64,000 bases of DNA. Origin: a virus (Duplodnaviria; Heunggongvirae; Uroviricota; Caudoviricetes). The stretch spans positions 82,529 through 146,528 of IMG/VR virus record IMGVR_UViG_2909739949_000002; one strand, written 5' to 3'. Each line of letters starts with the position of its first letter. Position 1 is the first letter of the stretch. Position numbers and translations under genes: made by a program. This document shows, one piece after another, positions 1 to 64,000 of the stretch. The notes beneath the pieces were generated by a model that saw only the letters and a list, made by a program, of their open reading frames with translations, ran no database searches and had not been told where the DNA came from.

Positions 1-274
1 TAAGTCATTACATTCTGTAGAGGCCCCTTAAGAGTTCTTAGATATGTAAGAATTCCTAAGAAAGTATTAGCAAAGATAGTAATAACTATAAATATCTGAA
101 AGAGGTTAATTGAATGTAGTTGCTCATAATTAGTTTTTATTTCCCTTAGGACTTCATCATTATGTTGAAAGTCATTAACAGGAATCTGAATGAAATACTT
201 CATGTTGATATAGAAATGGATCACATTTTCTAATATCAGATAGATAGAAAGTACGTTAGTAGGACATAAAAGAA

Positions 275-397
275 ATGAAACCAAGTAAGAAAGCAGCAAG
301 AAGATTAGCAGCCCGCATCTCTGACTATGAACAGACTATTAATAAAGGTAAATATCCTCAAGGAGCTTTTACTAAACCAGGTTCTAATAAGAGATAA
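275..397 (+). CDS. small basic hypothetical protein (40 aa, MKPSKKAARRLAARISDYE...), not in ORF track
   Basis: ATG 275 to TAA 397 translated by hand; followed by hairpin 404-443. Confidence 0.6.
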   Translation: MKPSKKAARRLAARISDYEQTINKGKYPQGAFTKPGSNKR

Positions 398-403
398 CTA
401 ATA

Positions 404-443
404 ATTTATTCCTTAGGTAATAGATTTTATCTAAGGAATAAAT
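404..443 (+). terminator. inverted repeat, probable terminator
   Basis: ATTTATTCCTTAG (404-416) / CTAAGGAATAAAT (431-443), intergenic. Confidence 0.5.
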
Positions 444-462
444 ATTTCTATAGGAATATATT

Positions 463-846
463 ATGGATAGCATTGAAGAATATTATAGTTTGTCTTTAGA
501 AGAACAATCTAAGTATGTAGGACTACTACAAGGAGAAAACTTTAGTTTTGTATGTATTCATTTAGATGAAGCTTCCCAAAAGATACTGGATTTATATTAT
601 GGTGCCCTGACAGTTAGACAGACTAGATTCTCTAGATTTAATAGAAATAGGGTATATGTATATATTCCAGGAGGGTTAGATAGATGTTCTTTCAGAGCTA
701 TATTACCTATCGAAGCTGATTTAATAGAGACTATGGATAAGATCTATTACTGGGCAGATAGGTATGGATTTAGATGGATTAATGTCCATGCTCTAGAAGA
801 TTATTGTAAATATGAATTGGATGCCGTTGCTATAGAGTGGAGTTAA
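463..846 (+). CDS. hypothetical protein
   Basis: ORF track; overlaps next co-directional gene. Confidence 0.6.
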   Translation: MDSIEEYYSLSLEEQSKYVGLLQGENFSFVCIHLDEASQKILDLYYGALTVRQTRFSRFNRNRVYVYIPGGLDRCSFRAILPIEADLIETMDKIYYWADRYGFRWINVHALEDYCKYELDAVAIEWS

Positions 847-1175
847 ATATGTACTATAGAAATATGGACAAGTCTAAACATAGACATGAAACCATAATTA
901 AGATGGCGGATATGTTTCTAAACAAATACTATCTAGATAAGGTAGGGATATATAGTAGTATCTGGTATCTATATGAGAACTTTGTATTTCCCTTAGAAGA
1001 GACTTTAGAGAATAGTGATGATTGGGAAAATCTAGAAGGTAGTTATTATCCTTTCTCTATTGAAGATAAGAAGAAAAGGATAATAAATATGGCTAACAAT
1101 CCCGCATATAATAATTTAACTAAACAGCGTCTTGCAGAGTTAATCAGGGAAGAATATGAGTACGTTAATAGTTAG
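837..1175 (+). CDS. hypothetical protein
   Basis: ORF track; packed operon. Confidence 0.6.
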   Translation: MELNMYYRNMDKSKHRHETIIKMADMFLNKYYLDKVGIYSSIWYLYENFVFPLEETLENSDDWENLEGSYYPFSIEDKKKRIINMANNPAYNNLTKQRLAELIREEYEYVNS

Positions 1176-2133
1176 TAAGTTTAAAGACTATTATGATGAG
1201 TGCCTTATAAATAAAGGGACTTATCCTATATGGAACAGAAAGACTATTTATCTAGAAAGCAGTTGGATAAATAACTTCTCAGAAATATATAAGTATTATA
1301 GAACTATTCCGCAAGGAGTTGTTCTTAGTAGAATAATAGAAGATAATCCATACCCTTTATGGATTACAGCAGGAGTAGTAGGAATATGCGGTTGGTTATA
1401 TCCTGTATGGGCAGTGAGAGGAAAGGGAGTTAAGCTACATGCTTGTAGTTTTGATTATCTAATAAGAAAGATTAAAGATAGTGATTTTAATGCAATAGAT
1501 AGCTATTGGAAATGTAAAGGGTTAAAAGATGAGCTAATAGAGAATCTATTGATAGGTAATAGAACAATCAATAAAAAGGAATTAGATAATATTAATCCCC
1601 TTCATGTTGGGGAGGGTGTCTTTGGAGAAATAAATAGTCCTATCTTTAGCTATAAAGTAGATAGGATAAATTCACAAGTAAAAGTTAATCCAAGACTAGA
1701 TGTTATAGGAGTAGATAAGATAATAGATGGTAAAAGAATGGCTTCTCTTATAGATAACTTTCTTAGTAGAGTATTAAGTGTTAGAAGAGAAACAAGAGAG
1801 GTATATATTACTAATGATAATACTCCTTTCTTAAGTAGAGAAGAAGCTAAGAAGTATGCAGAACATATTAAACCTCAAGTAATAGATCTTACTATAGGCC
1901 ATGACTGGAAGAAGGGAGATGTAGCTTATCTAAAAGGATATCTTCCTATTCAAATAGTGAAGGTAGATAAGAGACATACTTTAGTGGAAACATTATCAAG
2001 GGCACAAGGTAGAGATATCTATCAATTAGAAGATGTTATTTATTACTATGCTGTTGAGTCTACTAGTAGAATAATTCATCAACTAATAGGTAGGGGAGAT
2101 ATTAGTTTACTTATGAGGGAAGTACATGCCTAG
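1156..2133 (+). CDS. phage hypothetical protein, SKFKDYYD family (paralog of 7373-8116)
   Basis: IVSKFKDYYD and GVVGICGWLYP match IISKYSDYYD and GVIGFCGRLYP of the paralog. Confidence 0.7.
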   Translation: MSTLIVSKFKDYYDECLINKGTYPIWNRKTIYLESSWINNFSEIYKYYRTIPQGVVLSRIIEDNPYPLWITAGVVGICGWLYPVWAVRGKGVKLHACSFDYLIRKIKDSDFNAIDSYWKCKGLKDELIENLLIGNRTINKKELDNINPLHVGEGVFGEINSPIFSYKVDRINSQVKVNPRLDVIGVDKIIDGKRMASLIDNFLSRVLSVRRETREVYITNDNTPFLSREEAKKYAEHIKPQVIDLTIGHDWKKGDVAYLKGYLPIQIVKVDKRHTLVETLSRAQGRDIYQLEDVIYYYAVESTSRIIHQLIGRGDISLLMREVHA

Positions 2134-2527
2134 ACAAATTAAAAGAGAAATTACTTTCTATGTGACTACTGATGGTGAAGAGTGGCATGATGAAATTGAT
2201 GCCCTAGATCATCAAAAGAAAATAGATGGAGCTATAGATGAAACCTTTGATCATGGAATAAGTAAAGGAGATAGATTTTATCTAGCTACTAATGGATACG
2301 TAACTATTATAGAAGTTACAGAAGTATATGTAAGTCCAATAGAAGAGTATAGATTATGTAGGGAAGATGGAAAGTGGATAAAAGAAGATTGTATAGAATT
2401 TATAGACTTATCAAAACCTAATGATAAGTTTAATTGGAATTGTATTAGAGGAAAAGAGCGCATCAGTTGTTTAAAGAAGACGCTTGAACAGTTAGTTAAA
2501 CCAATCTTAGAAGAGTATGATAATTGA
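2126..2527 (+). CDS. hypothetical protein
   Basis: ORF track; overlaps neighbours. Confidence 0.6.
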   Translation: MPRQIKREITFYVTTDGEEWHDEIDALDHQKKIDGAIDETFDHGISKGDRFYLATNGYVTIIEVTEVYVSPIEEYRLCREDGKWIKEDCIEFIDLSKPNDKFNWNCIRGKERISCLKKTLEQLVKPILEEYDN

Positions 2528-2876
2528 TGTAGAGCATTTGTTTCATCATAGATGTGACCACTGTAATTACTGGTGGACTAATGCAGATAAGAAACCAGTA
2601 ACTAGTAAAGTAGTTTATTGTCCTTCTTGTGGTAAAGAGAATCAAGTAGAAGGAATAAAAGGACATCTAATAGAAGAGGAAGAAGATAATCTAACTTATC
2701 CTTTTGAGATATATGTAGTAGCTAGCCATCCATCAGTAGAGAAGATAGCTTATGGTGCTTGGTACTTAGATAAAGAAGGAGCAGACATAAGGAAGACTCA
2801 ATTAGATAAGGTAATAAAAGGTAGTTACTTTGTATATAGAGCCTTAATTCAGATAGATAAAAATAGTAGAAAGTAA
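2517..2876 (+). CDS. zinc-ribbon hypothetical protein
   Basis: CDHC...CPSC pairs. Confidence 0.6.
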   Translation: MIIDVEHLFHHRCDHCNYWWTNADKKPVTSKVVYCPSCGKENQVEGIKGHLIEEEEDNLTYPFEIYVVASHPSVEKIAYGAWYLDKEGADIRKTQLDKVIKGSYFVYRALIQIDKNSRK

Positions 2877-2886
2877 TAGAGACACG

Positions 2887-2958
2887 CCCCGTATAACTTC
2901 ATGGAGAAGTACTTCGATAGAAAGGAGATGAGTATAGGTTTGATTCCTATTACGGGGC
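2887..2958 (+). pseudogene. degenerate tRNA / tRNA-like element
   Basis: Acceptor CCCCGTA/TACGGGG, D stem ACTT/AAGT with GG in loop, T arm ATAGG-TTTGATT-CCTAT; anticodon stem poorly paired, identity unassignable. Confidence 0.6.
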
Positions 2959-2982
2959 AGCATCAATAATTAAGGAGTAGAC

Positions 2983-3267
2983 ATGGAAATATATACTACT
3001 GAAGGATTAGATGAAGAGAGAGGGGGCTGCCCATTTAAGCAGCTAGTATATAAGACTTGGGATTCTACCATCTCTATTAGGATGTATCCAAGTAATACCT
3101 ATATTAGGAAGAAAAGAGAACTACCTTTAGAAGATAAAAGTGAGATGGTAGCTACTGTAAATAATAAATACTTTCTAGCTAGTCCACTTAAATGGTTACT
3201 TCCTACTGGACATATAGAGAATTTAAAAGAGTTAGAAGAGGCATTAGAGTTCTTTAAACATGAGTAA
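2983..3267 (+). CDS. hypothetical protein
   Basis: ORF track; AAGGAG upstream. Confidence 0.65.
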   Translation: MEIYTTEGLDEERGGCPFKQLVYKTWDSTISIRMYPSNTYIRKKRELPLEDKSEMVATVNNKYFLASPLKWLLPTGHIENLKELEEALEFFKHE

Positions 3268-4024
3268 TAAAGGCATTCATCCTAGATTGCTAACAGAAAG
3301 AGGTAGAGGTAGGAATAGGTACGGTGACAAATATACCCATAGTAAAGTAGAGAAATGGGAAGGTACATTTATTCCTAATAGAATCTATAGATATATCTTC
3401 AATGATATGGACGGTGACCGCCATACTTGGAGTGCTTTATATAGATTAGTTGAATCTAAGTTAGGACATAGATGGAATGATGTACATTCTATGGTCTGCT
3501 CTAAAGCAACTGGGGGAGATTATAAGTCTTACTATCTAAGATACGCATTAGATAGATTAGTAGAAACAGACTGTGTCTTCTATGAGGGAGATGATACTCC
3601 CTATGATCCTACAATTAATAAACCATTAGCTTCAGGATATATCTATGTAGATCTAGAAGGTGTCTTAAGACAGGTGCCTTCTAGAAAATATAACTATAGA
3701 AAGAAGATAGCCAAGATAGTAACCATAGGAGAGAACAACTTTGTTTATATTCCTAAAGGAGGTATATGGATTAGGGATAGCTATGAAAGAAAGCCTCCTG
3801 GTTGGTACTTTGAAGGTAGGTATAAAAATAAAATATTAGTTAGGCGGCTTGTATTAGACAAAGAAGGTAGACCTATTTGGAATAATAGTAGTAATTGTGA
3901 CGACCCTAAAGAAATAGGAAAACCCAAGATAGATATATCTATCAAACAGGTAATTAAATACGAGTACTATATGTGTCATCAAACAGATCTTATTAAACTA
4001 AGAAAGGGAGGTTATATAAAATGA
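3260..4024 (+). CDS. hypothetical protein
   Basis: ORF track, 254 aa, overlaps neighbours. Confidence 0.65.
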   Translation: MSNKGIHPRLLTERGRGRNRYGDKYTHSKVEKWEGTFIPNRIYRYIFNDMDGDRHTWSALYRLVESKLGHRWNDVHSMVCSKATGGDYKSYYLRYALDRLVETDCVFYEGDDTPYDPTINKPLASGYIYVDLEGVLRQVPSRKYNYRKKIAKIVTIGENNFVYIPKGGIWIRDSYERKPPGWYFEGRYKNKILVRRLVLDKEGRPIWNNSSNCDDPKEIGKPKIDISIKQVIKYEYYMCHQTDLIKLRKGGYIK

Positions 4025-4248
4025 CAGTAGAAGCTAGACCCTATAAAGTAATACACTCTAGGGTTATATTAGAAGAATGTGATGAATTCTGGCAGGTTGA
4101 GAAACACTATACATTAGATGGAAGGGTACTTAAAGTTAAGTACCCTTTTGAATTAATAACTCAGAAAGGTATTGAAGTAGATATTATTAGCTCTAGAAAA
4201 ATGACAGAGAATGAAAAGGACACCTTCATAAGAAATAGAATATTATGA
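4021..4248 (+). CDS. hypothetical protein
   Basis: ATGA overlaps with both neighbours. Confidence 0.6.
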   Translation: MTVEARPYKVIHSRVILEECDEFWQVEKHYTLDGRVLKVKYPFELITQKGIEVDIISSRKMTENEKDTFIRNRIL

Positions 4249-4616
4249 GTGATATAGATTTTATTAAGAATAGTTTTAGTGACACCAAACTATTTACTAT
4301 TGAGTGGAATGAAGAAGTTAGGAATGGTACTAGTATTCCTTTATATATAGGAAGAATTAAACCTAAGAAAGATATGATATGTTTTGTATCTACTCTTCTT
4401 ATCTATAAAAATATTGTATTTGATAGGTGGCATATTGAATTAAAAGGGGGCTCCTATCCTAACTCTCATTGTACTTTAATGACAATAGAAGCTAAATGTA
4501 TTACTGCAACTGGTAAATATGATTCTCTTGAAGGACTTATTTATCAGTTTAAGAATGAGATTGTAAAGAATATGTCCATATTAATGGGTATAGCTAGGAA
4601 AACTAAAGGATTATAG
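4245..4616 (+). CDS. hypothetical protein
   Basis: ORF track; coupled. Confidence 0.6.
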   Translation: MSDIDFIKNSFSDTKLFTIEWNEEVRNGTSIPLYIGRIKPKKDMICFVSTLLIYKNIVFDRWHIELKGGSYPNSHCTLMTIEAKCITATGKYDSLEGLIYQFKNEIVKNMSILMGIARKTKGL

Positions 4617-4619
4617 ACT

Positions 4620-5477
4620 ATGTTATGGGTAGTGGAGAGAGGAATATTCCAAGGTAAGGAAGAAGAGAAACTAATTGCAGAGATAAAGAATCAGGGGCAC
4701 AAGGTAATAGAAGTACTTGATATAGGACAGGTTTATTCTCAGATAGAATCTGTAGATGAATATGAGCTAGCTAATAGAGAACCAGAACCTATTATATTTA
4801 GAGGCTCTTTAAAAGTTGCTAAGTATATAAATAGATATCTAAGTTGGTGGCCTGGAGCTATATTTAACCATAATAATTTTAAGTGTAGTACTTACTATAC
4901 TTACCTAGGCCCCTACTTACTTAATGATAGCTATCATCTTTTACCTTTTAGGGAATTACAAAGGAAAAGATGGGAATTAATGGCTAGTTTCTATAGAGAT
5001 GGAGGCACTACTAATCCCTTTATTAGACCAGACTCTCCTATGAAAATATTTCATGGAGATGTGTATTCATTAAAGGAATTAAATATATCTCCTATACCTG
5101 ATCCTAGTGAGTTAGTATTAATAGCGCCCTATAAAGAGATAAAGAAAGAATATAGATTTGTAGTAACTACAGATAGAGTTATTAGTGGAGCTAGTTATAG
5201 CAGAGATAACACTAATTCAGAGAGAGTGAAGGATAGTAGTAAAGCATGGAACTTTGTAGAAGAGATATTAGATTATCTTAAGAAACAAGAGTGGAGTCCA
5301 GATGAACTATTTGTTGTAGATATAGCCAGCTCTATTGAACATACAAGTTATAGAGTAGTAGAGATAAATTCATTCTCTTGTAGTGCTTTATATAGTAATG
5401 ATTTAGAAGCTGTAGTAAAGGTAGCCAGTCAAGTAGCAGAACATAAATTTAAGGAGATAGAAAATGAATGTCGCTAA
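4620..5477 (+). CDS. ATP-grasp domain protein, R2K-like (DUF4343-type)
   Basis: FIRPDSPMKIFHG, EYRFVV, FVVDIA, VVEINSFSCSALY (ExN) motifs. Confidence 0.75.
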   Translation: MLWVVERGIFQGKEEEKLIAEIKNQGHKVIEVLDIGQVYSQIESVDEYELANREPEPIIFRGSLKVAKYINRYLSWWPGAIFNHNNFKCSTYYTYLGPYLLNDSYHLLPFRELQRKRWELMASFYRDGGTTNPFIRPDSPMKIFHGDVYSLKELNISPIPDPSELVLIAPYKEIKKEYRFVVTTDRVISGASYSRDNTNSERVKDSSKAWNFVEEILDYLKKQEWSPDELFVVDIASSIEHTSYRVVEINSFSCSALYSNDLEAVVKVASQVAEHKFKEIENECR

Positions 5478-5757
5478 TGGGCTTTTAGTTTTAACTAGTG
5501 TGCTTGTTATAGGAGTTGTTCTTAAGAAGCCTTTAATTAAGGAGATAACTCTATGGAGAAATGAATATATAGAAAGTGTAGAAGCTAAAGAAGATAGAAA
5601 GAAGATATATAAAGGGAAAGAGACCGCCCTTCTTTCTGGTAATACTCCTATTAAGATATTAGGTGAATATGATGGCAGAATTAAGCACAGTATTAAAGTT
5701 CTTAACCAAGAGACAGGTGAAGAAATGTATGTGAGAAGAGAGGATATAGCTGAATGA
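5464..5757 (+). CDS. membrane-anchored hypothetical protein
   Basis: N-terminal hydrophobic helix GLLVLTSVLVIGVVL. Confidence 0.6.
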   Translation: MNVANGLLVLTSVLVIGVVLKKPLIKEITLWRNEYIESVEAKEDRKKIYKGKETALLSGNTPIKILGEYDGRIKHSIKVLNQETGEEMYVRREDIAE

Positions 5758-5873
5758 TTAAACTTGCTTGGCAAATAGCTATAACAACTGCTGTAAATGC
5801 CTTGAGCTTGAAGGATAGAACTGATAATTTACAGAGGCAGATTAATGAAATCAGATTGGAGAGAACTAAATGA
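5754..5873 (+). CDS. small hypothetical protein (39 aa, MIKLAWQIAITTAVNALS...), not in track
   Basis: ATGA overlaps with both flanking genes. Confidence 0.55.
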   Translation: MIKLAWQIAITTAVNALSLKDRTDNLQRQINEIRLERTK

Positions 5874-6334
5874 GTTTTACAAAATTAGCTACTTATCTAA
5901 AAGAGTTTCTAGAATCTAATGCGTTAGAGTTTCTAGAATCAATGATAGAAGTTCTAGAAGCAATGGGATATGTAGATGATGAGGAACCTGAAGAAGAAGA
6001 AGAAGATAATCGTATCCATTTCTATCTAACAGAAATAGAATCACAGAGAGCTAGAGAATGGATAGCTCAGAAAGAGAAAGAGAAGGCTGCACAACAGTTA
6101 ACAAAACTAAAAGAGTTAGAAGAAAAGAAAGATAAGGGTGAGATAACTGAACAAGAGCAATGGATTCTTAACAGTTGGAGTTCACATAGATGGCAGTTTG
6201 AGAAAGGGATGCCATATAACGGGGCTATTGGAGAAGCAGTTACTTATAAGATTAGCCCGACCTCATTAGGAGAGATAGTAGTACTTGAATATGGAGATGA
6301 GAGAATAGATGTCACAGACTACGACTGCTGGTAG
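5870..6334 (+). CDS. acidic hypothetical protein
   Basis: ORF track. Confidence 0.6.
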   Translation: MSFTKLATYLKEFLESNALEFLESMIEVLEAMGYVDDEEPEEEEEDNRIHFYLTEIESQRAREWIAQKEKEKAAQQLTKLKELEEKKDKGEITEQEQWILNSWSSHRWQFEKGMPYNGAIGEAVTYKISPTSLGEIVVLEYGDERIDVTDYDCW

Positions 6335-6770
6335 TGGTAATAGATTATTTAAACTTGCGATCGCAATTGGAGTATCAGTAGGAGCTGGTTATCTATTGAT
6401 GAGTAGCTTCAATCCTGAATTTGTTAAAAGAATGGAGAATTTATATGCTGGTACTCAAGAAGAAGAAAAGAATACCTGGATAGTATGTCTATATAACGGA
6501 GAAGGATACTTGAATACAGGTAGTTATATAGGACAGAAGTTTGCTGGTAGTAAAGGCGCAGGTAATTATTGGACGGCTAGAAAAGAAGCTACTAACTATG
6601 TAGAGTTCTTTCTTATAGGTAGAGACTTAAGATATATAGCAGTCTATAAGAAAGTAGCTCATCCTAATGACACAATCTGCACTGACTACTATGCACATAA
6701 TACTGGATTATTAGCTAGGGTAGTGTTGGTTAATGGAGAAGGGAATATAGTAGATATGCCCCTTGATTAA
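6309..6770 (+). CDS. membrane-anchored protein, family C paralog 1
   Basis: N-terminal TM; WIVCLY...AVYKK...C...NTG motifs shared with 31011 and 31900. Confidence 0.7.
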   Translation: MSQTTTAGSGNRLFKLAIAIGVSVGAGYLLMSSFNPEFVKRMENLYAGTQEEEKNTWIVCLYNGEGYLNTGSYIGQKFAGSKGAGNYWTARKEATNYVEFFLIGRDLRYIAVYKKVAHPNDTICTDYYAHNTGLLARVVLVNGEGNIVDMPLD

Positions 6771-6781
6771 GAGAATGTTTT

Positions 6782-7186
6782 ATGCATCTACCAGATTACT
6801 TAGATGAACTATGGTTTAGTAGTTCTAACTGGAGAGAAGAGATGAATAGACTCAATCAGGAAAGCTTATGGATAGGTATTAATGATTGGGTCTCTATAGC
6901 TAATAGAGAAGATTGGGAATGTATGTTATATGATTACTTATTCTCTATTAGAGTTCCTATAGATAGATATAGTCTTCTTCCTAATGGAGAAGTTAATTAT
7001 GGATATGTTAGAAGTGTTATTCTATTTTCATTAATGGTTACCTCCTTTCTAAAGGAAATAGATATTAGAATTACTAAGCCGCCTTCTATATATATAGAAG
7101 CTAGATTTATTAATGATTACATATTTAAAGAAGAACTATTAAGTATAGAAATATTTAAAGATGGTATTGGAATAAAGGAGCCTTAA
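6782..7186 (+). CDS. hypothetical protein
   Basis: ORF track. Confidence 0.6.
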   Translation: MHLPDYLDELWFSSSNWREEMNRLNQESLWIGINDWVSIANREDWECMLYDYLFSIRVPIDRYSLLPNGEVNYGYVRSVILFSLMVTSFLKEIDIRITKPPSIYIEARFINDYIFKEELLSIEIFKDGIGIKEP

Positions 7187-7377
7187 TGGGAGAGTGTTTG
7201 ATATATGAACTAGAAGTAGAGGAGGCTATTAAATTATCTCTACAAGCTTTAGAAAAGATAGACTACAAGCTAAGAGAAGATATTCCTAGAGAGTTTATAG
7301 TATCTAAGATAGCTGTCTTTCTAGATATATGGGATGTGAAATATGTAGATAAGGTATTAAAGGAGGCGGGCTATTAG
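7186..7377 (+). CDS. hypothetical protein
   Basis: TAATG coupling; AAGGAG upstream. Confidence 0.6.
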   Translation: MGECLIYELEVEEAIKLSLQALEKIDYKLREDIPREFIVSKIAVFLDIWDVKYVDKVLKEAGY

Positions 7378-8116
7378 GATTATTAGTAAGTACTCCGATT
7401 ATTATGATGGAGTAGTAAAAGAAGTAGGTATTGATAGTGAAATAGTTTATGAAAGAAAAGAACGCTATGTATCTACAACTCTGACCAATCCTATATACCT
7501 AGAAGAGATAAATAGGTATATAAAGAATATGCCTAAAGGAAGAATAGGTAAATCTGATTTTATTGTATCTCCTGGAGTAATAGGATTCTGTGGTCGGTTA
7601 TATCCCTGTTACAAAATAGCTGAAGAATATAGATGCACTGGCGATCAGATATCTAGATTACTAAATAGATATAGGGAGATTATATCTGATGAAGATTTAG
7701 ATAGTTTTCTAGATGATAAAGAGAACTATATTTCTAGATTAAATATTTCTGTGAAAAAGATAGATAACTTTCAAGAAAATAATCTAGGAATAAAGATAAG
7801 TAATCAAATCTTTGCAGACATAGAAGCCCCAATATTTGTTTATATATCTGGACATTCTATGATAGCTAATCCTGAATCCTTAAAGGAGATAGGATTTCCA
7901 AATTATATGAATGGTAGACAGGCCTATCAAGAACTTTCTATGTTTATAGGAGGAGTTCTTAATACAAAAGAGTGGGCATGTCCTACGACTGGTGATGATC
8001 AGGTGATATTACTATCTAAAGGATTTGATAAGAATTCTTTTAAACAAGTAGCTCCTGGTGAAAAGAAAATGAAACGTAAATTAAACAAGGAAAGAAAAAG
8101 AAATGGGACAGACTAA
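7373..8116 (+). CDS. SKFKDYYD-family protein with probable ATT start (track start 7529 truncates it)
   Basis: Frame open from stop at 7358-7360; AGGAGG 7361-7366; ATT 7373 gives (M)RIISKYSDYYD, homologous to the N-terminus of 1156-2133. Confidence 0.7.
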   Translation: MRIISKYSDYYDGVVKEVGIDSEIVYERKERYVSTTLTNPIYLEEINRYIKNMPKGRIGKSDFIVSPGVIGFCGRLYPCYKIAEEYRCTGDQISRLLNRYREIISDEDLDSFLDDKENYISRLNISVKKIDNFQENNLGIKISNQIFADIEAPIFVYISGHSMIANPESLKEIGFPNYMNGRQAYQELSMFIGGVLNTKEWACPTTGDDQVILLSKGFDKNSFKQVAPGEKKMKRKLNKERKRNGTD

Positions 8117-8246
8117 ATGGGGAGTTGTTCTGACCGCCGTAATACTAATTTATGTATTAGCTAATAGAGGATTAACTATTTGGGAGAATAGTTTAAAGTG
8201 TCCCCTATCAAACCAACCAGCAGCTATAGAACAAGTAATTAAATAA
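8103..8246 (+). CDS. small membrane protein (47 aa, MGQTKWGVVLTAVILIYVLAN...), not in track
   Basis: Manual translation; fills gap; TM segment. Confidence 0.6.
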   Translation: MGQTKWGVVLTAVILIYVLANRGLTIWENSLKCPLSNQPAAIEQVIK

Positions 8247-8247
8247 T

Positions 8248-8481
8248 ATGCAAGTAGTAAAAGCAAAAGAGACAGACGAGTTGAAGTTAGAAATTGAAAA
8301 GTTGAAGAGAGAGTTAGAGATGTTGAAGAGTACTAGTTCTGTTCTAGAAGGAAATGATTGGATGAATATAGGTGCGGGAATAGAAGAATGTGATCTTTGG
8401 ATATTTGTTAACAATCAACCTAGAAAGATAGCTTCCTTAACTAGAGGAAAGATGTTAATTCTAGGAACACCTAAAATCTAA
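8248..8481 (+). CDS. hypothetical protein
   Basis: ORF track. Confidence 0.6.
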   Translation: MQVVKAKETDELKLEIEKLKRELEMLKSTSSVLEGNDWMNIGAGIEECDLWIFVNNQPRKIASLTRGKMLILGTPKI

Positions 8482-8491
8482 CATAAAAATT

Positions 8492-8926
8492 ATGTTCAAT
8501 GTATTGCGAGCAATTGGTAGTTTCATAATTCAGTCTAAGCGTCCTAAAGATAATACTTATACTGATATAACAGAGAGTCAGAATCTAGATAATATATTAG
8601 ATTCACTAGGTAAGATGAATGAGAACACTCGACTAGTTAGTAAGACTACTTATTTAAATAGGGGAGAAGTTCTATCAGAGGAACTTATTGAAGTTCCAGA
8701 AGAAGTCATATCAATGTGGTATGAAGAGAGAAAGACCAATAGAATGCCTGAGATAGTTGAAGAGGCAGAAGAAATAGGATGGGCTGATGATTTAAAGAAA
8801 TATAAATATGGGGAAGATCTATCTACTGATATAGAGATAGGTTATGGAGATTGGTTTAATGCTGAAGGTGAAGAGATAAGTGAAGAGGTATTAAGAGAGT
8901 TAGGATATGGAGACGACGATTACTAG
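8492..8926 (+). CDS. acidic hypothetical protein
   Basis: ORF track. Confidence 0.6.
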   Translation: MFNVLRAIGSFIIQSKRPKDNTYTDITESQNLDNILDSLGKMNENTRLVSKTTYLNRGEVLSEELIEVPEEVISMWYEERKTNRMPEIVEEAEEIGWADDLKKYKYGEDLSTDIEIGYGDWFNAEGEEISEEVLRELGYGDDDY

Positions 8927-9272
8927 TACTATCATATTGTGTCATCCAGAAGAACAGGAATTACTTTCTTCTAAAGAGAGGACAACCTTTTATGCTTGTC
9001 CTCATATATATTTATATGGATCTTTAGAGACTCAAATAGATAATCTATTAGATCCATTAGGAGAAAGAGATATAGATTCTAGAATTATTTCTAGTAATGT
9101 TATTTTAAATAGATTACCTAGCGGGGTCTATTTAGCTAGCTACAAAGGCATTAACTGTAATATATATCTATGGAACATAGTTCTAGATATTACAGGGGGC
9201 TATGTAGTAGAAGAAGATTCTCTAAAAGATAACTTAGATATTAGAGATAAATATGGTAGAAGAGTGTACTAG
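8907..9272 (+). CDS. hypothetical protein
   Basis: ORF track. Confidence 0.6.
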   Translation: METTITSTIILCHPEEQELLSSKERTTFYACPHIYLYGSLETQIDNLLDPLGERDIDSRIISSNVILNRLPSGVYLASYKGINCNIYLWNIVLDITGGYVVEEDSLKDNLDIRDKYGRRVY

Positions 9273-9456
9273 ATATTATTTTTCTAGTACATGTGAGATT
9301 AATAAAGAAATGTACTGGGACGTAGAGATGGGTAGATATTGGATAAATATTGACTGGTATAGAAGGGTTAGAGACCCTACTTGTGGATATCATGTTGTAA
9401 AAGATATCTTTAGTTTGTTCATCAGAGTTCCATTTCTTAAAGAGAAAAAAAGATGA
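9253..9456 (+). CDS. hypothetical protein
   Basis: ORF track; coupled to vWA gene. Confidence 0.5.
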   Translation: MVEECTRYYFSSTCEINKEMYWDVEMGRYWINIDWYRRVRDPTCGYHVVKDIFSLFIRVPFLKEKKR

Positions 9457-10100
9457 CTAATCCTAACTCAACTTACATTGGTTTAATACTAGATCGTTCA
9501 TATTCTATGCATAGTATTGGGCCCGAACTAGTAGAAAGTTTGAATGGTTATATAGAAGAGCAAAAGAAAGCTGATGGAGAAGCTATTATTTCCATCATGC
9601 AGTTTGATGAACCAGGACAACATGAATATCTAGTAGAGAATGCTAATCTTAAAGAGGTAAGTAAGATTACTGGATATCGACCAAGAGGTAGTACAGCCTT
9701 ATATGATGCCATAATCTACTTCTTTGATAAGACTGGTAAGTATTTAGCCTCTTTAAGAGAAGAAGATAGACCAGCTACAGTAGTTATTACTGTGATGACT
9801 GATGGGGAGAATAACTCTAGTGAGAATACAATACAGAGAGTTAATGAGGTAATCAATCATCAAGTAGATAAATACAACTGGGTGGTTAATTATTTAGGTG
9901 TTAGTGAATTAGGTAAAACAGAAGCCCGTAATATGGGTATTAAGAATGTTATTGCTACTAATTATGCTAGTGCTGAGAGTACAGAAGCTACCTTCAAAAA
10001 TCTTAGTCGAGATACAGTTAAACTAAGATCTCAGAAAGGAAACTATAGTGCAGCAGAATCATTTACTACTAGAAGTGATTACTCTACTGTAGAAGATTAG
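9453..10100 (+). CDS. von Willebrand factor A (vWA) domain protein
   Basis: MIDAS motif ILDRSYSM, GSTALYDAI, VMTDGENNSS. Confidence 0.85.
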   Translation: MTNPNSTYIGLILDRSYSMHSIGPELVESLNGYIEEQKKADGEAIISIMQFDEPGQHEYLVENANLKEVSKITGYRPRGSTALYDAIIYFFDKTGKYLASLREEDRPATVVITVMTDGENNSSENTIQRVNEVINHQVDKYNWVVNYLGVSELGKTEARNMGIKNVIATNYASAESTEATFKNLSRDTVKLRSQKGNYSAAESFTTRSDYSTVED

Positions 10101-10106
10101 ATAATT

Positions 10107-10129
10107 TAGGCGGCTAGATTAGCCGCCTA
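10107..10129. repeat. GGCGGC-N7-GCCGCC hairpin, copy 1
   Basis: TAGGCGGCTA GAT TAGCCGCCTA, intergenic. Confidence 0.85.
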
Positions 10130-10155
10130 GCTTCATTAATTAAGGAAAAATAATC

Positions 10156-10647
10156 ATGAATCTTGAAGAAGCAATTGAGAAGTTAAAGATATTAGGCATT
10201 GATAACTTCAGTGACCAAACTACTCGTGAAGAGTTGAGCCAAGCAAATAAACTAATTAGTGAATTACAACATGCACTTAGATATGCTAAGAGTCATAATA
10301 GAGAAAGGGATTATAACAAAGCATTAGATGGAGTTAAAGATAACTTACCAAATATACAGAAGTGTTTTTCTTTATTAGATTGGCAAATAAGAGAGAATGA
10401 TTTGTATAATGATTACATTGTAATAGAGGGTAGAGATAGTTTAGATCCTCTCCAAGTAAAGTTTTCTGTTAGGATAGAAAACACAATACATCAGAGTATA
10501 TGGACAGGATATATTTACTTTAGTAATTACTGTATATGTAACAGTGATAGTTTTGAGGAGTTAGATGAGCTATTAGATTACTTAGTAGGTTATTGTAAGG
10601 ACTTAGCTAGCATAACTAGATTCGTGGAATCAGAGGCGGCTCGTTAA
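10156..10647 (+). CDS. hypothetical protein
   Basis: ORF track. Confidence 0.65.
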   Translation: MNLEEAIEKLKILGIDNFSDQTTREELSQANKLISELQHALRYAKSHNRERDYNKALDGVKDNLPNIQKCFSLLDWQIRENDLYNDYIVIEGRDSLDPLQVKFSVRIENTIHQSIWTGYIYFSNYCICNSDSFEELDELLDYLVGYCKDLASITRFVESEAAR

Positions 10648-10671
10648 TTAGGTTCAACTCCTAAGGATTCC
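10626..10671 (+). ncRNA. minimal tRNA-like fold (acceptor stem + T arm only)
   Basis: GGAATC/GATTCC pairing; T arm TTAGG-TTCAACT-CCTAA; overlaps end of CDS. Confidence 0.35.
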
Positions 10672-10722
10672 TACATTCTATATCTAGAATGTAATTTACT
10701 GTAACTACTATTTAATTTAACT

Positions 10723-11091
10723 ATGACTAACAATACTGCTGAATTGATTATTGATTTAATCAAAGATGAATTGAGAGATGTTAATCTTCCTCAAGTATTT
10801 AAGGCAGAAGATGGTGCCCGCATAGTATATTATCCCAAAGGTAGTAGTCCAACTACTAAAGGATATACTAATCCAAATGCCACTGAGGTTAGTTTAATTA
10901 GTCCTTCAGGTGCTTTAGTTAAAGTCATTGATTATAATGCTTTATGTAAAGATATTTGGGGAGAGAATCCTAGTGGTACAGGAAAGAATAGTTCTTCTAT
11001 TTGCCATATGAAGAAAGGTACTAGAAGAAGTACTGATGTTCAAGGATGGAGACTAGCTCCAGAAGAAACAGAAGAACTATTTGCAGCATAG
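10723..11091 (+). CDS. hypothetical protein with C-terminal NUMOD1-like DNA-binding motif
   Basis: SSICHMKKGTRRSTDVQGWRL resembles the NUMOD1 helix plus GW signature. Confidence 0.45.
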   Translation: MTNNTAELIIDLIKDELRDVNLPQVFKAEDGARIVYYPKGSSPTTKGYTNPNATEVSLISPSGALVKVIDYNALCKDIWGENPSGTGKNSSSICHMKKGTRRSTDVQGWRLAPEETEELFAA

Positions 11092-11109
11092 TAGTTACAC
11101 ATTTAACAG

Positions 11110-11136
11110 ATAAGGCGGCTAATCTAGCCGCCTTAT
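11110..11136. repeat. GGCGGC-N7-GCCGCC hairpin, copy 2
   Basis: ATAAGGCGGCTA ATC TAGCCGCCTTAT. Confidence 0.85.
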
Positions 11137-11162
11137 TTAATGAACTAATAATCTAACTAACT

Positions 11163-11837
11163 ATGTCAACTATATTAGATAGAGAGTATTACTCCTTAAG
11201 AGAATATGCTCAGACTGAATACAGTAGGGAACTATTAGAAGAAATATATAAGCTTCTAAAGAAAGAGAACGAAACTAATATATTAGCTAGATTACCTATA
11301 TATAACTATGAAAGAGATATATGGGATATAGATTGGGAAGAGATCAATTATGATGAATTGAATATTATTAGTGGTTGGTATGTAACTACTAGTGGAGATT
11401 ATCTTACAGAAGAAGATAGGGATAATCGAATAGAAGAATTAAGAGATAAGATAGATTATCTAGGTGAAGATAGTGAAGAGATATTACAACTAGAAAGTCT
11501 TATAGAAGAAATAGAGAATGCTGAATGGGAACCAGATGAAGTTTATTGGAATGTAGTATGGAGATATAACAATAGAGAACCTGATCTAGATATAGCTATG
11601 AGTATAGGATTAGGAGTACTGGAATATAAAGATGAGGGTTGGATATTCCTTACTGGATGTGGAATGGATCTCTCTCCGAAATTAGCCGCTTATGGAATTC
11701 TTAAGTATAGAGGAGTGAGTGAGGAAGATACTAGACACTTTAGAAATAAAAACAGTATAGATTATTTCAAGCATATCGTTGGAGAAATAATCTTCAATAA
11801 AGTAGTAGATATATTAAATATTAAAGATCTTATTTAG
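11163..11837 (+). CDS. acidic phage hypothetical protein
   Basis: ORF track, 224 aa. Confidence 0.65.
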   Translation: MSTILDREYYSLREYAQTEYSRELLEEIYKLLKKENETNILARLPIYNYERDIWDIDWEEINYDELNIISGWYVTTSGDYLTEEDRDNRIEELRDKIDYLGEDSEEILQLESLIEEIENAEWEPDEVYWNVVWRYNNREPDLDIAMSIGLGVLEYKDEGWIFLTGCGMDLSPKLAAYGILKYRGVSEEDTRHFRNKNSIDYFKHIVGEIIFNKVVDILNIKDLI

Positions 11838-11842
11838 AGAAA

Positions 11843-11866
11843 TAGTAGGGAGCTAGCTCCCTACTA
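11843..11866. terminator. perfect 24-bp palindrome between convergent genes; probable bidirectional terminator
   Basis: TAGTAGGGAGCT|AGCTCCCTACTA. Confidence 0.6.
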
Positions 11867-11876
11867 AAGACAATAA

Positions 11877-12995
11877 TCACAATACTTTAATTATAAAATT
11901 AATAACTAAGAATGGTTGCATATTATTATGACTTTGATTACCTCCAGTACTAGCTACATCTAGAAAGTGAGTATGGGTTCCATTCAAACCTATAGCTATT
12001 CCTGTATTAGAAGGTAATATAGCATCTTGTCTAATAGTATTGTTATAACCTCTATCTGTATTATTAACTAGAAAGTTCCCAGGCCCTTGGGTGTCATCTG
12101 TAGTAGCAGCAGGATTGATTTGATGGGTATGTCCTGGATCTATTACTGTGTGTCCATGATCTCCATTTGATGTAGTGCTACCAGTGTGGACATGGCTAGG
12201 CATCTCATTAGTAGTAAGGGTATGTTTCTCTGCACCACCTTGCATACCTAGAGTATAAGTAGTAGTACCACTATTACCTGTTCCCATTGGAACTCTATAA
12301 GAAAGATTAGGTAGATTAAAAGTTGTACTACCATCTCCAGTACCATAAGTAGTACCGATTAAAGTAAATAAGGCGGCATAACTAGTTCTACTAACAGCTT
12401 GACCATTAGCAATAAGCCAATTAGTATCTGGGGCACCACTAGCAGCGTAAGGAAGTATTGTTCCTAATGGAACTGATACTGCTTTAACAAATGCTGTAGT
12501 AGCAATAGTAGTATCATTGCTGGTAGATGGAGGAGTTGGTGCTTTAGGTATACCAACGAATGTTGGACTGTCTAGATTAGCTTTAATGGCACCTAAAGAA
12601 GTAATAGCTTGATTAATTGCAGCAAGACTATTAGTTAGAGTGGTTACACTAGCTTCTAAATCAGTAGCTCTATCTTCTAGATCAGCTATATCAGCTACTA
12701 TATCAGCTATATCAGCTAGTATCTCATTTCTAAGTGTAGTAATAAGAGAATTAAGTTCACCTTCACCAAAAATATCATCTCTTAAAGTATCTAATTCAGT
12801 AGTTAAAGTTTCACAGCATTCTTCTAGATCAGTGATAAAAGAGAATTCATGAACTACATCTTCTAGATCATAAATAGTAGATGCTGGTTGTGTTCCAGTA
12901 TGGTTTGAGCGTTCAGTAACCGCATCTAGATTACTGTCATAGATGGCGCAGGTCAAAGGTTGGTTAGTCTGACTTCGTTTAATTATTTGAGTCAT
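11877..12995 (-). CDS. tail fibre protein with tail-collar domain (strand corrected to minus)
   Basis: ATG is the reverse complement of CAT 12993-12995 and TGA of TCA 11877-11879. Coiled coil, KANLDSPTFVG..APTP..IATTAFV repeat, collar VPLGTILPYA...NGQAVSRTSYAALF...TTFNLP, four HxH motifs, HNNMQPFLVINFIIK C-terminus. Confidence 0.85.
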   Translation of the reverse strand: MTQIIKRSQTNQPLTCAIYDSNLDAVTERSNHTGTQPASTIYDLEDVVHEFSFITDLEECCETLTTELDTLRDDIFGEGELNSLITTLRNEILADIADIVADIADLEDRATDLEASVTTLTNSLAAINQAITSLGAIKANLDSPTFVGIPKAPTPPSTSNDTTIATTAFVKAVSVPLGTILPYAASGAPDTNWLIANGQAVSRTSYAALFTLIGTTYGTGDGSTTFNLPNLSYRVPMGTGNSGTTTYTLGMQGGAEKHTLTTNEMPSHVHTGSTTSNGDHGHTVIDPGHTHQINPAATTDDTQGPGNFLVNNTDRGYNNTIRQDAILPSNTGIAIGLNGTHTHFLDVASTGGNQSHNNMQPFLVINFIIKVL

Positions 12996-13083
12996 ATATA
13001 ATTTATATATCTATCTTATTGAATACTAATTTCTCATATACTCTACTAGAGTAAATAGCATACTTACTGGGTATGTTTCTACT

Positions 13084-13788
13084 ATGAGAAATAAAAGAAA
13101 GGTTCAGACTGCGAGTGAAGCAACGAATCAGGCAGTAGGAAAGATACAAACTACTGTGCTAATTAGACCGCAGAATGCTAATCAGGAGAGATATGTACAT
13201 AGTATTAAGAACAATCTAATTACTATTGGGATAGGCCCTGCTGGTACAGGGAGGAGTTTATTAGCTTTATATGAAGGGTGTCGATTAATTAATAATAGTA
13301 ACTCAGATATAGAGAAAATAATCTACCTGCGAGCTAATGTAGGAATGGAAGAAGAGAAGTCCTTGGGGGCGCTACCTGGAATGTTATCCGATAAGGTAGC
13401 GCCTCTTGCTTATCCAGTATTAGATTCTCTAATACAATTCATGGGTGAGGGGCAAGCTAAATATCTAGTAGAAACAGGTAAGATTGAAGTACTTCCTATA
13501 GCTATGGTAAGAGGTAGAAGCTTTGCTAATAGATTTATCATCTGTGATGAGTGTCAATCATGCAGCCCCCATATGATTAAGACTATTCTTACTAGAATTA
13601 GTTATGGTTCTAAGATGGTATTATGTGGTGACCATTCTCAAAGGGATACTAGTAGATATAGTGATGGATTATTAGATGCAATAAATAGATTAGGCGGGTT
13701 GGATGATATAGGAATAGTTAGGTTTAATAGAAATGATGTAGTAAGGCATCCTATTATTCAACACATTCTCAGTAGGTACGAAAGTTAG
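13084..13788 (+). CDS. phoH: PhoH-like ATPase
   Basis: GPAGTG(R)S, GALPG, MVRGRSF, ICDECQ, CGDHSQRD, DVVRHP. Confidence 0.92.
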   Translation: MRNKRKVQTASEATNQAVGKIQTTVLIRPQNANQERYVHSIKNNLITIGIGPAGTGRSLLALYEGCRLINNSNSDIEKIIYLRANVGMEEEKSLGALPGMLSDKVAPLAYPVLDSLIQFMGEGQAKYLVETGKIEVLPIAMVRGRSFANRFIICDECQSCSPHMIKTILTRISYGSKMVLCGDHSQRDTSRYSDGLLDAINRLGGLDDIGIVRFNRNDVVRHPIIQHILSRYES

Positions 13789-14011
13789 TTAGTATTCCAT
13801 TAAGGGCGGCTAATTTACCTATTGCAGAAGAAAAGAAAAGCTTTGTAAAATTATGCCGCCCTCTCTTATTAAAGTAAGCTATGTATACACTTAACTCCTT
13901 AGCTAACTCTTCTTTCTCATAGGAGTTCATATGTTTAATATCTGCTCCAGTCATAGACATTAATTCTAGAAATCTATCTTTCTCAATATCAGAAAAAGTA
14001 ACATTAGACAT
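13769..14011 (-). CDS. small hypothetical protein
   Basis: GAGGT SD upstream on minus strand; convergent with phoH. Confidence 0.55.
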   Translation of the reverse strand: MSNVTFSDIEKDRFLELMSMTGADIKHMNSYEKEELAKELSVYIAYFNKRGRHNFTKLFFSSAIGKLAALNGILTNFRTY

Positions 14012-14052
14012 TGACTTTTACCTCATAAATATGATTGGATTATAGTATATTG

Positions 14053-14581
14053 TGACTCCCTTTGCTACATATATATCTAAGAAAACAGATATCGTAGCCC
14101 TAGTAATCTATTATGGAGTAAGTAGTGATTGACTTATGAAATAATAGGTTCCTGTCCTTAATTTAAGATGGGACAAACCCATCCTCTAGATTAAATCGAC
14201 AGGTGGTGACTCAGTGATACGGATACTTCATAGTAAAACTCTACAAGTGAGTTTCAAACCCTAAAAGTAAAAGATGAGATTAAACAAATACATAAAAGTT
14301 TGTGTTTACTAGTTATTCTAATAGTTTCTAATTAAAAGTTTTTCTAACAGGGATTTGATACCGAGGGCGCAAGCCTTTACTTGTACCGCGACCCCCACGC
14401 GAGAATTACTTCGTTGAAATAAGTTAGTAACCTTAATCAGGTGAAAGTCTTATTGAGGAGGAAAGAAACTGGGGGAGGGGAAGGAGGTTACTATAAGCAA
14501 CGGCTCATCTAGATTACCAATTAGGGGGAGGAGCAATGAAAAATAGACCATCTCTATAAAGTAGATGGCTGAGTCTACCAC
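14053..14581 (+). ncRNA. unidentified large structured RNA candidate (strand inferred)
   Basis: ORF-free, GC-elevated; nested helices, GNRA loop, long-range 12-bp helix and potential pseudoknot; followed by strong hairpin 14631-14669. Confidence 0.5.
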
Positions 14582-14630
14582 AAATATTATTAATAAGTCA
14601 ATAATTAAAGTAATTTAAAAGTTAAATAAA

Positions 14631-14669
14631 TATTAAAACAGGCGGCTAGTTATGCCGCCTGTTTTAATA
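14631..14669. repeat. GGCGGC-N7-GCCGCC hairpin, copy 3 (16-bp stem, terminator-like)
   Basis: TATTAAAACAGGCGGC TAGTTAT GCCGCCTGTTTTAATA. Confidence 0.85.
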
Positions 14670-14697
14670 AGGAGATAATTTAACTAAGGATAGTCAA

Positions 14698-15093
14698 ATG
14701 GAATTAACAAATGAAGATATAACAAATAAAATAGCAGAATTATTAAAATCTCTTTCTGCTAATGGATTAATTAATATTACTTCTCATAGAAAGATAGAGC
14801 AAGCGCTACTTATTAAAAGTGGATTTCATAATATATGCTTCCATATGTTTAGGGATGAAAATTTTGATAGGGAGGAGAAAGTAGAAGAAAGTAAACCTGG
14901 ACAATTCTATTTAGAAGGGGACTATATAATATTTCATCATAGTAATTGGAAAAAATATTACTATAACCGATTATATATAGCATGGTCTCTTAATAACCAA
15001 GTTGCATTAGATATTGAAGTTATCCCCAAAGGAAAAATAGAAGTCAAGATAATCGGAAATAATAAGAATTATAAGTTTGAAGTAGTGGATTAA
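14698..15093 (+). CDS. family B paralog 1 (hypothetical)
   Basis: RKIEQALLIKSGF...EGDYII..SNW..YY.N shared with 15637 and 30039. Confidence 0.7.
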   Translation: MELTNEDITNKIAELLKSLSANGLINITSHRKIEQALLIKSGFHNICFHMFRDENFDREEKVEESKPGQFYLEGDYIIFHHSNWKKYYYNRLYIAWSLNNQVALDIEVIPKGKIEVKIIGNNKNYKFEVVD

Positions 15094-15097
15094 ATTT

Positions 15098-15652
15098 ATG
15101 GGAAGAAATAAAACAGGTAGATGGTGGAGCAGTAGATCAGATGAGCACGAGTATGATGAACCTAATGGGAGTGGTTTTGTCAGATGCGATTATGACCAAG
15201 ATGGAAACTTAATGGGATACGAACATGCTGACTTGGGTAGTGATAGAGAAAGTAAAGGTTTTCTTTTGAGATTTAGAGAGTGGATATTTAAAAAGAATAG
15301 CTTTAAGGCAGATATGAAATTTACTCCTCAAAGATATCCTAAAGTAGAAGTAACAGAAGAAGGATTAATTGAAAGAAGGCATACTTATTCCTATGTAACA
15401 GCAGGGGATGACATATATGACTGTGTAGAAGAGATAGATACCTATGAGTTAGATGAGAATGAAGATTGGGAAACCTTCCTAAACAGGGAGAAAGGAAGAC
15501 CCCATATCAGAAATTGGGAAGAAAAAGATCTAGCAGAAGATATAAATATAGACTATCCTTTATCTGAACAAGATGAATTAATAGATAGATATGGAGCTCA
15601 AGCTTACTTTTTGGATGAAAATGGAGAGCCTTTAGAATGGGAAGAAGAATAA
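15098..15652 (+). CDS. family A paralog 1 (acidic hypothetical)
   Basis: MGRNK.G, EYDEPN, RCDYDQ, YVTAGDDIYDC, EQD.L.DRYG motifs. Confidence 0.7.
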   Translation: MGRNKTGRWWSSRSDEHEYDEPNGSGFVRCDYDQDGNLMGYEHADLGSDRESKGFLLRFREWIFKKNSFKADMKFTPQRYPKVEVTEEGLIERRHTYSYVTAGDDIYDCVEEIDTYELDENEDWETFLNREKGRPHIRNWEEKDLAEDINIDYPLSEQDELIDRYGAQAYFLDENGEPLEWEEE

Positions 15653-16146
15653 AGTTATCATCTCCTTTAGATTTCGATAGGAGAAAGGAGATAAATTTAC
15701 CTATCTTTGAATTACTAAACTCTATTCTAGAGAAGAAACCCCTACATGAAGTCAAATTAGGACATAGATCTTATGTAAGGAATCTAGAGCAATCTCTCTT
15801 AGTTGAGAGTGGATTACATCAAATGAGTATTCTGATATCTAGAGATTTTTCTAAAGATAAACAAGAACTTACTAAGATAGAAATAGAGGGTAAGAGCTAT
15901 ATAGAAGGAGACTATGTAGTAACTTGCTATAGAAGTGGGGAAGATAAGTATCTTAGATATTTCCATAACAAATTTGATTTAACATGGATGCCTAACCCTC
16001 TAGTTAAAGGCAACAATTACTCAGAAGAAGAATGGTTTTATTACAGAATCAAATCAGTAGAAGGTAAATTAATAGGAAGGCATGATTACAAAAAAGAAGA
16101 TGAGGGTAAATATATTCTGAAGCTGACTACTGATTGGTATAAATAA
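15637..16146 (+). CDS. family B paralog 2 (hypothetical)
   Basis: RNLEQSLLVESGL...EGDYVV...YFHNKFDLTW. Confidence 0.7.
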   Translation: MGRRIKLSSPLDFDRRKEINLPIFELLNSILEKKPLHEVKLGHRSYVRNLEQSLLVESGLHQMSILISRDFSKDKQELTKIEIEGKSYIEGDYVVTCYRSGEDKYLRYFHNKFDLTWMPNPLVKGNNYSEEEWFYYRIKSVEGKLIGRHDYKKEDEGKYILKLTTDWYK

Positions 16147-16150
16147 TTAG

Positions 16151-16177
16151 ATTAGGCGGCTAGTTGTGCCGCCTAAT
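16151..16177. repeat. GGCGGC-N7-GCCGCC hairpin, copy 4
   Basis: ATTAGGCGGC TAGTTGT GCCGCCTAAT. Confidence 0.85.
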
Positions 16178-16204
16178 ACATTTCAATATACAGGTAAACA
16201 AACA

Positions 16205-17857
16205 ATGGATAGATACATCTACAATTACAATAGAGAACTAGGTATTGCTTCTATTGAAGATAGAATTAGTGGCATCAGGGTATTAACTATTCTATATAAC
16301 AATGAGATACCTGAACTAAAGAGAGCTACTTACATGGCTTATCTGGCAGCTAGATATAGTAGAAGTGATCTTTCTATTGCAGATATAGCTGGTGATGTAT
16401 TAGCTAAAGGTAAATTTACAAATTCTATGAGGACTATAGTTCATAACTATGGTCATAGTTCGGTAGCAGATTTAGGTAATGTTTTAGTTTGTATAGAAGA
16501 GGTGCCGGGATTTGTAGCTGATAGATTCTTCTATACTAATTACTGCGTAGCTGGTCAACAGAGAAGTAGTAGATATCAAGACTTTAGTAAAGCTAAATGG
16601 GCGGCTTGGGATGTATCTCTGTTTAACTATCTTAAGAATAATAATTCTACTGAATTAGAACTAGAATACGATTCCATAATGAGGGAGAGTATAGAGAACT
16701 ATACAGAAAGTATTGAAGTAACTAAAGATCACCTAGCAGATATGTTCTCTATTGATAGAAACCTATCTAGTACAAGGGGAGTATTAAATTCTAGAAGTTT
16801 AGACTGTAGTAGATTCCTATTACCTATAGGAGCTAATAGTTCTTTTGCTGCTCTTATGTCATTGCGTAATTGGTCTACTTACATAAGACAATGTAAGGGA
16901 TCTAGTAGCTATGTAGAAAGACAAATAGGTGAAATGTTACTAGATCTACTAAAAGGTAATGAGGAATTAAGTAAGTTAGGGTATGTACCTGAAGGTGATG
17001 TACTTATTAGACATACAGATCCAGTTTACTTTGAAGAAGAAGTAGTTTATCAACTAATAGAAGTTCTTAGGGGACATAGAAAAGATAACTTTAATGTATC
17101 TTTATTTGTAGAAGATATGTGGAGCCTAGTTACATCTCCTAATGTTTACACTAGTTGGAACGGTACACATAATGATCTATTAGAGAAGCTACATTTACTA
17201 GATAATCCAATAGACTTTCCTGATATAGATGACTATGTTGATGGGAGAAATGAAGACGCGCTTCTTAAAGAATTAAGCGAGATATTATTTTCTTCTTATA
17301 GTCAATACAACACTATGGGAGATATAGGAATAAGCGGCGCTATTGCTATAGATGGTATGGCTGATATGGGTTCTTTAAGAGATTTAGTTAGACATAGGAG
17401 TCTAAATAAATTCATACCTCTATATAACAATAACGTTAATTTCTTAAATGAATTACGTAGGGAAGAGAGTTTATGTTATCTATTGCCTGCTTATACTCAA
17501 GGTAATCCTGCTTTTAGAAAGTGGTATACAGATAGACTAAACAATACCTATAAAAGAATAAAAGATTGGGTTAGTAAGGCTAGTAATCAAGGAATAGATG
17601 ACAGGATAGTAATGGAATATGGTAGATATCTACTACCATTTGCTCATTGTACTTTCTATAGATTCTATGGTGATATGGATAAGTTTAATTACACTATCCG
17701 TACTAGGGTTAGAAATGGTGGACATATTAACTATAGATTGCTAGTTTATAAATGGTTAAAAAGTCTAGCTAACTCAGATAAGATATGGGGTTATTTATTA
17801 GATGTAATAGATGAACCTAATATTTTATCTGAACATGAGTTTCTAGATAGAAGTTAG
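16205..17857 (+). CDS. thyX: flavin-dependent thymidylate synthase, tandem-domain type
   Basis: ARYSRS, YGHSSVAD, QQRSSRYQDF, SRFLLP, DLVRHRS, RYLLP; track GTG at 16166 lies inside the hairpin, so ATG 16205 is preferred. Confidence 0.88.
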   Translation: MDRYIYNYNRELGIASIEDRISGIRVLTILYNNEIPELKRATYMAYLAARYSRSDLSIADIAGDVLAKGKFTNSMRTIVHNYGHSSVADLGNVLVCIEEVPGFVADRFFYTNYCVAGQQRSSRYQDFSKAKWAAWDVSLFNYLKNNNSTELELEYDSIMRESIENYTESIEVTKDHLADMFSIDRNLSSTRGVLNSRSLDCSRFLLPIGANSSFAALMSLRNWSTYIRQCKGSSSYVERQIGEMLLDLLKGNEELSKLGYVPEGDVLIRHTDPVYFEEEVVYQLIEVLRGHRKDNFNVSLFVEDMWSLVTSPNVYTSWNGTHNDLLEKLHLLDNPIDFPDIDDYVDGRNEDALLKELSEILFSSYSQYNTMGDIGISGAIAIDGMADMGSLRDLVRHRSLNKFIPLYNNNVNFLNELRREESLCYLLPAYTQGNPAFRKWYTDRLNNTYKRIKDWVSKASNQGIDDRIVMEYGRYLLPFAHCTFYRFYGDMDKFNYTIRTRVRNGGHINYRLLVYKWLKSLANSDKIWGYLLDVIDEPNILSEHEFLDRS

Positions 17858-17868
17858 ATATTAAATAG

Positions 17869-17903
17869 ATAGATTCCTAGTGTAGTATTCATTAGGAATC
17901 TAT
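17869..17903 (+). terminator. inverted repeat after thyX
   Basis: ATAGATTCCTAGTG / CATTAGGAATCTAT. Confidence 0.5.
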
Positions 17904-17917
17904 TAGATAGGAGATAT

Positions 17918-18118
17918 ATGGAACAAGATTTAATTAATGAATTAAATAGAAGAGAGAGAAACTATTCACTGTTAAATATATTGAATAAAGGTATATGTCC
18001 TAGTTGTAATACAAGAAGTATAGAAGTATTAGTTAATGGAAATTGGTCATGTCCTGAATGTAAAAGAGTATATTACAGTAATTATGAAGTAAGAGGTAAG
18101 AATGTCAAAAAGAAATAA
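17918..18118 (+). CDS. zinc-ribbon protein
   Basis: CPSC...CPEC; AGGAG upstream. Confidence 0.65.
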   Translation: MEQDLINELNRRERNYSLLNILNKGICPSCNTRSIEVLVNGNWSCPECKRVYYSNYEVRGKNVKKK

Positions 18119-18509
18119 AGGATTTACTTATCTAAAAGCTCTTGAGAATGGATGGTTCCAGTCTTATAAATGCCCAATCAAGATTCATCTACTAGAAAAT
18201 TATCTTTTAAAGACTTGTGATAGAGATAAATTAACTAAAGCTATAAGTTATAGTCTTACCTGGACAGGCCCTAATAGGCATAATAGGGAATGGGATATAT
18301 TTCATAATGCTTATAGAGGTGATACTACTAACTTAGCTGTTTATTCTCTAAAAGAAGAAGTAAATTCAATAGATGATTTAATAGTAATAGACTATTCAAT
18401 ACTAATGAGAGAAGGAAAAGAGTTAGATGAATTTAAAGCTAATAATAGTTCTTTCATAGAGGAACTATTAGGGAAATTAAAGCGAATATGGAACAGAAAA
18501 GAGATGTAA
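18102..18509 (+). CDS. hypothetical protein
   Basis: ORF track. Confidence 0.6.
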   Translation: MSKRNKGFTYLKALENGWFQSYKCPIKIHLLENYLLKTCDRDKLTKAISYSLTWTGPNRHNREWDIFHNAYRGDTTNLAVYSLKEEVNSIDDLIVIDYSILMREGKELDEFKANNSSFIEELLGKLKRIWNRKEM

Positions 18510-18721
18510 TTAGAACTATAACTAATACCTATAGAGAACCTATTACTATATATTCAGATTACTTTCAAATAAATAAAGCAAAATTGTTCCCAGATGAAAC
18601 TGTTATATTACCCCTATCAATTCCAGAGGAATATTCTTTATATGAGTTTGAGATTATAGAGGATAGAAGAGTAGTAGGTGTATATATAGGCTTAGTATTA
18701 AGGGAATTTCTAGAGACCTAA
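18488..18721 (+). CDS. hypothetical protein
   Basis: ORF track. Confidence 0.55.
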   Translation: MEQKRDVIRTITNTYREPITIYSDYFQINKAKLFPDETVILPLSIPEEYSLYEFEIIEDRRVVGVYIGLVLREFLET

Positions 18722-19132
18722 TATTACTAATTGAATATTAGTATCTATAGACCCTTTGTTTTGGATAGTTAAATTAAAAGGGGGAGTTTTACTTACTATA
18801 GTATTAACAGATCCATTATCCAGGAATATTATTTTAGATGTTATATCTAAAGAGTTTGTTCCTATAGTATTAGCGGGCATTTGACATCTAATTAATTCAG
18901 TACTTTTGATAAAGAGATTTCTTACATAGTTTATACCTATAGATAAGAGATCAATATTAGTAGTAGCCGATGGAATTAGATTGAAAGTAGATTTATGTAA
19001 TTTACTATTAGGGATAGTAAGAAATAGGGTCTTCTCTATAAAAGATACTTCATCTTCTAGGGTTGAGTTAGAAGATGGAGATCTAGAATACTTAACAGAC
19101 AAACCTAAAGAATAGGATAAGGAAAGATCCAT
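18710..19132 (-). CDS. isolated minus-strand hypothetical protein
   Basis: 140-aa ORF with no competing plus-strand gene in the interval. Confidence 0.6.
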   Translation of the reverse strand: MDLSLSYSLGLSVKYSRSPSSNSTLEDEVSFIEKTLFLTIPNSKLHKSTFNLIPSATTNIDLLSIGINYVRNLFIKSTELIRCQMPANTIGTNSLDITSKIIFLDNGSVNTIVSKTPPFNLTIQNKGSIDTNIQLVILGL

Positions 19133-19177
19133 AGTTAATAATTAATAATGGTTTAAGTAAGTATATGAAAGGAGAGA

Positions 19178-19753
19178 GTGATAACTGTGAGTGAATTATT
19201 TATTCACTGTCCTATAGCTTATAGAGAGAATTGTGCATTGTATGAAATATCTTGTAGTAAATGTGGAGCTAATAATGAAAGTCATCCATTTAGATATTCA
19301 CCTATATCAACAAAGGAGGAATTAAGTTATAGAAAGCATCCATATTATTTAAAAGTCACTAAAGAAAGTAGAGAGAGATTGAGAGAAGAAAGAAGGCAAT
19401 TAATTTCTAGTAGTGAACATAAGAGAGGAGTAAAGAGTAATAGAGAAGGTAGAAAGATAGAGAATAGAATAATAGAGAAGATAGGAGCTAGATCAACATT
19501 AGCTAGTGGAGCTAGATACGAGAAAGGGGATGGGGTAATTAGGATAGGTGATAGGGAATATAGAATAGAACATAAGAGTAGATTAAATGGTAAGAATATA
19601 TTAGGCCCAAAGAAAGAAGAGTGGGAGAAAGGTAGATGGCAGAGAATAGATATATTTATTACTACTGATGCAGTTACTAATAAGAGTATAGTAACTATGG
19701 ATCTAAATATATTTAATGAAATATTAGGGATAGAAGAATCTAATGCCGCCTAA
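19178..19753 (+). CDS. PD-(D/E)xK nuclease, Hjc-like resolvase candidate with N-terminal Cys cluster
   Basis: EGRKIENRI...SGA..EKGDG...IEHKS; CP...C...CSKC. Confidence 0.55.
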   Translation: MITVSELFIHCPIAYRENCALYEISCSKCGANNESHPFRYSPISTKEELSYRKHPYYLKVTKESRERLREERRQLISSSEHKRGVKSNREGRKIENRIIEKIGARSTLASGARYEKGDGVIRIGDREYRIEHKSRLNGKNILGPKKEEWEKGRWQRIDIFITTDAVTNKSIVTMDLNIFNEILGIEESNAA

Positions 19754-20822
19754 GAAACAATCTACTGAAGATATCAGCCAAGAAGAAAATCTATCTAATG
19801 AAGATAAATTGAAACTGTTAGATAGTATCTTAACTAAGAAATATGGTGATAGTTATTATGGTAAGAAAAGAAAGATAGAGGATATTAAATTTATATCTAC
19901 AGGATGTTTATCTCTTGATGAAGTCTTAGGAAAAGGTGTTGCTGAAAGTAGATTAATAGAATTATATGGGCCGGAATCATCTGCTAAGTCTACTATTGCA
20001 CAAACTATAGTTGCTTCTTTCCAAAGACAAGGAAAAATATGTGCTTATATAGATGCAGAGTTCGCTTTAGATACTAAATATGCTGCCATGTTGGGAGTAG
20101 ATATAGATAGTTTAATTATTATCCAAGGTAAGAATGCTGAGGAAAATTTAGAAGCCCTTAGAACATTAACTAGCTGTGGATATGTATCTTTTGTAGTAGT
20201 AGATTCAGTAGCTAGTCTAGTTCCTAAAGTTATTATGGAGAAGGGTGTAGATGAATCTACTATGGCATTATTAGCTAGATATATGTCGGCAGTAACACCG
20301 CAAGTAGTTAGTTATTGTGGTAAGAGTAAATGCTCAGTGTTATACATTAATCAATTACGTGCCTCAATGAATATGTATGGGCCTAGTACTAGTACTAGTG
20401 GAGGTAATAGTTTAAAATACTATGCTTCTACTAGATTAGAAACTAAGAGAGGGAAACCTATTAAGAAAGATGGTAAAGATGTAGGTATTACAGTTGAGTT
20501 AAAAGCGGCTAAGAATAAATGTTCTAGACCGTTTATTAGTAGAGAGTTGACTATTCTATTTCCATATAAGAATAGTGATGGTGAATGGGTAGCTGGAATA
20601 GATTGGTTTAGTGACTTAGTAGATACAGCTATAGATAGAGATATTATTATTAAGACGGGCAGTTACTTCCAGTACGGCTCACTTAGAACTCAAGGTCTAG
20701 AAACATTTAAAGAAGCTTTATCTAAGGAGCCTACTTTAATAGAGAGTATTAGAACTAAGTTGTATGATGAAGAATACATAGAAGAATATGACGGAACAGA
20801 AGAAGAGATCCAGGCGGCCTAG
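19743..20822 (+). CDS. recA: RecA-like recombinase
   Basis: ISTGCLSLD, YGPESSAKST, IDAEFALD, VVVDSVASL, INQLR, GGNSLKYYASTRL, KNK. Confidence 0.93.
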   Translation: MPPKKQSTEDISQEENLSNEDKLKLLDSILTKKYGDSYYGKKRKIEDIKFISTGCLSLDEVLGKGVAESRLIELYGPESSAKSTIAQTIVASFQRQGKICAYIDAEFALDTKYAAMLGVDIDSLIIIQGKNAEENLEALRTLTSCGYVSFVVVDSVASLVPKVIMEKGVDESTMALLARYMSAVTPQVVSYCGKSKCSVLYINQLRASMNMYGPSTSTSGGNSLKYYASTRLETKRGKPIKKDGKDVGITVELKAAKNKCSRPFISRELTILFPYKNSDGEWVAGIDWFSDLVDTAIDRDIIIKTGSYFQYGSLRTQGLETFKEALSKEPTLIESIRTKLYDEEYIEEYDGTEEEIQAA

Positions 20823-21243
20823 AAGTTCTAGTTATGAATCAATGTCAGTAGGAGAGTTACTAAAGAAAAGAGAAGAAGCATTAGACATAATTAGGAATAT
20901 AGATAATGTACTAATAAAAGTAAATCAAGCTATTAATCCTGGTGTATATGCTTCTAATCCTATTACTAGTAATAGATTATCATCTAACGATTATGGAAGA
21001 GTACAAGAACTTACTAGTGGCAATAAACTATATCCTATCAGTGATAAATATTTAGAAAGTACTTCCCTTAATGAGAAAGGTGCTGTAGAATTAGATGCGA
21101 TAGTTTCTATTCTTCCGCCTGAACATAACGAATTAAGTATTGAGTCAGAAGGATATATAGGAGTTTCAGAAGGTGGAATTCCTATTAATCAAGGAGAGAT
21201 AGAAAGGGAAAACTTATTAAAAGAGATTGGTAAATATTTCTAA
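20788..21243 (+). CDS. hypothetical protein
   Basis: ORF track. Confidence 0.55.
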   Translation: MTEQKKRSRRPRSSSYESMSVGELLKKREEALDIIRNIDNVLIKVNQAINPGVYASNPITSNRLSSNDYGRVQELTSGNKLYPISDKYLESTSLNEKGAVELDAIVSILPPEHNELSIESEGYIGVSEGGIPINQGEIERENLLKEIGKYF

Positions 21244-21461
21244 TGGAAAGACAAGAACAAAGTATAAAGAAAGGAGATCTATTATTGTTTAATAGGAATG
21301 GCACTATTAGAACAGGTATAGTTCAGACTAAAGGTAGATCAAGAATCAGTATTAATGTAGCTCAAATGAAAACTAATACTCAGATTCCAGTAGATAGTGA
21401 ACTAGTTCCAGTAACGATTTATGTTACTAAAGAAGTATTAAATATGCTAGAAGTAGCATAG
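21243..21461 (+). CDS. small hypothetical protein (SH3/KOW-like pattern)
   Basis: IKKGDLLLF...GIV; TAATG coupling. Confidence 0.55.
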   Translation: MERQEQSIKKGDLLLFNRNGTIRTGIVQTKGRSRISINVAQMKTNTQIPVDSELVPVTIYVTKEVLNMLEVA

Positions 21462-21485
21462 ATACTAAATGAATTAATTACTACT

Positions 21486-21508
21486 TAGGCGGCTAATTTA
21501 GCCGCCTA
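21486..21508. repeat. GGCGGC-N7-GCCGCC hairpin, copy 5
   Basis: TAGGCGGCTA ATT TAGCCGCCTA followed by TTTT. Confidence 0.85.
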
Positions 21509-21545
21509 TTTTATTGAAAACTTTAGCTAATAGAGCTACTAATAA

Positions 21546-21911
21546 ATGAATAACTTATTATTTGATAACTGGTTAGAATTCTTAAGAAGTAAAAGATATA
21601 AACAAATAAGGAATCAATTAGGTAAGCCTAATAAAAAGTCATATTGTTGTCTAGGAGTGGCTTGTTTAGTTTGTATCCAACAAGGAATAATTACAGAAGA
21701 GGAAGTAATATGGAATAATTCATTTCCCCCTACTAATATAAGAAGTTATTTCGGATTAGATAGTGATGCTATTTTATGGGGAACAGATAAACCTAAATAT
21801 AGCAATAAGGTAATGCTAGTTTTAAGCGAAATGAATGATAGTGGGAAATTTAAGTTCTCAGATATTGCTGATTGGTTAGAGAAGCATAGAGAAATATATT
21901 TGAGTAGTTAA
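21546..21911 (+). CDS. phage hypothetical protein (W..FLRS..Y.Q...L...YCCLGV type)
   Basis: YCCLGVAC motif; F.DIADW C-terminus. Confidence 0.65.
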   Translation: MNNLLFDNWLEFLRSKRYKQIRNQLGKPNKKSYCCLGVACLVCIQQGIITEEEVIWNNSFPPTNIRSYFGLDSDAILWGTDKPKYSNKVMLVLSEMNDSGKFKFSDIADWLEKHREIYLSS

Positions 21912-21912
21912 T

Positions 21913-22524
21913 ATGGGAAAACATAAGAAAGGTAGATGGAGTAGAGATTCTTCTGATTATGAATATGATGAGTGGGCAAAGAAAGGAACCTGGATTAGCT
22001 GTAATTATAATGAAAAAGGAGAGAGAATATCATTTGAAGAATACGATGATGATAATGAAGAATCAAATAGAGAAAAGTCAAGTAGTTTCTTAAAAGTTCT
22101 TTTAGGCACCTTTAATATATTTAGAGTATTCAGTCCAGCTAAATCTAGCAAAGGAGAGATTACTTATTCTTATAGTACTGCTGGAGATGATGGAGATTCT
22201 TGTATGGAATATTTAGATGTTCCTTTAAGCAATAATCCATCAGAAGAAGAGATAGAGCAGTCTAAAAGAGATAAGAGATTTAAAGAGAGATGGAGTCTAT
22301 GGCATCTAATGACTTTTAGAAGTAAGCATGAAATAGTAGCTGATAATATGGACTACTATGATTTATTAGCAGATGAAAAAGAATTAGAAGAAACCTCTGA
22401 TATATCTTACTTAGTAGATAAGATTATCTCAGATGAAAAATTAACCCAAGAAGAGTTAGATAAAGTTAATCCTTTTTATGAAGAAGAAGGATTATACAAT
22501 GATGACTATTTATATGAAGATTAA
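21913..22524 (+). CDS. family A paralog 2 (acidic, divergent)
   Basis: MGKHKKGRW, EYDE, SCNYNE, YSYSTAGDD. Confidence 0.7.
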   Translation: MGKHKKGRWSRDSSDYEYDEWAKKGTWISCNYNEKGERISFEEYDDDNEESNREKSSSFLKVLLGTFNIFRVFSPAKSSKGEITYSYSTAGDDGDSCMEYLDVPLSNNPSEEEIEQSKRDKRFKERWSLWHLMTFRSKHEIVADNMDYYDLLADEKELEETSDISYLVDKIISDEKLTQEELDKVNPFYEEEGLYNDDYLYED

Positions 22525-22530
22525 ATAGTT

Positions 22531-22551
22531 AATCTAGCCGCCTATTTTATT
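22531..22551. repeat. right half-copy of the GGCGGC-N7-GCCGCC hairpin
   Basis: AATCTAGCCGCCTATTTTATT; left arm absent; 17 bp identical to 21499-21515. Confidence 0.75.
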
Positions 22552-22571
22552 AACTATGTAAGGAGAAAAGT

Positions 22572-23669
22572 ATGACTTTAAATGCAGATGCTATTACTAT
22601 CAGACAAGCTAAGAAGTGTATAGATACAATGTATAAGATTAAGAGTCCTCTTATGCTTATGGGATCTCCTGGTATTGGAAAGAGCCAGATAGTAGCCCAG
22701 TATGCTAAGGATAATGATCTAGAGTTAGTAGATGTGCGATTACCTCAATTAAGTCCAGAAGATTTAAGAGGTTTCTTTATTCCAGACCATGAGAATAAGT
22801 TAGCAGTATGTTATCCTCCTTCATTTCTTCCTAGAAAGAAGAATAGTAAAGGAATATTATTCTTTGATGAATTAAATAGAGGAGATATAAGAGTACAGAA
22901 TGCCGCATTACAACTCATTCTAGATAGATGTCTAGGTGACACCTATACACTACCAGAAGAATGGAGTATTGTAGCTGCTAGTAATTGGGATGATGCTGGT
23001 ACAGATATGATGAGTGCCGCATTAGCTGATAGATTTACCCATCTAAATGTTATCTGTAGTTCTGAAGAATGGATAGAAGATTATGCTGTTCCTTATGGAA
23101 TACATCCTTCAATAATTAGTTTTATAAAGAGGCACCCTCAACTAATTAATAGTAGTGATCTAAAAGGAACTAATAAATCTAATAGTGATAATTTAATAGT
23201 TCCAAGTCCTCGTTCTTATTCAGTATGTTCTGATATTTTAAAGAACGAAAAAGATATGACTGTGATTGAATATCTTATTAGGGGAAGGGTAGGTAATATA
23301 GTTACTGCTGAATTGATGAAAGTTATTCTAGAAGCTAACTTATTGCCTGATATAGAAGACCTATTTCTTTTAGCAGATGGACACAAAACTAAACTAACTG
23401 AAAAGCTAAAGGATATTAACAGTATCACAGCACTTTATACCCTAGCTTATGGAGTAGTAGGTTTCTCTTCTAAAGAAGAACATTATAAACTAGCAACTAT
23501 TATCTTTACTGTTCTTAATCAGATTAAAACTGATACTAAGACTAGTAGAAAAGAAGTTAGCAAGTTAGGTATGAATCTTCTTTTAGAAAGAATGGTAGAT
23601 AATCATCCTACATATGCAGATAGGTTTGTTAGTAGTGAAGAGTATGAAGAATTTGAAAGAGTTAGCTGA
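22572..23669 (+). CDS. MoxR-like AAA+ ATPase
   Basis: GSPGIGKS, LFFDELNR, VAASN, ALADRF, PSPRS. Confidence 0.88.
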   Translation: MTLNADAITIRQAKKCIDTMYKIKSPLMLMGSPGIGKSQIVAQYAKDNDLELVDVRLPQLSPEDLRGFFIPDHENKLAVCYPPSFLPRKKNSKGILFFDELNRGDIRVQNAALQLILDRCLGDTYTLPEEWSIVAASNWDDAGTDMMSAALADRFTHLNVICSSEEWIEDYAVPYGIHPSIISFIKRHPQLINSSDLKGTNKSNSDNLIVPSPRSYSVCSDILKNEKDMTVIEYLIRGRVGNIVTAELMKVILEANLLPDIEDLFLLADGHKTKLTEKLKDINSITALYTLAYGVVGFSSKEEHYKLATIIFTVLNQIKTDTKTSRKEVSKLGMNLLLERMVDNHPTYADRFVSSEEYEEFERVS

Positions 23670-24873
23670 TGTAAATAAAGAGAAAGTAGTAGAAGAGGCA
23701 GTCATTAAACTAATTACTAGATATTCTGATTTAAGTTCCATTATCTTATGGACTCCTAGAATACTAGTAGATAAGAATATGGTTGCTTCTACTGATGGAA
23801 AGGTCATCTTTATAGGAGATGACTTTTTCTTTTATGAAGCAGATAAAGAGCAGCCTGCTATTATTCTTCATGAAGCACTACATATAGCACTTAATCATAT
23901 TCCTAGGTTTAATAGATTAGTTAATGGGAATATGAAGATATTTAATATTGCTGGGGACTGTATCATTAATGGAATTATAGAAGGCATGGGTTCTATATGT
24001 CTTCCTAAAGATGCACTCACTTTAGATAAAGTTATTAAGGAGTATGGAGTTAGTAAAGATATATCTGATTGGAGTACAGATAGTTTATATAACTATTTAA
24101 TTAACCAATCAGAAGCAAATAAAGAAAAGTTAGAAGAGTTAATGGGAGAGGGAGACTTAGAAGATTCAGAAGGATTAGATAGATATTCTCTAGATGAAAT
24201 AGATCCTTCTATTAAAGACTTCATAGAATCTAGTGATACTACTAGAGAGTTAATATGGCAAGGGAAGATGGCGGGCATATCTTCTACTAATCCTATATTT
24301 AGAAAGATTAGAGAAAACTATGTAGTCCATACTAAATGGGAACCTATCTTAAGAAGATTCCTCTTAAGTCAGTTTACTGATAGAAGGATAGATGATTACC
24401 TGCGCCCTAGTAAAAGAATGATAGCTCTAGAAGGATATAGTCCTATTATTACTCCTAATAATATTAGAGAACCTAATAATAAAAGATTAGGAATAGTAAT
24501 AGATACTTCTGGTTCTATTGATGAAGGAATACTTACTAGATTCTCTCATGAAGTAGATGCTATTCAGAAGCAATGTAGGGTTGATATTAAGTTAGTGTAT
24601 GCAGATGATAGAGTATGTGCTTCTTATGATGTTCCTTATAAGAATGGCTTACTAACAAAGTTAATAGCTAGTAATAAGATAGAACCTAAAGGAGGAGGAG
24701 GTACTGATTTTGTACCCGCTATTAAGTATCTTCTAGGAGAAAAGATAGATGTAATAGTTTATATGACTGATATGGAAGGATACTTTGGGGATTTTAATTT
24801 AAAGAAGGTAGTATGGGCGGCTACTAATGACAGTATTAAAGCCCCATACGGTAGGACTATCTATATATGGTAA
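23614..24873 (+). CDS. HExxH metallopeptidase-like + vWA-like protein (DUF2201 type); start may be 23644
   Basis: ASTDG, ILHEALH, NIAGD, IDTSGS, GGGGTDF, MTD. Confidence 0.85.
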   Translation: MQIGLLVVKSMKNLKELADVNKEKVVEEAVIKLITRYSDLSSIILWTPRILVDKNMVASTDGKVIFIGDDFFFYEADKEQPAIILHEALHIALNHIPRFNRLVNGNMKIFNIAGDCIINGIIEGMGSICLPKDALTLDKVIKEYGVSKDISDWSTDSLYNYLINQSEANKEKLEELMGEGDLEDSEGLDRYSLDEIDPSIKDFIESSDTTRELIWQGKMAGISSTNPIFRKIRENYVVHTKWEPILRRFLLSQFTDRRIDDYLRPSKRMIALEGYSPIITPNNIREPNNKRLGIVIDTSGSIDEGILTRFSHEVDAIQKQCRVDIKLVYADDRVCASYDVPYKNGLLTKLIASNKIEPKGGGGTDFVPAIKYLLGEKIDVIVYMTDMEGYFGDFNLKKVVWAATNDSIKAPYGRTIYIW

Positions 24874-25286
24874 TGGAAAAACAAATAGTTAAATCATTAG
24901 AAGAGTTAGCTAAATTAATCTGCTACTCTAATCTTAAATTCTTTAGTACTTCTAATAAGAATTTAGAGAATGATGTGATTGTCGTAAAGTATCAGATGGA
25001 TTATGAGAAAGAAATCTATCTTGTTAATAAAGATGGAATTATTCTTAATTATGAAGGCACTCAAGAGTTACTTAGGATTCTCATGGAACATTTCAACATA
25101 CCAGTAATTAAGATAAGAACCAACTTTCATAAATTAGGATTCCATTCTTATGACCTTACTGAATATATATATCTAACAAGACCTGCTATGTTAGAGAGTA
25201 TGAAAGTTAGGAAAGAATTAAAAAATTTACTTGAAGAAGTAGGTTTAGAAAAACATGAGATTGATAGATTATGTAAATCTGAATGA
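24867..25286 (+). CDS. hypothetical protein, tandem paralog of 25255-25821
   Basis: LICYSNLKFFS, EHFNIP, RKELKNLL. Confidence 0.65.
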   Translation: MVMEKQIVKSLEELAKLICYSNLKFFSTSNKNLENDVIVVKYQMDYEKEIYLVNKDGIILNYEGTQELLRILMEHFNIPVIKIRTNFHKLGFHSYDLTEYIYLTRPAMLESMKVRKELKNLLEEVGLEKHEIDRLCKSE

Positions 25287-25821
25287 GAATATTAGGTTTA
25301 GAGATTTAAAGGAACTAAATAGAATTAAGGAAGAGGGTGGTAATGCTATGGTCTTTGAGGATATTCAAAGATCATATGGAGTAATAATTAATCTTGTTTG
25401 TCAGGCAGATCTAAACTTCTTTAGTAAATGGGGAGTAAGTAAAGATACTGCAATAGTTAAGTTGTGTATTAATCAAAGAGATGAGTTTGTTCTACTTGAA
25501 CAAGTTGGACGAGGTTCTTATCCCATCTCTAGAATAAAAGGGGAATGTATTAATCTCTTAAGAGAGCACTATGATATCCCTTTAGTTAGATTAAGTAGAT
25601 CGCCTGAAGTAGCCCATAACTCTTGGCGGCAGTTTACAGATCCTAGAATAGAACTATGGGAATTAACAATACAGATTCAGTTGAGTAGAAAGAGTATGCA
25701 AGAGATGGTTAAGATGAGAAAGGAATTAAAGGATTTATTAAATAGAGTAAATTTAAAAGGCTACTCTATAGAAGAGCTAATGAGAATAGAAGAATGCAAT
25801 TCATTGAAACCAAAGAAATAG
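25255..25821 (+). CDS. hypothetical protein, tandem paralog of 24867-25286
   Basis: LVCQADLNFFS, EHYDIP, RKELKDLL. Confidence 0.65.
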   Translation: MRLIDYVNLNENIRFRDLKELNRIKEEGGNAMVFEDIQRSYGVIINLVCQADLNFFSKWGVSKDTAIVKLCINQRDEFVLLEQVGRGSYPISRIKGECINLLREHYDIPLVRLSRSPEVAHNSWRQFTDPRIELWELTIQIQLSRKSMQEMVKMRKELKDLLNRVNLKGYSIEELMRIEECNSLKPKK

Positions 25822-27137
25822 ACTTCTATTATCTAACTCATAAAGAAGATGTAGAGTATTTAGTTAATAAGCTATCTACTCTACATCTAATAGGACTAGA
25901 TACTGAAGTATATCCACTAACTAAGAAGTATGGTAAGAGAGCATCTGCTTTAGATCCTCATACTTCTAGAGTTAGATTGATACAGATTAATTGGATAGGT
26001 AACAAGACTCCTTATATAGTAGATGTACTTCTAATAGGAGAAGAGAACTTAGGTCTCCTTATAGATCAACTCATGAGAGAAGATCTGACTAAGAATATAT
26101 TCAATAGTAAGTATGATTTAAAGGCTATTAAAAGTACATTTGATGTATGGATGCCTAGTACTTATTGTACTTTAGTTCTAATGCAGAGATTAGGTGTTTG
26201 TACTGGATTCAAATCTAGTAAGATGAGGGGTAATTCTTATAAGGCTTTATGTAGAGATTACTTTGGTATTCATCTATCTAAGATAGAAGCTACTTCAGAT
26301 TGGTCTAATCCTAATCTAAGTAGAGAACAGCTTATCTATGCAGCATTAGATGTAGGTGCGCCTAAGGATAGTAATCATTACTCTCTTCTATTAGAAGGAC
26401 ATGGGTTATTAGATCTAACACTTAGACAACCATATCCAGAAGGCTATGATTGCGGTCAGGTAATAGATCTTAATCAAGAGGTTAACTATCACCTAGCTAG
26501 AGTTGAGTATAGGGGTATGCCTGTTAATAGAATTCTATTAGAGAAATTAAAAGTATCTAATGAGAAAGAATTACAGGAAAGAAAACTAAGATTATGTAAA
26601 GATTTAGGTTTACCAGTACTTCAGAAGTTAAAGAAGACCAAAGATGGAATGATTCCTGAGGTTTATGTAACAGAGAAAGTTAGTAAAGTTCTTAATTCTC
26701 CTAAGAAGTTAGTTGAGTTATTAAAAGATAAGTTAAGTAAGTTAGGTATAGTACTAGATAATTTACAAGGTGAGACATTAATTAAAGCGCTTAGTAAATT
26801 AAAAGAAGATAAGGATAATAGTGATGAGGTAGATGAAGAAGGCGACCTAGAAGAAGAGATATGGATTAATGAACTAGAGTTTGGTATTGATCTAATAGAT
26901 AACCTACTTGCCTATAAGAAATTAATTAAGGCATTAGGTACTGATTATCTAGAGTTAATTAATCCTGTTACTAGTTGTGTACATTCCCATTTCAATACTA
27001 CTGGTACTAGTACAGATAGAATGAGTAGTGGCGGCAAGGAATCATTTAACTGTCAACAGATATCTCAGAAGAAGCATAAGATTAAAGCTCTTCCTATAGA
27101 AGAATTTATTTATAGTGATTCTATTATCTATTACTAA
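25794..27137 (+). CDS. polA: family A DNA polymerase, N-terminal part (3'-5' exonuclease, thumb, start of palm)
   Basis: ExoI GLDTEVY, ExoII FNSKYDL, ExoIII YAALDV; LNSPKKL; HSHFNTTGTSTDRMSS..NCQQI. Confidence 0.88.
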   Translation: MQFIETKEIDFYYLTHKEDVEYLVNKLSTLHLIGLDTEVYPLTKKYGKRASALDPHTSRVRLIQINWIGNKTPYIVDVLLIGEENLGLLIDQLMREDLTKNIFNSKYDLKAIKSTFDVWMPSTYCTLVLMQRLGVCTGFKSSKMRGNSYKALCRDYFGIHLSKIEATSDWSNPNLSREQLIYAALDVGAPKDSNHYSLLLEGHGLLDLTLRQPYPEGYDCGQVIDLNQEVNYHLARVEYRGMPVNRILLEKLKVSNEKELQERKLRLCKDLGLPVLQKLKKTKDGMIPEVYVTEKVSKVLNSPKKLVELLKDKLSKLGIVLDNLQGETLIKALSKLKEDKDNSDEVDEEGDLEEEIWINELEFGIDLIDNLLAYKKLIKALGTDYLELINPVTSCVHSHFNTTGTSTDRMSSGGKESFNCQQISQKKHKIKALPIEEFIYSDSIIYY

Positions 27138-27139
27138 CT

Positions 27140-29482
27140 ATGGCTGACTATCATGAGATAACAATGCGGCATGTATTCCAGCCAGTTAAAGGAATGCTTT
27201 GGGCTAGTTGCCTAGCCGCAGATAGTCTTATTACAACTACTAATAATGGATTAGTTCCTATTTCAAAGATAGATATAGGAACTAACGTTCATTGTTCTGA
27301 AGGAGTTGGTAAGGTTGTAACTAAAGTAAATAAGGGGCTGAAGTCTACTTATAAAGTTACAACTAACTTGGGATATTCTATAAAAGCGACATTAGACCAT
27401 AAGTTTCTAGTATGTAACTCTGGTAGTTTCTTATGGAAAGAATTATCAGCAATAGAGGAAAATGACTATATTGTTCTGAATAAAGGAAATTATTCTATTG
27501 ATAGAAGTAACTGTAAGTTTAAAGAGAATGAGCTTTTAAATAATGCTATAGCTCAATTAACTAAGCCTACTTATAAATATATATGTAAATACTGTAACTC
27601 TATTGAAACGCAGAAAAGTGGAGGGGGATATCTAAAGTGCTTTTCCTGCGGCCGAAGTCAAAAGGTTCTAGAAGAAAATAGAAGAACTATACATGAAGGA
27701 AATAAAATCCTTTTAAGTTCAAGAGAGATATCCTCAGACCTTGCTGAATTTCTTGGATTATTTATAGCAGACGGAAATATTACCCACAATAAAGAAGTAC
27801 CTAGAACTGTAGGAATTTCTTTAGGGGACTCTTATGAAGAATTAGAAGAATGGTTAGTTGACTTGGGATTAAAGTATTTCGGTAGAAAGTTTGTTCACAG
27901 AGGAAAAGGAGATTATAGATTAGAAAGTACAGGTTTAGCTAGCTGGCTTAAAACTATTAAAGTAAATAGCTCTACTATACAAATACCTATGGAAATATAT
28001 TCGGCACCTTTAAATGTAATAGGGTCTTTTATGAAGGGTCTATTTGAAGGCGACGGTTATATAACAAAGTATGATAGAAGAACTATATCTATAGTTAGTA
28101 AATGCTATAAGTTCTTACAAGACATACAAGTTCTATTACTAAAATTAGGTATATTAAGTACCCTAAGGGAAAAGGGTTGCTCTACTAACTATGGTAAATT
28201 TAAAGGTGGTGAATTAAGTATATCCACTATTTCGTCAATTAAAATATTCCATGAACTAATAGGGTTTAGAACTAAAGAGAAAAATAATCGACTGAATTTC
28301 TTTATATCAGAAAGAAATTCAAGAGATAAAACTTCTGGTATACCTGGAGAATTTATCAATCTAAAAGAAAAGAGAGTAAGTTTAGAGAGAGCTGTAAAAG
28401 TTAGCAATAATTCTAGATTGCTGAACCCAAATATATTTTATGACAAGATAAAAGCTGTTGATTATATAGGAGAAGAAGAAGTATGGGATATAGAAGTAGA
28501 AGGTACACATTCTTTTGACGCTAATGGATTTACAGTCCATAATTGTGACTTCAGTGCCCAAGAAGGTCGCATAGCAGGCGCACTATCTAACGACCCTAAT
28601 ATAATTAAAATCTATAGACTCGCTAAGGATTATGAGCTAGGTATAATTCCTAGACCTTTAGATCCTAATGGCAACCCCTATGATGATCCAAACGCAGACA
28701 TTCATTTGATTGCAGCCAGTAATCTACATCCAGAAGTACTTAGACTTCTAATAGAAGAACCTTGGCTATGTAGTCCTAAGATTAATGAGCTAGTAAAAGA
28801 GTACAGACAAAAAGGAAAGATACTCAACTATAGTCTGATTTATCTAGCTAGTGCTGAGTCTCTAGCAGAGGACTTAAAATGTGATGTAAAGGGTGCTCAG
28901 AAAGCTATAGATGACTACTTTAGTTATCCTAATGGCTTTTATATGTTAGGAAGATGGCTAAGAAGTAATAGTCTAGCTGGTACAGAAAGAAAATGGATTA
29001 GAACTTTCTTTAATAGTATGTGCTTTACTAATGACTCTAACGCCAAAGGTTTAGATAATAAAGGAACAGTGGGCAGAAAGTCTGTAAATAGCTTAGTGCA
29101 AGGAGCTGGAGCAGTTCAATCTAAGATAGGCTTCTTAAACATACAAAAAGCTTTCGATAAATTAAACAGTAAGTACAAAAATGTTGTACGTAATAGGGAA
29201 GCATGTGTGTTAAACGTTATACATGATGAAGCAAATTCACTTATACCTGGGGACTGTCATGTAGAGAGAGTACTAACACCAAGTAAAGATAATCCAGCTA
29301 ACAATATAGTTACATTCAAGCATAGCTTCGATGCCAATATAGGAGAACATGCATTAGCAATGGAATATGGGGCGGCTATGAAGAAAGGTATGGAAGATGC
29401 GATGCAATATACATTTGATCTAATAGGTAGTGATATGCCAGCAGGTTCTAGTATTGAGATTGGTAAATGGTGGATTCATTAG
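27140..29482 (+). CDS. polA: family A DNA polymerase, C-terminal part, intein-containing
   Basis: Motif A (C)DFSAQEGRI, motif B RQKGKILNYSLIY, NSLVQG, motif C VIHDE. Confidence 0.9.
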   Translation: MADYHEITMRHVFQPVKGMLWASCLAADSLITTTNNGLVPISKIDIGTNVHCSEGVGKVVTKVNKGLKSTYKVTTNLGYSIKATLDHKFLVCNSGSFLWKELSAIEENDYIVLNKGNYSIDRSNCKFKENELLNNAIAQLTKPTYKYICKYCNSIETQKSGGGYLKCFSCGRSQKVLEENRRTIHEGNKILLSSREISSDLAEFLGLFIADGNITHNKEVPRTVGISLGDSYEELEEWLVDLGLKYFGRKFVHRGKGDYRLESTGLASWLKTIKVNSSTIQIPMEIYSAPLNVIGSFMKGLFEGDGYITKYDRRTISIVSKCYKFLQDIQVLLLKLGILSTLREKGCSTNYGKFKGGELSISTISSIKIFHELIGFRTKEKNNRLNFFISERNSRDKTSGIPGEFINLKEKRVSLERAVKVSNNSRLLNPNIFYDKIKAVDYIGEEEVWDIEVEGTHSFDANGFTVHNCDFSAQEGRIAGALSNDPNIIKIYRLAKDYELGIIPRPLDPNGNPYDDPNADIHLIAASNLHPEVLRLLIEEPWLCSPKINELVKEYRQKGKILNYSLIYLASAESLAEDLKCDVKGAQKAIDDYFSYPNGFYMLGRWLRSNSLAGTERKWIRTFFNSMCFTNDSNAKGLDNKGTVGRKSVNSLVQGAGAVQSKIGFLNIQKAFDKLNSKYKNVVRNREACVLNVIHDEANSLIPGDCHVERVLTPSKDNPANNIVTFKHSFDANIGEHALAMEYGAAMKKGMEDAMQYTFDLIGSDMPAGSSIEIGKWWIH
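27209..28543 (+). mobile_element. 445-aa intein with LAGLIDADG homing endonuclease
   Basis: Starts CLAADS, block B TLDHKF, LGLFIADG and KGLFEGDG, ends FTVHN followed by Cys+1. Confidence 0.93.
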
Positions 29483-29483
29483 A

Positions 29484-29537
29484 TTAACAAACAAGAGAAG
29501 GCTAGTTTAATTTTTCTAGCCTTCTCTTGTTTGTTAA
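29484..29537 (+). terminator. 22-bp-stem inverted repeat after polA
   Basis: TTAACAAACAAGAGAAGGCTAG / CTAGCCTTCTCTTGTTTGTTAA. Confidence 0.65.
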
Positions 29538-29561
29538 AAGATATTTAAGAGGAATAAAAGA

Positions 29562-30035
29562 ATGGGTAGAAATAAAAAGGGAGAAGATTGGACTAATAGA
29601 TCCGAGGATTATGAATATGATGAGCCTAATAATGAAGGTAAATATATTAGATGTGACTATGATCAGAATAATGAACTAATGGGATTTGAAGAATCTCATT
29701 TAAATAGTGATTCAGAGAATAGAAGTTGGCTTCTTAGATTTAGGAAATGGATGTTTGGAGATAAGATGTCTGATGCTTGGCTAGAAGTATGTAATAGAAG
29801 ACCACCTAAGATTGAAATTAATGATGGTGAAGAATATGTAAGAGAACATAATTGGTCTTATGTAACTGCTGGTGAAGACATATATGACTGTAAAGAAACA
29901 GTAGATGAAGAATTTAAACAAGAATGGGAAGAGTCTGATTTAAGCTCAGGAATAAATATAGAGTTCCCAATGTCAGAACAGGATATGTTATTAGACAGAT
30001 ATGGTTTAGAGGCTTACTTTTTAGAAGAGGAATAA
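29562..30035 (+). CDS. family A paralog 3
   Basis: MGRNKKG, EYDEPN, RCDYDQ, YVTAGEDIYDC, EQDMLLDRYG. Confidence 0.7.
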   Translation: MGRNKKGEDWTNRSEDYEYDEPNNEGKYIRCDYDQNNELMGFEESHLNSDSENRSWLLRFRKWMFGDKMSDAWLEVCNRRPPKIEINDGEEYVREHNWSYVTAGEDIYDCKETVDEEFKQEWEESDLSSGINIEFPMSEQDMLLDRYGLEAYFLEEE

Positions 30036-30038
30036 CTA

Positions 30039-30569
30039 GTGAGTACTAAAATAATAAGGCGGTATTCTAAAGAAGAGAAACTAATAAGTAATAGAAGAAC
30101 AATAGATATGTTAAATAAATACTTAAGTAGTATTCAAATAAGTAATTGTCTTCTGAAAGATAAACATCTAAGAATGTTAGAGCAAACTTTAGTTTTAAAT
30201 AGTGATTTATCTCATTTATCTTTCTGCCTAATAAAAAACAGAGAAGGAGATGGAATAAGTCAAAAGGTAGAGAATAAACAGACAGGTAAATTTGAGCTAA
30301 AAGAACAATACATTTGCTATTGTCAAAGTAATTGGATTACTTATTACAGAAATGAGTTTGAATTTAGCTGGCAGGTAAATGAATTATTGAATAAATTTCA
30401 AGCTGAAAGGTATGAAGAGTTAGAGGATGGAGTATCTATAGATAGACTACATGATTATAGATATCTTAACTCAGGTAAGACAATAGGTAAGTTGGTATAC
30501 AGAAATTGTTATAGAAAAGGAGATAAAGGTCGATTTATCCTTCTATTAGATAACAATCTATCTATTTAA
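30039..30569 (+). CDS. family B paralog 3
   Basis: RMLEQTLVLNSDL...SNWITYYRNEFEFSW. Confidence 0.7.
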   Translation: MSTKIIRRYSKEEKLISNRRTIDMLNKYLSSIQISNCLLKDKHLRMLEQTLVLNSDLSHLSFCLIKNREGDGISQKVENKQTGKFELKEQYICYCQSNWITYYRNEFEFSWQVNELLNKFQAERYEELEDGVSIDRLHDYRYLNSGKTIGKLVYRNCYRKGDKGRFILLLDNNLSI

Positions 30570-30599
30570 TAATTAAGGAACATGTTAAAGAAGTAAGCT

Positions 30600-30764
30600 A
30601 TGAAATCTAAAAGGTTATTTCTATATGCAATATCTTTAGAAGGTAACGTAATTCCTTTAGGAAAAGACTATAAACCTATTAGTTATATAGGACTGAAAGA
30701 ATTTCTATATAGACTACTATGTCAATTAGACTGGAAGATTAGGTCATTGCTAAATGGAATCTGA
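30600..30764 (+). CDS. small hypothetical protein (54 aa), not in track
   Basis: Manual translation MKSKRLFLYAISLEG... Confidence 0.45.
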   Translation: MKSKRLFLYAISLEGNVIPLGKDYKPISYIGLKEFLYRLLCQLDWKIRSLLNGI

Positions 30765-31014
30765 ATCAAATAGTTATTGGAGTAATTGTGTAGTAGAAGG
30801 GGTTAAAGCTTATTTAGCTGACCCCTTTTATATTGACATAGAAGTGAAATGGGCCCCTCTTCAATGGCCTATAGAGAGTATATGTCATATCTATTGGTTA
30901 GATAGAAGAGTAGGTAGATATTACCACTTCTCTTCTGAAGATAAAGACTTAAGCATATTTAGACAAATATGGTTTAAAGGAAATGTAAAGAGATATTTAA
31001 ATTTAAGGAGATGA
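30754..31014 (+). CDS. hypothetical protein
   Basis: ORF track; coupled. Confidence 0.6.
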   Translation: MESESNSYWSNCVVEGVKAYLADPFYIDIEVKWAPLQWPIESICHIYWLDRRVGRYYHFSSEDKDLSIFRQIWFKGNVKRYLNLRR

Positions 31015-31457
31015 GTATGAAAATATCAAGTAAAAGTTACATAGGGTTGTTATCTGTATCACTAGGAATGGTAATAATAGGTGTGACAGTTAGACAGAAT
31101 GGAAGAGTAATAGTACATCAGCAAGACAATGAGAATACTAAATATTGGGTAGCTTGTTTCTATAAAGGAAGCGGGCAGATTAATCCAGCTCAACCACCAG
31201 TTAGTTTTCCTTCTACTAGAGTTAGTGGGACTCATGCTTATCAACAAGCAATGACTAAGGCGCGAACTTATGTGACTCAAACAGGAGAAATACAAAATAA
31301 GAGATCTATTGCTGTAGTAAAGAAAGATGTTGTACCAGAATGTGCTAATTACTTTAGAGATAATACTGGAGAAAGAATAATAACTTTGATCTATTCTCCT
31401 ATTAGAGGGATGAATACTTATGATAGTAAGAAGAAAGAAGATATACCTGAAGATTAA
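31011..31457 (+). CDS. membrane-anchored protein, family C paralog 2
   Basis: TM; WVACFY...INP...AVVKK...C...NTGER. Confidence 0.7.
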   Translation: MSMKISSKSYIGLLSVSLGMVIIGVTVRQNGRVIVHQQDNENTKYWVACFYKGSGQINPAQPPVSFPSTRVSGTHAYQQAMTKARTYVTQTGEIQNKRSIAVVKKDVVPECANYFRDNTGERIITLIYSPIRGMNTYDSKKKEDIPED

Positions 31458-31463
31458 ATCTAT

Positions 31464-31522
31464 GGAATAGATAGCCAAGTGGTAAGGCGCTGAGATGGGC
31501 AGTTCGATTCAGCCTCTATTCC
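31464..31522 (+). ncRNA. tRNA-like element lacking the anticodon arm
   Basis: 8-bp acceptor GGAATAGA/TCTATTCC, D arm TA-GCC-AAGTGGTAA-GGC, T arm GGCAG-TTCGATT-CAGCC; only 9 nt between D and T arms. Confidence 0.65.
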
Positions 31523-31544
31523 TATTCAATAGGAGGGAAACTTA

Positions 31545-31898
31545 ATGACAACAGTAGACTTTAATTCTCTAGTAGAAGAGAAAGTAGAAGAGATTCTGAA
31601 AGCAAAAAGTACATATTTAGAAACCTATTTAGCTAGATATGTACAAATTAATGGATATGGAGGAAAACTTTTTGTTCTTAAGAAAGATAATGAAGAGATA
31701 TATAAGTTAGTAGGAAATCCAGGCCATTTCCCTTTTCCTTTATGTTGGGAATATATAGAGAAGATGGCAAATCAATATGGAAAATTAACTAACTTATCAG
31801 TTAATGATGTGGAGTTAGTAATAGAAAGCCCAGATATAAGAATTAATAAAGAAGGGTTAGTATGTAAGATTTATTTTAGGAGTACCGAGTTGATTTAA
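31545..31898 (+). CDS. hypothetical protein
   Basis: ORF track; AGGAGG upstream. Confidence 0.65.
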   Translation: MTTVDFNSLVEEKVEEILKAKSTYLETYLARYVQINGYGGKLFVLKKDNEEIYKLVGNPGHFPFPLCWEYIEKMANQYGKLTNLSVNDVELVIESPDIRINKEGLVCKIYFRSTELI

Positions 31899-31899
31899 G

Positions 31900-32391
31900 A
31901 TGCATTTAACCGAAAAGAAAAGTATTATTCCATTGTTTATAGGGGCTATCTTCATGGTTAATTTGATAACAAGAGTAACTGTATACCCAAATAACGTAGT
32001 GGTGTATGAATCAAATGAAGAATATAACATATGGAAAGTATGCTTTTATGATAGTAATGATGAGCTTAATCCTAGATATCCCCCTAAAGAGTTTCTAGCT
32101 AATGGAAGTAGTGGATACTATAAATCTGTAAGAGAAGCGAAGTATTATCTAAGGCTTTATGGAGAAGCTAGAAATAGAAAAGCTACGGCAGTTATATTAA
32201 AGGTCGGTCTTAGTAATTGTAATCCTGTAGCTGATCAAAACAGTGGAGAGAGAGTAATAAAGATGATATATGATCCAGAGAATAGAATATATAGGATTCT
32301 GGACAGTAAGAAAGAATTAGAACTTCTAAAAGAACCAGGAGAAAGCTTTGTTAGATTTGGAATTGATAGAAAGCCTCCTAAGAAAAAGTAA
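31900..32391 (+). CDS. membrane-anchored protein, family C paralog 3
   Basis: TM; WKVCFY...LNP...AVILK...C...NSGER. Confidence 0.7.
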   Translation: MHLTEKKSIIPLFIGAIFMVNLITRVTVYPNNVVVYESNEEYNIWKVCFYDSNDELNPRYPPKEFLANGSSGYYKSVREAKYYLRLYGEARNRKATAVILKVGLSNCNPVADQNSGERVIKMIYDPENRIYRILDSKKELELLKEPGESFVRFGIDRKPPKKK

Positions 32392-32830
32392 AGTAGCTAA
32401 TCCAATAGAATACATGTGGTCTTTTAGATTAAAAGGTGAGACCATAATCTATGGTAGTAGTAAGTCTGATGTGATAACTATTAAACATTACTTAGGAGAG
32501 CTATCTGTACCTAGTGATTTACCAGATTACTTTAACCTAGCTGACTTAATAGAGAAATCAGTTATGTTAGGTAGTCTAAGTAGTAGCATTTCTTCTAAAG
32601 GAATAAAAGTTAGCTATAGCTATCCTATTAGTATTAATAACTTACTAGAAATAAAACTCTTTAATAAAGCCATTAAAGAGTTTTATAAAGAGTTAGCTAC
32701 TGTCGATAAGACTTTTAATAAGAAAGCAGAACTTAATTTAAAGACACCTGATTCAAAGATATCTAGAAGAATTGATCTAGATTATTTAGAAAGAGATCTA
32801 GGAGAAGATAATGAAAGTAAAAATCAATGA
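32348..32830 (+). CDS. hypothetical protein
   Basis: ORF track. Confidence 0.6.
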   Translation: MLDLELIESLLRKSKVANPIEYMWSFRLKGETIIYGSSKSDVITIKHYLGELSVPSDLPDYFNLADLIEKSVMLGSLSSSISSKGIKVSYSYPISINNLLEIKLFNKAIKEFYKELATVDKTFNKKAELNLKTPDSKISRRIDLDYLERDLGEDNESKNQ

Positions 32831-33947
32831 CTGTAACAAGTGGAAGAAAGATATTAGTTTAGTGGCTTCAAGAATAGATAAGAAACCAACTAATTTAATA
32901 GAAGGCACCTTACATCTAATTTTTAATGATGAAGAGAATAAGCTTGTTATTAAAGCTAGTAAATCTGAATCGTTCTATATAAGCAGAAACATCCAGGATT
33001 ATATAGAGATTATAGAAGGCGGCGAGATTTATGTTAATGCTAGTTCTATTACTTCTCTAAATGATAATTTGATTAAAGATAGTTCTTTAACTATAGAATC
33101 AGATGGTTCTCAATTAGTATATGAGATACCTAAATATGGTTCAATATCAGAGCCATTATTCACTAGCGCAGACCCCTTTCCTGTAGTAGAAGAAGATATT
33201 AGTAAGCCTTCTATACTTATTAAATTAGAAGATAAGCAGGATAAGTTAATAGATATCATATCTAAGGTATCTAATATTTCTATCTCTCCTATAGAGATAA
33301 ATGTAACAACATCTAATGTTAGTATCTATGCTCAAACAGAATATAGTTTGATTAAATATGTACTAAATCTAGATAATGAGGAAGACTATAGAATAGTTAT
33401 TCCTAATAGTTTTGTAAAGAATCTATCTCTAATAAAAGGAGAAGAGAATAGATTATATGGATTACAATCTCCTATTGCATTAAAAGCTGTATCAAATAAA
33501 GGTACTCTACATGTACTAGGAACAGATGTAGAAATAGGGGAGTATTCTGTTCTAGATGAATCAATGAAAGAAAGGTATAAAGCTAGAGGTTTAGTAGATG
33601 CAACAGAATTCCTTCAGGCATTATCTATACAAAGCTATAGATCTACAGAAGTAACTGATAGTATTAGTTTGGAGTTAAAGAAAGATAACTTAAAGATTAA
33701 AGGTACTAATACTAAATCAGCCTCAGTAATATCTAGTAGTTCTAATGACTCTTTTAGAGAAGTAAAGATTCCTATTAATGCTGTAGCTAGTATTAATAAT
33801 CTATTAAGTAACTATGGACTACTTCTTATAGATTTCTATGAGAATGATATGGATGAAGGTAGTGTCAGCAGTTTGCTAATTCACCCAGGAGAAGCTTGTG
33901 ATGTAGATTGTTATATACTTCTATATGAACAAGTAATTCTATCCTAA
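32811..33947 (+). CDS. DNA polymerase III beta-clamp-like sliding clamp
   Basis: 378 aa, three-domain size; N-terminus resembles DnaN (EEGGEIYVNA, DPFP); located in replication cluster near DnaX. Confidence 0.6.
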   Translation: MKVKINDCNKWKKDISLVASRIDKKPTNLIEGTLHLIFNDEENKLVIKASKSESFYISRNIQDYIEIIEGGEIYVNASSITSLNDNLIKDSSLTIESDGSQLVYEIPKYGSISEPLFTSADPFPVVEEDISKPSILIKLEDKQDKLIDIISKVSNISISPIEINVTTSNVSIYAQTEYSLIKYVLNLDNEEDYRIVIPNSFVKNLSLIKGEENRLYGLQSPIALKAVSNKGTLHVLGTDVEIGEYSVLDESMKERYKARGLVDATEFLQALSIQSYRSTEVTDSISLELKKDNLKIKGTNTKSASVISSSSNDSFREVKIPINAVASINNLLSNYGLLLIDFYENDMDEGSVSSLLIHPGEACDVDCYILLYEQVILS

Positions 33948-34234
33948 TGAAGATTATTTATCTAATAATAGATTATCTAAAAGTAAGATATTCTATTAGA
34001 GAGATAGTAGATATTGCTTTTGAATTATGCTGGGAGCTATTTAATGAAGAAGTAGAGATTAGAATAGAATTAGCTAATCTCTCTTCATTAGAAAGACATA
34101 TTAGGATGAAAGATAGTGATGTAGTAATAATGCTATCTACCCATCCTAATCCCAGGATTAGTTTAGGTATTCTATACCCTTTAAGTTTATGTAATAATTT
34201 AAAGAAACCCTATCTGTTAATAAAGATTAAGTGA
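33947..34234 (+). CDS. hypothetical protein
   Basis: TAATG coupling. Confidence 0.55.
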   Translation: MKIIYLIIDYLKVRYSIREIVDIAFELCWELFNEEVEIRIELANLSSLERHIRMKDSDVVIMLSTHPNPRISLGILYPLSLCNNLKKPYLLIKIK

Positions 34235-34235
34235 C

Positions 34236-35033
34236 ATGGAAACAAGTGTAATTAAATGGGCGGCTCTTCCTCATTGTCCAGAAGGTCAATTTAGTAAACC
34301 AAGGGAAACTGATGCTGGATTTGATATTAAAGCAGCAGAAACAGTTATAGTTAATCCCTACGATAGATTAGATTTTTCTTGGGAAGATGTTGGATTCGTA
34401 GATAATTTAAGGGAAGAGATACCTGATCTGTTCCAGGCTTCTTATAATGAAGAGTTATTTTATAACAAGGGAGTTAGGTTTAAAGGTAAGGTTTTAGTAA
34501 GATATATAGATTCTAGTTATAGTATTGCTATATACGATTTAATTAAAGATGTCTTACCTTCAGCCAACATAAATGAAATAGACGATAATAGTTTAGTTAT
34601 AGGTAGTAATCATGAAGATATAAATAATGAACTGATTACTAGTATTAATAAACTAGTAGGTGTTATAGGATGTGAAAGAAAAGTAGTCCTTCAGAGAAAG
34701 AAATATAAACCCTTACTTATCAAAACTGGTATAGTAATTCAACCACAAGAATTAAGTTGGAATGGTTTATATCTACGTTCTAGTATGAGTAAATACGCTA
34801 TTAGTCAACCTCATTCAGTAGGAATAGTAGATATGGAATATGATAATGAGTTGTTCATTAGTGTATATTCCTTAGAAGGTATTACAGTTATTACTAGAGG
34901 AGAAAGGATAGCTCAACTAGTTCCACACTTTATAGATAAAAATATAGTTCTTGATAAAGTAGAAAGAGATAACTTAATTAAGTTTAATAGAGGGGGCTTT
35001 GGTCATAGTGGTACTAGTTTAAAGGTAGCTTAA
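34236..35033 (+). CDS. dut: trimeric dUTPase with ~115-aa insertion
   Basis: Motifs DAGFD, RSS, GIVDMEY, ERIAQL, RGGFGHSG. Confidence 0.88.
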   Translation: METSVIKWAALPHCPEGQFSKPRETDAGFDIKAAETVIVNPYDRLDFSWEDVGFVDNLREEIPDLFQASYNEELFYNKGVRFKGKVLVRYIDSSYSIAIYDLIKDVLPSANINEIDDNSLVIGSNHEDINNELITSINKLVGVIGCERKVVLQRKKYKPLLIKTGIVIQPQELSWNGLYLRSSMSKYAISQPHSVGIVDMEYDNELFISVYSLEGITVITRGERIAQLVPHFIDKNIVLDKVERDNLIKFNRGGFGHSGTSLKVA

Positions 35034-35047
35034 TTTATAGATTTATA

Positions 35048-35081
35048 TTAATAGAGAGTTCTTAACTAAACTCTCTATTAA
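35048..35081 (+). terminator. inverted repeat after dut
   Basis: TTAATAGAGAGTT / AACTCTCTATTAA. Confidence 0.5.
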
Positions 35082-35097
35082 TTTAGGGAAATTAATA

Positions 35098-35865
35098 ATG
35101 TATAGATTAAATAGATTCAATAATGCCTGTAGAAGATGTAACCTTTCTACAGGTAATTCTATATGTGGACAGAGTGAAGTAGATTTTAATGAGGTAGAAC
35201 TTATAGTAGTATCTGCCTTTCCTGGAAATCAAGAAGTAAAAGATGGCATCTCCTTATCTCCTGGAGATAAGAATAGTAGTAAGATGAATGCGGGTAAATT
35301 TCTTAGGTTATGTTTACATTGGATGTTTGATTTAGATGTAGAAGTACCTAGTGAATTGAAACCCTTTTCTGAAAAGGTATTTTATACTAATGCAATTAAA
35401 TGTAATCCTCAGAAAGGTCAGATAAAGACTCAGATAAATAATAATCATTTAGATTCTTGTAAGGATTGGCTTAAAGAAGAAATAGATTTATTTAATAGAG
35501 GGCAACCTATTCTTTTAGCTGGCTCTGAGGCTTGTAAATCTATATTGGGATTTAAAGAATCTATTTATAACAATAGAGGGATAATTCATCAGTATAAGAA
35601 TCATCCAGTAGTAGTAACTAATAATCCTATCGAGTGGGAAAGAGGCGCTCTTAAAGAATTAGTTTATGGAGATAAGACTATAGAAGATTTAGATAAGTTA
35701 TTTAGTAGATACAAGAATCCTAAGAAAACTTTTATTGATAGTATTCTTAAAAGTAAGTATTGGACTCCAATACCATTAGGTAGTGGATTATGGTTTGCTA
35801 AACAAGATTTATTAAAAGTTAAACAATTAGTACTAGATAATTATAGAAGGGCTAAGAATGACTAA
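35098..35865 (+). CDS. family 4-like uracil-DNA glycosylase fold protein (Fe-S), divergent active site
   Basis: CRRC, (SAF)PG, AGKFL, YTNAIKCNP, CKDWLKEEI, LLAG. Confidence 0.72.
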   Translation: MYRLNRFNNACRRCNLSTGNSICGQSEVDFNEVELIVVSAFPGNQEVKDGISLSPGDKNSSKMNAGKFLRLCLHWMFDLDVEVPSELKPFSEKVFYTNAIKCNPQKGQIKTQINNNHLDSCKDWLKEEIDLFNRGQPILLAGSEACKSILGFKESIYNNRGIIHQYKNHPVVVTNNPIEWERGALKELVYGDKTIEDLDKLFSRYKNPKKTFIDSILKSKYWTPIPLGSGLWFAKQDLLKVKQLVLDNYRRAKND

Positions 35866-37060
35866 CAAAGCTAATATCTATAGACCTACTAAATTTAGTG
35901 AAATTCTTTCTCAGGAGAAACATGTAAGATTAGTAACTAATTTAATTAGATATAATAAACATGCAGATATAAAATGTTTGATGTTAGCTGGGCCTCCAGG
36001 CTGCTCGAAAAGTACGTTAGCAAACTTATATGCTAGAGCTACTTTATGTAGGAATAGAAAAGCAGGGGAATATGAACCTTGTGGAGAATGTCCTATTTGT
36101 CTAGGAGAAGATACAGCTAATATACATGAGTATGTATTTAGTGAGAACAATGCTCAGACAAAAGCAGAGATAAATAGATTAATAGAGATAAGTTATCAAT
36201 ATCCTATTAGTACTACTAAAGAATCACATAGATATAGAAGATTTATTATTATAGATGAAGCTGAACTAGCTACACCAGAGAATCTAGCCTTGTTGTTGAA
36301 GCCGTTAGAACATAGTCCAAGTACAACTACTTGGATAATCATATCTATGGATTTAGAGAAACTAGAAAAGAAAGAGCCTATTATTTGTGAGGCTATAACT
36401 AGTAGATCTATAGTCCTTAGGATGAATAGATTATCTAAAGAGGAAATAGCTAAGGGGTTATTGAACAAATATGATTTAGATCATAGAAGTGCTTTACTAA
36501 TTGGTGAGATTAGTAAAGGGAATATGAGAGATGCGTGGAATATTATTACTCACCTATTAATTCTAGAAGGAGATATAGAGAATATTAATGAAGAGAAGAT
36601 ATATAGCTTATATCTAGGAGGAGCGCATCCTGATAGTAGAAATAATATGTGGGAAGCCTTATCTAAAGGGGAAGCAAAAGAAGTAGCTAGGATAGTAGAA
36701 GGATGGGAGAAATTGAGTCCAGATCCTAAGTACATAGCAACTCTATTAGAGAAAGATATACTCTATTCAATAATAAACTTTAACACTTCCTGTCAAGACT
36801 TATTAACTGATTTAGCTATATGGCATGGGTCTAGTAATAGATATAGTTTATTAGCTGTTTTATTGAACCATCTAAATATTAGTGTAAAGGTGCAAATGAA
36901 TATAAAGAAAGAAGAGTCTGTAAGAGATAGTATTAATGGTCAATTAATGAAAGCTTTAAATAAAAGAAAAGGAATTCCTTTCTTTTTAGCAAGTAAATCA
37001 TTTAAAGAATGTTCAGAAAGGTATAGCAAAGGTGATATACTTCACAATCTCACCAATTGA
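35858..37060 (+). CDS. dnaX: DNA polymerase III gamma/tau-like clamp loader ATPase
   Basis: YRPTKFSEI, GPPGCSKST, C...PCGECPIC, IIDEAE, SRS, GNMRDA. Confidence 0.88.
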   Translation: MTNKANIYRPTKFSEILSQEKHVRLVTNLIRYNKHADIKCLMLAGPPGCSKSTLANLYARATLCRNRKAGEYEPCGECPICLGEDTANIHEYVFSENNAQTKAEINRLIEISYQYPISTTKESHRYRRFIIIDEAELATPENLALLLKPLEHSPSTTTWIIISMDLEKLEKKEPIICEAITSRSIVLRMNRLSKEEIAKGLLNKYDLDHRSALLIGEISKGNMRDAWNIITHLLILEGDIENINEEKIYSLYLGGAHPDSRNNMWEALSKGEAKEVARIVEGWEKLSPDPKYIATLLEKDILYSIINFNTSCQDLLTDLAIWHGSSNRYSLLAVLLNHLNISVKVQMNIKKEESVRDSINGQLMKALNKRKGIPFFLASKSFKECSERYSKGDILHNLTN

Positions 37061-37862
37061 GTTAGTCAAATATCATATAAATAAACAGCTAGGAATATTA
37101 CCAGACGTAATAGAAGTAGATAGTGTTAAGGATATATATGGAGTTCTTATTAAAGGTACAAGTTTTAAGAAGTCTATTAATTTAATAAATGCTAGTAGGA
37201 TTAGTAAAGGAGAGATGGCGAAATTCGTATATAAACAGGGAGCTTTTAATACTACTTATATAGTATTAAATGAGTCTTGTTATAAAGAATTTCAAAAGAA
37301 ATATAAAGCATCAGTTAGTGTAAAAGGAATATTAATTAATCCTGATTTATATAAAAGTAATTTATTGAAGCTGAAAAGTTTATTTGAAGATGAGGCATAC
37401 GAATGGATCTGGGATAAGTTTAAATACAATCCAAGTAAGTTAGACAAAGAATTAAATAGATTACTTCTTTCTGTAGAAAAGAAAAAGTACTCTAGAAAAG
37501 AGTTAGTTGATATGTATGAAGGAATAGGAGGAGTCTATGCTTATAGACAGTACATAGGTTCTATAAGGGGCACTGAATTACTTAGTAAGATGAGTGATAA
37601 AGAGTTGTGGATGTTAGTAGTAGGGGGAAATAAAACTCCCTGTTTATTCTACAAATTTCTAGTAGAAGATACTAATAGAAAGCCGCTTCTATATCATTAC
37701 TTATTAATAGTAAGAGAAGCTGTACAAGATGGTCTTATTCCAGTAAGAATAGGTGCAATTTTATTTAATGAGTGGGTTAGATATCTTTCTCTACCTAGAG
37801 AAGAATATATAACGATTAGTAGTGAACAAGTAAAAAGATTAAGTAGGTTAAATAGAGGCTAA
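37032..37862 (+). CDS. possible clamp-loader delta-like subunit
   Basis: Follows dnaX; NPSKLDKELNRLLL resembles the HolA signature. Confidence 0.45.
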   Translation: MIYFTISPIELVKYHINKQLGILPDVIEVDSVKDIYGVLIKGTSFKKSINLINASRISKGEMAKFVYKQGAFNTTYIVLNESCYKEFQKKYKASVSVKGILINPDLYKSNLLKLKSLFEDEAYEWIWDKFKYNPSKLDKELNRLLLSVEKKKYSRKELVDMYEGIGGVYAYRQYIGSIRGTELLSKMSDKELWMLVVGGNKTPCLFYKFLVEDTNRKPLLYHYLLIVREAVQDGLIPVRIGAILFNEWVRYLSLPREEYITISSEQVKRLSRLNRG

Positions 37863-37864
37863 TT

Positions 37865-39037
37865 ATGGCTAAGAAGAATAATGATTCAGTAGATAACAAT
37901 GTATTTAGTGAAGATACTAATGATTTTGGTGACTTCTTAAAGACCTTAGATATTGACTTGAGTACTCTAGAAGATGAGGGAAGTACTGCAACTAGTAGTA
38001 CATATACACCCTTTACTAAAGTAGAGAATATTAGAGTCTTAGTAGCTAAATGGGGTGATTCTGGTTCTTTTACTTGGTCTATGCCGGGTAATTTAGAATA
38101 TATAGAAGAATTAGAAGGGCTAGCTAATCCTAATTGGATAGGAGGATTCATTCTCCATGCTGAGATTAAATCTTCTCTAGAAGAAAAGGGAGAAGATGGA
38201 ATGAATAATACTTCTATCTGTTCTGTAGTAGGATTTCGTAATCCAGTAACAGGAGAGTGGTTGAAGAAACTACCTGACTTTTATGCTATTACTGGCATGT
38301 ATGATCCTAAGACTTGGGATGATAGAACTAAAACCCCGGATAGAACTAAGCCTGCTCCAGAAATAGACAGGATTAGAATGGTTGGTAGTAGAAATCAATT
38401 CTGTGCTGATTGCATTAGAAGTGGAAACTCTGTACTAAAAGATCCATCAGGAGAAATAGTTTCTGAGTGCGGGCCTTATGGTCGTTTATTCTTCTATGTT
38501 ACAGAGATAGGTAAGAGTAAGAAGCTGCCTCCTTCTAAACCAGGAGAAGAACCAATTACTCAATTAACAATCAAGACTGTTAAGGAGTTACTAGGAGAAG
38601 AAGGTTTTATCTTAATGATTAAGATGCCCCATAAAACTGCAATCAAAGGCAGATGGGATAGCCAAATAGTAGAGAATAGAAGAATAGGCTATGCTATGTA
38701 TCTTAATACACTTAAGAGACAATTCTCTAGTCTAGGTGATTATCGTAAAGATCCTAGATTTGTATATACTTCTATTGCTATTAAGCCTCCTATTGAAGGT
38801 TCTAAAAGCAGTAAGAATTATCTACACTTCGAGGCTGTAGATTATGACAATGATGAGGCACCTAAAGTTTCTCATAATCTACAAAAGAAAGCGATTGAAG
38901 TATGGAGTGAAGTCAATCCTAATAAACAAAAACTACTACTAAATAGTATTCCTGGTATTGTTCCAGTAGTAGAATCTAGATCGCTTCCTCCTATGAAGAG
39001 CGCTGTTGTTGAAGATAATAGTAGTCCATTCGCATAA
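37865..39037 (+). CDS. hypothetical replication protein (possible ssDNA-binding protein)
   Basis: Position in replisome cluster; acidic ends, C-terminal ...DNSSPFA. Confidence 0.35.
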   Translation: MAKKNNDSVDNNVFSEDTNDFGDFLKTLDIDLSTLEDEGSTATSSTYTPFTKVENIRVLVAKWGDSGSFTWSMPGNLEYIEELEGLANPNWIGGFILHAEIKSSLEEKGEDGMNNTSICSVVGFRNPVTGEWLKKLPDFYAITGMYDPKTWDDRTKTPDRTKPAPEIDRIRMVGSRNQFCADCIRSGNSVLKDPSGEIVSECGPYGRLFFYVTEIGKSKKLPPSKPGEEPITQLTIKTVKELLGEEGFILMIKMPHKTAIKGRWDSQIVENRRIGYAMYLNTLKRQFSSLGDYRKDPRFVYTSIAIKPPIEGSKSSKNYLHFEAVDYDNDEAPKVSHNLQKKAIEVWSEVNPNKQKLLLNSIPGIVPVVESRSLPPMKSAVVEDNSSPFA

Positions 39038-39039
39038 GG

Positions 39040-39079
39040 AATATATAGAGGATAGGAAAGCCCCTATCCTCTATATATT
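39040..39079 (+). terminator. 17-bp-stem inverted repeat
   Basis: AATATATAGAGGATAGG / CCTATCCTCTATATATT. Confidence 0.6.
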
Positions 39080-39087
39080 TGTAAGGT

Positions 39088-40608
39088 ATGAATATAGAAT
39101 TCGATGCTGCTAATTGTTTCCTAATGGGAGATATAGAATCTATTAGAGAGGAACTTACTAATGATTTTATTGTGCCCTATAGTTTACTGGAACCCTTATT
39201 TAAGGGTAGTCAATGTTGCATTCCAATAGGAGTAATGAATAAAGACTATGTTTCTTTATGCAATTATCAGAATGATAAGTTATTAATTGTTCCTACTGGA
39301 TTATTAGTAAGAGTTATAAATCTATTGAAGAAAAAGAATATAGAATATAGTCTTACTAATTTAATAGATAAGAAGGTAATAGATAATGGAAAAGAGCTGC
39401 CTTCTTATTTAAGGATTAATCAAATAGAAGCTATAAATAAAGCAATCGAGAAGAGAAGAGGTGTAATTAATTTAGTAACTGGTTATGGTAAGACAGTATG
39501 TATAGCAGAGTTGATAAGAAGATTAGGAGATGGTGTTAATTGTTTAGTAACAGTACATAGAATTAATATTCTATATCAACTAAGAAAAGAGATAGCTACT
39601 CAGTTAGAAATGGATGAGAAGGAAATAGGTCTTATAGGTAATAGCAAAATTAGTATTAAGGGAATAACTATAGCTAGTAGAGATAGTATTACTTCTAAGA
39701 TAAATAGTGGAGATATAAGAGTAATAGATTATTTGAAGGAAGTGAGAGTATGGCTATTAGATGAAGTTCATCGTATGGCTAATAGTTCTGGTGCCCTTAT
39801 TAGCAGTTATATAACTAATAGTGAATATAGGATAGGGTTTACTGCTACTGATGAAGTAGAGGCACCATGTTTATTAGAAGGTATAGTGGGGCCTAATATT
39901 ATTAGAGTATTACCTAGCGAAGCTATAGAAGAGAAAGTTATTATGGAGCCCGATATTAGATTCTATTCAGTAACTAATGTTATTAATTCACCTCTAGCAA
40001 AGAGATTAGCTGGATATAAATTTAATAGTTTTGGGCCTAAAGAGATGAGAATATATAACATTCTATATGATGAGATTATATGTAAATGTCCTAATAGAAA
40101 TAAGTTAGCAGCAGAGTTGATATATGAATATAGCTTATTAGATAGAGGGCCCATTATAGTCTTTGTTAAGAAAGTTGCTACTAGTGGTGGAACTATAGAT
40201 CATGCAGACATAGTTAATAGTTATCTATCTACTTATGGCATATCTCTTCCAGTATTACATGGTAATACTTCTATAAAACAGAGACTAAGTTTAGAGAATG
40301 CTCTTAGAGATAATACTATTCCAGGAGTTATAGCTACTATTCCTATTCTTTCAGAAGGTATATCTATTAAATCAATAGGAGCAATGATGTTTTTACAAGG
40401 GGGTAGTGCTAAGAGAAATAAACAGACGGGTAAATATGAATCTATAGAATGGATACAAGGAATAGGTAGAGCCTTAAGAATCTATGAAGGTAAAGAGAAG
40501 CCAATTATCTTTGATTTTATTGATTCAGTAAGTATATTTAACACTCAAGCAGAAAAGAGATTTAAATGTGCTAATGATAATTATCCAGGTTATGTAAGAA
40601 GAGTATGA
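39088..40608 (+). CDS. superfamily 2 DNA helicase (UvsW/XPB-like)
   Basis: Q motif, TGYGKT, DEVH, FTAT, LSEGIS, QGIGRALR. Confidence 0.88.
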   Translation: MNIEFDAANCFLMGDIESIREELTNDFIVPYSLLEPLFKGSQCCIPIGVMNKDYVSLCNYQNDKLLIVPTGLLVRVINLLKKKNIEYSLTNLIDKKVIDNGKELPSYLRINQIEAINKAIEKRRGVINLVTGYGKTVCIAELIRRLGDGVNCLVTVHRINILYQLRKEIATQLEMDEKEIGLIGNSKISIKGITIASRDSITSKINSGDIRVIDYLKEVRVWLLDEVHRMANSSGALISSYITNSEYRIGFTATDEVEAPCLLEGIVGPNIIRVLPSEAIEEKVIMEPDIRFYSVTNVINSPLAKRLAGYKFNSFGPKEMRIYNILYDEIICKCPNRNKLAAELIYEYSLLDRGPIIVFVKKVATSGGTIDHADIVNSYLSTYGISLPVLHGNTSIKQRLSLENALRDNTIPGVIATIPILSEGISIKSIGAMMFLQGGSAKRNKQTGKYESIEWIQGIGRALRIYEGKEKPIIFDFIDSVSIFNTQAEKRFKCANDNYPGYVRRV

Positions 40609-41177
40609 AACGACTAGCATTATCAGGAAGAATTGGTAGTGGTAAATCTACAGTAGCAGAGATTCTTAGAGAAGAAGGATATCTAGATATAGCAATAGCA
40701 GACTGTCTTAAGAGAATGATATCTTCTATCTATAATGTGAATATAGATTATTTTCATAATCAGGAACTAAAGAATATTCGTCTATCTAGTTTAGGCGGCA
40801 TGACTCCTAGAGAAGTCATGACTTTCTTAGGTACTGATTGTTTTCATAAGATTAAAGCAACTACTTGGATAGACAAAACTATATCTGACATATCAGATAT
40901 ATTAGAACTTGATTTACCAGTAGTAATAACAGATGTTAGATTTCCTCATGAATGGTTGGCACTAAAAGAATTAGGATTCAAACTTATATATATAAATAGA
41001 TCTATAGAAGATGAGTTTGATTTTCTAAATGAAGTGCTTATATTTCTAGGTATTAGAAAGATTCATAAAAGCGAAAGATATGGGGCTTATTTAAAGGGAC
41101 AATCTTCCTACATTATTAATAATGTAGGAAATATAAGTGATTTAAAGAATCAAGTAATGAGTCTGATAAATGACTGA
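40605..41177 (+). CDS. deoxynucleoside monophosphate kinase
   Basis: GRIGSGKST, IADCLK, TPREVMTFLGT, ITDVRFPHE, HKSE. Confidence 0.85.
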   Translation: MKRLALSGRIGSGKSTVAEILREEGYLDIAIADCLKRMISSIYNVNIDYFHNQELKNIRLSSLGGMTPREVMTFLGTDCFHKIKATTWIDKTISDISDILELDLPVVITDVRFPHEWLALKELGFKLIYINRSIEDEFDFLNEVLIFLGIRKIHKSERYGAYLKGQSSYIINNVGNISDLKNQVMSLIND

Positions 41178-42426
41178 TCTAATAGAGAATAAGTATACTC
41201 ACTGGTCTAATACAAAGATCTACTTAGCTACCAGTAGTAGAAGATATGAAGCCTTAATAGCTCCTGCTGGTTGCGGCAAATCAACTCTAATTAAGGATCT
41301 TCTAAATGAAGATCCTAATTATGGTTGTTTAACTAGTAGTACAGGTATATCAGCAGTTAATATAGGAGGCAGTACTATACATAGTAAGTTGGGATATAAA
41401 GATATTCAATCTTTAATACATGAAGTAGAGAATGGAAATATTATTAAAAAGATAAGTTGGATAGCTAGAGATGGGTTTAGAAGAATTATTATTGATGAGT
41501 TATCAATGTTATCAGGAGAAGAATTAGATCTTATTTGTTTTGCTATAGAGAGATATAACAAAAGTAATTTTGTCAAAGAGTGGGGTGAAATAAGTTTATT
41601 AGGTGTAGCTGATATAGGTCAATTACCAGCAGTAAAAGGAAAGCCATTCTTTCAATCTAAAGTATGGAAACACTTTAATGTTAATTATCTATATGAAGTT
41701 ATGAGACAAGATGAGAGAGATTATATTAATAGTCTCCTAGCCGTAAGGTTAGGTAAAGCTAATGAAGTGGTTGATTGGTTTGATGAACATGTAGGATTCA
41801 ATAAAGATTTAGATAATGAGTTTAATGGTGCTACTATATTTGCTACTAACGCTAAAGCAGATGACTTTAATAGATTAAGACTTTCTCAGCTTAAAGGAGT
41901 TGAGAAAGGATATAGAAGATTTATAACAGGTAAAGCTAGAAGTGAATGGAATAGTATTCCTGAAGAGTTGAGATTAAAAGTAGGTAGTAAAGTAATTCTT
42001 CTAAAGAATAACCATAATGAAGGATATGCTAATGGTGATCTAGCTATTGTTAAAGATATGTATATAGATAAGATAATAGTTGAAGTATTGAGAAAGAAGA
42101 AAGAGGTAATGATTGAGTATATTAAATTAGAAAATAAGACTCATAAAGATGGTGCCTCTATAGGAGAACTAGCTTATCTACCAGTAAGGGGAGCAGATGG
42201 GTTAACTGTCTGGAAGATGCAGAGTTTAACAGTAGCCGCCTCTCAAATATATTTAAAGGAACCTTTCTTAGGTAAGACTAGTGGAGCTTTATATGTAGCT
42301 CTATCTAGAGTAAGAACTAAAGAGGGATTAAGATTAGTTGGTAATAGATCAGATTTTATTAAGAGATGCTATGTAGATCCGATCAATTTACCGATGATAA
42401 TAAATAGTACTAAATTTATTAACTAA
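41170..42426 (+). CDS. PIF1/RecD-like SF1B helicase
   Basis: APAGCGKS, GGSTIHS, IIDELSM, DIGQLP, RQ, YVALSR. Confidence 0.88.
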   Translation: MTDLIENKYTHWSNTKIYLATSSRRYEALIAPAGCGKSTLIKDLLNEDPNYGCLTSSTGISAVNIGGSTIHSKLGYKDIQSLIHEVENGNIIKKISWIARDGFRRIIIDELSMLSGEELDLICFAIERYNKSNFVKEWGEISLLGVADIGQLPAVKGKPFFQSKVWKHFNVNYLYEVMRQDERDYINSLLAVRLGKANEVVDWFDEHVGFNKDLDNEFNGATIFATNAKADDFNRLRLSQLKGVEKGYRRFITGKARSEWNSIPEELRLKVGSKVILLKNNHNEGYANGDLAIVKDMYIDKIIVEVLRKKKEVMIEYIKLENKTHKDGASIGELAYLPVRGADGLTVWKMQSLTVAASQIYLKEPFLGKTSGALYVALSRVRTKEGLRLVGNRSDFIKRCYVDPINLPMIINSTKFIN

Positions 42427-42440
42427 TATTTAAATTTCTA

Positions 42441-42495
42441 TTAAATAAGAGATTAAGAGATAGTTTGAATACTGATCTATTAATCTCTTATTTAA
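42441..42495 (+). terminator. 16-bp-stem inverted repeat
   Basis: TTAAATAAGAGATTAA / TTAATCTCTTATTTAA. Confidence 0.5.
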
Positions 42496-42527
42496 TGATA
42501 ATTCTAGTTTAATGAGATGAAAAGAGT

Positions 42528-43748
42528 ATGTTAGACAGAGTTAGTATCATAAAAAGCCAAGTAATAATTACTGATGTATTACCTGGATATTCTATAGGAT
42601 ATAATAAGTGCCCCAGTTGTGGTGGATATGGAAAGTTTTCTATTAACAAAGATTTAGCTAGATGTTTTAATACTTCATGTGATTTAAATAAAGCTAAGGA
42701 TGTAATAGATGTCTACAGATGGGTTAATAAAGTAGACAATTTTACTCAAGCTCTTAGCGAAATAGAAGCTACATTTGGTATTACTATAGCTAGACATAAT
42801 AGCAAAAGACTAGATCTATTTGATAAATGTGCTGATATTTATTCCTGGTATCTATGGGGAAATAAAGGCAATGCAGCTAGAGATTATTTATTCAGTAGGG
42901 GATTCAGTGAAGCAACACTAAAGAGTTATAAGATTGGTTATGCGCCTCATAATAATTCTCTAAGAGACTTTGATCTAGATACTAAAGAACTAATAAAGGA
43001 AGGTCTTTTAAATGATAGAGGGGAGTACTACTCTAATAGAATAATATTTCCTATTAGAAATACATCAGATAGAGTAGTTCACTTTACTGGTAGATATTTA
43101 GGAAATATTCCTAATGAGTTTGTTCCTAGATATAAAGATAGTCTTACTAATAAAGCTTATGGCGGCACTAAAGATTATTTAGTTCTAGAAGAAACTTTAG
43201 GAAATATTAGTGATAGTTTAATAGTAGCTGAAGGATATCCAGACACATTGAGTCTTAAGCAGAAAGGTATAAATGCAGTAGGGTTACTAGGTTTAGAAAA
43301 GTTAAGTAAGCATCAACACAAGATAAAGAATATTAGAGAGATTGTGTTTGCTTTTGACAATGATAAATATCCTATATCTCACCCTAAATATCCTGGTGAG
43401 TATAAGAGTTGGGTAGCTATTATACCTCAGCTAATAGATTTACAATTATATATGCCTGAGAGTAGGTTTTATATATGGATGGTAGATGAAGAGAAAGGAA
43501 AAGATATTAATGATTGGTTGAGTAAATATTCTCTGGATAGAGATGAGGTATTAGAAGATATTAAGAAGAGGAGAGTTGACTTATTAGAATTTCTAATAGA
43601 GAGATATGGTAATGATTTTACTTATCATAGACATCTATTGAAATTAGTAGAAGTAACTAAAAGAAAAAGGAGCCAGCTAATGAAATTAATTCCGCCAGAA
43701 ATGAATCCTATAGACTATGCTATGCAGGTAATATGGGGAGCAGCCTAG
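42528..43748 (+). CDS. dnaG: DnaG-type DNA primase
   Basis: Zn finger CPSC..C..C, RIIFPI, FTGR, TOPRIM AEGYPD, FDND, KDIND. Confidence 0.88.
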   Translation: MLDRVSIIKSQVIITDVLPGYSIGYNKCPSCGGYGKFSINKDLARCFNTSCDLNKAKDVIDVYRWVNKVDNFTQALSEIEATFGITIARHNSKRLDLFDKCADIYSWYLWGNKGNAARDYLFSRGFSEATLKSYKIGYAPHNNSLRDFDLDTKELIKEGLLNDRGEYYSNRIIFPIRNTSDRVVHFTGRYLGNIPNEFVPRYKDSLTNKAYGGTKDYLVLEETLGNISDSLIVAEGYPDTLSLKQKGINAVGLLGLEKLSKHQHKIKNIREIVFAFDNDKYPISHPKYPGEYKSWVAIIPQLIDLQLYMPESRFYIWMVDEEKGKDINDWLSKYSLDRDEVLEDIKKRRVDLLEFLIERYGNDFTYHRHLLKLVEVTKRKRSQLMKLIPPEMNPIDYAMQVIWGAA

Positions 43749-44521
43749 TAGAGATATATATCTATTTAGATATAGGAGTAGTTAACAACATAGTATTTCC
43801 TACTTATGCAGTAGGAATACTATATGTACCTAAATGGAAAGATTATATTCTTAAGGAGATAGAATGCTTTAAAAGTATAAGAGATAATTACTTAAATGGA
43901 ACTTTAAAGACAAGAGCTTATCTAAATAATATAGAGAGATTAAATAAGATAGCTAAAAGATTAGATGAGCCTTCTTATTATATAGAGATTGTTCCTATAG
44001 AGAAATATATGATTAATAAATATGGTCAGGTGAATACTATTACAAGAATAAGTAAAGTAATAGAAATGAATCTAAGATCTAGGTTTATTAATGATATAGG
44101 AGAAGTAGTAGAGACTTTTACTTATGTGGCAGCAAGAGCTAGATTCTTAGATATAAAAGGTAGAAATATAATTTATTTATCTAGTAATCCAAAGAGTAAT
44201 AAGAATTTACTAATACCATTTACTTTTACTACTTGTCTAAAGAAATTAGATGAAGAGAGATATATAAAAGATAGAGGGTGGGGCAGAGATATATTTAATA
44301 AAATGAATATTTATTTCTTAGAGAGATTATTAGAAAAGGATTATCTATATGATTATTACTCTATTAATTTAATAGTTTATTATTTATGCTTTCACTATAG
44401 TGGTAAAGGCAAGACAATAAAAGATAATTTACCTTTGTGGTTAATTAAACACTTTGAGAGTTATATAAATGAAAGATACGATTACTTGCGGTATTATAGA
44501 AACATTACCCTTCCTAAATGA
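43733..44521 (+). CDS. hypothetical protein
   Basis: ORF track, 262 aa. Confidence 0.6.
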   Translation: MGSSLVEIYIYLDIGVVNNIVFPTYAVGILYVPKWKDYILKEIECFKSIRDNYLNGTLKTRAYLNNIERLNKIAKRLDEPSYYIEIVPIEKYMINKYGQVNTITRISKVIEMNLRSRFINDIGEVVETFTYVAARARFLDIKGRNIIYLSSNPKSNKNLLIPFTFTTCLKKLDEERYIKDRGWGRDIFNKMNIYFLERLLEKDYLYDYYSINLIVYYLCFHYSGKGKTIKDNLPLWLIKHFESYINERYDYLRYYRNITLPK

Positions 44522-44822
44522 CAAAGGGTTAGACATAATACAGATACATTTGTTAAATGATCTAAAGCTTCAATCTATGGAAGAGAAAGAGCCTTTAGAA
44601 GAATATATATCTGCATTTAAGAAATTAAATGTATTATTATTAGGAGTGTTTATAGACCTAGTAGAAGGTAAAGAGAAGGCAGTTTTTGTAAATAGTAATT
44701 TAGATATGATTATACAAAAACCAGAGCTATTAAATCAGTTTCTAGAATTTAGAAAGAAAGTGTTTAAGAAATATCAAAGTGAAATAGTAGAAATATTTGA
44801 AGAATTACAAAAGGAGCTATAA
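44469..44822 (+). CDS. hypothetical protein
   Basis: ORF track. Confidence 0.55.
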   Translation: MKDTITCGIIETLPFLNDKGLDIIQIHLLNDLKLQSMEEKEPLEEYISAFKKLNVLLLGVFIDLVEGKEKAVFVNSNLDMIIQKPELLNQFLEFRKKVFKKYQSEIVEIFEELQKEL

Positions 44823-44834
44823 GAAGGAGGCAGC

Positions 44835-45191
44835 ATGATAATAGATACCCAATTACTAGAGACAATAAAAAGATCTAATGATCTAGAATGGGTTCTAGAA
44901 GATCTAGTAAGAAATGATCCTAATCATTCTTCGAGAAAAGTACAGAATAGAGCTATATCTAAAGACATGATTGATGTTTGTGTAGCTTTAGGTAGAAAAG
45001 AAAGAAGCTATGGTCAAATAACTTTCACTCTAACAGATAGATGTCTAATAAAGAGTCAGTTCAAGAAGTATATAGATTCTTTAAGGGGATTAAGAATAGT
45101 AGGATCTATAGAAGGCAAACTGCTAATGATTAGAACAGTTTACTGGTACGACAAAGTTAGTAGAAAGAAACCTAGAATACAAAACAAATAA
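44835..45191 (+). CDS. DUF4258-like (RelE/BrnT-fold) protein
   Basis: HSSRKVQNRAISKDMIDVCVALG; GGAGG SD. Confidence 0.55.
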   Translation: MIIDTQLLETIKRSNDLEWVLEDLVRNDPNHSSRKVQNRAISKDMIDVCVALGRKERSYGQITFTLTDRCLIKSQFKKYIDSLRGLRIVGSIEGKLLMIRTVYWYDKVSRKKPRIQNK

Positions 45192-45193
45192 AA

Positions 45194-45211
45194 AAGGGGC
45201 AGATGCCCCTT
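45194..45211. terminator. bidirectional terminator at the major strand switch
   Basis: AAGGGGC AGAT GCCCCTT with upstream A-run, between convergent blocks. Confidence 0.75.
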
Positions 45212-46358
45212 ATCTTTGTGTTATTCTTTCTATCTCCATCTCTATCTTTCTTTCTTCTGATATAGAGTCTGCTAAGTCTGGATAGCAATGCTCTATATAA
45301 ATACACTTCTTACCAAAACTAGAGAGACAGGGGCTATAACTAGAGTCAGGAACATGCTTACTGAATAATTCTTTTGATATATACTTATGTTTACCAAATA
45401 AGATATCTAGAGTTATATTCATTCCATTTCTATCTACATCTACTAGATAAAGATTATTAGTTCTCAAGTTGTGAATACCTATAAAATCTACTGTTAAACC
45501 AGTTAACTTCTCAAAAGCATATACATAGCTATATAGCTGAACATTATATTTAATCTTAGTCTCATCTAACTCTTCTTTAGAAGATTTGTAGTCTACAATA
45601 GCTATACCTTCCTTACCTTTATGAACTGCCCTACCTATCCAATCTATAAAAGCATTTAAATAAATACTATCTTCACCACCTAATGAATCAGGCATTAGAA
45701 CTGGATTAATAAGGCTTCCACTCTCCTCATCATATTTACTAATAGGTAGTTCTGTATATAGAGTTTCTAGAAGATTAGAAGGAACTGTGTAGTTACTAAG
45801 AATATAATAAGACTCTCCAAAGACTTCACATAGAGATATATTCTCTACATAGTCACTTATTTGAGAAGCTAGTCTATTAATATAATCTCTCCTAGAAGGA
45901 AGATTCATTGCCTTCTCTGAATCTTTCCAAGTACTAGTCATCTGAGGGCTAAGAGGCACCTTACCATCTTTAGTTCTAATGGCATCTTTACCTATATAAG
46001 AACCAGAAGCCCTATTATAAAGAGATAAAACATCTTTACTATAACTAATCAGAGAACTAACTAGTGTATCTAATAAAACCTTAGATACATTCTTATCGAA
46101 TAGACCTACATCTATCATTACTTCTTTACATAACAGATTAAATAGATCAATAGGATCTTTATAACTATCTAAAGAATATAATTCTTCTAATACTCTATGA
46201 CATAATGAGCCTAATAAAGTACTAGAAGAAATAGATTTAACGTATTTATTCTCTACATACTTAAGTCTATAGTATTCACTACATTGAGAATAAGTCTTTA
46301 GTCTACTAACAGAATAATATTTAGGACTGAAATCTAAAGGAATGCTATTAATTATCAT
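45210..46358 (-). CDS. PD-(D/E)xK exonuclease, AddB/Cas4-like with Cys cluster
   Basis: SVSRLKTYSQC, FIDWI, IVDYKS, QLYSY, C-terminal three Cys. Confidence 0.8.
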   Translation of the reverse strand: MIINSIPLDFSPKYYSVSRLKTYSQCSEYYRLKYVENKYVKSISSSTLLGSLCHRVLEELYSLDSYKDPIDLFNLLCKEVMIDVGLFDKNVSKVLLDTLVSSLISYSKDVLSLYNRASGSYIGKDAIRTKDGKVPLSPQMTSTWKDSEKAMNLPSRRDYINRLASQISDYVENISLCEVFGESYYILSNYTVPSNLLETLYTELPISKYDEESGSLINPVLMPDSLGGEDSIYLNAFIDWIGRAVHKGKEGIAIVDYKSSKEELDETKIKYNVQLYSYVYAFEKLTGLTVDFIGIHNLRTNNLYLVDVDRNGMNITLDILFGKHKYISKELFSKHVPDSSYSPCLSSFGKKCIYIEHCYPDLADSISEERKIEMEIERITQR

Positions 46359-46923
46359 TTGTAAAATGCGGCGCTACTTTCTCTATTATAGCCGATAAGT
46401 AATAGTATCCAATAAGAATAGAATCTGATATACCATCAGATGGAATTTTACTTCTGGGAGTTTTTAATAAAGTGTAATTAGGAAATAGTTCCATTACATA
46501 AGCTATACTTCTTTTCTTAGTTTCCTTCTTTGAGAGAGTTTGTATATTAGAAGGAATAACTATATCTTCTGGAATAACAGACTGCCATTTAGTAGAAGAA
46601 ATAATAGTATAAGTAAGACCTAAACCAGCAGCTAATCCTTTTATAAACCCATAGTTATGCATATTAATACTAGTAGAAGATATACCCTGACCTCCTACTA
46701 TTATCTGCTCTTCTATCACTAGAGAAACTACATCCCAATAAGATACTAACTTACATAGAAGACTAGTTATTTCCATTTCATCTAAACATCTTATGGAACC
46801 TTTCTTAGTCTTCTTACTAGTAACTGGAATACTATATGTTTCTATAGGAGTAATTATCTTATCTCTTAAAGAAAGTATAGTAATAGCTCCTTCATATCCT
46901 GGATCAATAGAAATAATATACAT
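46348..46923 (-). CDS. RuvC-like Holliday junction resolvase
   Basis: ISIDPG, VIEEQ, KW, DGISDSILIG. Confidence 0.8.
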   Translation of the reverse strand: MYIISIDPGYEGAITILSLRDKIITPIETYSIPVTSKKTKKGSIRCLDEMEITSLLCKLVSYWDVVSLVIEEQIIVGGQGISSTSINMHNYGFIKGLAAGLGLTYTIISSTKWQSVIPEDIVIPSNIQTLSKKETKKRSIAYVMELFPNYTLLKTPRSKIPSDGISDSILIGYYYLSAIIEKVAPHFTNDN

Positions 46924-46993
46924 AATTAAACCCTACCTATTAATTAATACTAACTTAATAGGTAGGGAATATGAATAAATTAATATCTAGAAC

Positions 46994-47695
46994 TTACTCT
47001 AGAGAACTAAACATAGCCCTGGCTTGTTGTATTCTCTTCCATATTCTTTGAGCGGCAATAGGATCTATTTTAGATACTTCTTCTATTACTACCTTTTGAA
47101 ATTGTTTAACAGTTTGAAGAGCAGCAATAGAAGCTGCTAATCCAGAAGCATCTTTAAGAGATTGTCTAATCTCTCTCATAACTTCTAACTTAACTTGCTC
47201 TTTAGTAGTCTTAGCAGAATAGAATGAATCATCATCTTTAATAGCAACTTGATCTAATAAGTTATATAGATTATCAAAGATAGCTTGTAATTGTGTTTGA
47301 GTATCAAATACAGATCCTTGAGTAGATTCTATCTTTTCATCTATACTACTTTCACTATAAGACTTTAACCAATTCTTTACATCTTTCTCAGTAATAACAA
47401 TACCTTGGTTCTCTAAAGAAGTTGTTATATCTTTAGTATTGAATCCACTCTCTAAGAGAGATAAAACATTATTACCTAACTTTAATCTATCTATAGGATT
47501 TAAAGATACTATTTTATAGTTATCAAGAGGAGCGCTTATAGTAGGATCAACAATTAATTCTTTAATACCATATAGCTCTTCTAATAATACTATCCATTGC
47601 TCTACTCCTATAAGCTTTTCTCTTTCTAATGTAGTCTTAAATCTATCTACAAAATCATTAAATAGCTGAACTACATTAGTGTACTCAGCAGCCAT
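46994..47695 (-). CDS. hypothetical helical protein (possible terminase small subunit / DNA-binding)
   Basis: ORF track; HTH-like middle; function is inference only. Confidence 0.35.
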   Translation of the reverse strand: MAAEYTNVVQLFNDFVDRFKTTLEREKLIGVEQWIVLLEELYGIKELIVDPTISAPLDNYKIVSLNPIDRLKLGNNVLSLLESGFNTKDITTSLENQGIVITEKDVKNWLKSYSESSIDEKIESTQGSVFDTQTQLQAIFDNLYNLLDQVAIKDDDSFYSAKTTKEQVKLEVMREIRQSLKDASGLAASIAALQTVKQFQKVVIEEVSKIDPIAAQRIWKRIQQARAMFSSLE

Positions 47696-48366
47696 TATTC
47701 AATTCCTTCTTTCTGAAGAATGTCTATTGGATCTAAATCTGCAATAACATCTGCATTAATTAAATAATTCATTAGCTGATTAATTGCTCTATCCCATCAT
47801 GTATACCCTGAGTTTCCTCATATTTAAATAGGGATTGGAACATATCATTATCCTTCTTTAAGAAGGATACTCCATTTTGTTCTCTGAACGTTTCTCTATT
47901 GAAGACTTCGCTGCTGATTGTCCATTACTATACTTACTTAGGATTTAACCTTATAAGCATCTTCTAGATTCTTTCTACTTTCGTAACCATCACACTTAGA
48001 CATATCTCATTCTTATGTTGTGGTTCTAGAAGCTTTAGGATATTCCAGTCAATTAAAGGAGTTTAGCATCCCTCATTACTGAAGGAGAGGACAAGGGTAA
48101 TAGTTCGTCCTTTTCAATGTACTAGGATCTAAATATAATCCATCAGCTATATCATTTCTAGCTCTATTAGTTTGCCATCTATATCCTAATAATCTATGAA
48201 GATATGGATCTGTTACTTTTAATTTTAATAAGGCCGCCTTTACTTGTTCATAAGTAAATATAGTCTGCTTACCATATACATGAGAGCAATCTAAAGGTTT
48301 TGCCCAAGGAAAATCATTCCTTAAATACTTGGTAATCGCATCTATACCTGGATGTGCTTGAGCCAA
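47695..48366 (-). CDS. intron-split HTH protein, 120 aa after splicing: join(48366..48107, 47797..47695)
   Basis: TTG start with GAGGT SD; spliced junction ...LDPSTLKRT-WDRAINQLMNYL...; exon-2 TAA overlaps the ATG of the next gene. Confidence 0.75.
47798..48106 (-). mobile_element. group I self-splicing intron, 309 nt, no homing endonuclease
   Basis: P AATTGACTGGAA, Q AATCAGCAGC, R GTTCAGAGAACA, S GATATGTTCC; P3 ACTCC/GGAGT; P2 and P9 GNRA loops; terminal G. Confidence 0.88.
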
Positions 48367-48425
48367 TATTACCTCTTAATTATTATTAATAAATATAAAT
48401 TATATATCTTTATATTTATAATATG

Positions 48426-51400
48426 TCAAGTAGAATAACCTGATTGAACTGTAGATAATGGATGTATCTGTCCTCTAGTTGCTAATATTAATAAATCATT
48501 TCTAGCTGATATAGCTTCTTCTAAGGTAACTACTCCATCTGTTCTATTAATAGATTTATTAGTTTCTAATACAGGAAGATTATTAATAGATAAGAATTGT
48601 AGATTAGCTTGTAAAGCAGGATTGAAAGCTTGGTTTCTAGGAATATATACAAAAGTTCTAATCTTATCTCCTATGTTAGATATAAAGGCTTGCATCTTAT
48701 TTAATACTTTATTTATCACGCCGCCTTCATGACTATTAACAGTATTACCTTTATCTATATTTATTACCTTCTGCTTTAATTCTTTTACTTCTTTTTCTTC
48801 AGAAGCTTTGATATCATTATTAACTTGTTTTATTTTAGGATTACCGTATTCCATTATCTTACTTACTTGAATCATCTCTCGGTAATTATGAGCATTAAAC
48901 ATATAGGAATACCAAATAGCTCTACCGATAACTGATTGATTATAGTATTGAGATCTAACATCAAATTCTTTATCAAGAAATAGATCTATTAAATTATGGG
49001 GTCTAATAGTAAATACGGCTTCTATAGGCTTAATTAAATCAGGTTCAGTAGAATATACATCTCCGTACAAAGAAGCGTTTAAAAATAATCTTTTAGTTCT
49101 AGCTCCTGTGTAATCAGTAGCAGCCATTAAATGTCTCTGCCAATCATTAGCAATAGCAGCTTGAGCAGTACCGCTAGAGAATGGGGCTCTAGGATCATAG
49201 AACTGATTACTAGACCAAGCTAACTGAGATTCAAATGGAGTTAAAAACCAATTAAGTAATGGAATACTAGATATCTTTCTATGAATCCAACTAGAAACAT
49301 TATTCATCATAGGAAGAGCTCCAGGAATACTGGATATAGCAGCATTAATTAAACCACCCGCCATAGCTCCTCTTGCTAAAACTCCAGGATTAGCTAAAGC
49401 TTTAAAGGGGCCTGATAAAGTAAAGAGCATACTAAGTATAGAAAGTCCACCTCCTATAAAAGAAGTGACTTTACCTGGAGATAAACCAGGTATCTTACCT
49501 AATAAATTACTAATACCTAATATACCTTCACCAATTCCTGTAGCCGCCCCTTGATACATATCTCCTATTATCTTAAAGAATCCTTTAGCAAAATCAGATT
49601 GTGTTATCTTTTCCCAAGTTTCACTTATATTCTTATGGAAAAGTACAGCTCCTCCTATTAAAGCTATACCAGTTAAAACAGCTATACCTATACCTATTGG
49701 CCCTGTAGCTAATAAAGAACCCCCTAAAGAACCCAGTGCAGCGCCTCCTCGAAAAAGAGCATAACTAAATAGAATACCTTGAATAGAATTTAAAACTGCT
49801 TCTCCAGCATGAGTAGCTTGATATCTTAAGTCACCAGTAGTATTGTTACCTAAAGCATCTTGAGTATTAGCTAGAGTAGTAAAAGCAGTCCATAAATCAA
49901 TACCTTCTATTAATCCTAGAGATTGAGTTATTGTGCCTCCTATCTTTCCTAGAGTAGGCATAATACCCAGCTTAGGTCTTTTAAGTGTAGGTATTTCTCC
50001 TTGTACTTCACCTCCAGAACCAGGTGTTAATTTATATCCAATTATTCTTTTAACTGGAGATACATGGGCACTAGCTATCTCTCCAAATCTAGTTACCTGA
50101 TGTTGACCAATATACTCTTCAATAACTTTTTCCATTCTTCTGCTATAACCGGATAGATCTTCTGGCTCAAGCACTAATAAATTATTTCTAATACCTTGGA
50201 ATAAATACCCTATTTTATCTATTACTAATTGAGATAAATAATGGATAGTTTCAGCATCACTAGATAGGTTCTTATATCTACCTAATAAATTAGCCGATGG
50301 ATTATTTCCTAGTTCATGATCTAGTAATTCTAGAATATCTTTTTGTAATTTATTTTTAATTACAGATTTTGCTGCCTCTTTAGAAGTGTCATCTAAAAAG
50401 TGTCTAGATACAGAAGCACCAAAGGATCTATCACCTACATAAACTTCATCTAAAGTATCAAAGAATCTATCTATATAATTATCTAGAGTTGATACATATA
50501 CACCATGTAATAAATCTCTAACAGCATCTTTTCTTAACCCCTTCCAGAATCCAAGCCCCCCATTTATATTCTCATGTGCATTGAATATATCTAAAACTAA
50601 ATCATCAGTCATAGATTGAACTTCTACTTGAAGACTCTGTATAGCACTCTTCGCTTCTCTTAATAAACTATCAGCACTTTGTCCTTCTGGAATTGATAAA
50701 ACAAAAGTCTTATTACCTCTTCTAATATGTAGTGATTGAGAACTATAAGAAGCACCATCTACTGAATGAACTCTTTTATCTATAAAGAACTTAAAGGTTC
50801 TTCCGTTATCTGCTGGATCTGTAAATAGATTCTTAGCCATCTTGCTAGATTTAAGAACGGCTGCTGTATCCATTCCATAGAAGTAATGACCTAATAAACC
50901 TATTCCTAATGCTCCCCCTACAGTAATAAGACCTGCATAGGCTACTGGTTTAAAAGGCCCAGTCCATGCAGATATCTGAGCATCACCAGCTTTAGCTACT
51001 TCTCCAACAAAAGAAAACTCTCCTGGATTCACTGCTTGATTCCAATCTAGATACATAGATGAATATTCTAACCATTCAGTAGTCTCATCTATTTCAGTTT
51101 TATTAGCTCTCATTTCTTTTTTATTCTTATCAAAAGAAAAGGTAATCTGTCTTAAAGATATCTTTCCTAATGGATTAAATAAATGATATAGAAAGTTAGC
51201 ATTAAATCCATCTTGAAATATATTTCCATTTATTACAGATATATTACTATCTAAGGATTTATACAGATTAGACTTATCTATATTCCTACTTGTATTAATC
51301 AACATATTAGGATCTAGAGTGTCTACCATTCTACTTATAATAGAATCTAGAGGTTGATTAGCTAATTCTACTGTTCTTCTAGTTCTTTCTCTTAGGGATA

Positions 51401-54400
51401 GAGTAAGAAGAGAGTCTTGAGTTATTAGACTCATAGTACTTTCACTAGCTGGAAGGGTATACCTTCTTCTATTCTTTGGATCTAAAGGAGATAATTGAGC
51501 AGAAGCAGTTCTTATAGCTATACCAAGGGCTCTTATCTTAGAAGCAGATGTTCTTTCATCTACTAATGAGCCGCCTGTAAATCCTAACTTCTGCATAGAT
51601 TGTTCTATTATTAACCTAAGAGGGCTACCAGATTTAAGAGCTTCTTTAAAATAGAAAGAAGAAGCCATGCTATAAATAGCAGTACTAGTATCTTGGTTAG
51701 CTGATTGTAGTTGTGAATAAAATGTAGCTGTTAATCCTTTATCTCTTAGTCTAAAAGTTACCCCTACAAAAGGAAGAATAGATTGATATGTATTCTGGGG
51801 GTTAACTATATAAGGAGCTACTAAAGTTTGTAATATACTATTAAGTCTAGATATAGATGGATCAGTTATATTAATTAGTTTCTCTCCTCTTAAAGGACGA
51901 TATTGTCCTTTAGCATTCATTATTAACTGATCATATAAATCACCTGAAGTATATCTCATCTTATCTTGTTTAGTTACTATCCTAACTACGTTAGCTATTG
52001 CTTGAGGTAGTAATTCTTTACTATTAAGAGAAGAATAGAAAGCGTCTACTGCTGCTTGTCCTTGGCTACCATTAGAATGAATAGTCCCCAGCATATTAAT
52101 AGCAAAGGTAGTTGCAAGAGCTCCAACAAATCCAGCAGTTATATATCTAGTTAGTCTACTTACTCTAGGCCCTCTTTTAGTAGACTCTGCAAAGTTTACA
52201 AATTCTGTTCTATCAGTAACCCTAAAGAAGTCTTCTCTTAAATTAGAGTCAGCTAAAAATTCATCTATATCGTCTATCCTATTCTTAGCTAAGTTATCTA
52301 AGGAATCACCAAGAGCATTATTTTCAGCTCTATCAGCAGCTAATGTAGAATGAGGACTATCTGAGAATCTAATTAGATACTCATTCATTAAATCTTTATA
52401 TTTAGCTAAGTCACTTTTATAAAAGTATCTTTTAATTCTATAGTGAAATTGTAGCGCCCAAGTAAGAGGATTACCCTCTAAATAACCTATCTTAGAACTA
52501 ACTTTATCAAAAGCAATAGCAGTACTTCTAACATCTTTACCAAAGTCATTATATATAGATGTTGTTAACCAAATAGAAGAACTACCTAAAGCAATAGTAG
52601 CCCATTGTTGAGCGGGGTCTTGTACTAGTTTATCTCTCTCAATCTTAGTATCCATACCAACACTAAGTCCAAACCATGAACTAGTGTACAAGTACATACC
52701 AGCAGTAATAATTGCTAAAGAAGGTATCTTCATTGCTGTAACCTTCCTCAGAACCTTATTATCTACTTCATTAAAGAACTTCCTCATACCAGTTGTCTTA
52801 GGAGCTATATGGGTATATATAGGTTTTCCTCCTAAAGAATAAGCTGCTGCTCCTAAAACTCCTACCCAACCACCAGCATTAATAATATTCTCATCATCGG
52901 TAAATACATCAGTTACAAATGAGAATACTTTATGAGATATAAGAGCTAGAACACCTAACTTACTAACATCTATAAGAGATCTTAACCCCCAATGTATCTT
53001 TCCCCCTGTAGCTGATAATGATTGGGTACCTTCATTAAATAATTCACTATAAAAAGAAGTATTAATCTTTACCATACTCTCCACAGTATTAAGTCCTTTA
53101 TTAGGAAAGTAAACTAAAGATTCAAGTCCGTTATAGACACTCTTAGCAGCAGTCTTAACTGTATTGCTGGCTTCAGTTAATTCTTGTAAAAGAATATTAT
53201 CCTTATTAAATAGTTTAGTTAGACCTATACTTCCTTCTAATAGTCCTAATACTGTAGCTGTATAGATTGCAAGGGTACCTCCTAGACTTCCAACAGCAGA
53301 TAGATAATTAAGTATATTATTTGGTTCGTCATTATATACAAGAGAGAAACCTAACTTGTTAGTTGCATCTAAATTAACTGCTATAGGTGCAGAGAAAGAA
53401 ACGTTGAATCCTAAAATAGGAGCAGACTGCATACCAAAGCTAAGAGATACAATACCCTTCTTACCTATTCTCTCATCAGCTCCTTTAACAGAACTAGCTA
53501 CAAAGAATTGAAAGTATTGCATAGGTGCTTGTTGAGCTATTACTCTAGTAGTTCCGGCACCTTGATTATATTTAGTAATAGGTAATCTACTAAGCATTAT
53601 TCCTGCATGGTAAACACTTAATCTATCCCCTTCAGTTAAGTATTCTCCTGCATGATATCTTCTAATAACTTCATTACGATAACTACCTAATATATCTGCT
53701 AATGCTAAATTCTCAGTAGGAGATAGATTACCTTTACCTAATAAATTCTCCCCAACAAAGGGAATACTTTTAATAGCATTAAGTACTCCTACTGCTGCCC
53801 ATCTAAAAGCAAACCTACCAGCTAATAAACCAGTACTCCAAAACGCAAAAGATTTTAACCATGCTCCTTTAGGTGTTGCTATACCTTTCTCAGTAAGAAG
53901 ATTGACTAGATATCTTTCATTCTCTAAAGATTCTCTAATCCCGAACTTAGCACTATGAGATACCTTCTGAATAGTTTCCATTACTTTAGGATTAGATACA
54001 TCTAGAGAATATCTTTCTAATTCTGCTCCCATTGTTCTGGAGGCAAGTCCAGATGCTAGAGCAATAGCCGCCCCAGTATAACCAACAGATAAGAGAGGAG
54101 TAGTTAAACCACTAGTTGGTAGTATTCTATTAGCTGTAAACTCTACTGGTGCCGCCTCTCTATGATTAATAGATAACCAGAATTGACTCCAGATAGAAGC
54201 TCCCTGAAAAGAAGACATTAAATCGTCAGCAGCTATAGAAGCACCAATAGCTAGTAGTATAAAAGTACCTATCTTACCTTTATTATTTAGGAGAGGATCT
54301 ATAGTTATAGTCTGTCTACCATGTTCTGTTCTAATCCTATCTATCTTATTCTTTTGTTTAGAATAATGACTTCTTGCTTTATCTAATAAAGCGTCTTCTC

Positions 54401-57182
54401 TACTCTGTCTCTTAAGAGCTTCTTCAGGTGATAACTTACTATGACTAATCTCTGGAGATATATGAGATTGATATTCTAATATTTGTGTAAAGAATACTTC
54501 TAGATCATCTAGATTGTTAGGATTTATCTTTCTAGTCATAGTACTTCCATCCCAAACAAGAGAACCATTTCTCACCATTTGGGTTTGTATCTGTTTTAGT
54601 TTTTTATATTCATTTAAAACATCACCATCTACTGAATAGGTAGAAATAATATTACCTAACTGAGATAATCCTTCTCTCATAATAGTGAAGGGTAGAGTAA
54701 TAGTAGATATGAATCTACCTGCGGCGGCAGCTTTTCTCGAACCCATATCTACTATCTCATTTCTAGCTAGGATAGAATTGAATCCATTATTAAAATAAAT
54801 ACTCTCAAAGGTAGATAGAAGATCAGTAAAAGAGAACACTTCCGCAAGAGTTATAAAATCTCTAGTAGATGATCTATTCCTACCAAACCATCCCCAATTA
54901 AGGGGATTAGCTGGTAAATAATAACCTAATTCATCTAAAGCCTGAGCCACGTTCTGGGCTCTTTCATAACCCATATTCTTAATAATCCATTTACCATCTT
55001 TCTTTTCTGGGTCTCCAGTATATTCTAAGTAAGGAGAAGCATAGAGGGCTTCTCTATATTTATCTAGAGAAGTTCTCATCTTTTTCCAAAGAAGACCATC
55101 AGTTCCTAAAGATACAGGATATGGGTTAATCACATCCATTATGAAGGGATCAACTATATTCTGAAAGAGATATCCAGCTCTCTTCCTATACATAATATTA
55201 GTAAGAGAAGGAACTGTACCATTAATAGTTTCATATAAATGAACCTTACCGTCTATTCTTCTTTTAGTTAACTCTTCATGTATCTTTTGTTGTCTACTAA
55301 TAGTTTCTCCAGTAGGAGTTTTAGATGTGGCATATTTAGGATCTAAGAATTCTGGGCCTATAGAAAGAATAGTAGAGGCGGCTCTAATAAATTTCACATC
55401 CTGAAATCCACTAGTGCCTTGCATAAGAGCTATATCTATCATCCCTTGAATACTACTCTTAAAGGCTTCTGAAGATATATATGAGAATGGGACTCCTAAT
55501 GTGAAGTAAGTAAGAGTTGCTATTGAAGTAGTTAACAAGAAACTAGTAGAGAAAGTTAATAAACTTTCAAAGACTCCTTTATTACTTCCTTGAGTTAAGG
55601 AAGTAGGGTCTTTCATAGGGTTCATTTCTTCTAGAAGTTCTATGTAATCACTAGTATAGGCATTGGCTCCAAAGTAATAGCCTAATGATTTATCTAGGAC
55701 TGCTCCTAATGCTCCTGCTATGGAAGGTAGAGTACCAGATTCATCTTTATATAATCTTCCATAACCATGAGAGATAGACCAGACATTAAAGTAATACCCC
55801 AATCCAGGAGTATTCATCTCTCTATCATAGTTAAGAACATAATCTGGAATAGAAGTTGGTAATTGACCGCCATGTGTAGCTACATATTTCATTCTATATG
55901 CAGCAGTAGCATATCCTTCCTTATTGATTATGTCTAGATGATCTTTACCTGCCATATCTCTAGCAGAATTATATAAAGCTAGTTCATAGAAATGAGATAC
56001 ACCATGTCTAGAAGGAAGAATATAAGTGCCACTAGAACCAGAAGTATCAAAGAAAGGGGCTAATTGAGCATTGTTATATCCATATTTATTAGCCTGATTC
56101 CCAGCCAATCTTTGAAGTTCATATTTACCACTGATATCTTTAAGATTACTTAAAAGTGAATTAGCTAGATTACCATCAGTTCTATATAATAAGTCTAGAC
56201 TTTCTCTTCTATTAGCGGCACCAGTTATATTATGAGAACCTATATAACCTATAGTTTTACCTTTATCATGAAGAGCAAAAGCTTTAAGGTGAGGTAATAA
56301 AGGATCAGCTTTATCTGGTACAAATACATCTACTCCTGATGATCTTAAATCTTGAATCGCTCTAGATAACCCTTGCTTGCTACCACCAGTAGCTCCTCTA
56401 GCTGTACTATCTGGATTAGAAGATATAAGAGTAACTTTAGCGCCTCTATCACTAGCATCCTGTAAAGCATTGACTATTGCTGGATCATCTATATAAGGAG
56501 AAGCTATAACTATCTCTGCATTATTAGAAGCTCTTTTAATGTCACCAATAATAGAAGCAGTAGCGTCTTGTCCTATAAAGAAATTACCTCTACTTTGAGG
56601 ATTAATTCCTTTAATAACATCTTCTTGAATACCTGTAAGATCTTTTATATCGTTCTTATTCCCTATCTTTACTGCTAAGTTTATTTGATAAAGACTTGAA
56701 CTATTAGAGAAATGTTTAGTGAGACTATTTAATATACTAAGAGATTGCCTAGCTAATCTTGATTGTGGAACTTGTTGATGAGAAGAGTTAGTTAAATTGG
56801 CTGTGGATATAAGAGCTGTAGGTAAAGAATCTTCAGTACCTACATAACTTTTTATATGTAATCTAGCTTTCTCTCCAGGTTCAGAATATTTAATTATTGA
56901 TATTCCTCTTTTCTGAAGGGAAGTAGAAAATCTATTTCTATGTTCTACCTCTTCTATATCTATATTAAAATTATCATCTATAAGATATCCTGTGTTAAGT
57001 ATTACTCTGTTAGAGGCTCTAGTAAAAGATGGTGTTATAGAAGTACTAGGTAACTCAAATAGGGTAGATGTCATACTACCTTGATCTACGCCCTCAAAGA
57101 AAGCTCTGGTACCAGAGCTAACTTCTGAAGGACTATATAAAGTACTTTCTTGTTTTACTAACCTAGATTGTTGATTTAGCAC
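48426..57182 (-). CDS. 2918-aa probable virion/ejection or tape-measure-like protein with N-terminal tandem PLD motifs
   Basis: HIK...STANLT and HLK...GSHNIT, IASPY; many Gly/Ala-rich hydrophobic segments; located in late block. Confidence 0.6.
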   Translation of the reverse strand: MLNQQSRLVKQESTLYSPSEVSSGTRAFFEGVDQGSMTSTLFELPSTSITPSFTRASNRVILNTGYLIDDNFNIDIEEVEHRNRFSTSLQKRGISIIKYSEPGEKARLHIKSYVGTEDSLPTALISTANLTNSSHQQVPQSRLARQSLSILNSLTKHFSNSSSLYQINLAVKIGNKNDIKDLTGIQEDVIKGINPQSRGNFFIGQDATASIIGDIKRASNNAEIVIASPYIDDPAIVNALQDASDRGAKVTLISSNPDSTARGATGGSKQGLSRAIQDLRSSGVDVFVPDKADPLLPHLKAFALHDKGKTIGYIGSHNITGAANRRESLDLLYRTDGNLANSLLSNLKDISGKYELQRLAGNQANKYGYNNAQLAPFFDTSGSSGTYILPSRHGVSHFYELALYNSARDMAGKDHLDIINKEGYATAAYRMKYVATHGGQLPTSIPDYVLNYDREMNTPGLGYYFNVWSISHGYGRLYKDESGTLPSIAGALGAVLDKSLGYYFGANAYTSDYIELLEEMNPMKDPTSLTQGSNKGVFESLLTFSTSFLLTTSIATLTYFTLGVPFSYISSEAFKSSIQGMIDIALMQGTSGFQDVKFIRAASTILSIGPEFLDPKYATSKTPTGETISRQQKIHEELTKRRIDGKVHLYETINGTVPSLTNIMYRKRAGYLFQNIVDPFIMDVINPYPVSLGTDGLLWKKMRTSLDKYREALYASPYLEYTGDPEKKDGKWIIKNMGYERAQNVAQALDELGYYLPANPLNWGWFGRNRSSTRDFITLAEVFSFTDLLSTFESIYFNNGFNSILARNEIVDMGSRKAAAAGRFISTITLPFTIMREGLSQLGNIISTYSVDGDVLNEYKKLKQIQTQMVRNGSLVWDGSTMTRKINPNNLDDLEVFFTQILEYQSHISPEISHSKLSPEEALKRQSREDALLDKARSHYSKQKNKIDRIRTEHGRQTITIDPLLNNKGKIGTFILLAIGASIAADDLMSSFQGASIWSQFWLSINHREAAPVEFTANRILPTSGLTTPLLSVGYTGAAIALASGLASRTMGAELERYSLDVSNPKVMETIQKVSHSAKFGIRESLENERYLVNLLTEKGIATPKGAWLKSFAFWSTGLLAGRFAFRWAAVGVLNAIKSIPFVGENLLGKGNLSPTENLALADILGSYRNEVIRRYHAGEYLTEGDRLSVYHAGIMLSRLPITKYNQGAGTTRVIAQQAPMQYFQFFVASSVKGADERIGKKGIVSLSFGMQSAPILGFNVSFSAPIAVNLDATNKLGFSLVYNDEPNNILNYLSAVGSLGGTLAIYTATVLGLLEGSIGLTKLFNKDNILLQELTEASNTVKTAAKSVYNGLESLVYFPNKGLNTVESMVKINTSFYSELFNEGTQSLSATGGKIHWGLRSLIDVSKLGVLALISHKVFSFVTDVFTDDENIINAGGWVGVLGAAAYSLGGKPIYTHIAPKTTGMRKFFNEVDNKVLRKVTAMKIPSLAIITAGMYLYTSSWFGLSVGMDTKIERDKLVQDPAQQWATIALGSSSIWLTTSIYNDFGKDVRSTAIAFDKVSSKIGYLEGNPLTWALQFHYRIKRYFYKSDLAKYKDLMNEYLIRFSDSPHSTLAADRAENNALGDSLDNLAKNRIDDIDEFLADSNLREDFFRVTDRTEFVNFAESTKRGPRVSRLTRYITAGFVGALATTFAINMLGTIHSNGSQGQAAVDAFYSSLNSKELLPQAIANVVRIVTKQDKMRYTSGDLYDQLIMNAKGQYRPLRGEKLINITDPSISRLNSILQTLVAPYIVNPQNTYQSILPFVGVTFRLRDKGLTATFYSQLQSANQDTSTAIYSMASSFYFKEALKSGSPLRLIIEQSMQKLGFTGGSLVDERTSASKIRALGIAIRTASAQLSPLDPKNRRRYTLPASESTMSLITQDSLLTLSLRERTRRTVELANQPLDSIISRMVDTLDPNMLINTSRNIDKSNLYKSLDSNISVINGNIFQDGFNANFLYHLFNPLGKISLRQITFSFDKNKKEMRANKTEIDETTEWLEYSSMYLDWNQAVNPGEFSFVGEVAKAGDAQISAWTGPFKPVAYAGLITVGGALGIGLLGHYFYGMDTAAVLKSSKMAKNLFTDPADNGRTFKFFIDKRVHSVDGASYSSQSLHIRRGNKTFVLSIPEGQSADSLLREAKSAIQSLQVEVQSMTDDLVLDIFNAHENINGGLGFWKGLRKDAVRDLLHGVYVSTLDNYIDRFFDTLDEVYVGDRSFGASVSRHFLDDTSKEAAKSVIKNKLQKDILELLDHELGNNPSANLLGRYKNLSSDAETIHYLSQLVIDKIGYLFQGIRNNLLVLEPEDLSGYSRRMEKVIEEYIGQHQVTRFGEIASAHVSPVKRIIGYKLTPGSGGEVQGEIPTLKRPKLGIMPTLGKIGGTITQSLGLIEGIDLWTAFTTLANTQDALGNNTTGDLRYQATHAGEAVLNSIQGILFSYALFRGGAALGSLGGSLLATGPIGIGIAVLTGIALIGGAVLFHKNISETWEKITQSDFAKGFFKIIGDMYQGAATGIGEGILGISNLLGKIPGLSPGKVTSFIGGGLSILSMLFTLSGPFKALANPGVLARGAMAGGLINAAISSIPGALPMMNNVSSWIHRKISSIPLLNWFLTPFESQLAWSSNQFYDPRAPFSSGTAQAAIANDWQRHLMAATDYTGARTKRLFLNASLYGDVYSTEPDLIKPIEAVFTIRPHNLIDLFLDKEFDVRSQYYNQSVIGRAIWYSYMFNAHNYREMIQVSKIMEYGNPKIKQVNNDIKASEEKEVKELKQKVINIDKGNTVNSHEGGVINKVLNKMQAFISNIGDKIRTFVYIPRNQAFNPALQANLQFLSINNLPVLETNKSINRTDGVVTLEEAISARNDLLILATRGQIHPLSTVQSGYST

Positions 57183-57196
57183 AGGAATTATCCTAA

Positions 57197-58018
57197 TTAA
57201 TAAATACCAAAGGGACTATAGATATTAATACTTCCTGGTAAATAAGTACCCTCTCTAATCTGGGTACTATTATCAGACTTATCTCTCCATAAAACATCTC
57301 CTCTAGAAAGAGGTTTGTTATATAGAACTGTATAGGAAGTATTAGTAGAAGGAGCGGCTAAAGAATTAACCCAATTAATTAATAGCTGAGGAGTATCCTC
57401 ATTAGGTAAAGAAGTAGGAATAGTAGTATCTATCAAAGACCATCCTTGATATATCTGACTAGAATCATCAGTGTTATATATAGAAACTATATCTATAACA
57501 TCTAAATTATTAATTAATGAGTCATTAGGTGAGCCGCTTCTTAATAAATTAACTGTTAGTCTATTATTATTAAGAGATTTATACTCTACATAACTTCTAT
57601 AACTAAGTAATCTATATCTATCCACAGTAGGTATATGCCAATATTCTATGTGGATTAACTTAGGAAATATCTTAGGTGCAAATTTAATATAATCGGTAGG
57701 AACAACAGTCTTATTCCATTGCCAATACTCAATCTTGTAACAAGCATTAATACCAAATCCTATAGAAGGAGGTAATTTTAATCTAACCTTACCTTTAACT
57801 AAAGAATTAGTAGGAATGTGAACTTTAATAGAAGGGGCAGGTAAGTTAGTGAGACTGTTATTGGTTTGAGGAGGATAGATTATTAGATAATAGTATGTAT
57901 TACTTATAATAGGTTCTTCTAGAAGTTCTATCTCTTCATTAGAATTAGGTATATCTACTATAGGTTCAATAGGAAGAATATCTAAATCTAGATCTATTAA
58001 GAGAGGGCTAGATAACAT
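57197..58018 (-). CDS. hypothetical late/structural protein
   Basis: ORF track; late block. Confidence 0.5.
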   Translation of the reverse strand: MLSSPLLIDLDLDILPIEPIVDIPNSNEEIELLEEPIISNTYYYLIIYPPQTNNSLTNLPAPSIKVHIPTNSLVKGKVRLKLPPSIGFGINACYKIEYWQWNKTVVPTDYIKFAPKIFPKLIHIEYWHIPTVDRYRLLSYRSYVEYKSLNNNRLTVNLLRSGSPNDSLINNLDVIDIVSIYNTDDSSQIYQGWSLIDTTIPTSLPNEDTPQLLINWVNSLAAPSTNTSYTVLYNKPLSRGDVLWRDKSDNSTQIREGTYLPGSINIYSPFGIY

Positions 58019-58021
58019 AAA

Positions 58022-58057
58022 AAATAGTCTATAGAATATATATTCTATAGACTATTT
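58022..58057. repeat. perfect 36-bp palindrome
   Basis: AAATAGTCTATAGAATAT|ATATTCTATAGACTATTT. Confidence 0.85.
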
Positions 58058-58079
58058 ACTTAGTAGATTAGTAATCTAT

Positions 58080-58580
58080 TTAAGGAGTAGGTTCTGGAAG
58101 TTTATTAATAAATAAATCTAGGAAATCTTCTGCTTCTTGTGTAGATATCAAAGCTGATTGTTGTACATCATCTACTATAGTAATAGTAGCGCCTTCAGCT
58201 AGATTAGATAAAGCATCTACATGAGCATACCCTACATAGATTACAAAGTAATCAGTTAAATCTATAACTGATCCAACATCTTGCATAAGAGACATCAGTT
58301 TACTAGTAACAGGTAAGATAAATAAACCATCATCTACGTTCTGATAAATAGATTTAAATAATGCAAACAGAGTAAACTTCTGTGCATAGTAATTACCATT
58401 TATCTTGAATAAAGCATAGTAATTATCTACATTAGGATAGGTCTGTAATAGATCATAATTAGTATCTTCTGGATAGGCCATATCCAAAGTAATAATTCCA
58501 GGCATAATTTTATCTTCTTTATGTTTACGTTTATGTTTTCCAGCTTTAGCTTTAAAGCTTAGGATAGGAGAGTATTTCAT
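58080..58580 (-). CDS. hypothetical structural protein (start may be MPGII)
   Basis: ORF track. Confidence 0.55.
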   Translation of the reverse strand: MKYSPILSFKAKAGKHKRKHKEDKIMPGIITLDMAYPEDTNYDLLQTYPNVDNYYALFKINGNYYAQKFTLFALFKSIYQNVDDGLFILPVTSKLMSLMQDVGSVIDLTDYFVIYVGYAHVDALSNLAEGATITIVDDVQQSALISTQEAEDFLDLFINKLPEPTP

Positions 58581-59168
58581 TTATCTAATATATCCTTCTA
58601 CTACAATTCCAATATCTTCTGCACTAGCAGGAGCATAATTACTAGCCGCTTGAAGAATAATAAACAACTCAGTATAAGTTTCAGATAACTGTCCACTCCA
58701 TTCACCATGTTCAGAAGCAGCAACACTATTATCAATTAGAGTATAAGGATCTCCACAGGGAACAATAACTGCTCCTGTAATAGATACTTCATCTGGAACT
58801 GCTAGAGGAGCATTATCTTCTGTAACTGTAAATGGCTCATTAAACATAAACACATTTACAATAGGTAATATGCTTTGAGCAGTACCAAATATTACTTTGA
58901 CATTAGTAATACTAAAGAAGTCTCCAGGTTGAGCTCCAAAGGTACTAAGGTCTATTGCTATAGGAGTAGTATTAGTAGGATTGGGTAAGAAACCCATAAG
59001 TTCTTGAGGGCCACCACCACTAGGAGTTCTATGTGTAATAGCATCTCCTATTGAGTATTGAGTTGTATCAGAAGGTCTAGAGAATCCAGTGAATAACTTA
59101 AACCCTCTAGGATTGTTAGTTACATTCACATCAAGACTATTAGATTTAATGGGCATAGTTTTTACCAA
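58581..59168 (-). CDS. putative virion structural protein
   Basis: Beta-rich composition; RPSDTTQYSIGDAI; within tail-like block. Confidence 0.5.
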   Translation of the reverse strand: MVKTMPIKSNSLDVNVTNNPRGFKLFTGFSRPSDTTQYSIGDAITHRTPSGGGPQELMGFLPNPTNTTPIAIDLSTFGAQPGDFFSITNVKVIFGTAQSILPIVNVFMFNEPFTVTEDNAPLAVPDEVSITGAVIVPCGDPYTLIDNSVAASEHGEWSGQLSETYTELFIILQAASNYAPASAEDIGIVVEGYIR

Positions 59169-61213
59169 AGTTCTTTCATATTAAAGGTGCAATCAACAGA
59201 TCCAGTTCCTCCTATAGGTCTGACTACTAGAACTATCTCTCTGTTAGTAGGTAAGTTAAATAAGAATGATTCAGTAGGAAGAAAATCTATTATGTTATTT
59301 GTAGTTCCTATAGGAATATTAGTTCTAAATAAAACTAAAGCATTAGCACTAGGAACATAGTTTATAGTAGAGTTCTTTGCTACTTCTAGAGAAGTCTCAG
59401 AAGCGGGCACATTAGTTGGAGTACCAAATGTTTGAGTAATAGTATTTAATGTTTCTAATATAAGCATTATCTCATGGACTCTAGTGACTGCACTTATGCT
59501 TATATTATATGGATGGGCAGTTACAGTATTAGCTCTACCTCTAAAAGTAGATTTCTTTCTCCAAGCTATGAGAGGTAAGTACTGGTTAGTAGTAGTAGCT
59601 GCTGTAGTTCTAAATTCACTAGTGATTCTAAAGTTAGTATCATGTTGACCATAGACACAGAACTGTCTACCTATTACAGCTAAACTACCAGCAGTAGTAG
59701 TACTACCATTTCTTATATCTACTGTAATAGGTAATTCACAAGTAGATATTAATCCTCCTCCAGTAGAAGGTTGAGTGTAATGTACAGGTACATTAACTAA
59801 ACCAGTAGAAGTTGGAATAGAAATAATATATAAAACTCCACCAGAAGCTTGCCAACTAAATTGACCAATCCATATTAATCCTATATTAGTATAATCGTCT
59901 AAATTAATTCCACTAGAGCCATTACCATCTAATGTATCTATATTCCAACTAGATCTTCTAACAATAGTACTAATACTATTCTTTCTAGTACCAACATAAT
60001 AAGAAGTTGAATCAACTCCAAAGTACATTCCATTCTGAGAATTGAGTAAGCCCCACTCAAATACTTGATTACCTACTGGTAATGCAGGTACTCTAACAGA
60101 TACACTAAACTCTGCTTCTTTACCGCATACATAAACAGAAGATTGAACTGTTTCTAAAATAATTCTATCTGTACCAGTAGTAGTGGTTGTTAATACAATT
60201 TCTCCATTTATTTCAGTAACAGAAGCAGATGGATTACCAGTAATACTTACTATATCTCTAATAGAAGAAGTTCCATAACAAGAAGGACAGGAGAATACTA
60301 TTTGTTTCTCAGCAGTTAGAAGCTCTCTGAAATCAGAAGTACTTAATCCTTGAGATAAGGGTAATGAATTAATACTAACGGGTTGAGTAGTAGTTCCTGT
60401 TGGATCTACTCTCATAGGATTAGCACTAGATCCTACTTCTACTGGAGTACCATTAGATAATTGTCTAAGAGTAACTCCTAATACCTTAGAGGTTCCTCCT
60501 GTATTATCTAAATCAACACTAAATAATTCATTACCTGTAGAATCCTTAAGAACACTATCAGTATTCCAAGTACCCGATTGTGTTGCAGATACACTTCCTG
60601 TAATGGGTTGGGAAGGAGAACCAATACCTGCTGATTGAACAGTTAAAACTCTACCTGAGTTGGTAATACCAGCAGTATCCCCACCAGATATTATTAGTCC
60701 TACAGAATTAGTAGAAAGCTTATTATTAATTGCAGATACAGTTGATTCTGTTGCTGCTCCAGTAGGTAATGAAACTGTTCCTGAAACATTAGTAATATTC
60801 CATGTACCTGACTGACTAACTGCTTGTGTACCACTAGGTATATTTCTAGTAATTAGTGCATAGTCACTACTACCTGGAGTAGTGTTAGTTATTTGAGTAG
60901 TATTAGTCCCATCAGTAATCTTAGTTAGCTGATTACCATTAGTTAGATTAACTAGATAATCAGCTAACTTTTTACTAATACTACTAAGCCAACCAATTAA
61001 CCCACTACCTCCAGATTCTAAGGATTGTCCTGTAATAGGAGAACCATTATTACTAGTAACATCTATAGGAGTAGCCCTTAATTGAGTATTAGTAAGAATG
61101 TCATTACTAATACTTACTAATAAATCAGTAGTATCTTCTTCACTTAATGAGCCTAAATTAACACTAACTTTTGGCTCATTAACTGGATTGGTTTCGTTAG
61201 AGTTAATGCCCAT
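59162..61213 (-). CDS. putative tail fibre/spike protein
   Basis: S/T/G/N-rich stalk with QSGTWN repeats and a beta-sandwich-like C-terminal half. Confidence 0.6.
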   Translation of the reverse strand: MGINSNETNPVNEPKVSVNLGSLSEEDTTDLLVSISNDILTNTQLRATPIDVTSNNGSPITGQSLESGGSGLIGWLSSISKKLADYLVNLTNGNQLTKITDGTNTTQITNTTPGSSDYALITRNIPSGTQAVSQSGTWNITNVSGTVSLPTGAATESTVSAINNKLSTNSVGLIISGGDTAGITNSGRVLTVQSAGIGSPSQPITGSVSATQSGTWNTDSVLKDSTGNELFSVDLDNTGGTSKVLGVTLRQLSNGTPVEVGSSANPMRVDPTGTTTQPVSINSLPLSQGLSTSDFRELLTAEKQIVFSCPSCYGTSSIRDIVSITGNPSASVTEINGEIVLTTTTTGTDRIILETVQSSVYVCGKEAEFSVSVRVPALPVGNQVFEWGLLNSQNGMYFGVDSTSYYVGTRKNSISTIVRRSSWNIDTLDGNGSSGINLDDYTNIGLIWIGQFSWQASGGVLYIISIPTSTGLVNVPVHYTQPSTGGGLISTCELPITVDIRNGSTTTAGSLAVIGRQFCVYGQHDTNFRITSEFRTTAATTTNQYLPLIAWRKKSTFRGRANTVTAHPYNISISAVTRVHEIMLILETLNTITQTFGTPTNVPASETSLEVAKNSTINYVPSANALVLFRTNIPIGTTNNIIDFLPTESFLFNLPTNREIVLVVRPIGGTGSVDCTFNMKELW

Positions 61214-61215
61214 TA

Positions 61216-62751
61216 TTAAATAGCGGCTCCAATATGATATTTAATTACTGGAGTAGTACCAGTAATAGAAACTAGATTAACTCTAACCCATTTAACAGTA
61301 GAGTTCTTAATAAAGCTAATAGCTCCATCAGTAGCATCAGTAGAAGTTAGGATAGTTTGATATCCACCATCCCTTAAAGAAACTTGTATCTCTGCATTAA
61401 TAGTTGATAGAGAACCGCTAACTACTTCTAATTGAATACATAGATTAGATAAACATCTACCTAAGTCATAACCTGCTCCTGTTGTAGGAGTATCAGTATT
61501 ACCTAATAGAACACCTACTTCACTACCAGCTACATAGAGAGGAACTCCACCAGCTTTACCTTCAACTACAATATCTCCAGTAACATCAACTGTATTATTG
61601 ATATCTACATCAATTGGGCCTGATACTAAAGCATTAATACCTGTTTTAACATCTAATAAGGTGGCTTCAGTAGCGGCACCTGTTGGGAGAGGTAATGATG
61701 TAGCACTAACATCTTGTGTTCCATAAGGGAAGTTACAAGTAATAACTGCTCTATCAGCTAGATTAAAACCATTCTCATCAATACTTGATAAGGTTTTAAA
61801 ACCTTGAACAGTTATAGCTGCAAGAGTAGCTTGTCCTACTTCTGCTGTAGTTCCAGATAGTTCTACAACATTAATATTGCCTGTTACTGGCAATGGATTA
61901 AGAGAAGTTACATCACTTATCTGAACTGGTATAGCGTTATTAACAAGTGCGGGTAACTTAGTATCAATGCTATCTAATAATGTATTAGCATCATCTTGTT
62001 TAGCTTCTGTAGCGCTCCCATTAAGAGTCCCTAAATTAGCTGTTACTGTTCCACTAACAGGAAGATAACCAGGAGTAATCTGAAAAGGAAGTTTAGTATT
62101 AATTTCATCTAATAAATTAATTTCTTCTTCTTGATTAGCAGCAGTGGCATCTGAACTAGTATTAGCATCTACTTGTAACTTACCTGCAATAACTGTTAAA
62201 CCGCTAGGTAGTTTACCATCTATAGAATTTAGTGAAGTATCTATTAAAGTTAAATCTGAGTGAATAGTATTTAAATTACTATTAACATCGGTAAGAAGTA
62301 AGTTGCCAACTTCCTGTAAAGAACTAGTTGCGGCTCCAATTGGTAAGGGTAAATCCAAAGCACTAATAGGAACTGGATTACCTTCATCATTACTAATTTC
62401 TAATTGTGTATTAGAAACAGTAACACTCATAGAACTAATATCTACAGGAATCCTACCACTAATTAAATCTGGTAGTTTTCCATCTATAGTTTCTAAATAG
62501 TTATTTGCTATAACCTGATTAGCAGCAGTAGCATCAGAAGAAGAAATAGTTTCTACTTGTAGCTTACCTGCAATAACTGTTAGACCATCAGGTATCTTAT
62601 CACTTAATCCTTGAAGAGTTGTTTCTTTAGCTCCATCGCCTGAAGCTTGAATAGTTACTGAACCTAAATTACCGTTCTCATCAATGAGAACTACTGGCTC
62701 TGCCCATGTAACATTAGGAGCAGTCCCCAAAGGTATCTTTCTTGTAGTCAT
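61216..62751 (-). CDS. putative tail fibre protein with internal repeats
   Basis: Duplicated GLTVIAGKLQV...SSDATAANQ; LP.GAAT repeats. Confidence 0.6.
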   Translation of the reverse strand: MTTRKIPLGTAPNVTWAEPVVLIDENGNLGSVTIQASGDGAKETTLQGLSDKIPDGLTVIAGKLQVETISSSDATAANQVIANNYLETIDGKLPDLISGRIPVDISSMSVTVSNTQLEISNDEGNPVPISALDLPLPIGAATSSLQEVGNLLLTDVNSNLNTIHSDLTLIDTSLNSIDGKLPSGLTVIAGKLQVDANTSSDATAANQEEEINLLDEINTKLPFQITPGYLPVSGTVTANLGTLNGSATEAKQDDANTLLDSIDTKLPALVNNAIPVQISDVTSLNPLPVTGNINVVELSGTTAEVGQATLAAITVQGFKTLSSIDENGFNLADRAVITCNFPYGTQDVSATSLPLPTGAATEATLLDVKTGINALVSGPIDVDINNTVDVTGDIVVEGKAGGVPLYVAGSEVGVLLGNTDTPTTGAGYDLGRCLSNLCIQLEVVSGSLSTINAEIQVSLRDGGYQTILTSTDATDGAISFIKNSTVKWVRVNLVSITGTTPVIKYHIGAAI

Positions 62752-62763
62752 TATTACAAATAA

Positions 62764-62801
62764 TAAAATACATCTATGTTTATAAACATAGATGTATTTT
62801 A
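62764..62801. repeat. perfect 38-bp palindrome
   Basis: TAAAATACATCTATGTTTA|TAAACATAGATGTATTTTA. Confidence 0.85.
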
Positions 62802-62828
62802 AGGATTAATAGTATTCAATATAACTAT

Positions 62829-63575
62829 TTAGAAATTAGGAAAGGTTGAAGTAGGAGGGGTGAAATTACTAGTATATCTAGCAATATCTTTAGTAATTCT
62901 TACATTATCTATCTTTCCAGAAAAAAATAAATCATTAAAATTGTTATTCCAAGCACCTATTAAAAGGTCTGGATGACTTGGATTCTGGGTACCAAAACTA
63001 AAACCTACTTGACTACCTACATTTACACCATCTACATATATTGTAAGAGTACTATCAGAACATACTACAGCTATATGCTGCCAAGTATTATTAGTAATTA
63101 ATCCAGTAGAAGTAAGTAGATCAATTGTAGGATTAGTATTTGAAGACCTAGTAATAAACAGTCTTATAGAACCATTATTATTAATACTTAATACTAATCC
63201 AGTATTAGAACTTCTATATCCAGTATTATCAAATATAACATGTTCTGTATTTGCAGATAGATTGCATTTAATAAAAGCTTCTAAAGTAAAGTTACTCCCA
63301 TCATGTAAAAATTTAAATTCGTCATTTGAGTTAGCAGTTATTCTTATATAATCATCTATACCATCTAAATTTAAACTAGCACTACCAAATTTAAAGTCAG
63401 AAGTAGTAAGAGAAGCTCCATTAAAAGAAGAAACATTATGTAGTTTTTCATCAACTATTGATGTACTTCCATTACTTCCATTGAAATAACTTAAGAATAC
63501 TACGTTATCTATTGAAGAATCTGGAAGAGAAGACAGATAATTCAATGAAACTGCGTTAGTAATATTTACTAGCAT
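62829..63575 (-). CDS. LamG/concanavalin A-like lectin domain virion protein
   Basis: FKFGSASL.LDG.DDY, FTLEAFI, WQHIAVV, IYVDG, FSGKIDNVRITK, ARYT.NFTPPT. Confidence 0.82.
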   Translation of the reverse strand: MLVNITNAVSLNYLSSLPDSSIDNVVFLSYFNGSNGSTSIVDEKLHNVSSFNGASLTTSDFKFGSASLNLDGIDDYIRITANSNDEFKFLHDGSNFTLEAFIKCNLSANTEHVIFDNTGYRSSNTGLVLSINNNGSIRLFITRSSNTNPTIDLLTSTGLITNNTWQHIAVVCSDSTLTIYVDGVNVGSQVGFSFGTQNPSHPDLLIGAWNNNFNDLFFSGKIDNVRITKDIARYTSNFTPPTSTFPNF

Positions 63576-63648
63576 TATTTATATTAATAAAATATTAGAT
63601 TAAAGATAATATATTACTTTAAATAAAGTGTATTCAATATCTAGATCT

Positions 63649-64000
63649 TTAAATAGATTTAAATTGTTTTAGTTTATTAATACCTTCTCTTCTAGATATA
63701 TGTTTTCTATTAGAAGAACTAGTACCTACTAGATGATTAGAGTGGACGGCGTTAACTGGAACATGAATATTAGAAGTGAGACCGCTTTGAATCATATATA
63801 GGTAACAATTATATATTGCGTTAGCTATAGCATCAGCAGTATCTTTACCATGTTCAGATCCTTTGGGGTGATCTACTCTACCATTAGGTAATTGAACTAA
63901 ATTACATAATTCATATTCAAGAGTAGGTGACCATTGACTATCTCTAGGAAGGATAAGTAATCTTTGGTCTATTAAGGTTTTAGTAGTTGAGTAATAAAGT
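63649..64000 (-). CDS. terL: terminase large subunit, C-terminal fragment (runs off window; not in track)
   Basis: Manual translation ...LEYELCNLVQLPNGRVDHPKGSEHGKDTADAIANA..., typical of the TerL nuclease end. Confidence 0.72.
   Translation of the reverse strand, partial: LYYSTTKTLIDQRLLILPRDSQWSPTLEYELCNLVQLPNGRVDHPKGSEHGKDTADAIANAIYNCYLYMIQSGLTSNIHVPVNAVHSNHLVGTSSSNRKHISRREGINKLKQFKSI

Follow-up and report, generated by a model that had tools for sequence, protein, structure and literature searches.

A probable group I intron with a C-G pair at its predicted 5' splice site in a sigma-region-4-like gene of a Ma-LMM01-like cyanophage

We consider it likely that positions 48106-47798 on the minus strand of the window (the whole 64-kb stretch of viral DNA analysed here) are an ORF-less group I intron of 309 nt, which interrupts a 120-aa gene of the sigma-region-4-type HTH kind and would be spliced after C48107. 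The intron itself is ordinary in kind, and according to its sequence relatives it belongs to a lineage common to Firmicute phages. New here are apparent group I introns in three homologous metagenome genes, which are inserted near the site used in the window. This adds a transcription-factor-like gene, from the Ma-LMM01 cyanophage group, to the genes in which phage group I introns occur, and in the literature examined no earlier report of an intron in this gene was found. Without the intron call, the gene would be annotated as a truncated 96-aa ORF. The features of the locus are listed in Table 1.

Table 1. Features of the intron-bearing locus in window coordinates. A slash within the 5' strand of P1 marks the predicted splice site.
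Feature	Position	Strand	Description
Exon 1	48107..48366	minus	sigma-region-4-like HTH gene, residues 1-86 and first two bases of the Thr87 codon
Group I intron	47798..48106	minus	309 nt, without ORF
P1 hairpin	48088..48111	minus	5' strand AGGAC/GA, 48111-48105; 3' strand (guide) UUGUCCU, 48094-48088
P2 hairpin	48069..48086	minus	48086-48080 with 48075-69, GUAA loop; covaries
P3	48062-58 and 47873-69	minus	ACUCC with GGAGU; read by eye
R element	47878..47889	minus	GUUCAGAGAACA; P7 5' strand: G47884, bulged A47883, then G47882-A47878
P8 hairpin	47868-47850	minus	read by eye
S element	47837..47846	minus	GAUAUGUUCC; P7 3' strand UGUUCC, 47842-47837
P9	47806..47833	minus	CCCU..GAG-GAAA-CUC-AGGG; architecture also in L010 and phiIPLA-RODI
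Terminal G and P10 3' exon strand	47789..47798	minus	terminal G is 47798; first 9 nt of exon 2
Exon 2	47695..47797	minus	third base of the Thr87 codon, followed by WDRAINQLMNYLINADVIADLDPIDILQKEGIE and the stop
Downstream gene	46994..47695	minus	233 aa, phrog_32230, homolog of Ma-LMM01 gp123; start overlaps exon 2 stop

The interrupted gene and the evidence for a group I intron

The intron resides in a Ma-LMM01-like cyanophage. The virus record is 168 kb long and is classed as a provirus. Its gene set matches that of Microcystis phage Ma-LMM01, including the intron-bearing gene, the gp123 homolog, a RuvC-like resolvase, a PD-(D/E)XK nuclease and a giant protein of 2918 aa. In Ma-LMM01, the homolog of the intron-bearing gene is gp124, which is neighboured by nuclease and resolvase genes. 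A promoter scan revealed sigma-70-like sites that were no commoner than in shuffles.

As read from the sequence, exon 1 starts with a TTG at 48366 with an AAGAGG ribosome site ahead of it, and in the family alignment its N-terminus MAQAHPGID is aligned with the N-termini MA..P of the homologs. The unspliced ORF has 96 aa and ends at a double stop (UAA UGA, 48078-48073) in the loop and the 3' strand of P2. About 280 nt past this double stop, the same frame of the minus strand reopens with WDRAINQLMNYLINADVIADLDPIDILQKEGIE. When 48106-47798 (309 nt) are excised, a 120-aa ORF containing ...STLKRTWDRAINQLMNYLIN... results, and the TAA of exon 2 (47697-95) overlaps the ATG (47695-93) of the next gene.

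An exhaustive HMMER search with P0002, an intron-less homolog of 130 aa which is 53% identical to exon 1, yielded 46 family representatives. The family has the motif D.STLKRxW(D)K....NYL....L.PID, in which T, R and usually W are invariant (about 45 representatives). The spliced product ...DPSTLKRTWDRAINQLMNYLIN... matches this motif with no indel, the string STLKRTWDRA is present in one family representative, and exon 2 keeps all conserved residues of the family (WD.A...NYL...L.PID). Restoration of the gene by removal of the intron, including the overlap of its stop with the next ATG, had been proposed in the first-pass annotation. Indeed, the 120-aa product is collinear with intron-less homologs, about 40 of which were found; instead of ending at the read-through tail, the homologs continue with W-D-K-A...NYL like the spliced product. 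The gene is intron-less in four IMG/VR loci, in cultured Ma-LMM01-type phages and in most representatives.

In a 1-kb scan, the Rfam model RF00028 was aligned end to end (model positions 1-253) with positions 48092-47817 of the window, at a score of 47.4 bits (E 9.5e-11), which is under the curated cut-off of 50 bits. The intron was not listed in Rfam scans of the whole window (64 kb) in the gathering and E-value modes, nor in a search of the phage's own genome with RF00028, because its score lies 2.6 bits below the cut-off. We regard this missed detection as a filter and threshold effect, not as evidence against the intron. Since scans at the Rfam threshold miss it, the number of similar introns in cyanophage genomes is probably underestimated.

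According to a sensitive blastn analysis, the core of the intron (about 48064-47802) has matches with 70-81% identity in 47 phage records, including Clostridium phages D-1873 and c-st, Alicyclobacillus phage KKP_3916, Bacillus phage vB_BceH_LY2, Enterocloster phages and Staphylococcus Kayviruses. The matching region of Clostridium phage D-1873 is annotated as 'Group I catalytic intron'. In the 168-kb genome the intron is present in a single copy, as judged by nhmmer with an alignment of eight introns. The possibility of an IStron was considered and rejected: there is no IS605-type transposase or TnpB ORF, and the 309 nt are without any ORF.

Analysis of the eight-intron alignment with RNAalifold revealed 62 consensus pairs, 41 of them with compensatory changes. 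Over 55 consensus pairs, standard pairs were found in 95.3% of the cells, compared to 33-41% in slid controls, in which the 3' partners were moved by 1-3 columns. Both sides were changed in 35 pairs (5-11 in the slid controls), and none of 500 shuffles reached the observed covariation. The window intron keeps 60 of the 62 consensus pairs; the two others are both in P9, whose hairpin in this intron is formed in another register than in the consensus. The covariance-model match, the DNA homology to known phage introns and the covariation support the group I assignment of the first-pass annotation, and the structural elements which it had listed could all be located in their places by sequence reading.

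The variant P7 with two compensatory changes and a retained G-C pair, which had also been pointed out, is a property of the window alone among the eight introns. Here P7 consists of the pairs G-C, A-U, A-U, C-G and A-U (GAACA/UGUUC, alignment columns 279-283), while the other seven introns have G-C, A-U, C-G, U-A and A-U (GACUA/UAGUC). Thus, the third and the fourth pairs carry double-sided changes in the window only. The first pair is G-C in all eight introns and corresponds in the window to G47882-C47838, beside the bulged A47883. In studied introns, the G-C pair beside the bulged nucleotide in P7 binds guanosine, and G47882-C47838 is the candidate guanosine-binding pair. That the double changes in P7 are retained points to selection for pairing. 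A decaying element would hardly be expected to acquire four coordinated substitutions in its catalytic helix.

For comparison, introns of Kayvirus phiIPLA-RODI, Bacillus phage vB_BceH_LY2, Clostridium phages c-st and D-1873, Alicyclobacillus phage KKP_3916 and Enterocloster phage CB457P1 were used. They have in common with the window intron the P3-P7 core as well as a long P5 extension of high conservation, the identity being 70-81% over approximately 180 nt, and like it they interrupt protein-coding phage genes and have covarying helices. The differences concern the host, the interrupted gene and the intron itself. The comparison introns are from Firmicute phages, while the window belongs to a cyanophage, and their host genes are structural (tail tube in phiIPLA-RODI, portal in vB_BceH_LY2), while that of the window is regulator-like. 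Several of them carry an ORF for an endonuclease or an IS605-type transposase (in c-st and LY2 the transposase ORF follows the core), whereas the window intron has none. Further, all have the canonical P7 GACUA/UAGUC instead of the variant, and at the 5' splice site of phiIPLA-RODI a U-G pair was read by eye, in contrast to the C-G pair of the window.

The C-G pair at the predicted 5' splice site

When all in-frame splice-site pairs were enumerated, only 48107/47797 combined a terminal G, the near-invariant Trp and the spacing typical for the family. The core of P1 is formed by AGGAC (48111-48107) and GUCCU (48092-48088), and GA/UU provides two further pairs into the intron. This helix appears in the minimum-free-energy fold, and no stronger helix lies immediately ahead of P2; its guide is placed like those of two introns from homologous genes, L010 and L012 (Table 2). 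P10 was recognized by sequence reading: A.GGG..AUAG of the 3' exon (47797-89) pairs with CUAU..CCC.U (48103-48093). Since P10 starts on the base adjoining G48092, the register is fixed. The terminal G, the Trp codon, the spacing, P1 and the P10 register lead to C48107 as the last exon base. Its partner is G48092, and thus the U-G wobble is absent at the predicted 5' splice site. The C-G pair, already proposed in the first-pass annotation, is the best-fitting and the only reading of the sequence that suits P1, P10, the terminal G and the protein, while splicing itself and the exact junction are predicted.

Candidate 5' sites ending in U were also enumerated (48124, 48116, 48102, 48100/48099 and 48094/48093) and rejected, since they either pair only with P2 segments or would cause residues to be lost from, or added to, the invariant S-T-L-K-R-x-W block. 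It is very improbable that other splice sites are used, either after G48106 with A47797 as the last base or at a U-ending 5' site with a small indel. The U-ending sites, with candidates at 48124, 48116, 48102 and 48093, suffer from the pairing and indel problems just mentioned. The shift by one base (ACG/UGG) also encodes Thr-Trp and leads to the same protein, and in the extended P1 the partner of G48106 is U48093. However, a terminal A would be required, in spite of the guanosine-specifying G-C pair kept in P7, and also a reversed G-U pair, although the swap from T-G to G-T at the splice-site pair abolished the activity of the Anabaena intron (PMC12355055).

Insertion of group I introns after a U was described as 'virtually' universal (PMC2504315), and in the Tetrahymena ribozyme a C-1.G22 pair increased the rate of P1 undocking approximately 80-fold (PMC1891724). 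The absence of the U-G pair lowers our confidence in efficient splicing, but not in the group I descent, because the descent rests on homology.

Fungal mitochondrial cox1 introns in which C.G occupies the 5' splice site reportedly self-splice. The title of a paper by Hur & Waring (Nucleic Acids Res 1995;23:4466), as given in a reference list (PMC6468297), names two group I introns that have C.G at this site and raises the question of post-translational selection. As far as this title goes, the fungal mitochondrial cox1 introns resemble the window intron in that a natural C-G pair replaces U-G; unlike the window intron, to which they are unrelated, they are located in eukaryotic organelles. A U at 48107 would turn Thr (ACA) into Ile (AUA), and Ile is found at this position in no family member. 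It is tempting to speculate that C48107 may be kept for the sake of the exon codon, as the title suggests for the fungal cases.

A quite unlikely explanation is that the intron is real by descent and splices only in traces or not at all, a U-to-C exchange in a resident prophage having left a truncated 96-aa pseudogene. The replacement of U-G by C-G, while all three relatives at neighbouring sites keep U-G, would suit this explanation, and so would the faster undocking seen with C-1.G22 in Tetrahymena (PMC1891724), the Rfam score under the cut-off, the passage of the exon 1 frame through the guide sequence, and the classification of the record as a provirus, in which decay is possible. In a pseudogene, however, one would not expect 60 of 62 consensus pairs to be intact, nor the two compensatory double changes in P7, which need selection for pairing. 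The conserved residues of exon 2 are also kept, and so is the TAATG at which the gene overlaps the next one; natural C.G introns are on record, at least by the title of Hur & Waring 1995 (PMC6468297).

We therefore favor splicing after C48107. In this case the transcript would fold into the usual P1-P10 core and splicing would proceed in two steps. In the first step, free guanosine bound at G47882-C47838 would attack after C48107, which is held in P1 by the GUCCU guide. In the second step, the freed end of exon 1 would attack after the terminal G47798, positioned by P10. Joining of the exons would complete the Thr codon (AC/A) and restore the recognition helix ...STLKRTWDRAINQL.... The predicted ligated junction is AAAAGGAC joined to AUGGGAUAG, which in the RNA would read AAAAGGAC followed by AUGGGAU. 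From unspliced RNA, a 96-aa protein without most of the recognition helix would be produced. By analogy to Tetrahymena, the C-G pair should weaken the docking of P1, and splicing may be slower than in the relatives.

At the level of translation, the frame of exon 1 crosses the guide sequence and stops only in P2. Because the guide is crossed before the stop is reached, translating ribosomes could interfere with P1.

Related introns at neighbouring sites in homologous genes

Three family representatives are unusually short and end at or just past STLKR. Inspection of the contigs suggested that they are short because group I introns interrupt their genes (Table 2). The sources are the NCBI metagenome assembly GCA_013565675.1 for L010, SRR17165187 for L012 and SRR28640828 for L007.

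Table 2. Introns in the window gene and in its homologs. Scores are for RF00028; slashes mark the predicted splice sites.
Intron	Score	Junction	Guide	5' pair
Window	47.4 bits	AGG AC/...G/A UGG GAU	GUCCU	C-G
L010	65.5 bits	AGG AGC U/...G/GG GAU	GGCUCC	U-G
L012	57 bits	UGG GAU/...G/AAG UUU	GUCCC	U-G
L007/L009	28.9 bits, E 1e-5	CGC CGU/...G/UGG GAU	GCGGC	U-G

L010 and L012 are above the RF00028 cut-off. Compared to the window intron, the insertion points are shifted downstream by 1 nt in L007, 2 nt in L010 and 7 nt in L012, so that the four introns lie within 8 nt. Relative to the first base of the Trp codon, one site is 1 nt before it, one coincides with it, and the other two follow at 1 nt and 6 nt. 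As in the window, the predicted junctions of L010, L012 and L007 restore STLKRxWDK...NYL...PID. In each of the four introns the guide is matched to its own site, and the U-G pair is lacking in the window only.

The introns of the window, L010 and L012 are related, with 60-64% identity overall. L010 and L012 have the P2 with the GUAA loop in common with the window, and L010 also the layout of P9. [quoted passage not shown] L007/L009 harbours a compact intron of another lineage than that of the window. A further difference concerns the reading frames, which in L007, L010 and L012 stop before the guide, whereas the in-frame stops of the window come after it.

Based on these sequences, the STLKRxWD codons look like a recurrent intron target, i.e. 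the most conserved stretch of the gene seems to have been invaded repeatedly. Since the introns of the window, L010 and L012 are related, re-targeting over short distances by reverse splicing is conceivable within this lineage. Scans of viral and metagenome contigs for the exact pattern of guide plus P2 gave no matches, the search of metagenome contigs with exon 1 gave only two spurious matches of 12 residues, and the protein search of viral contigs with P0002 found no loci.

The set of four sites in one motif, one of them after C and three after U, is important for two reasons. It bears on the strictness of the U-G rule, and on the movement of introns between adjacent sites. Further, such a hot spot makes the splice-site question cheaply testable. 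One could go further and propose that the C-G pair is functional without the U-G wobble, with splicing slowed so far that the output of the regulator depends on its rate, and that one lineage was repeatedly re-targeted to sites 1-7 nt apart. Taken as a whole this proposal is unlikely, though not implausible. If it is true, the guide re-matched in each copy would be the signature expected of transposition mediated by reverse splicing, and not of endonuclease homing.

The host protein and a possible influence of splicing on its amount

The structure model of the homolog P0002 stands in for the window protein. This AlphaFold model (AF2, 33 homologs) has a pLDDT of 90, and its residues 41-106, which form a four-helix HTH fold, are the part matched in the structural comparison. 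In an exhaustive comparison with VIA-align, sigma region 4 domains fill the top ~23 structural matches (Z 7-8.6, rmsd 1.5-2.6 Å, approximately 60 residues). For region 4 of E. coli sigmaE on -35 DNA (2H27), WhiG (7LQ4) and SigK (4NQW), Z was 8.1-8.6 and the rmsd 1.7-2.6 Å over 60-66 residues. Foldseek gave no match against PDB at E <= 0.001, and the same sigma families appeared at weak E-values. As the domain is small and helical and the modelled homolog is 53% identical, these Z values (7-8.6) make the region-4 assignment suggestive, not decisive. The designation of the gene as an HTH gene in the first-pass annotation is in line with the match of this model to sigma region 4 domains.

At the sequence level, Pfam scans of single members gave weak matches to Sigma70_ECF for 8 of the 33 proteins, all below the cut-off and with 6e-5 as the best E-value, and to Phage_antitermQ for 7 of 33. 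The best E-value in a PDB profile search was 0.07. Among curated families none reached the threshold for the host protein, which corresponds to PHROG 29168 (function unknown). With 120 aa, no region 2 and approximately 40 residues ahead of the region-4-like domain, it cannot be a complete sigma factor. Going by the model, the host protein is best described as a stand-alone HTH protein of the region-4 type, which probably binds DNA. The intron interrupts the coding sequence of the long recognition helix (model residues 84-103).

It had been suggested that splicing could gate a 'late-gene regulator' situated where the structural block ends, which is speculation. One can imagine that the weak C-G site and the passage of ribosomes over the guide make splicing conditional and in this way set the amount of the sigma-region-4-like protein in infection. 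The non-canonical splice pair in a regulator-like gene and the in-frame stops after the guide, which distinguish the window from L007, L010 and L012, are circumstantial points in favor of such a control, to which we attribute a small probability. About 40 homologs, including those of cultured Ma-LMM01-type phages, are intron-less, and therefore the gene does not need the intron. Last but not least, four positions and two lineages look like selfish invasion and not like a conserved control device.

Possible competitors for the guide sequence

The guide sequence GUCCU of the intron, which pairs with the 5' exon end in P1, has a second possible partner in the window. The pentamer GGGAU in exon 2 could form with it an alternative helix consisting of the pairs G-U, G-C, G-C, A-U and U-G. 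This GGGAU is exactly the target of the related intron at the metagenome locus L012, which is inserted 7 nt downstream of the window site. The pairing might reflect a former insertion site, or it might act as a competing helix.

Translation is another potential competitor. The exon-1 frame continues for 10 codons into the intron; it spans the guide as well as P2's 5' strand before ending at UAA UGA within the P2 loop. In contrast, in the homologous genes of the metagenome loci L007, L010 and L012 the frame is closed upstream of the guide sequence. Since the frame crosses the guide in the window, ribosomes could compete with P1 formation.

Known and possible mobility-related genes in relatives and detection of the intron

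The L012 intron is longer by about 240 nt between its 5' splice site and its guide. This extra stretch contains a 19-codon ORF (MWTEEEKNILL...), which may be what is left of an endonuclease gene once carried in the P1 loop. At L007, a gene with a weak GIY-YIG match is a candidate for a free-standing homing endonuclease that would serve an ORF-less intron. An IStron-like layout is seen in two other phages, Clostridium phage c-st and Bacillus phage LY2: IS605-type transposase ORFs come after the homologous intron core. In LY2 the element is located within the portal gene.

Rfam scans over the full window (1-64000) missed this bona fide group I intron, and a 1-kb Rfam scan recovered it at E 1e-10. 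This genome may hold further structured RNAs that score below threshold and likewise escape such scans.

Region upstream of the regulator gene

A perfect TTGACA is present upstream of the HTH gene, and either TATATA, at a spacing of 17 nt, or TATAAT, at 19 nt, comes after it. The pair was not picked up in the consensus promoter scan, and the surrounding DNA is AT-rich; the motifs hint only faintly at a separate promoter for the HTH gene. The giant ORF in this region is the counterpart of gp120 of Microcystis phage Ma-LMM01 (about 2900 aa, hypothetical), and HxK (phospholipase D-like) motifs are found close to its N-terminus.

Coordinates of the features in the window and at related loci
Feature	Coordinates	Strand	Remark
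GGGAU in exon 2	window 47791-47795	-	
Guide GUCCU	window 48088-48092	-	
Intron codons in exon-1 frame	window 48073-48106	-	
Promoter candidate	window 48399-48429	-	TTGACA at 48429-24
2918-aa ORF	window 48426-57182	-	directly upstream of HTH gene
19-codon ORF	within L012:339-576		
297-aa gene	L007:4715-5608	-	~1.1 kb downstream of intron-bearing gene, opposite strand
Intron core, then transposase ORFs	L003:2501-4250		Clostridium phage c-st
Intron core, then transposase ORFs	L005:2001-3539		Bacillus phage LY2
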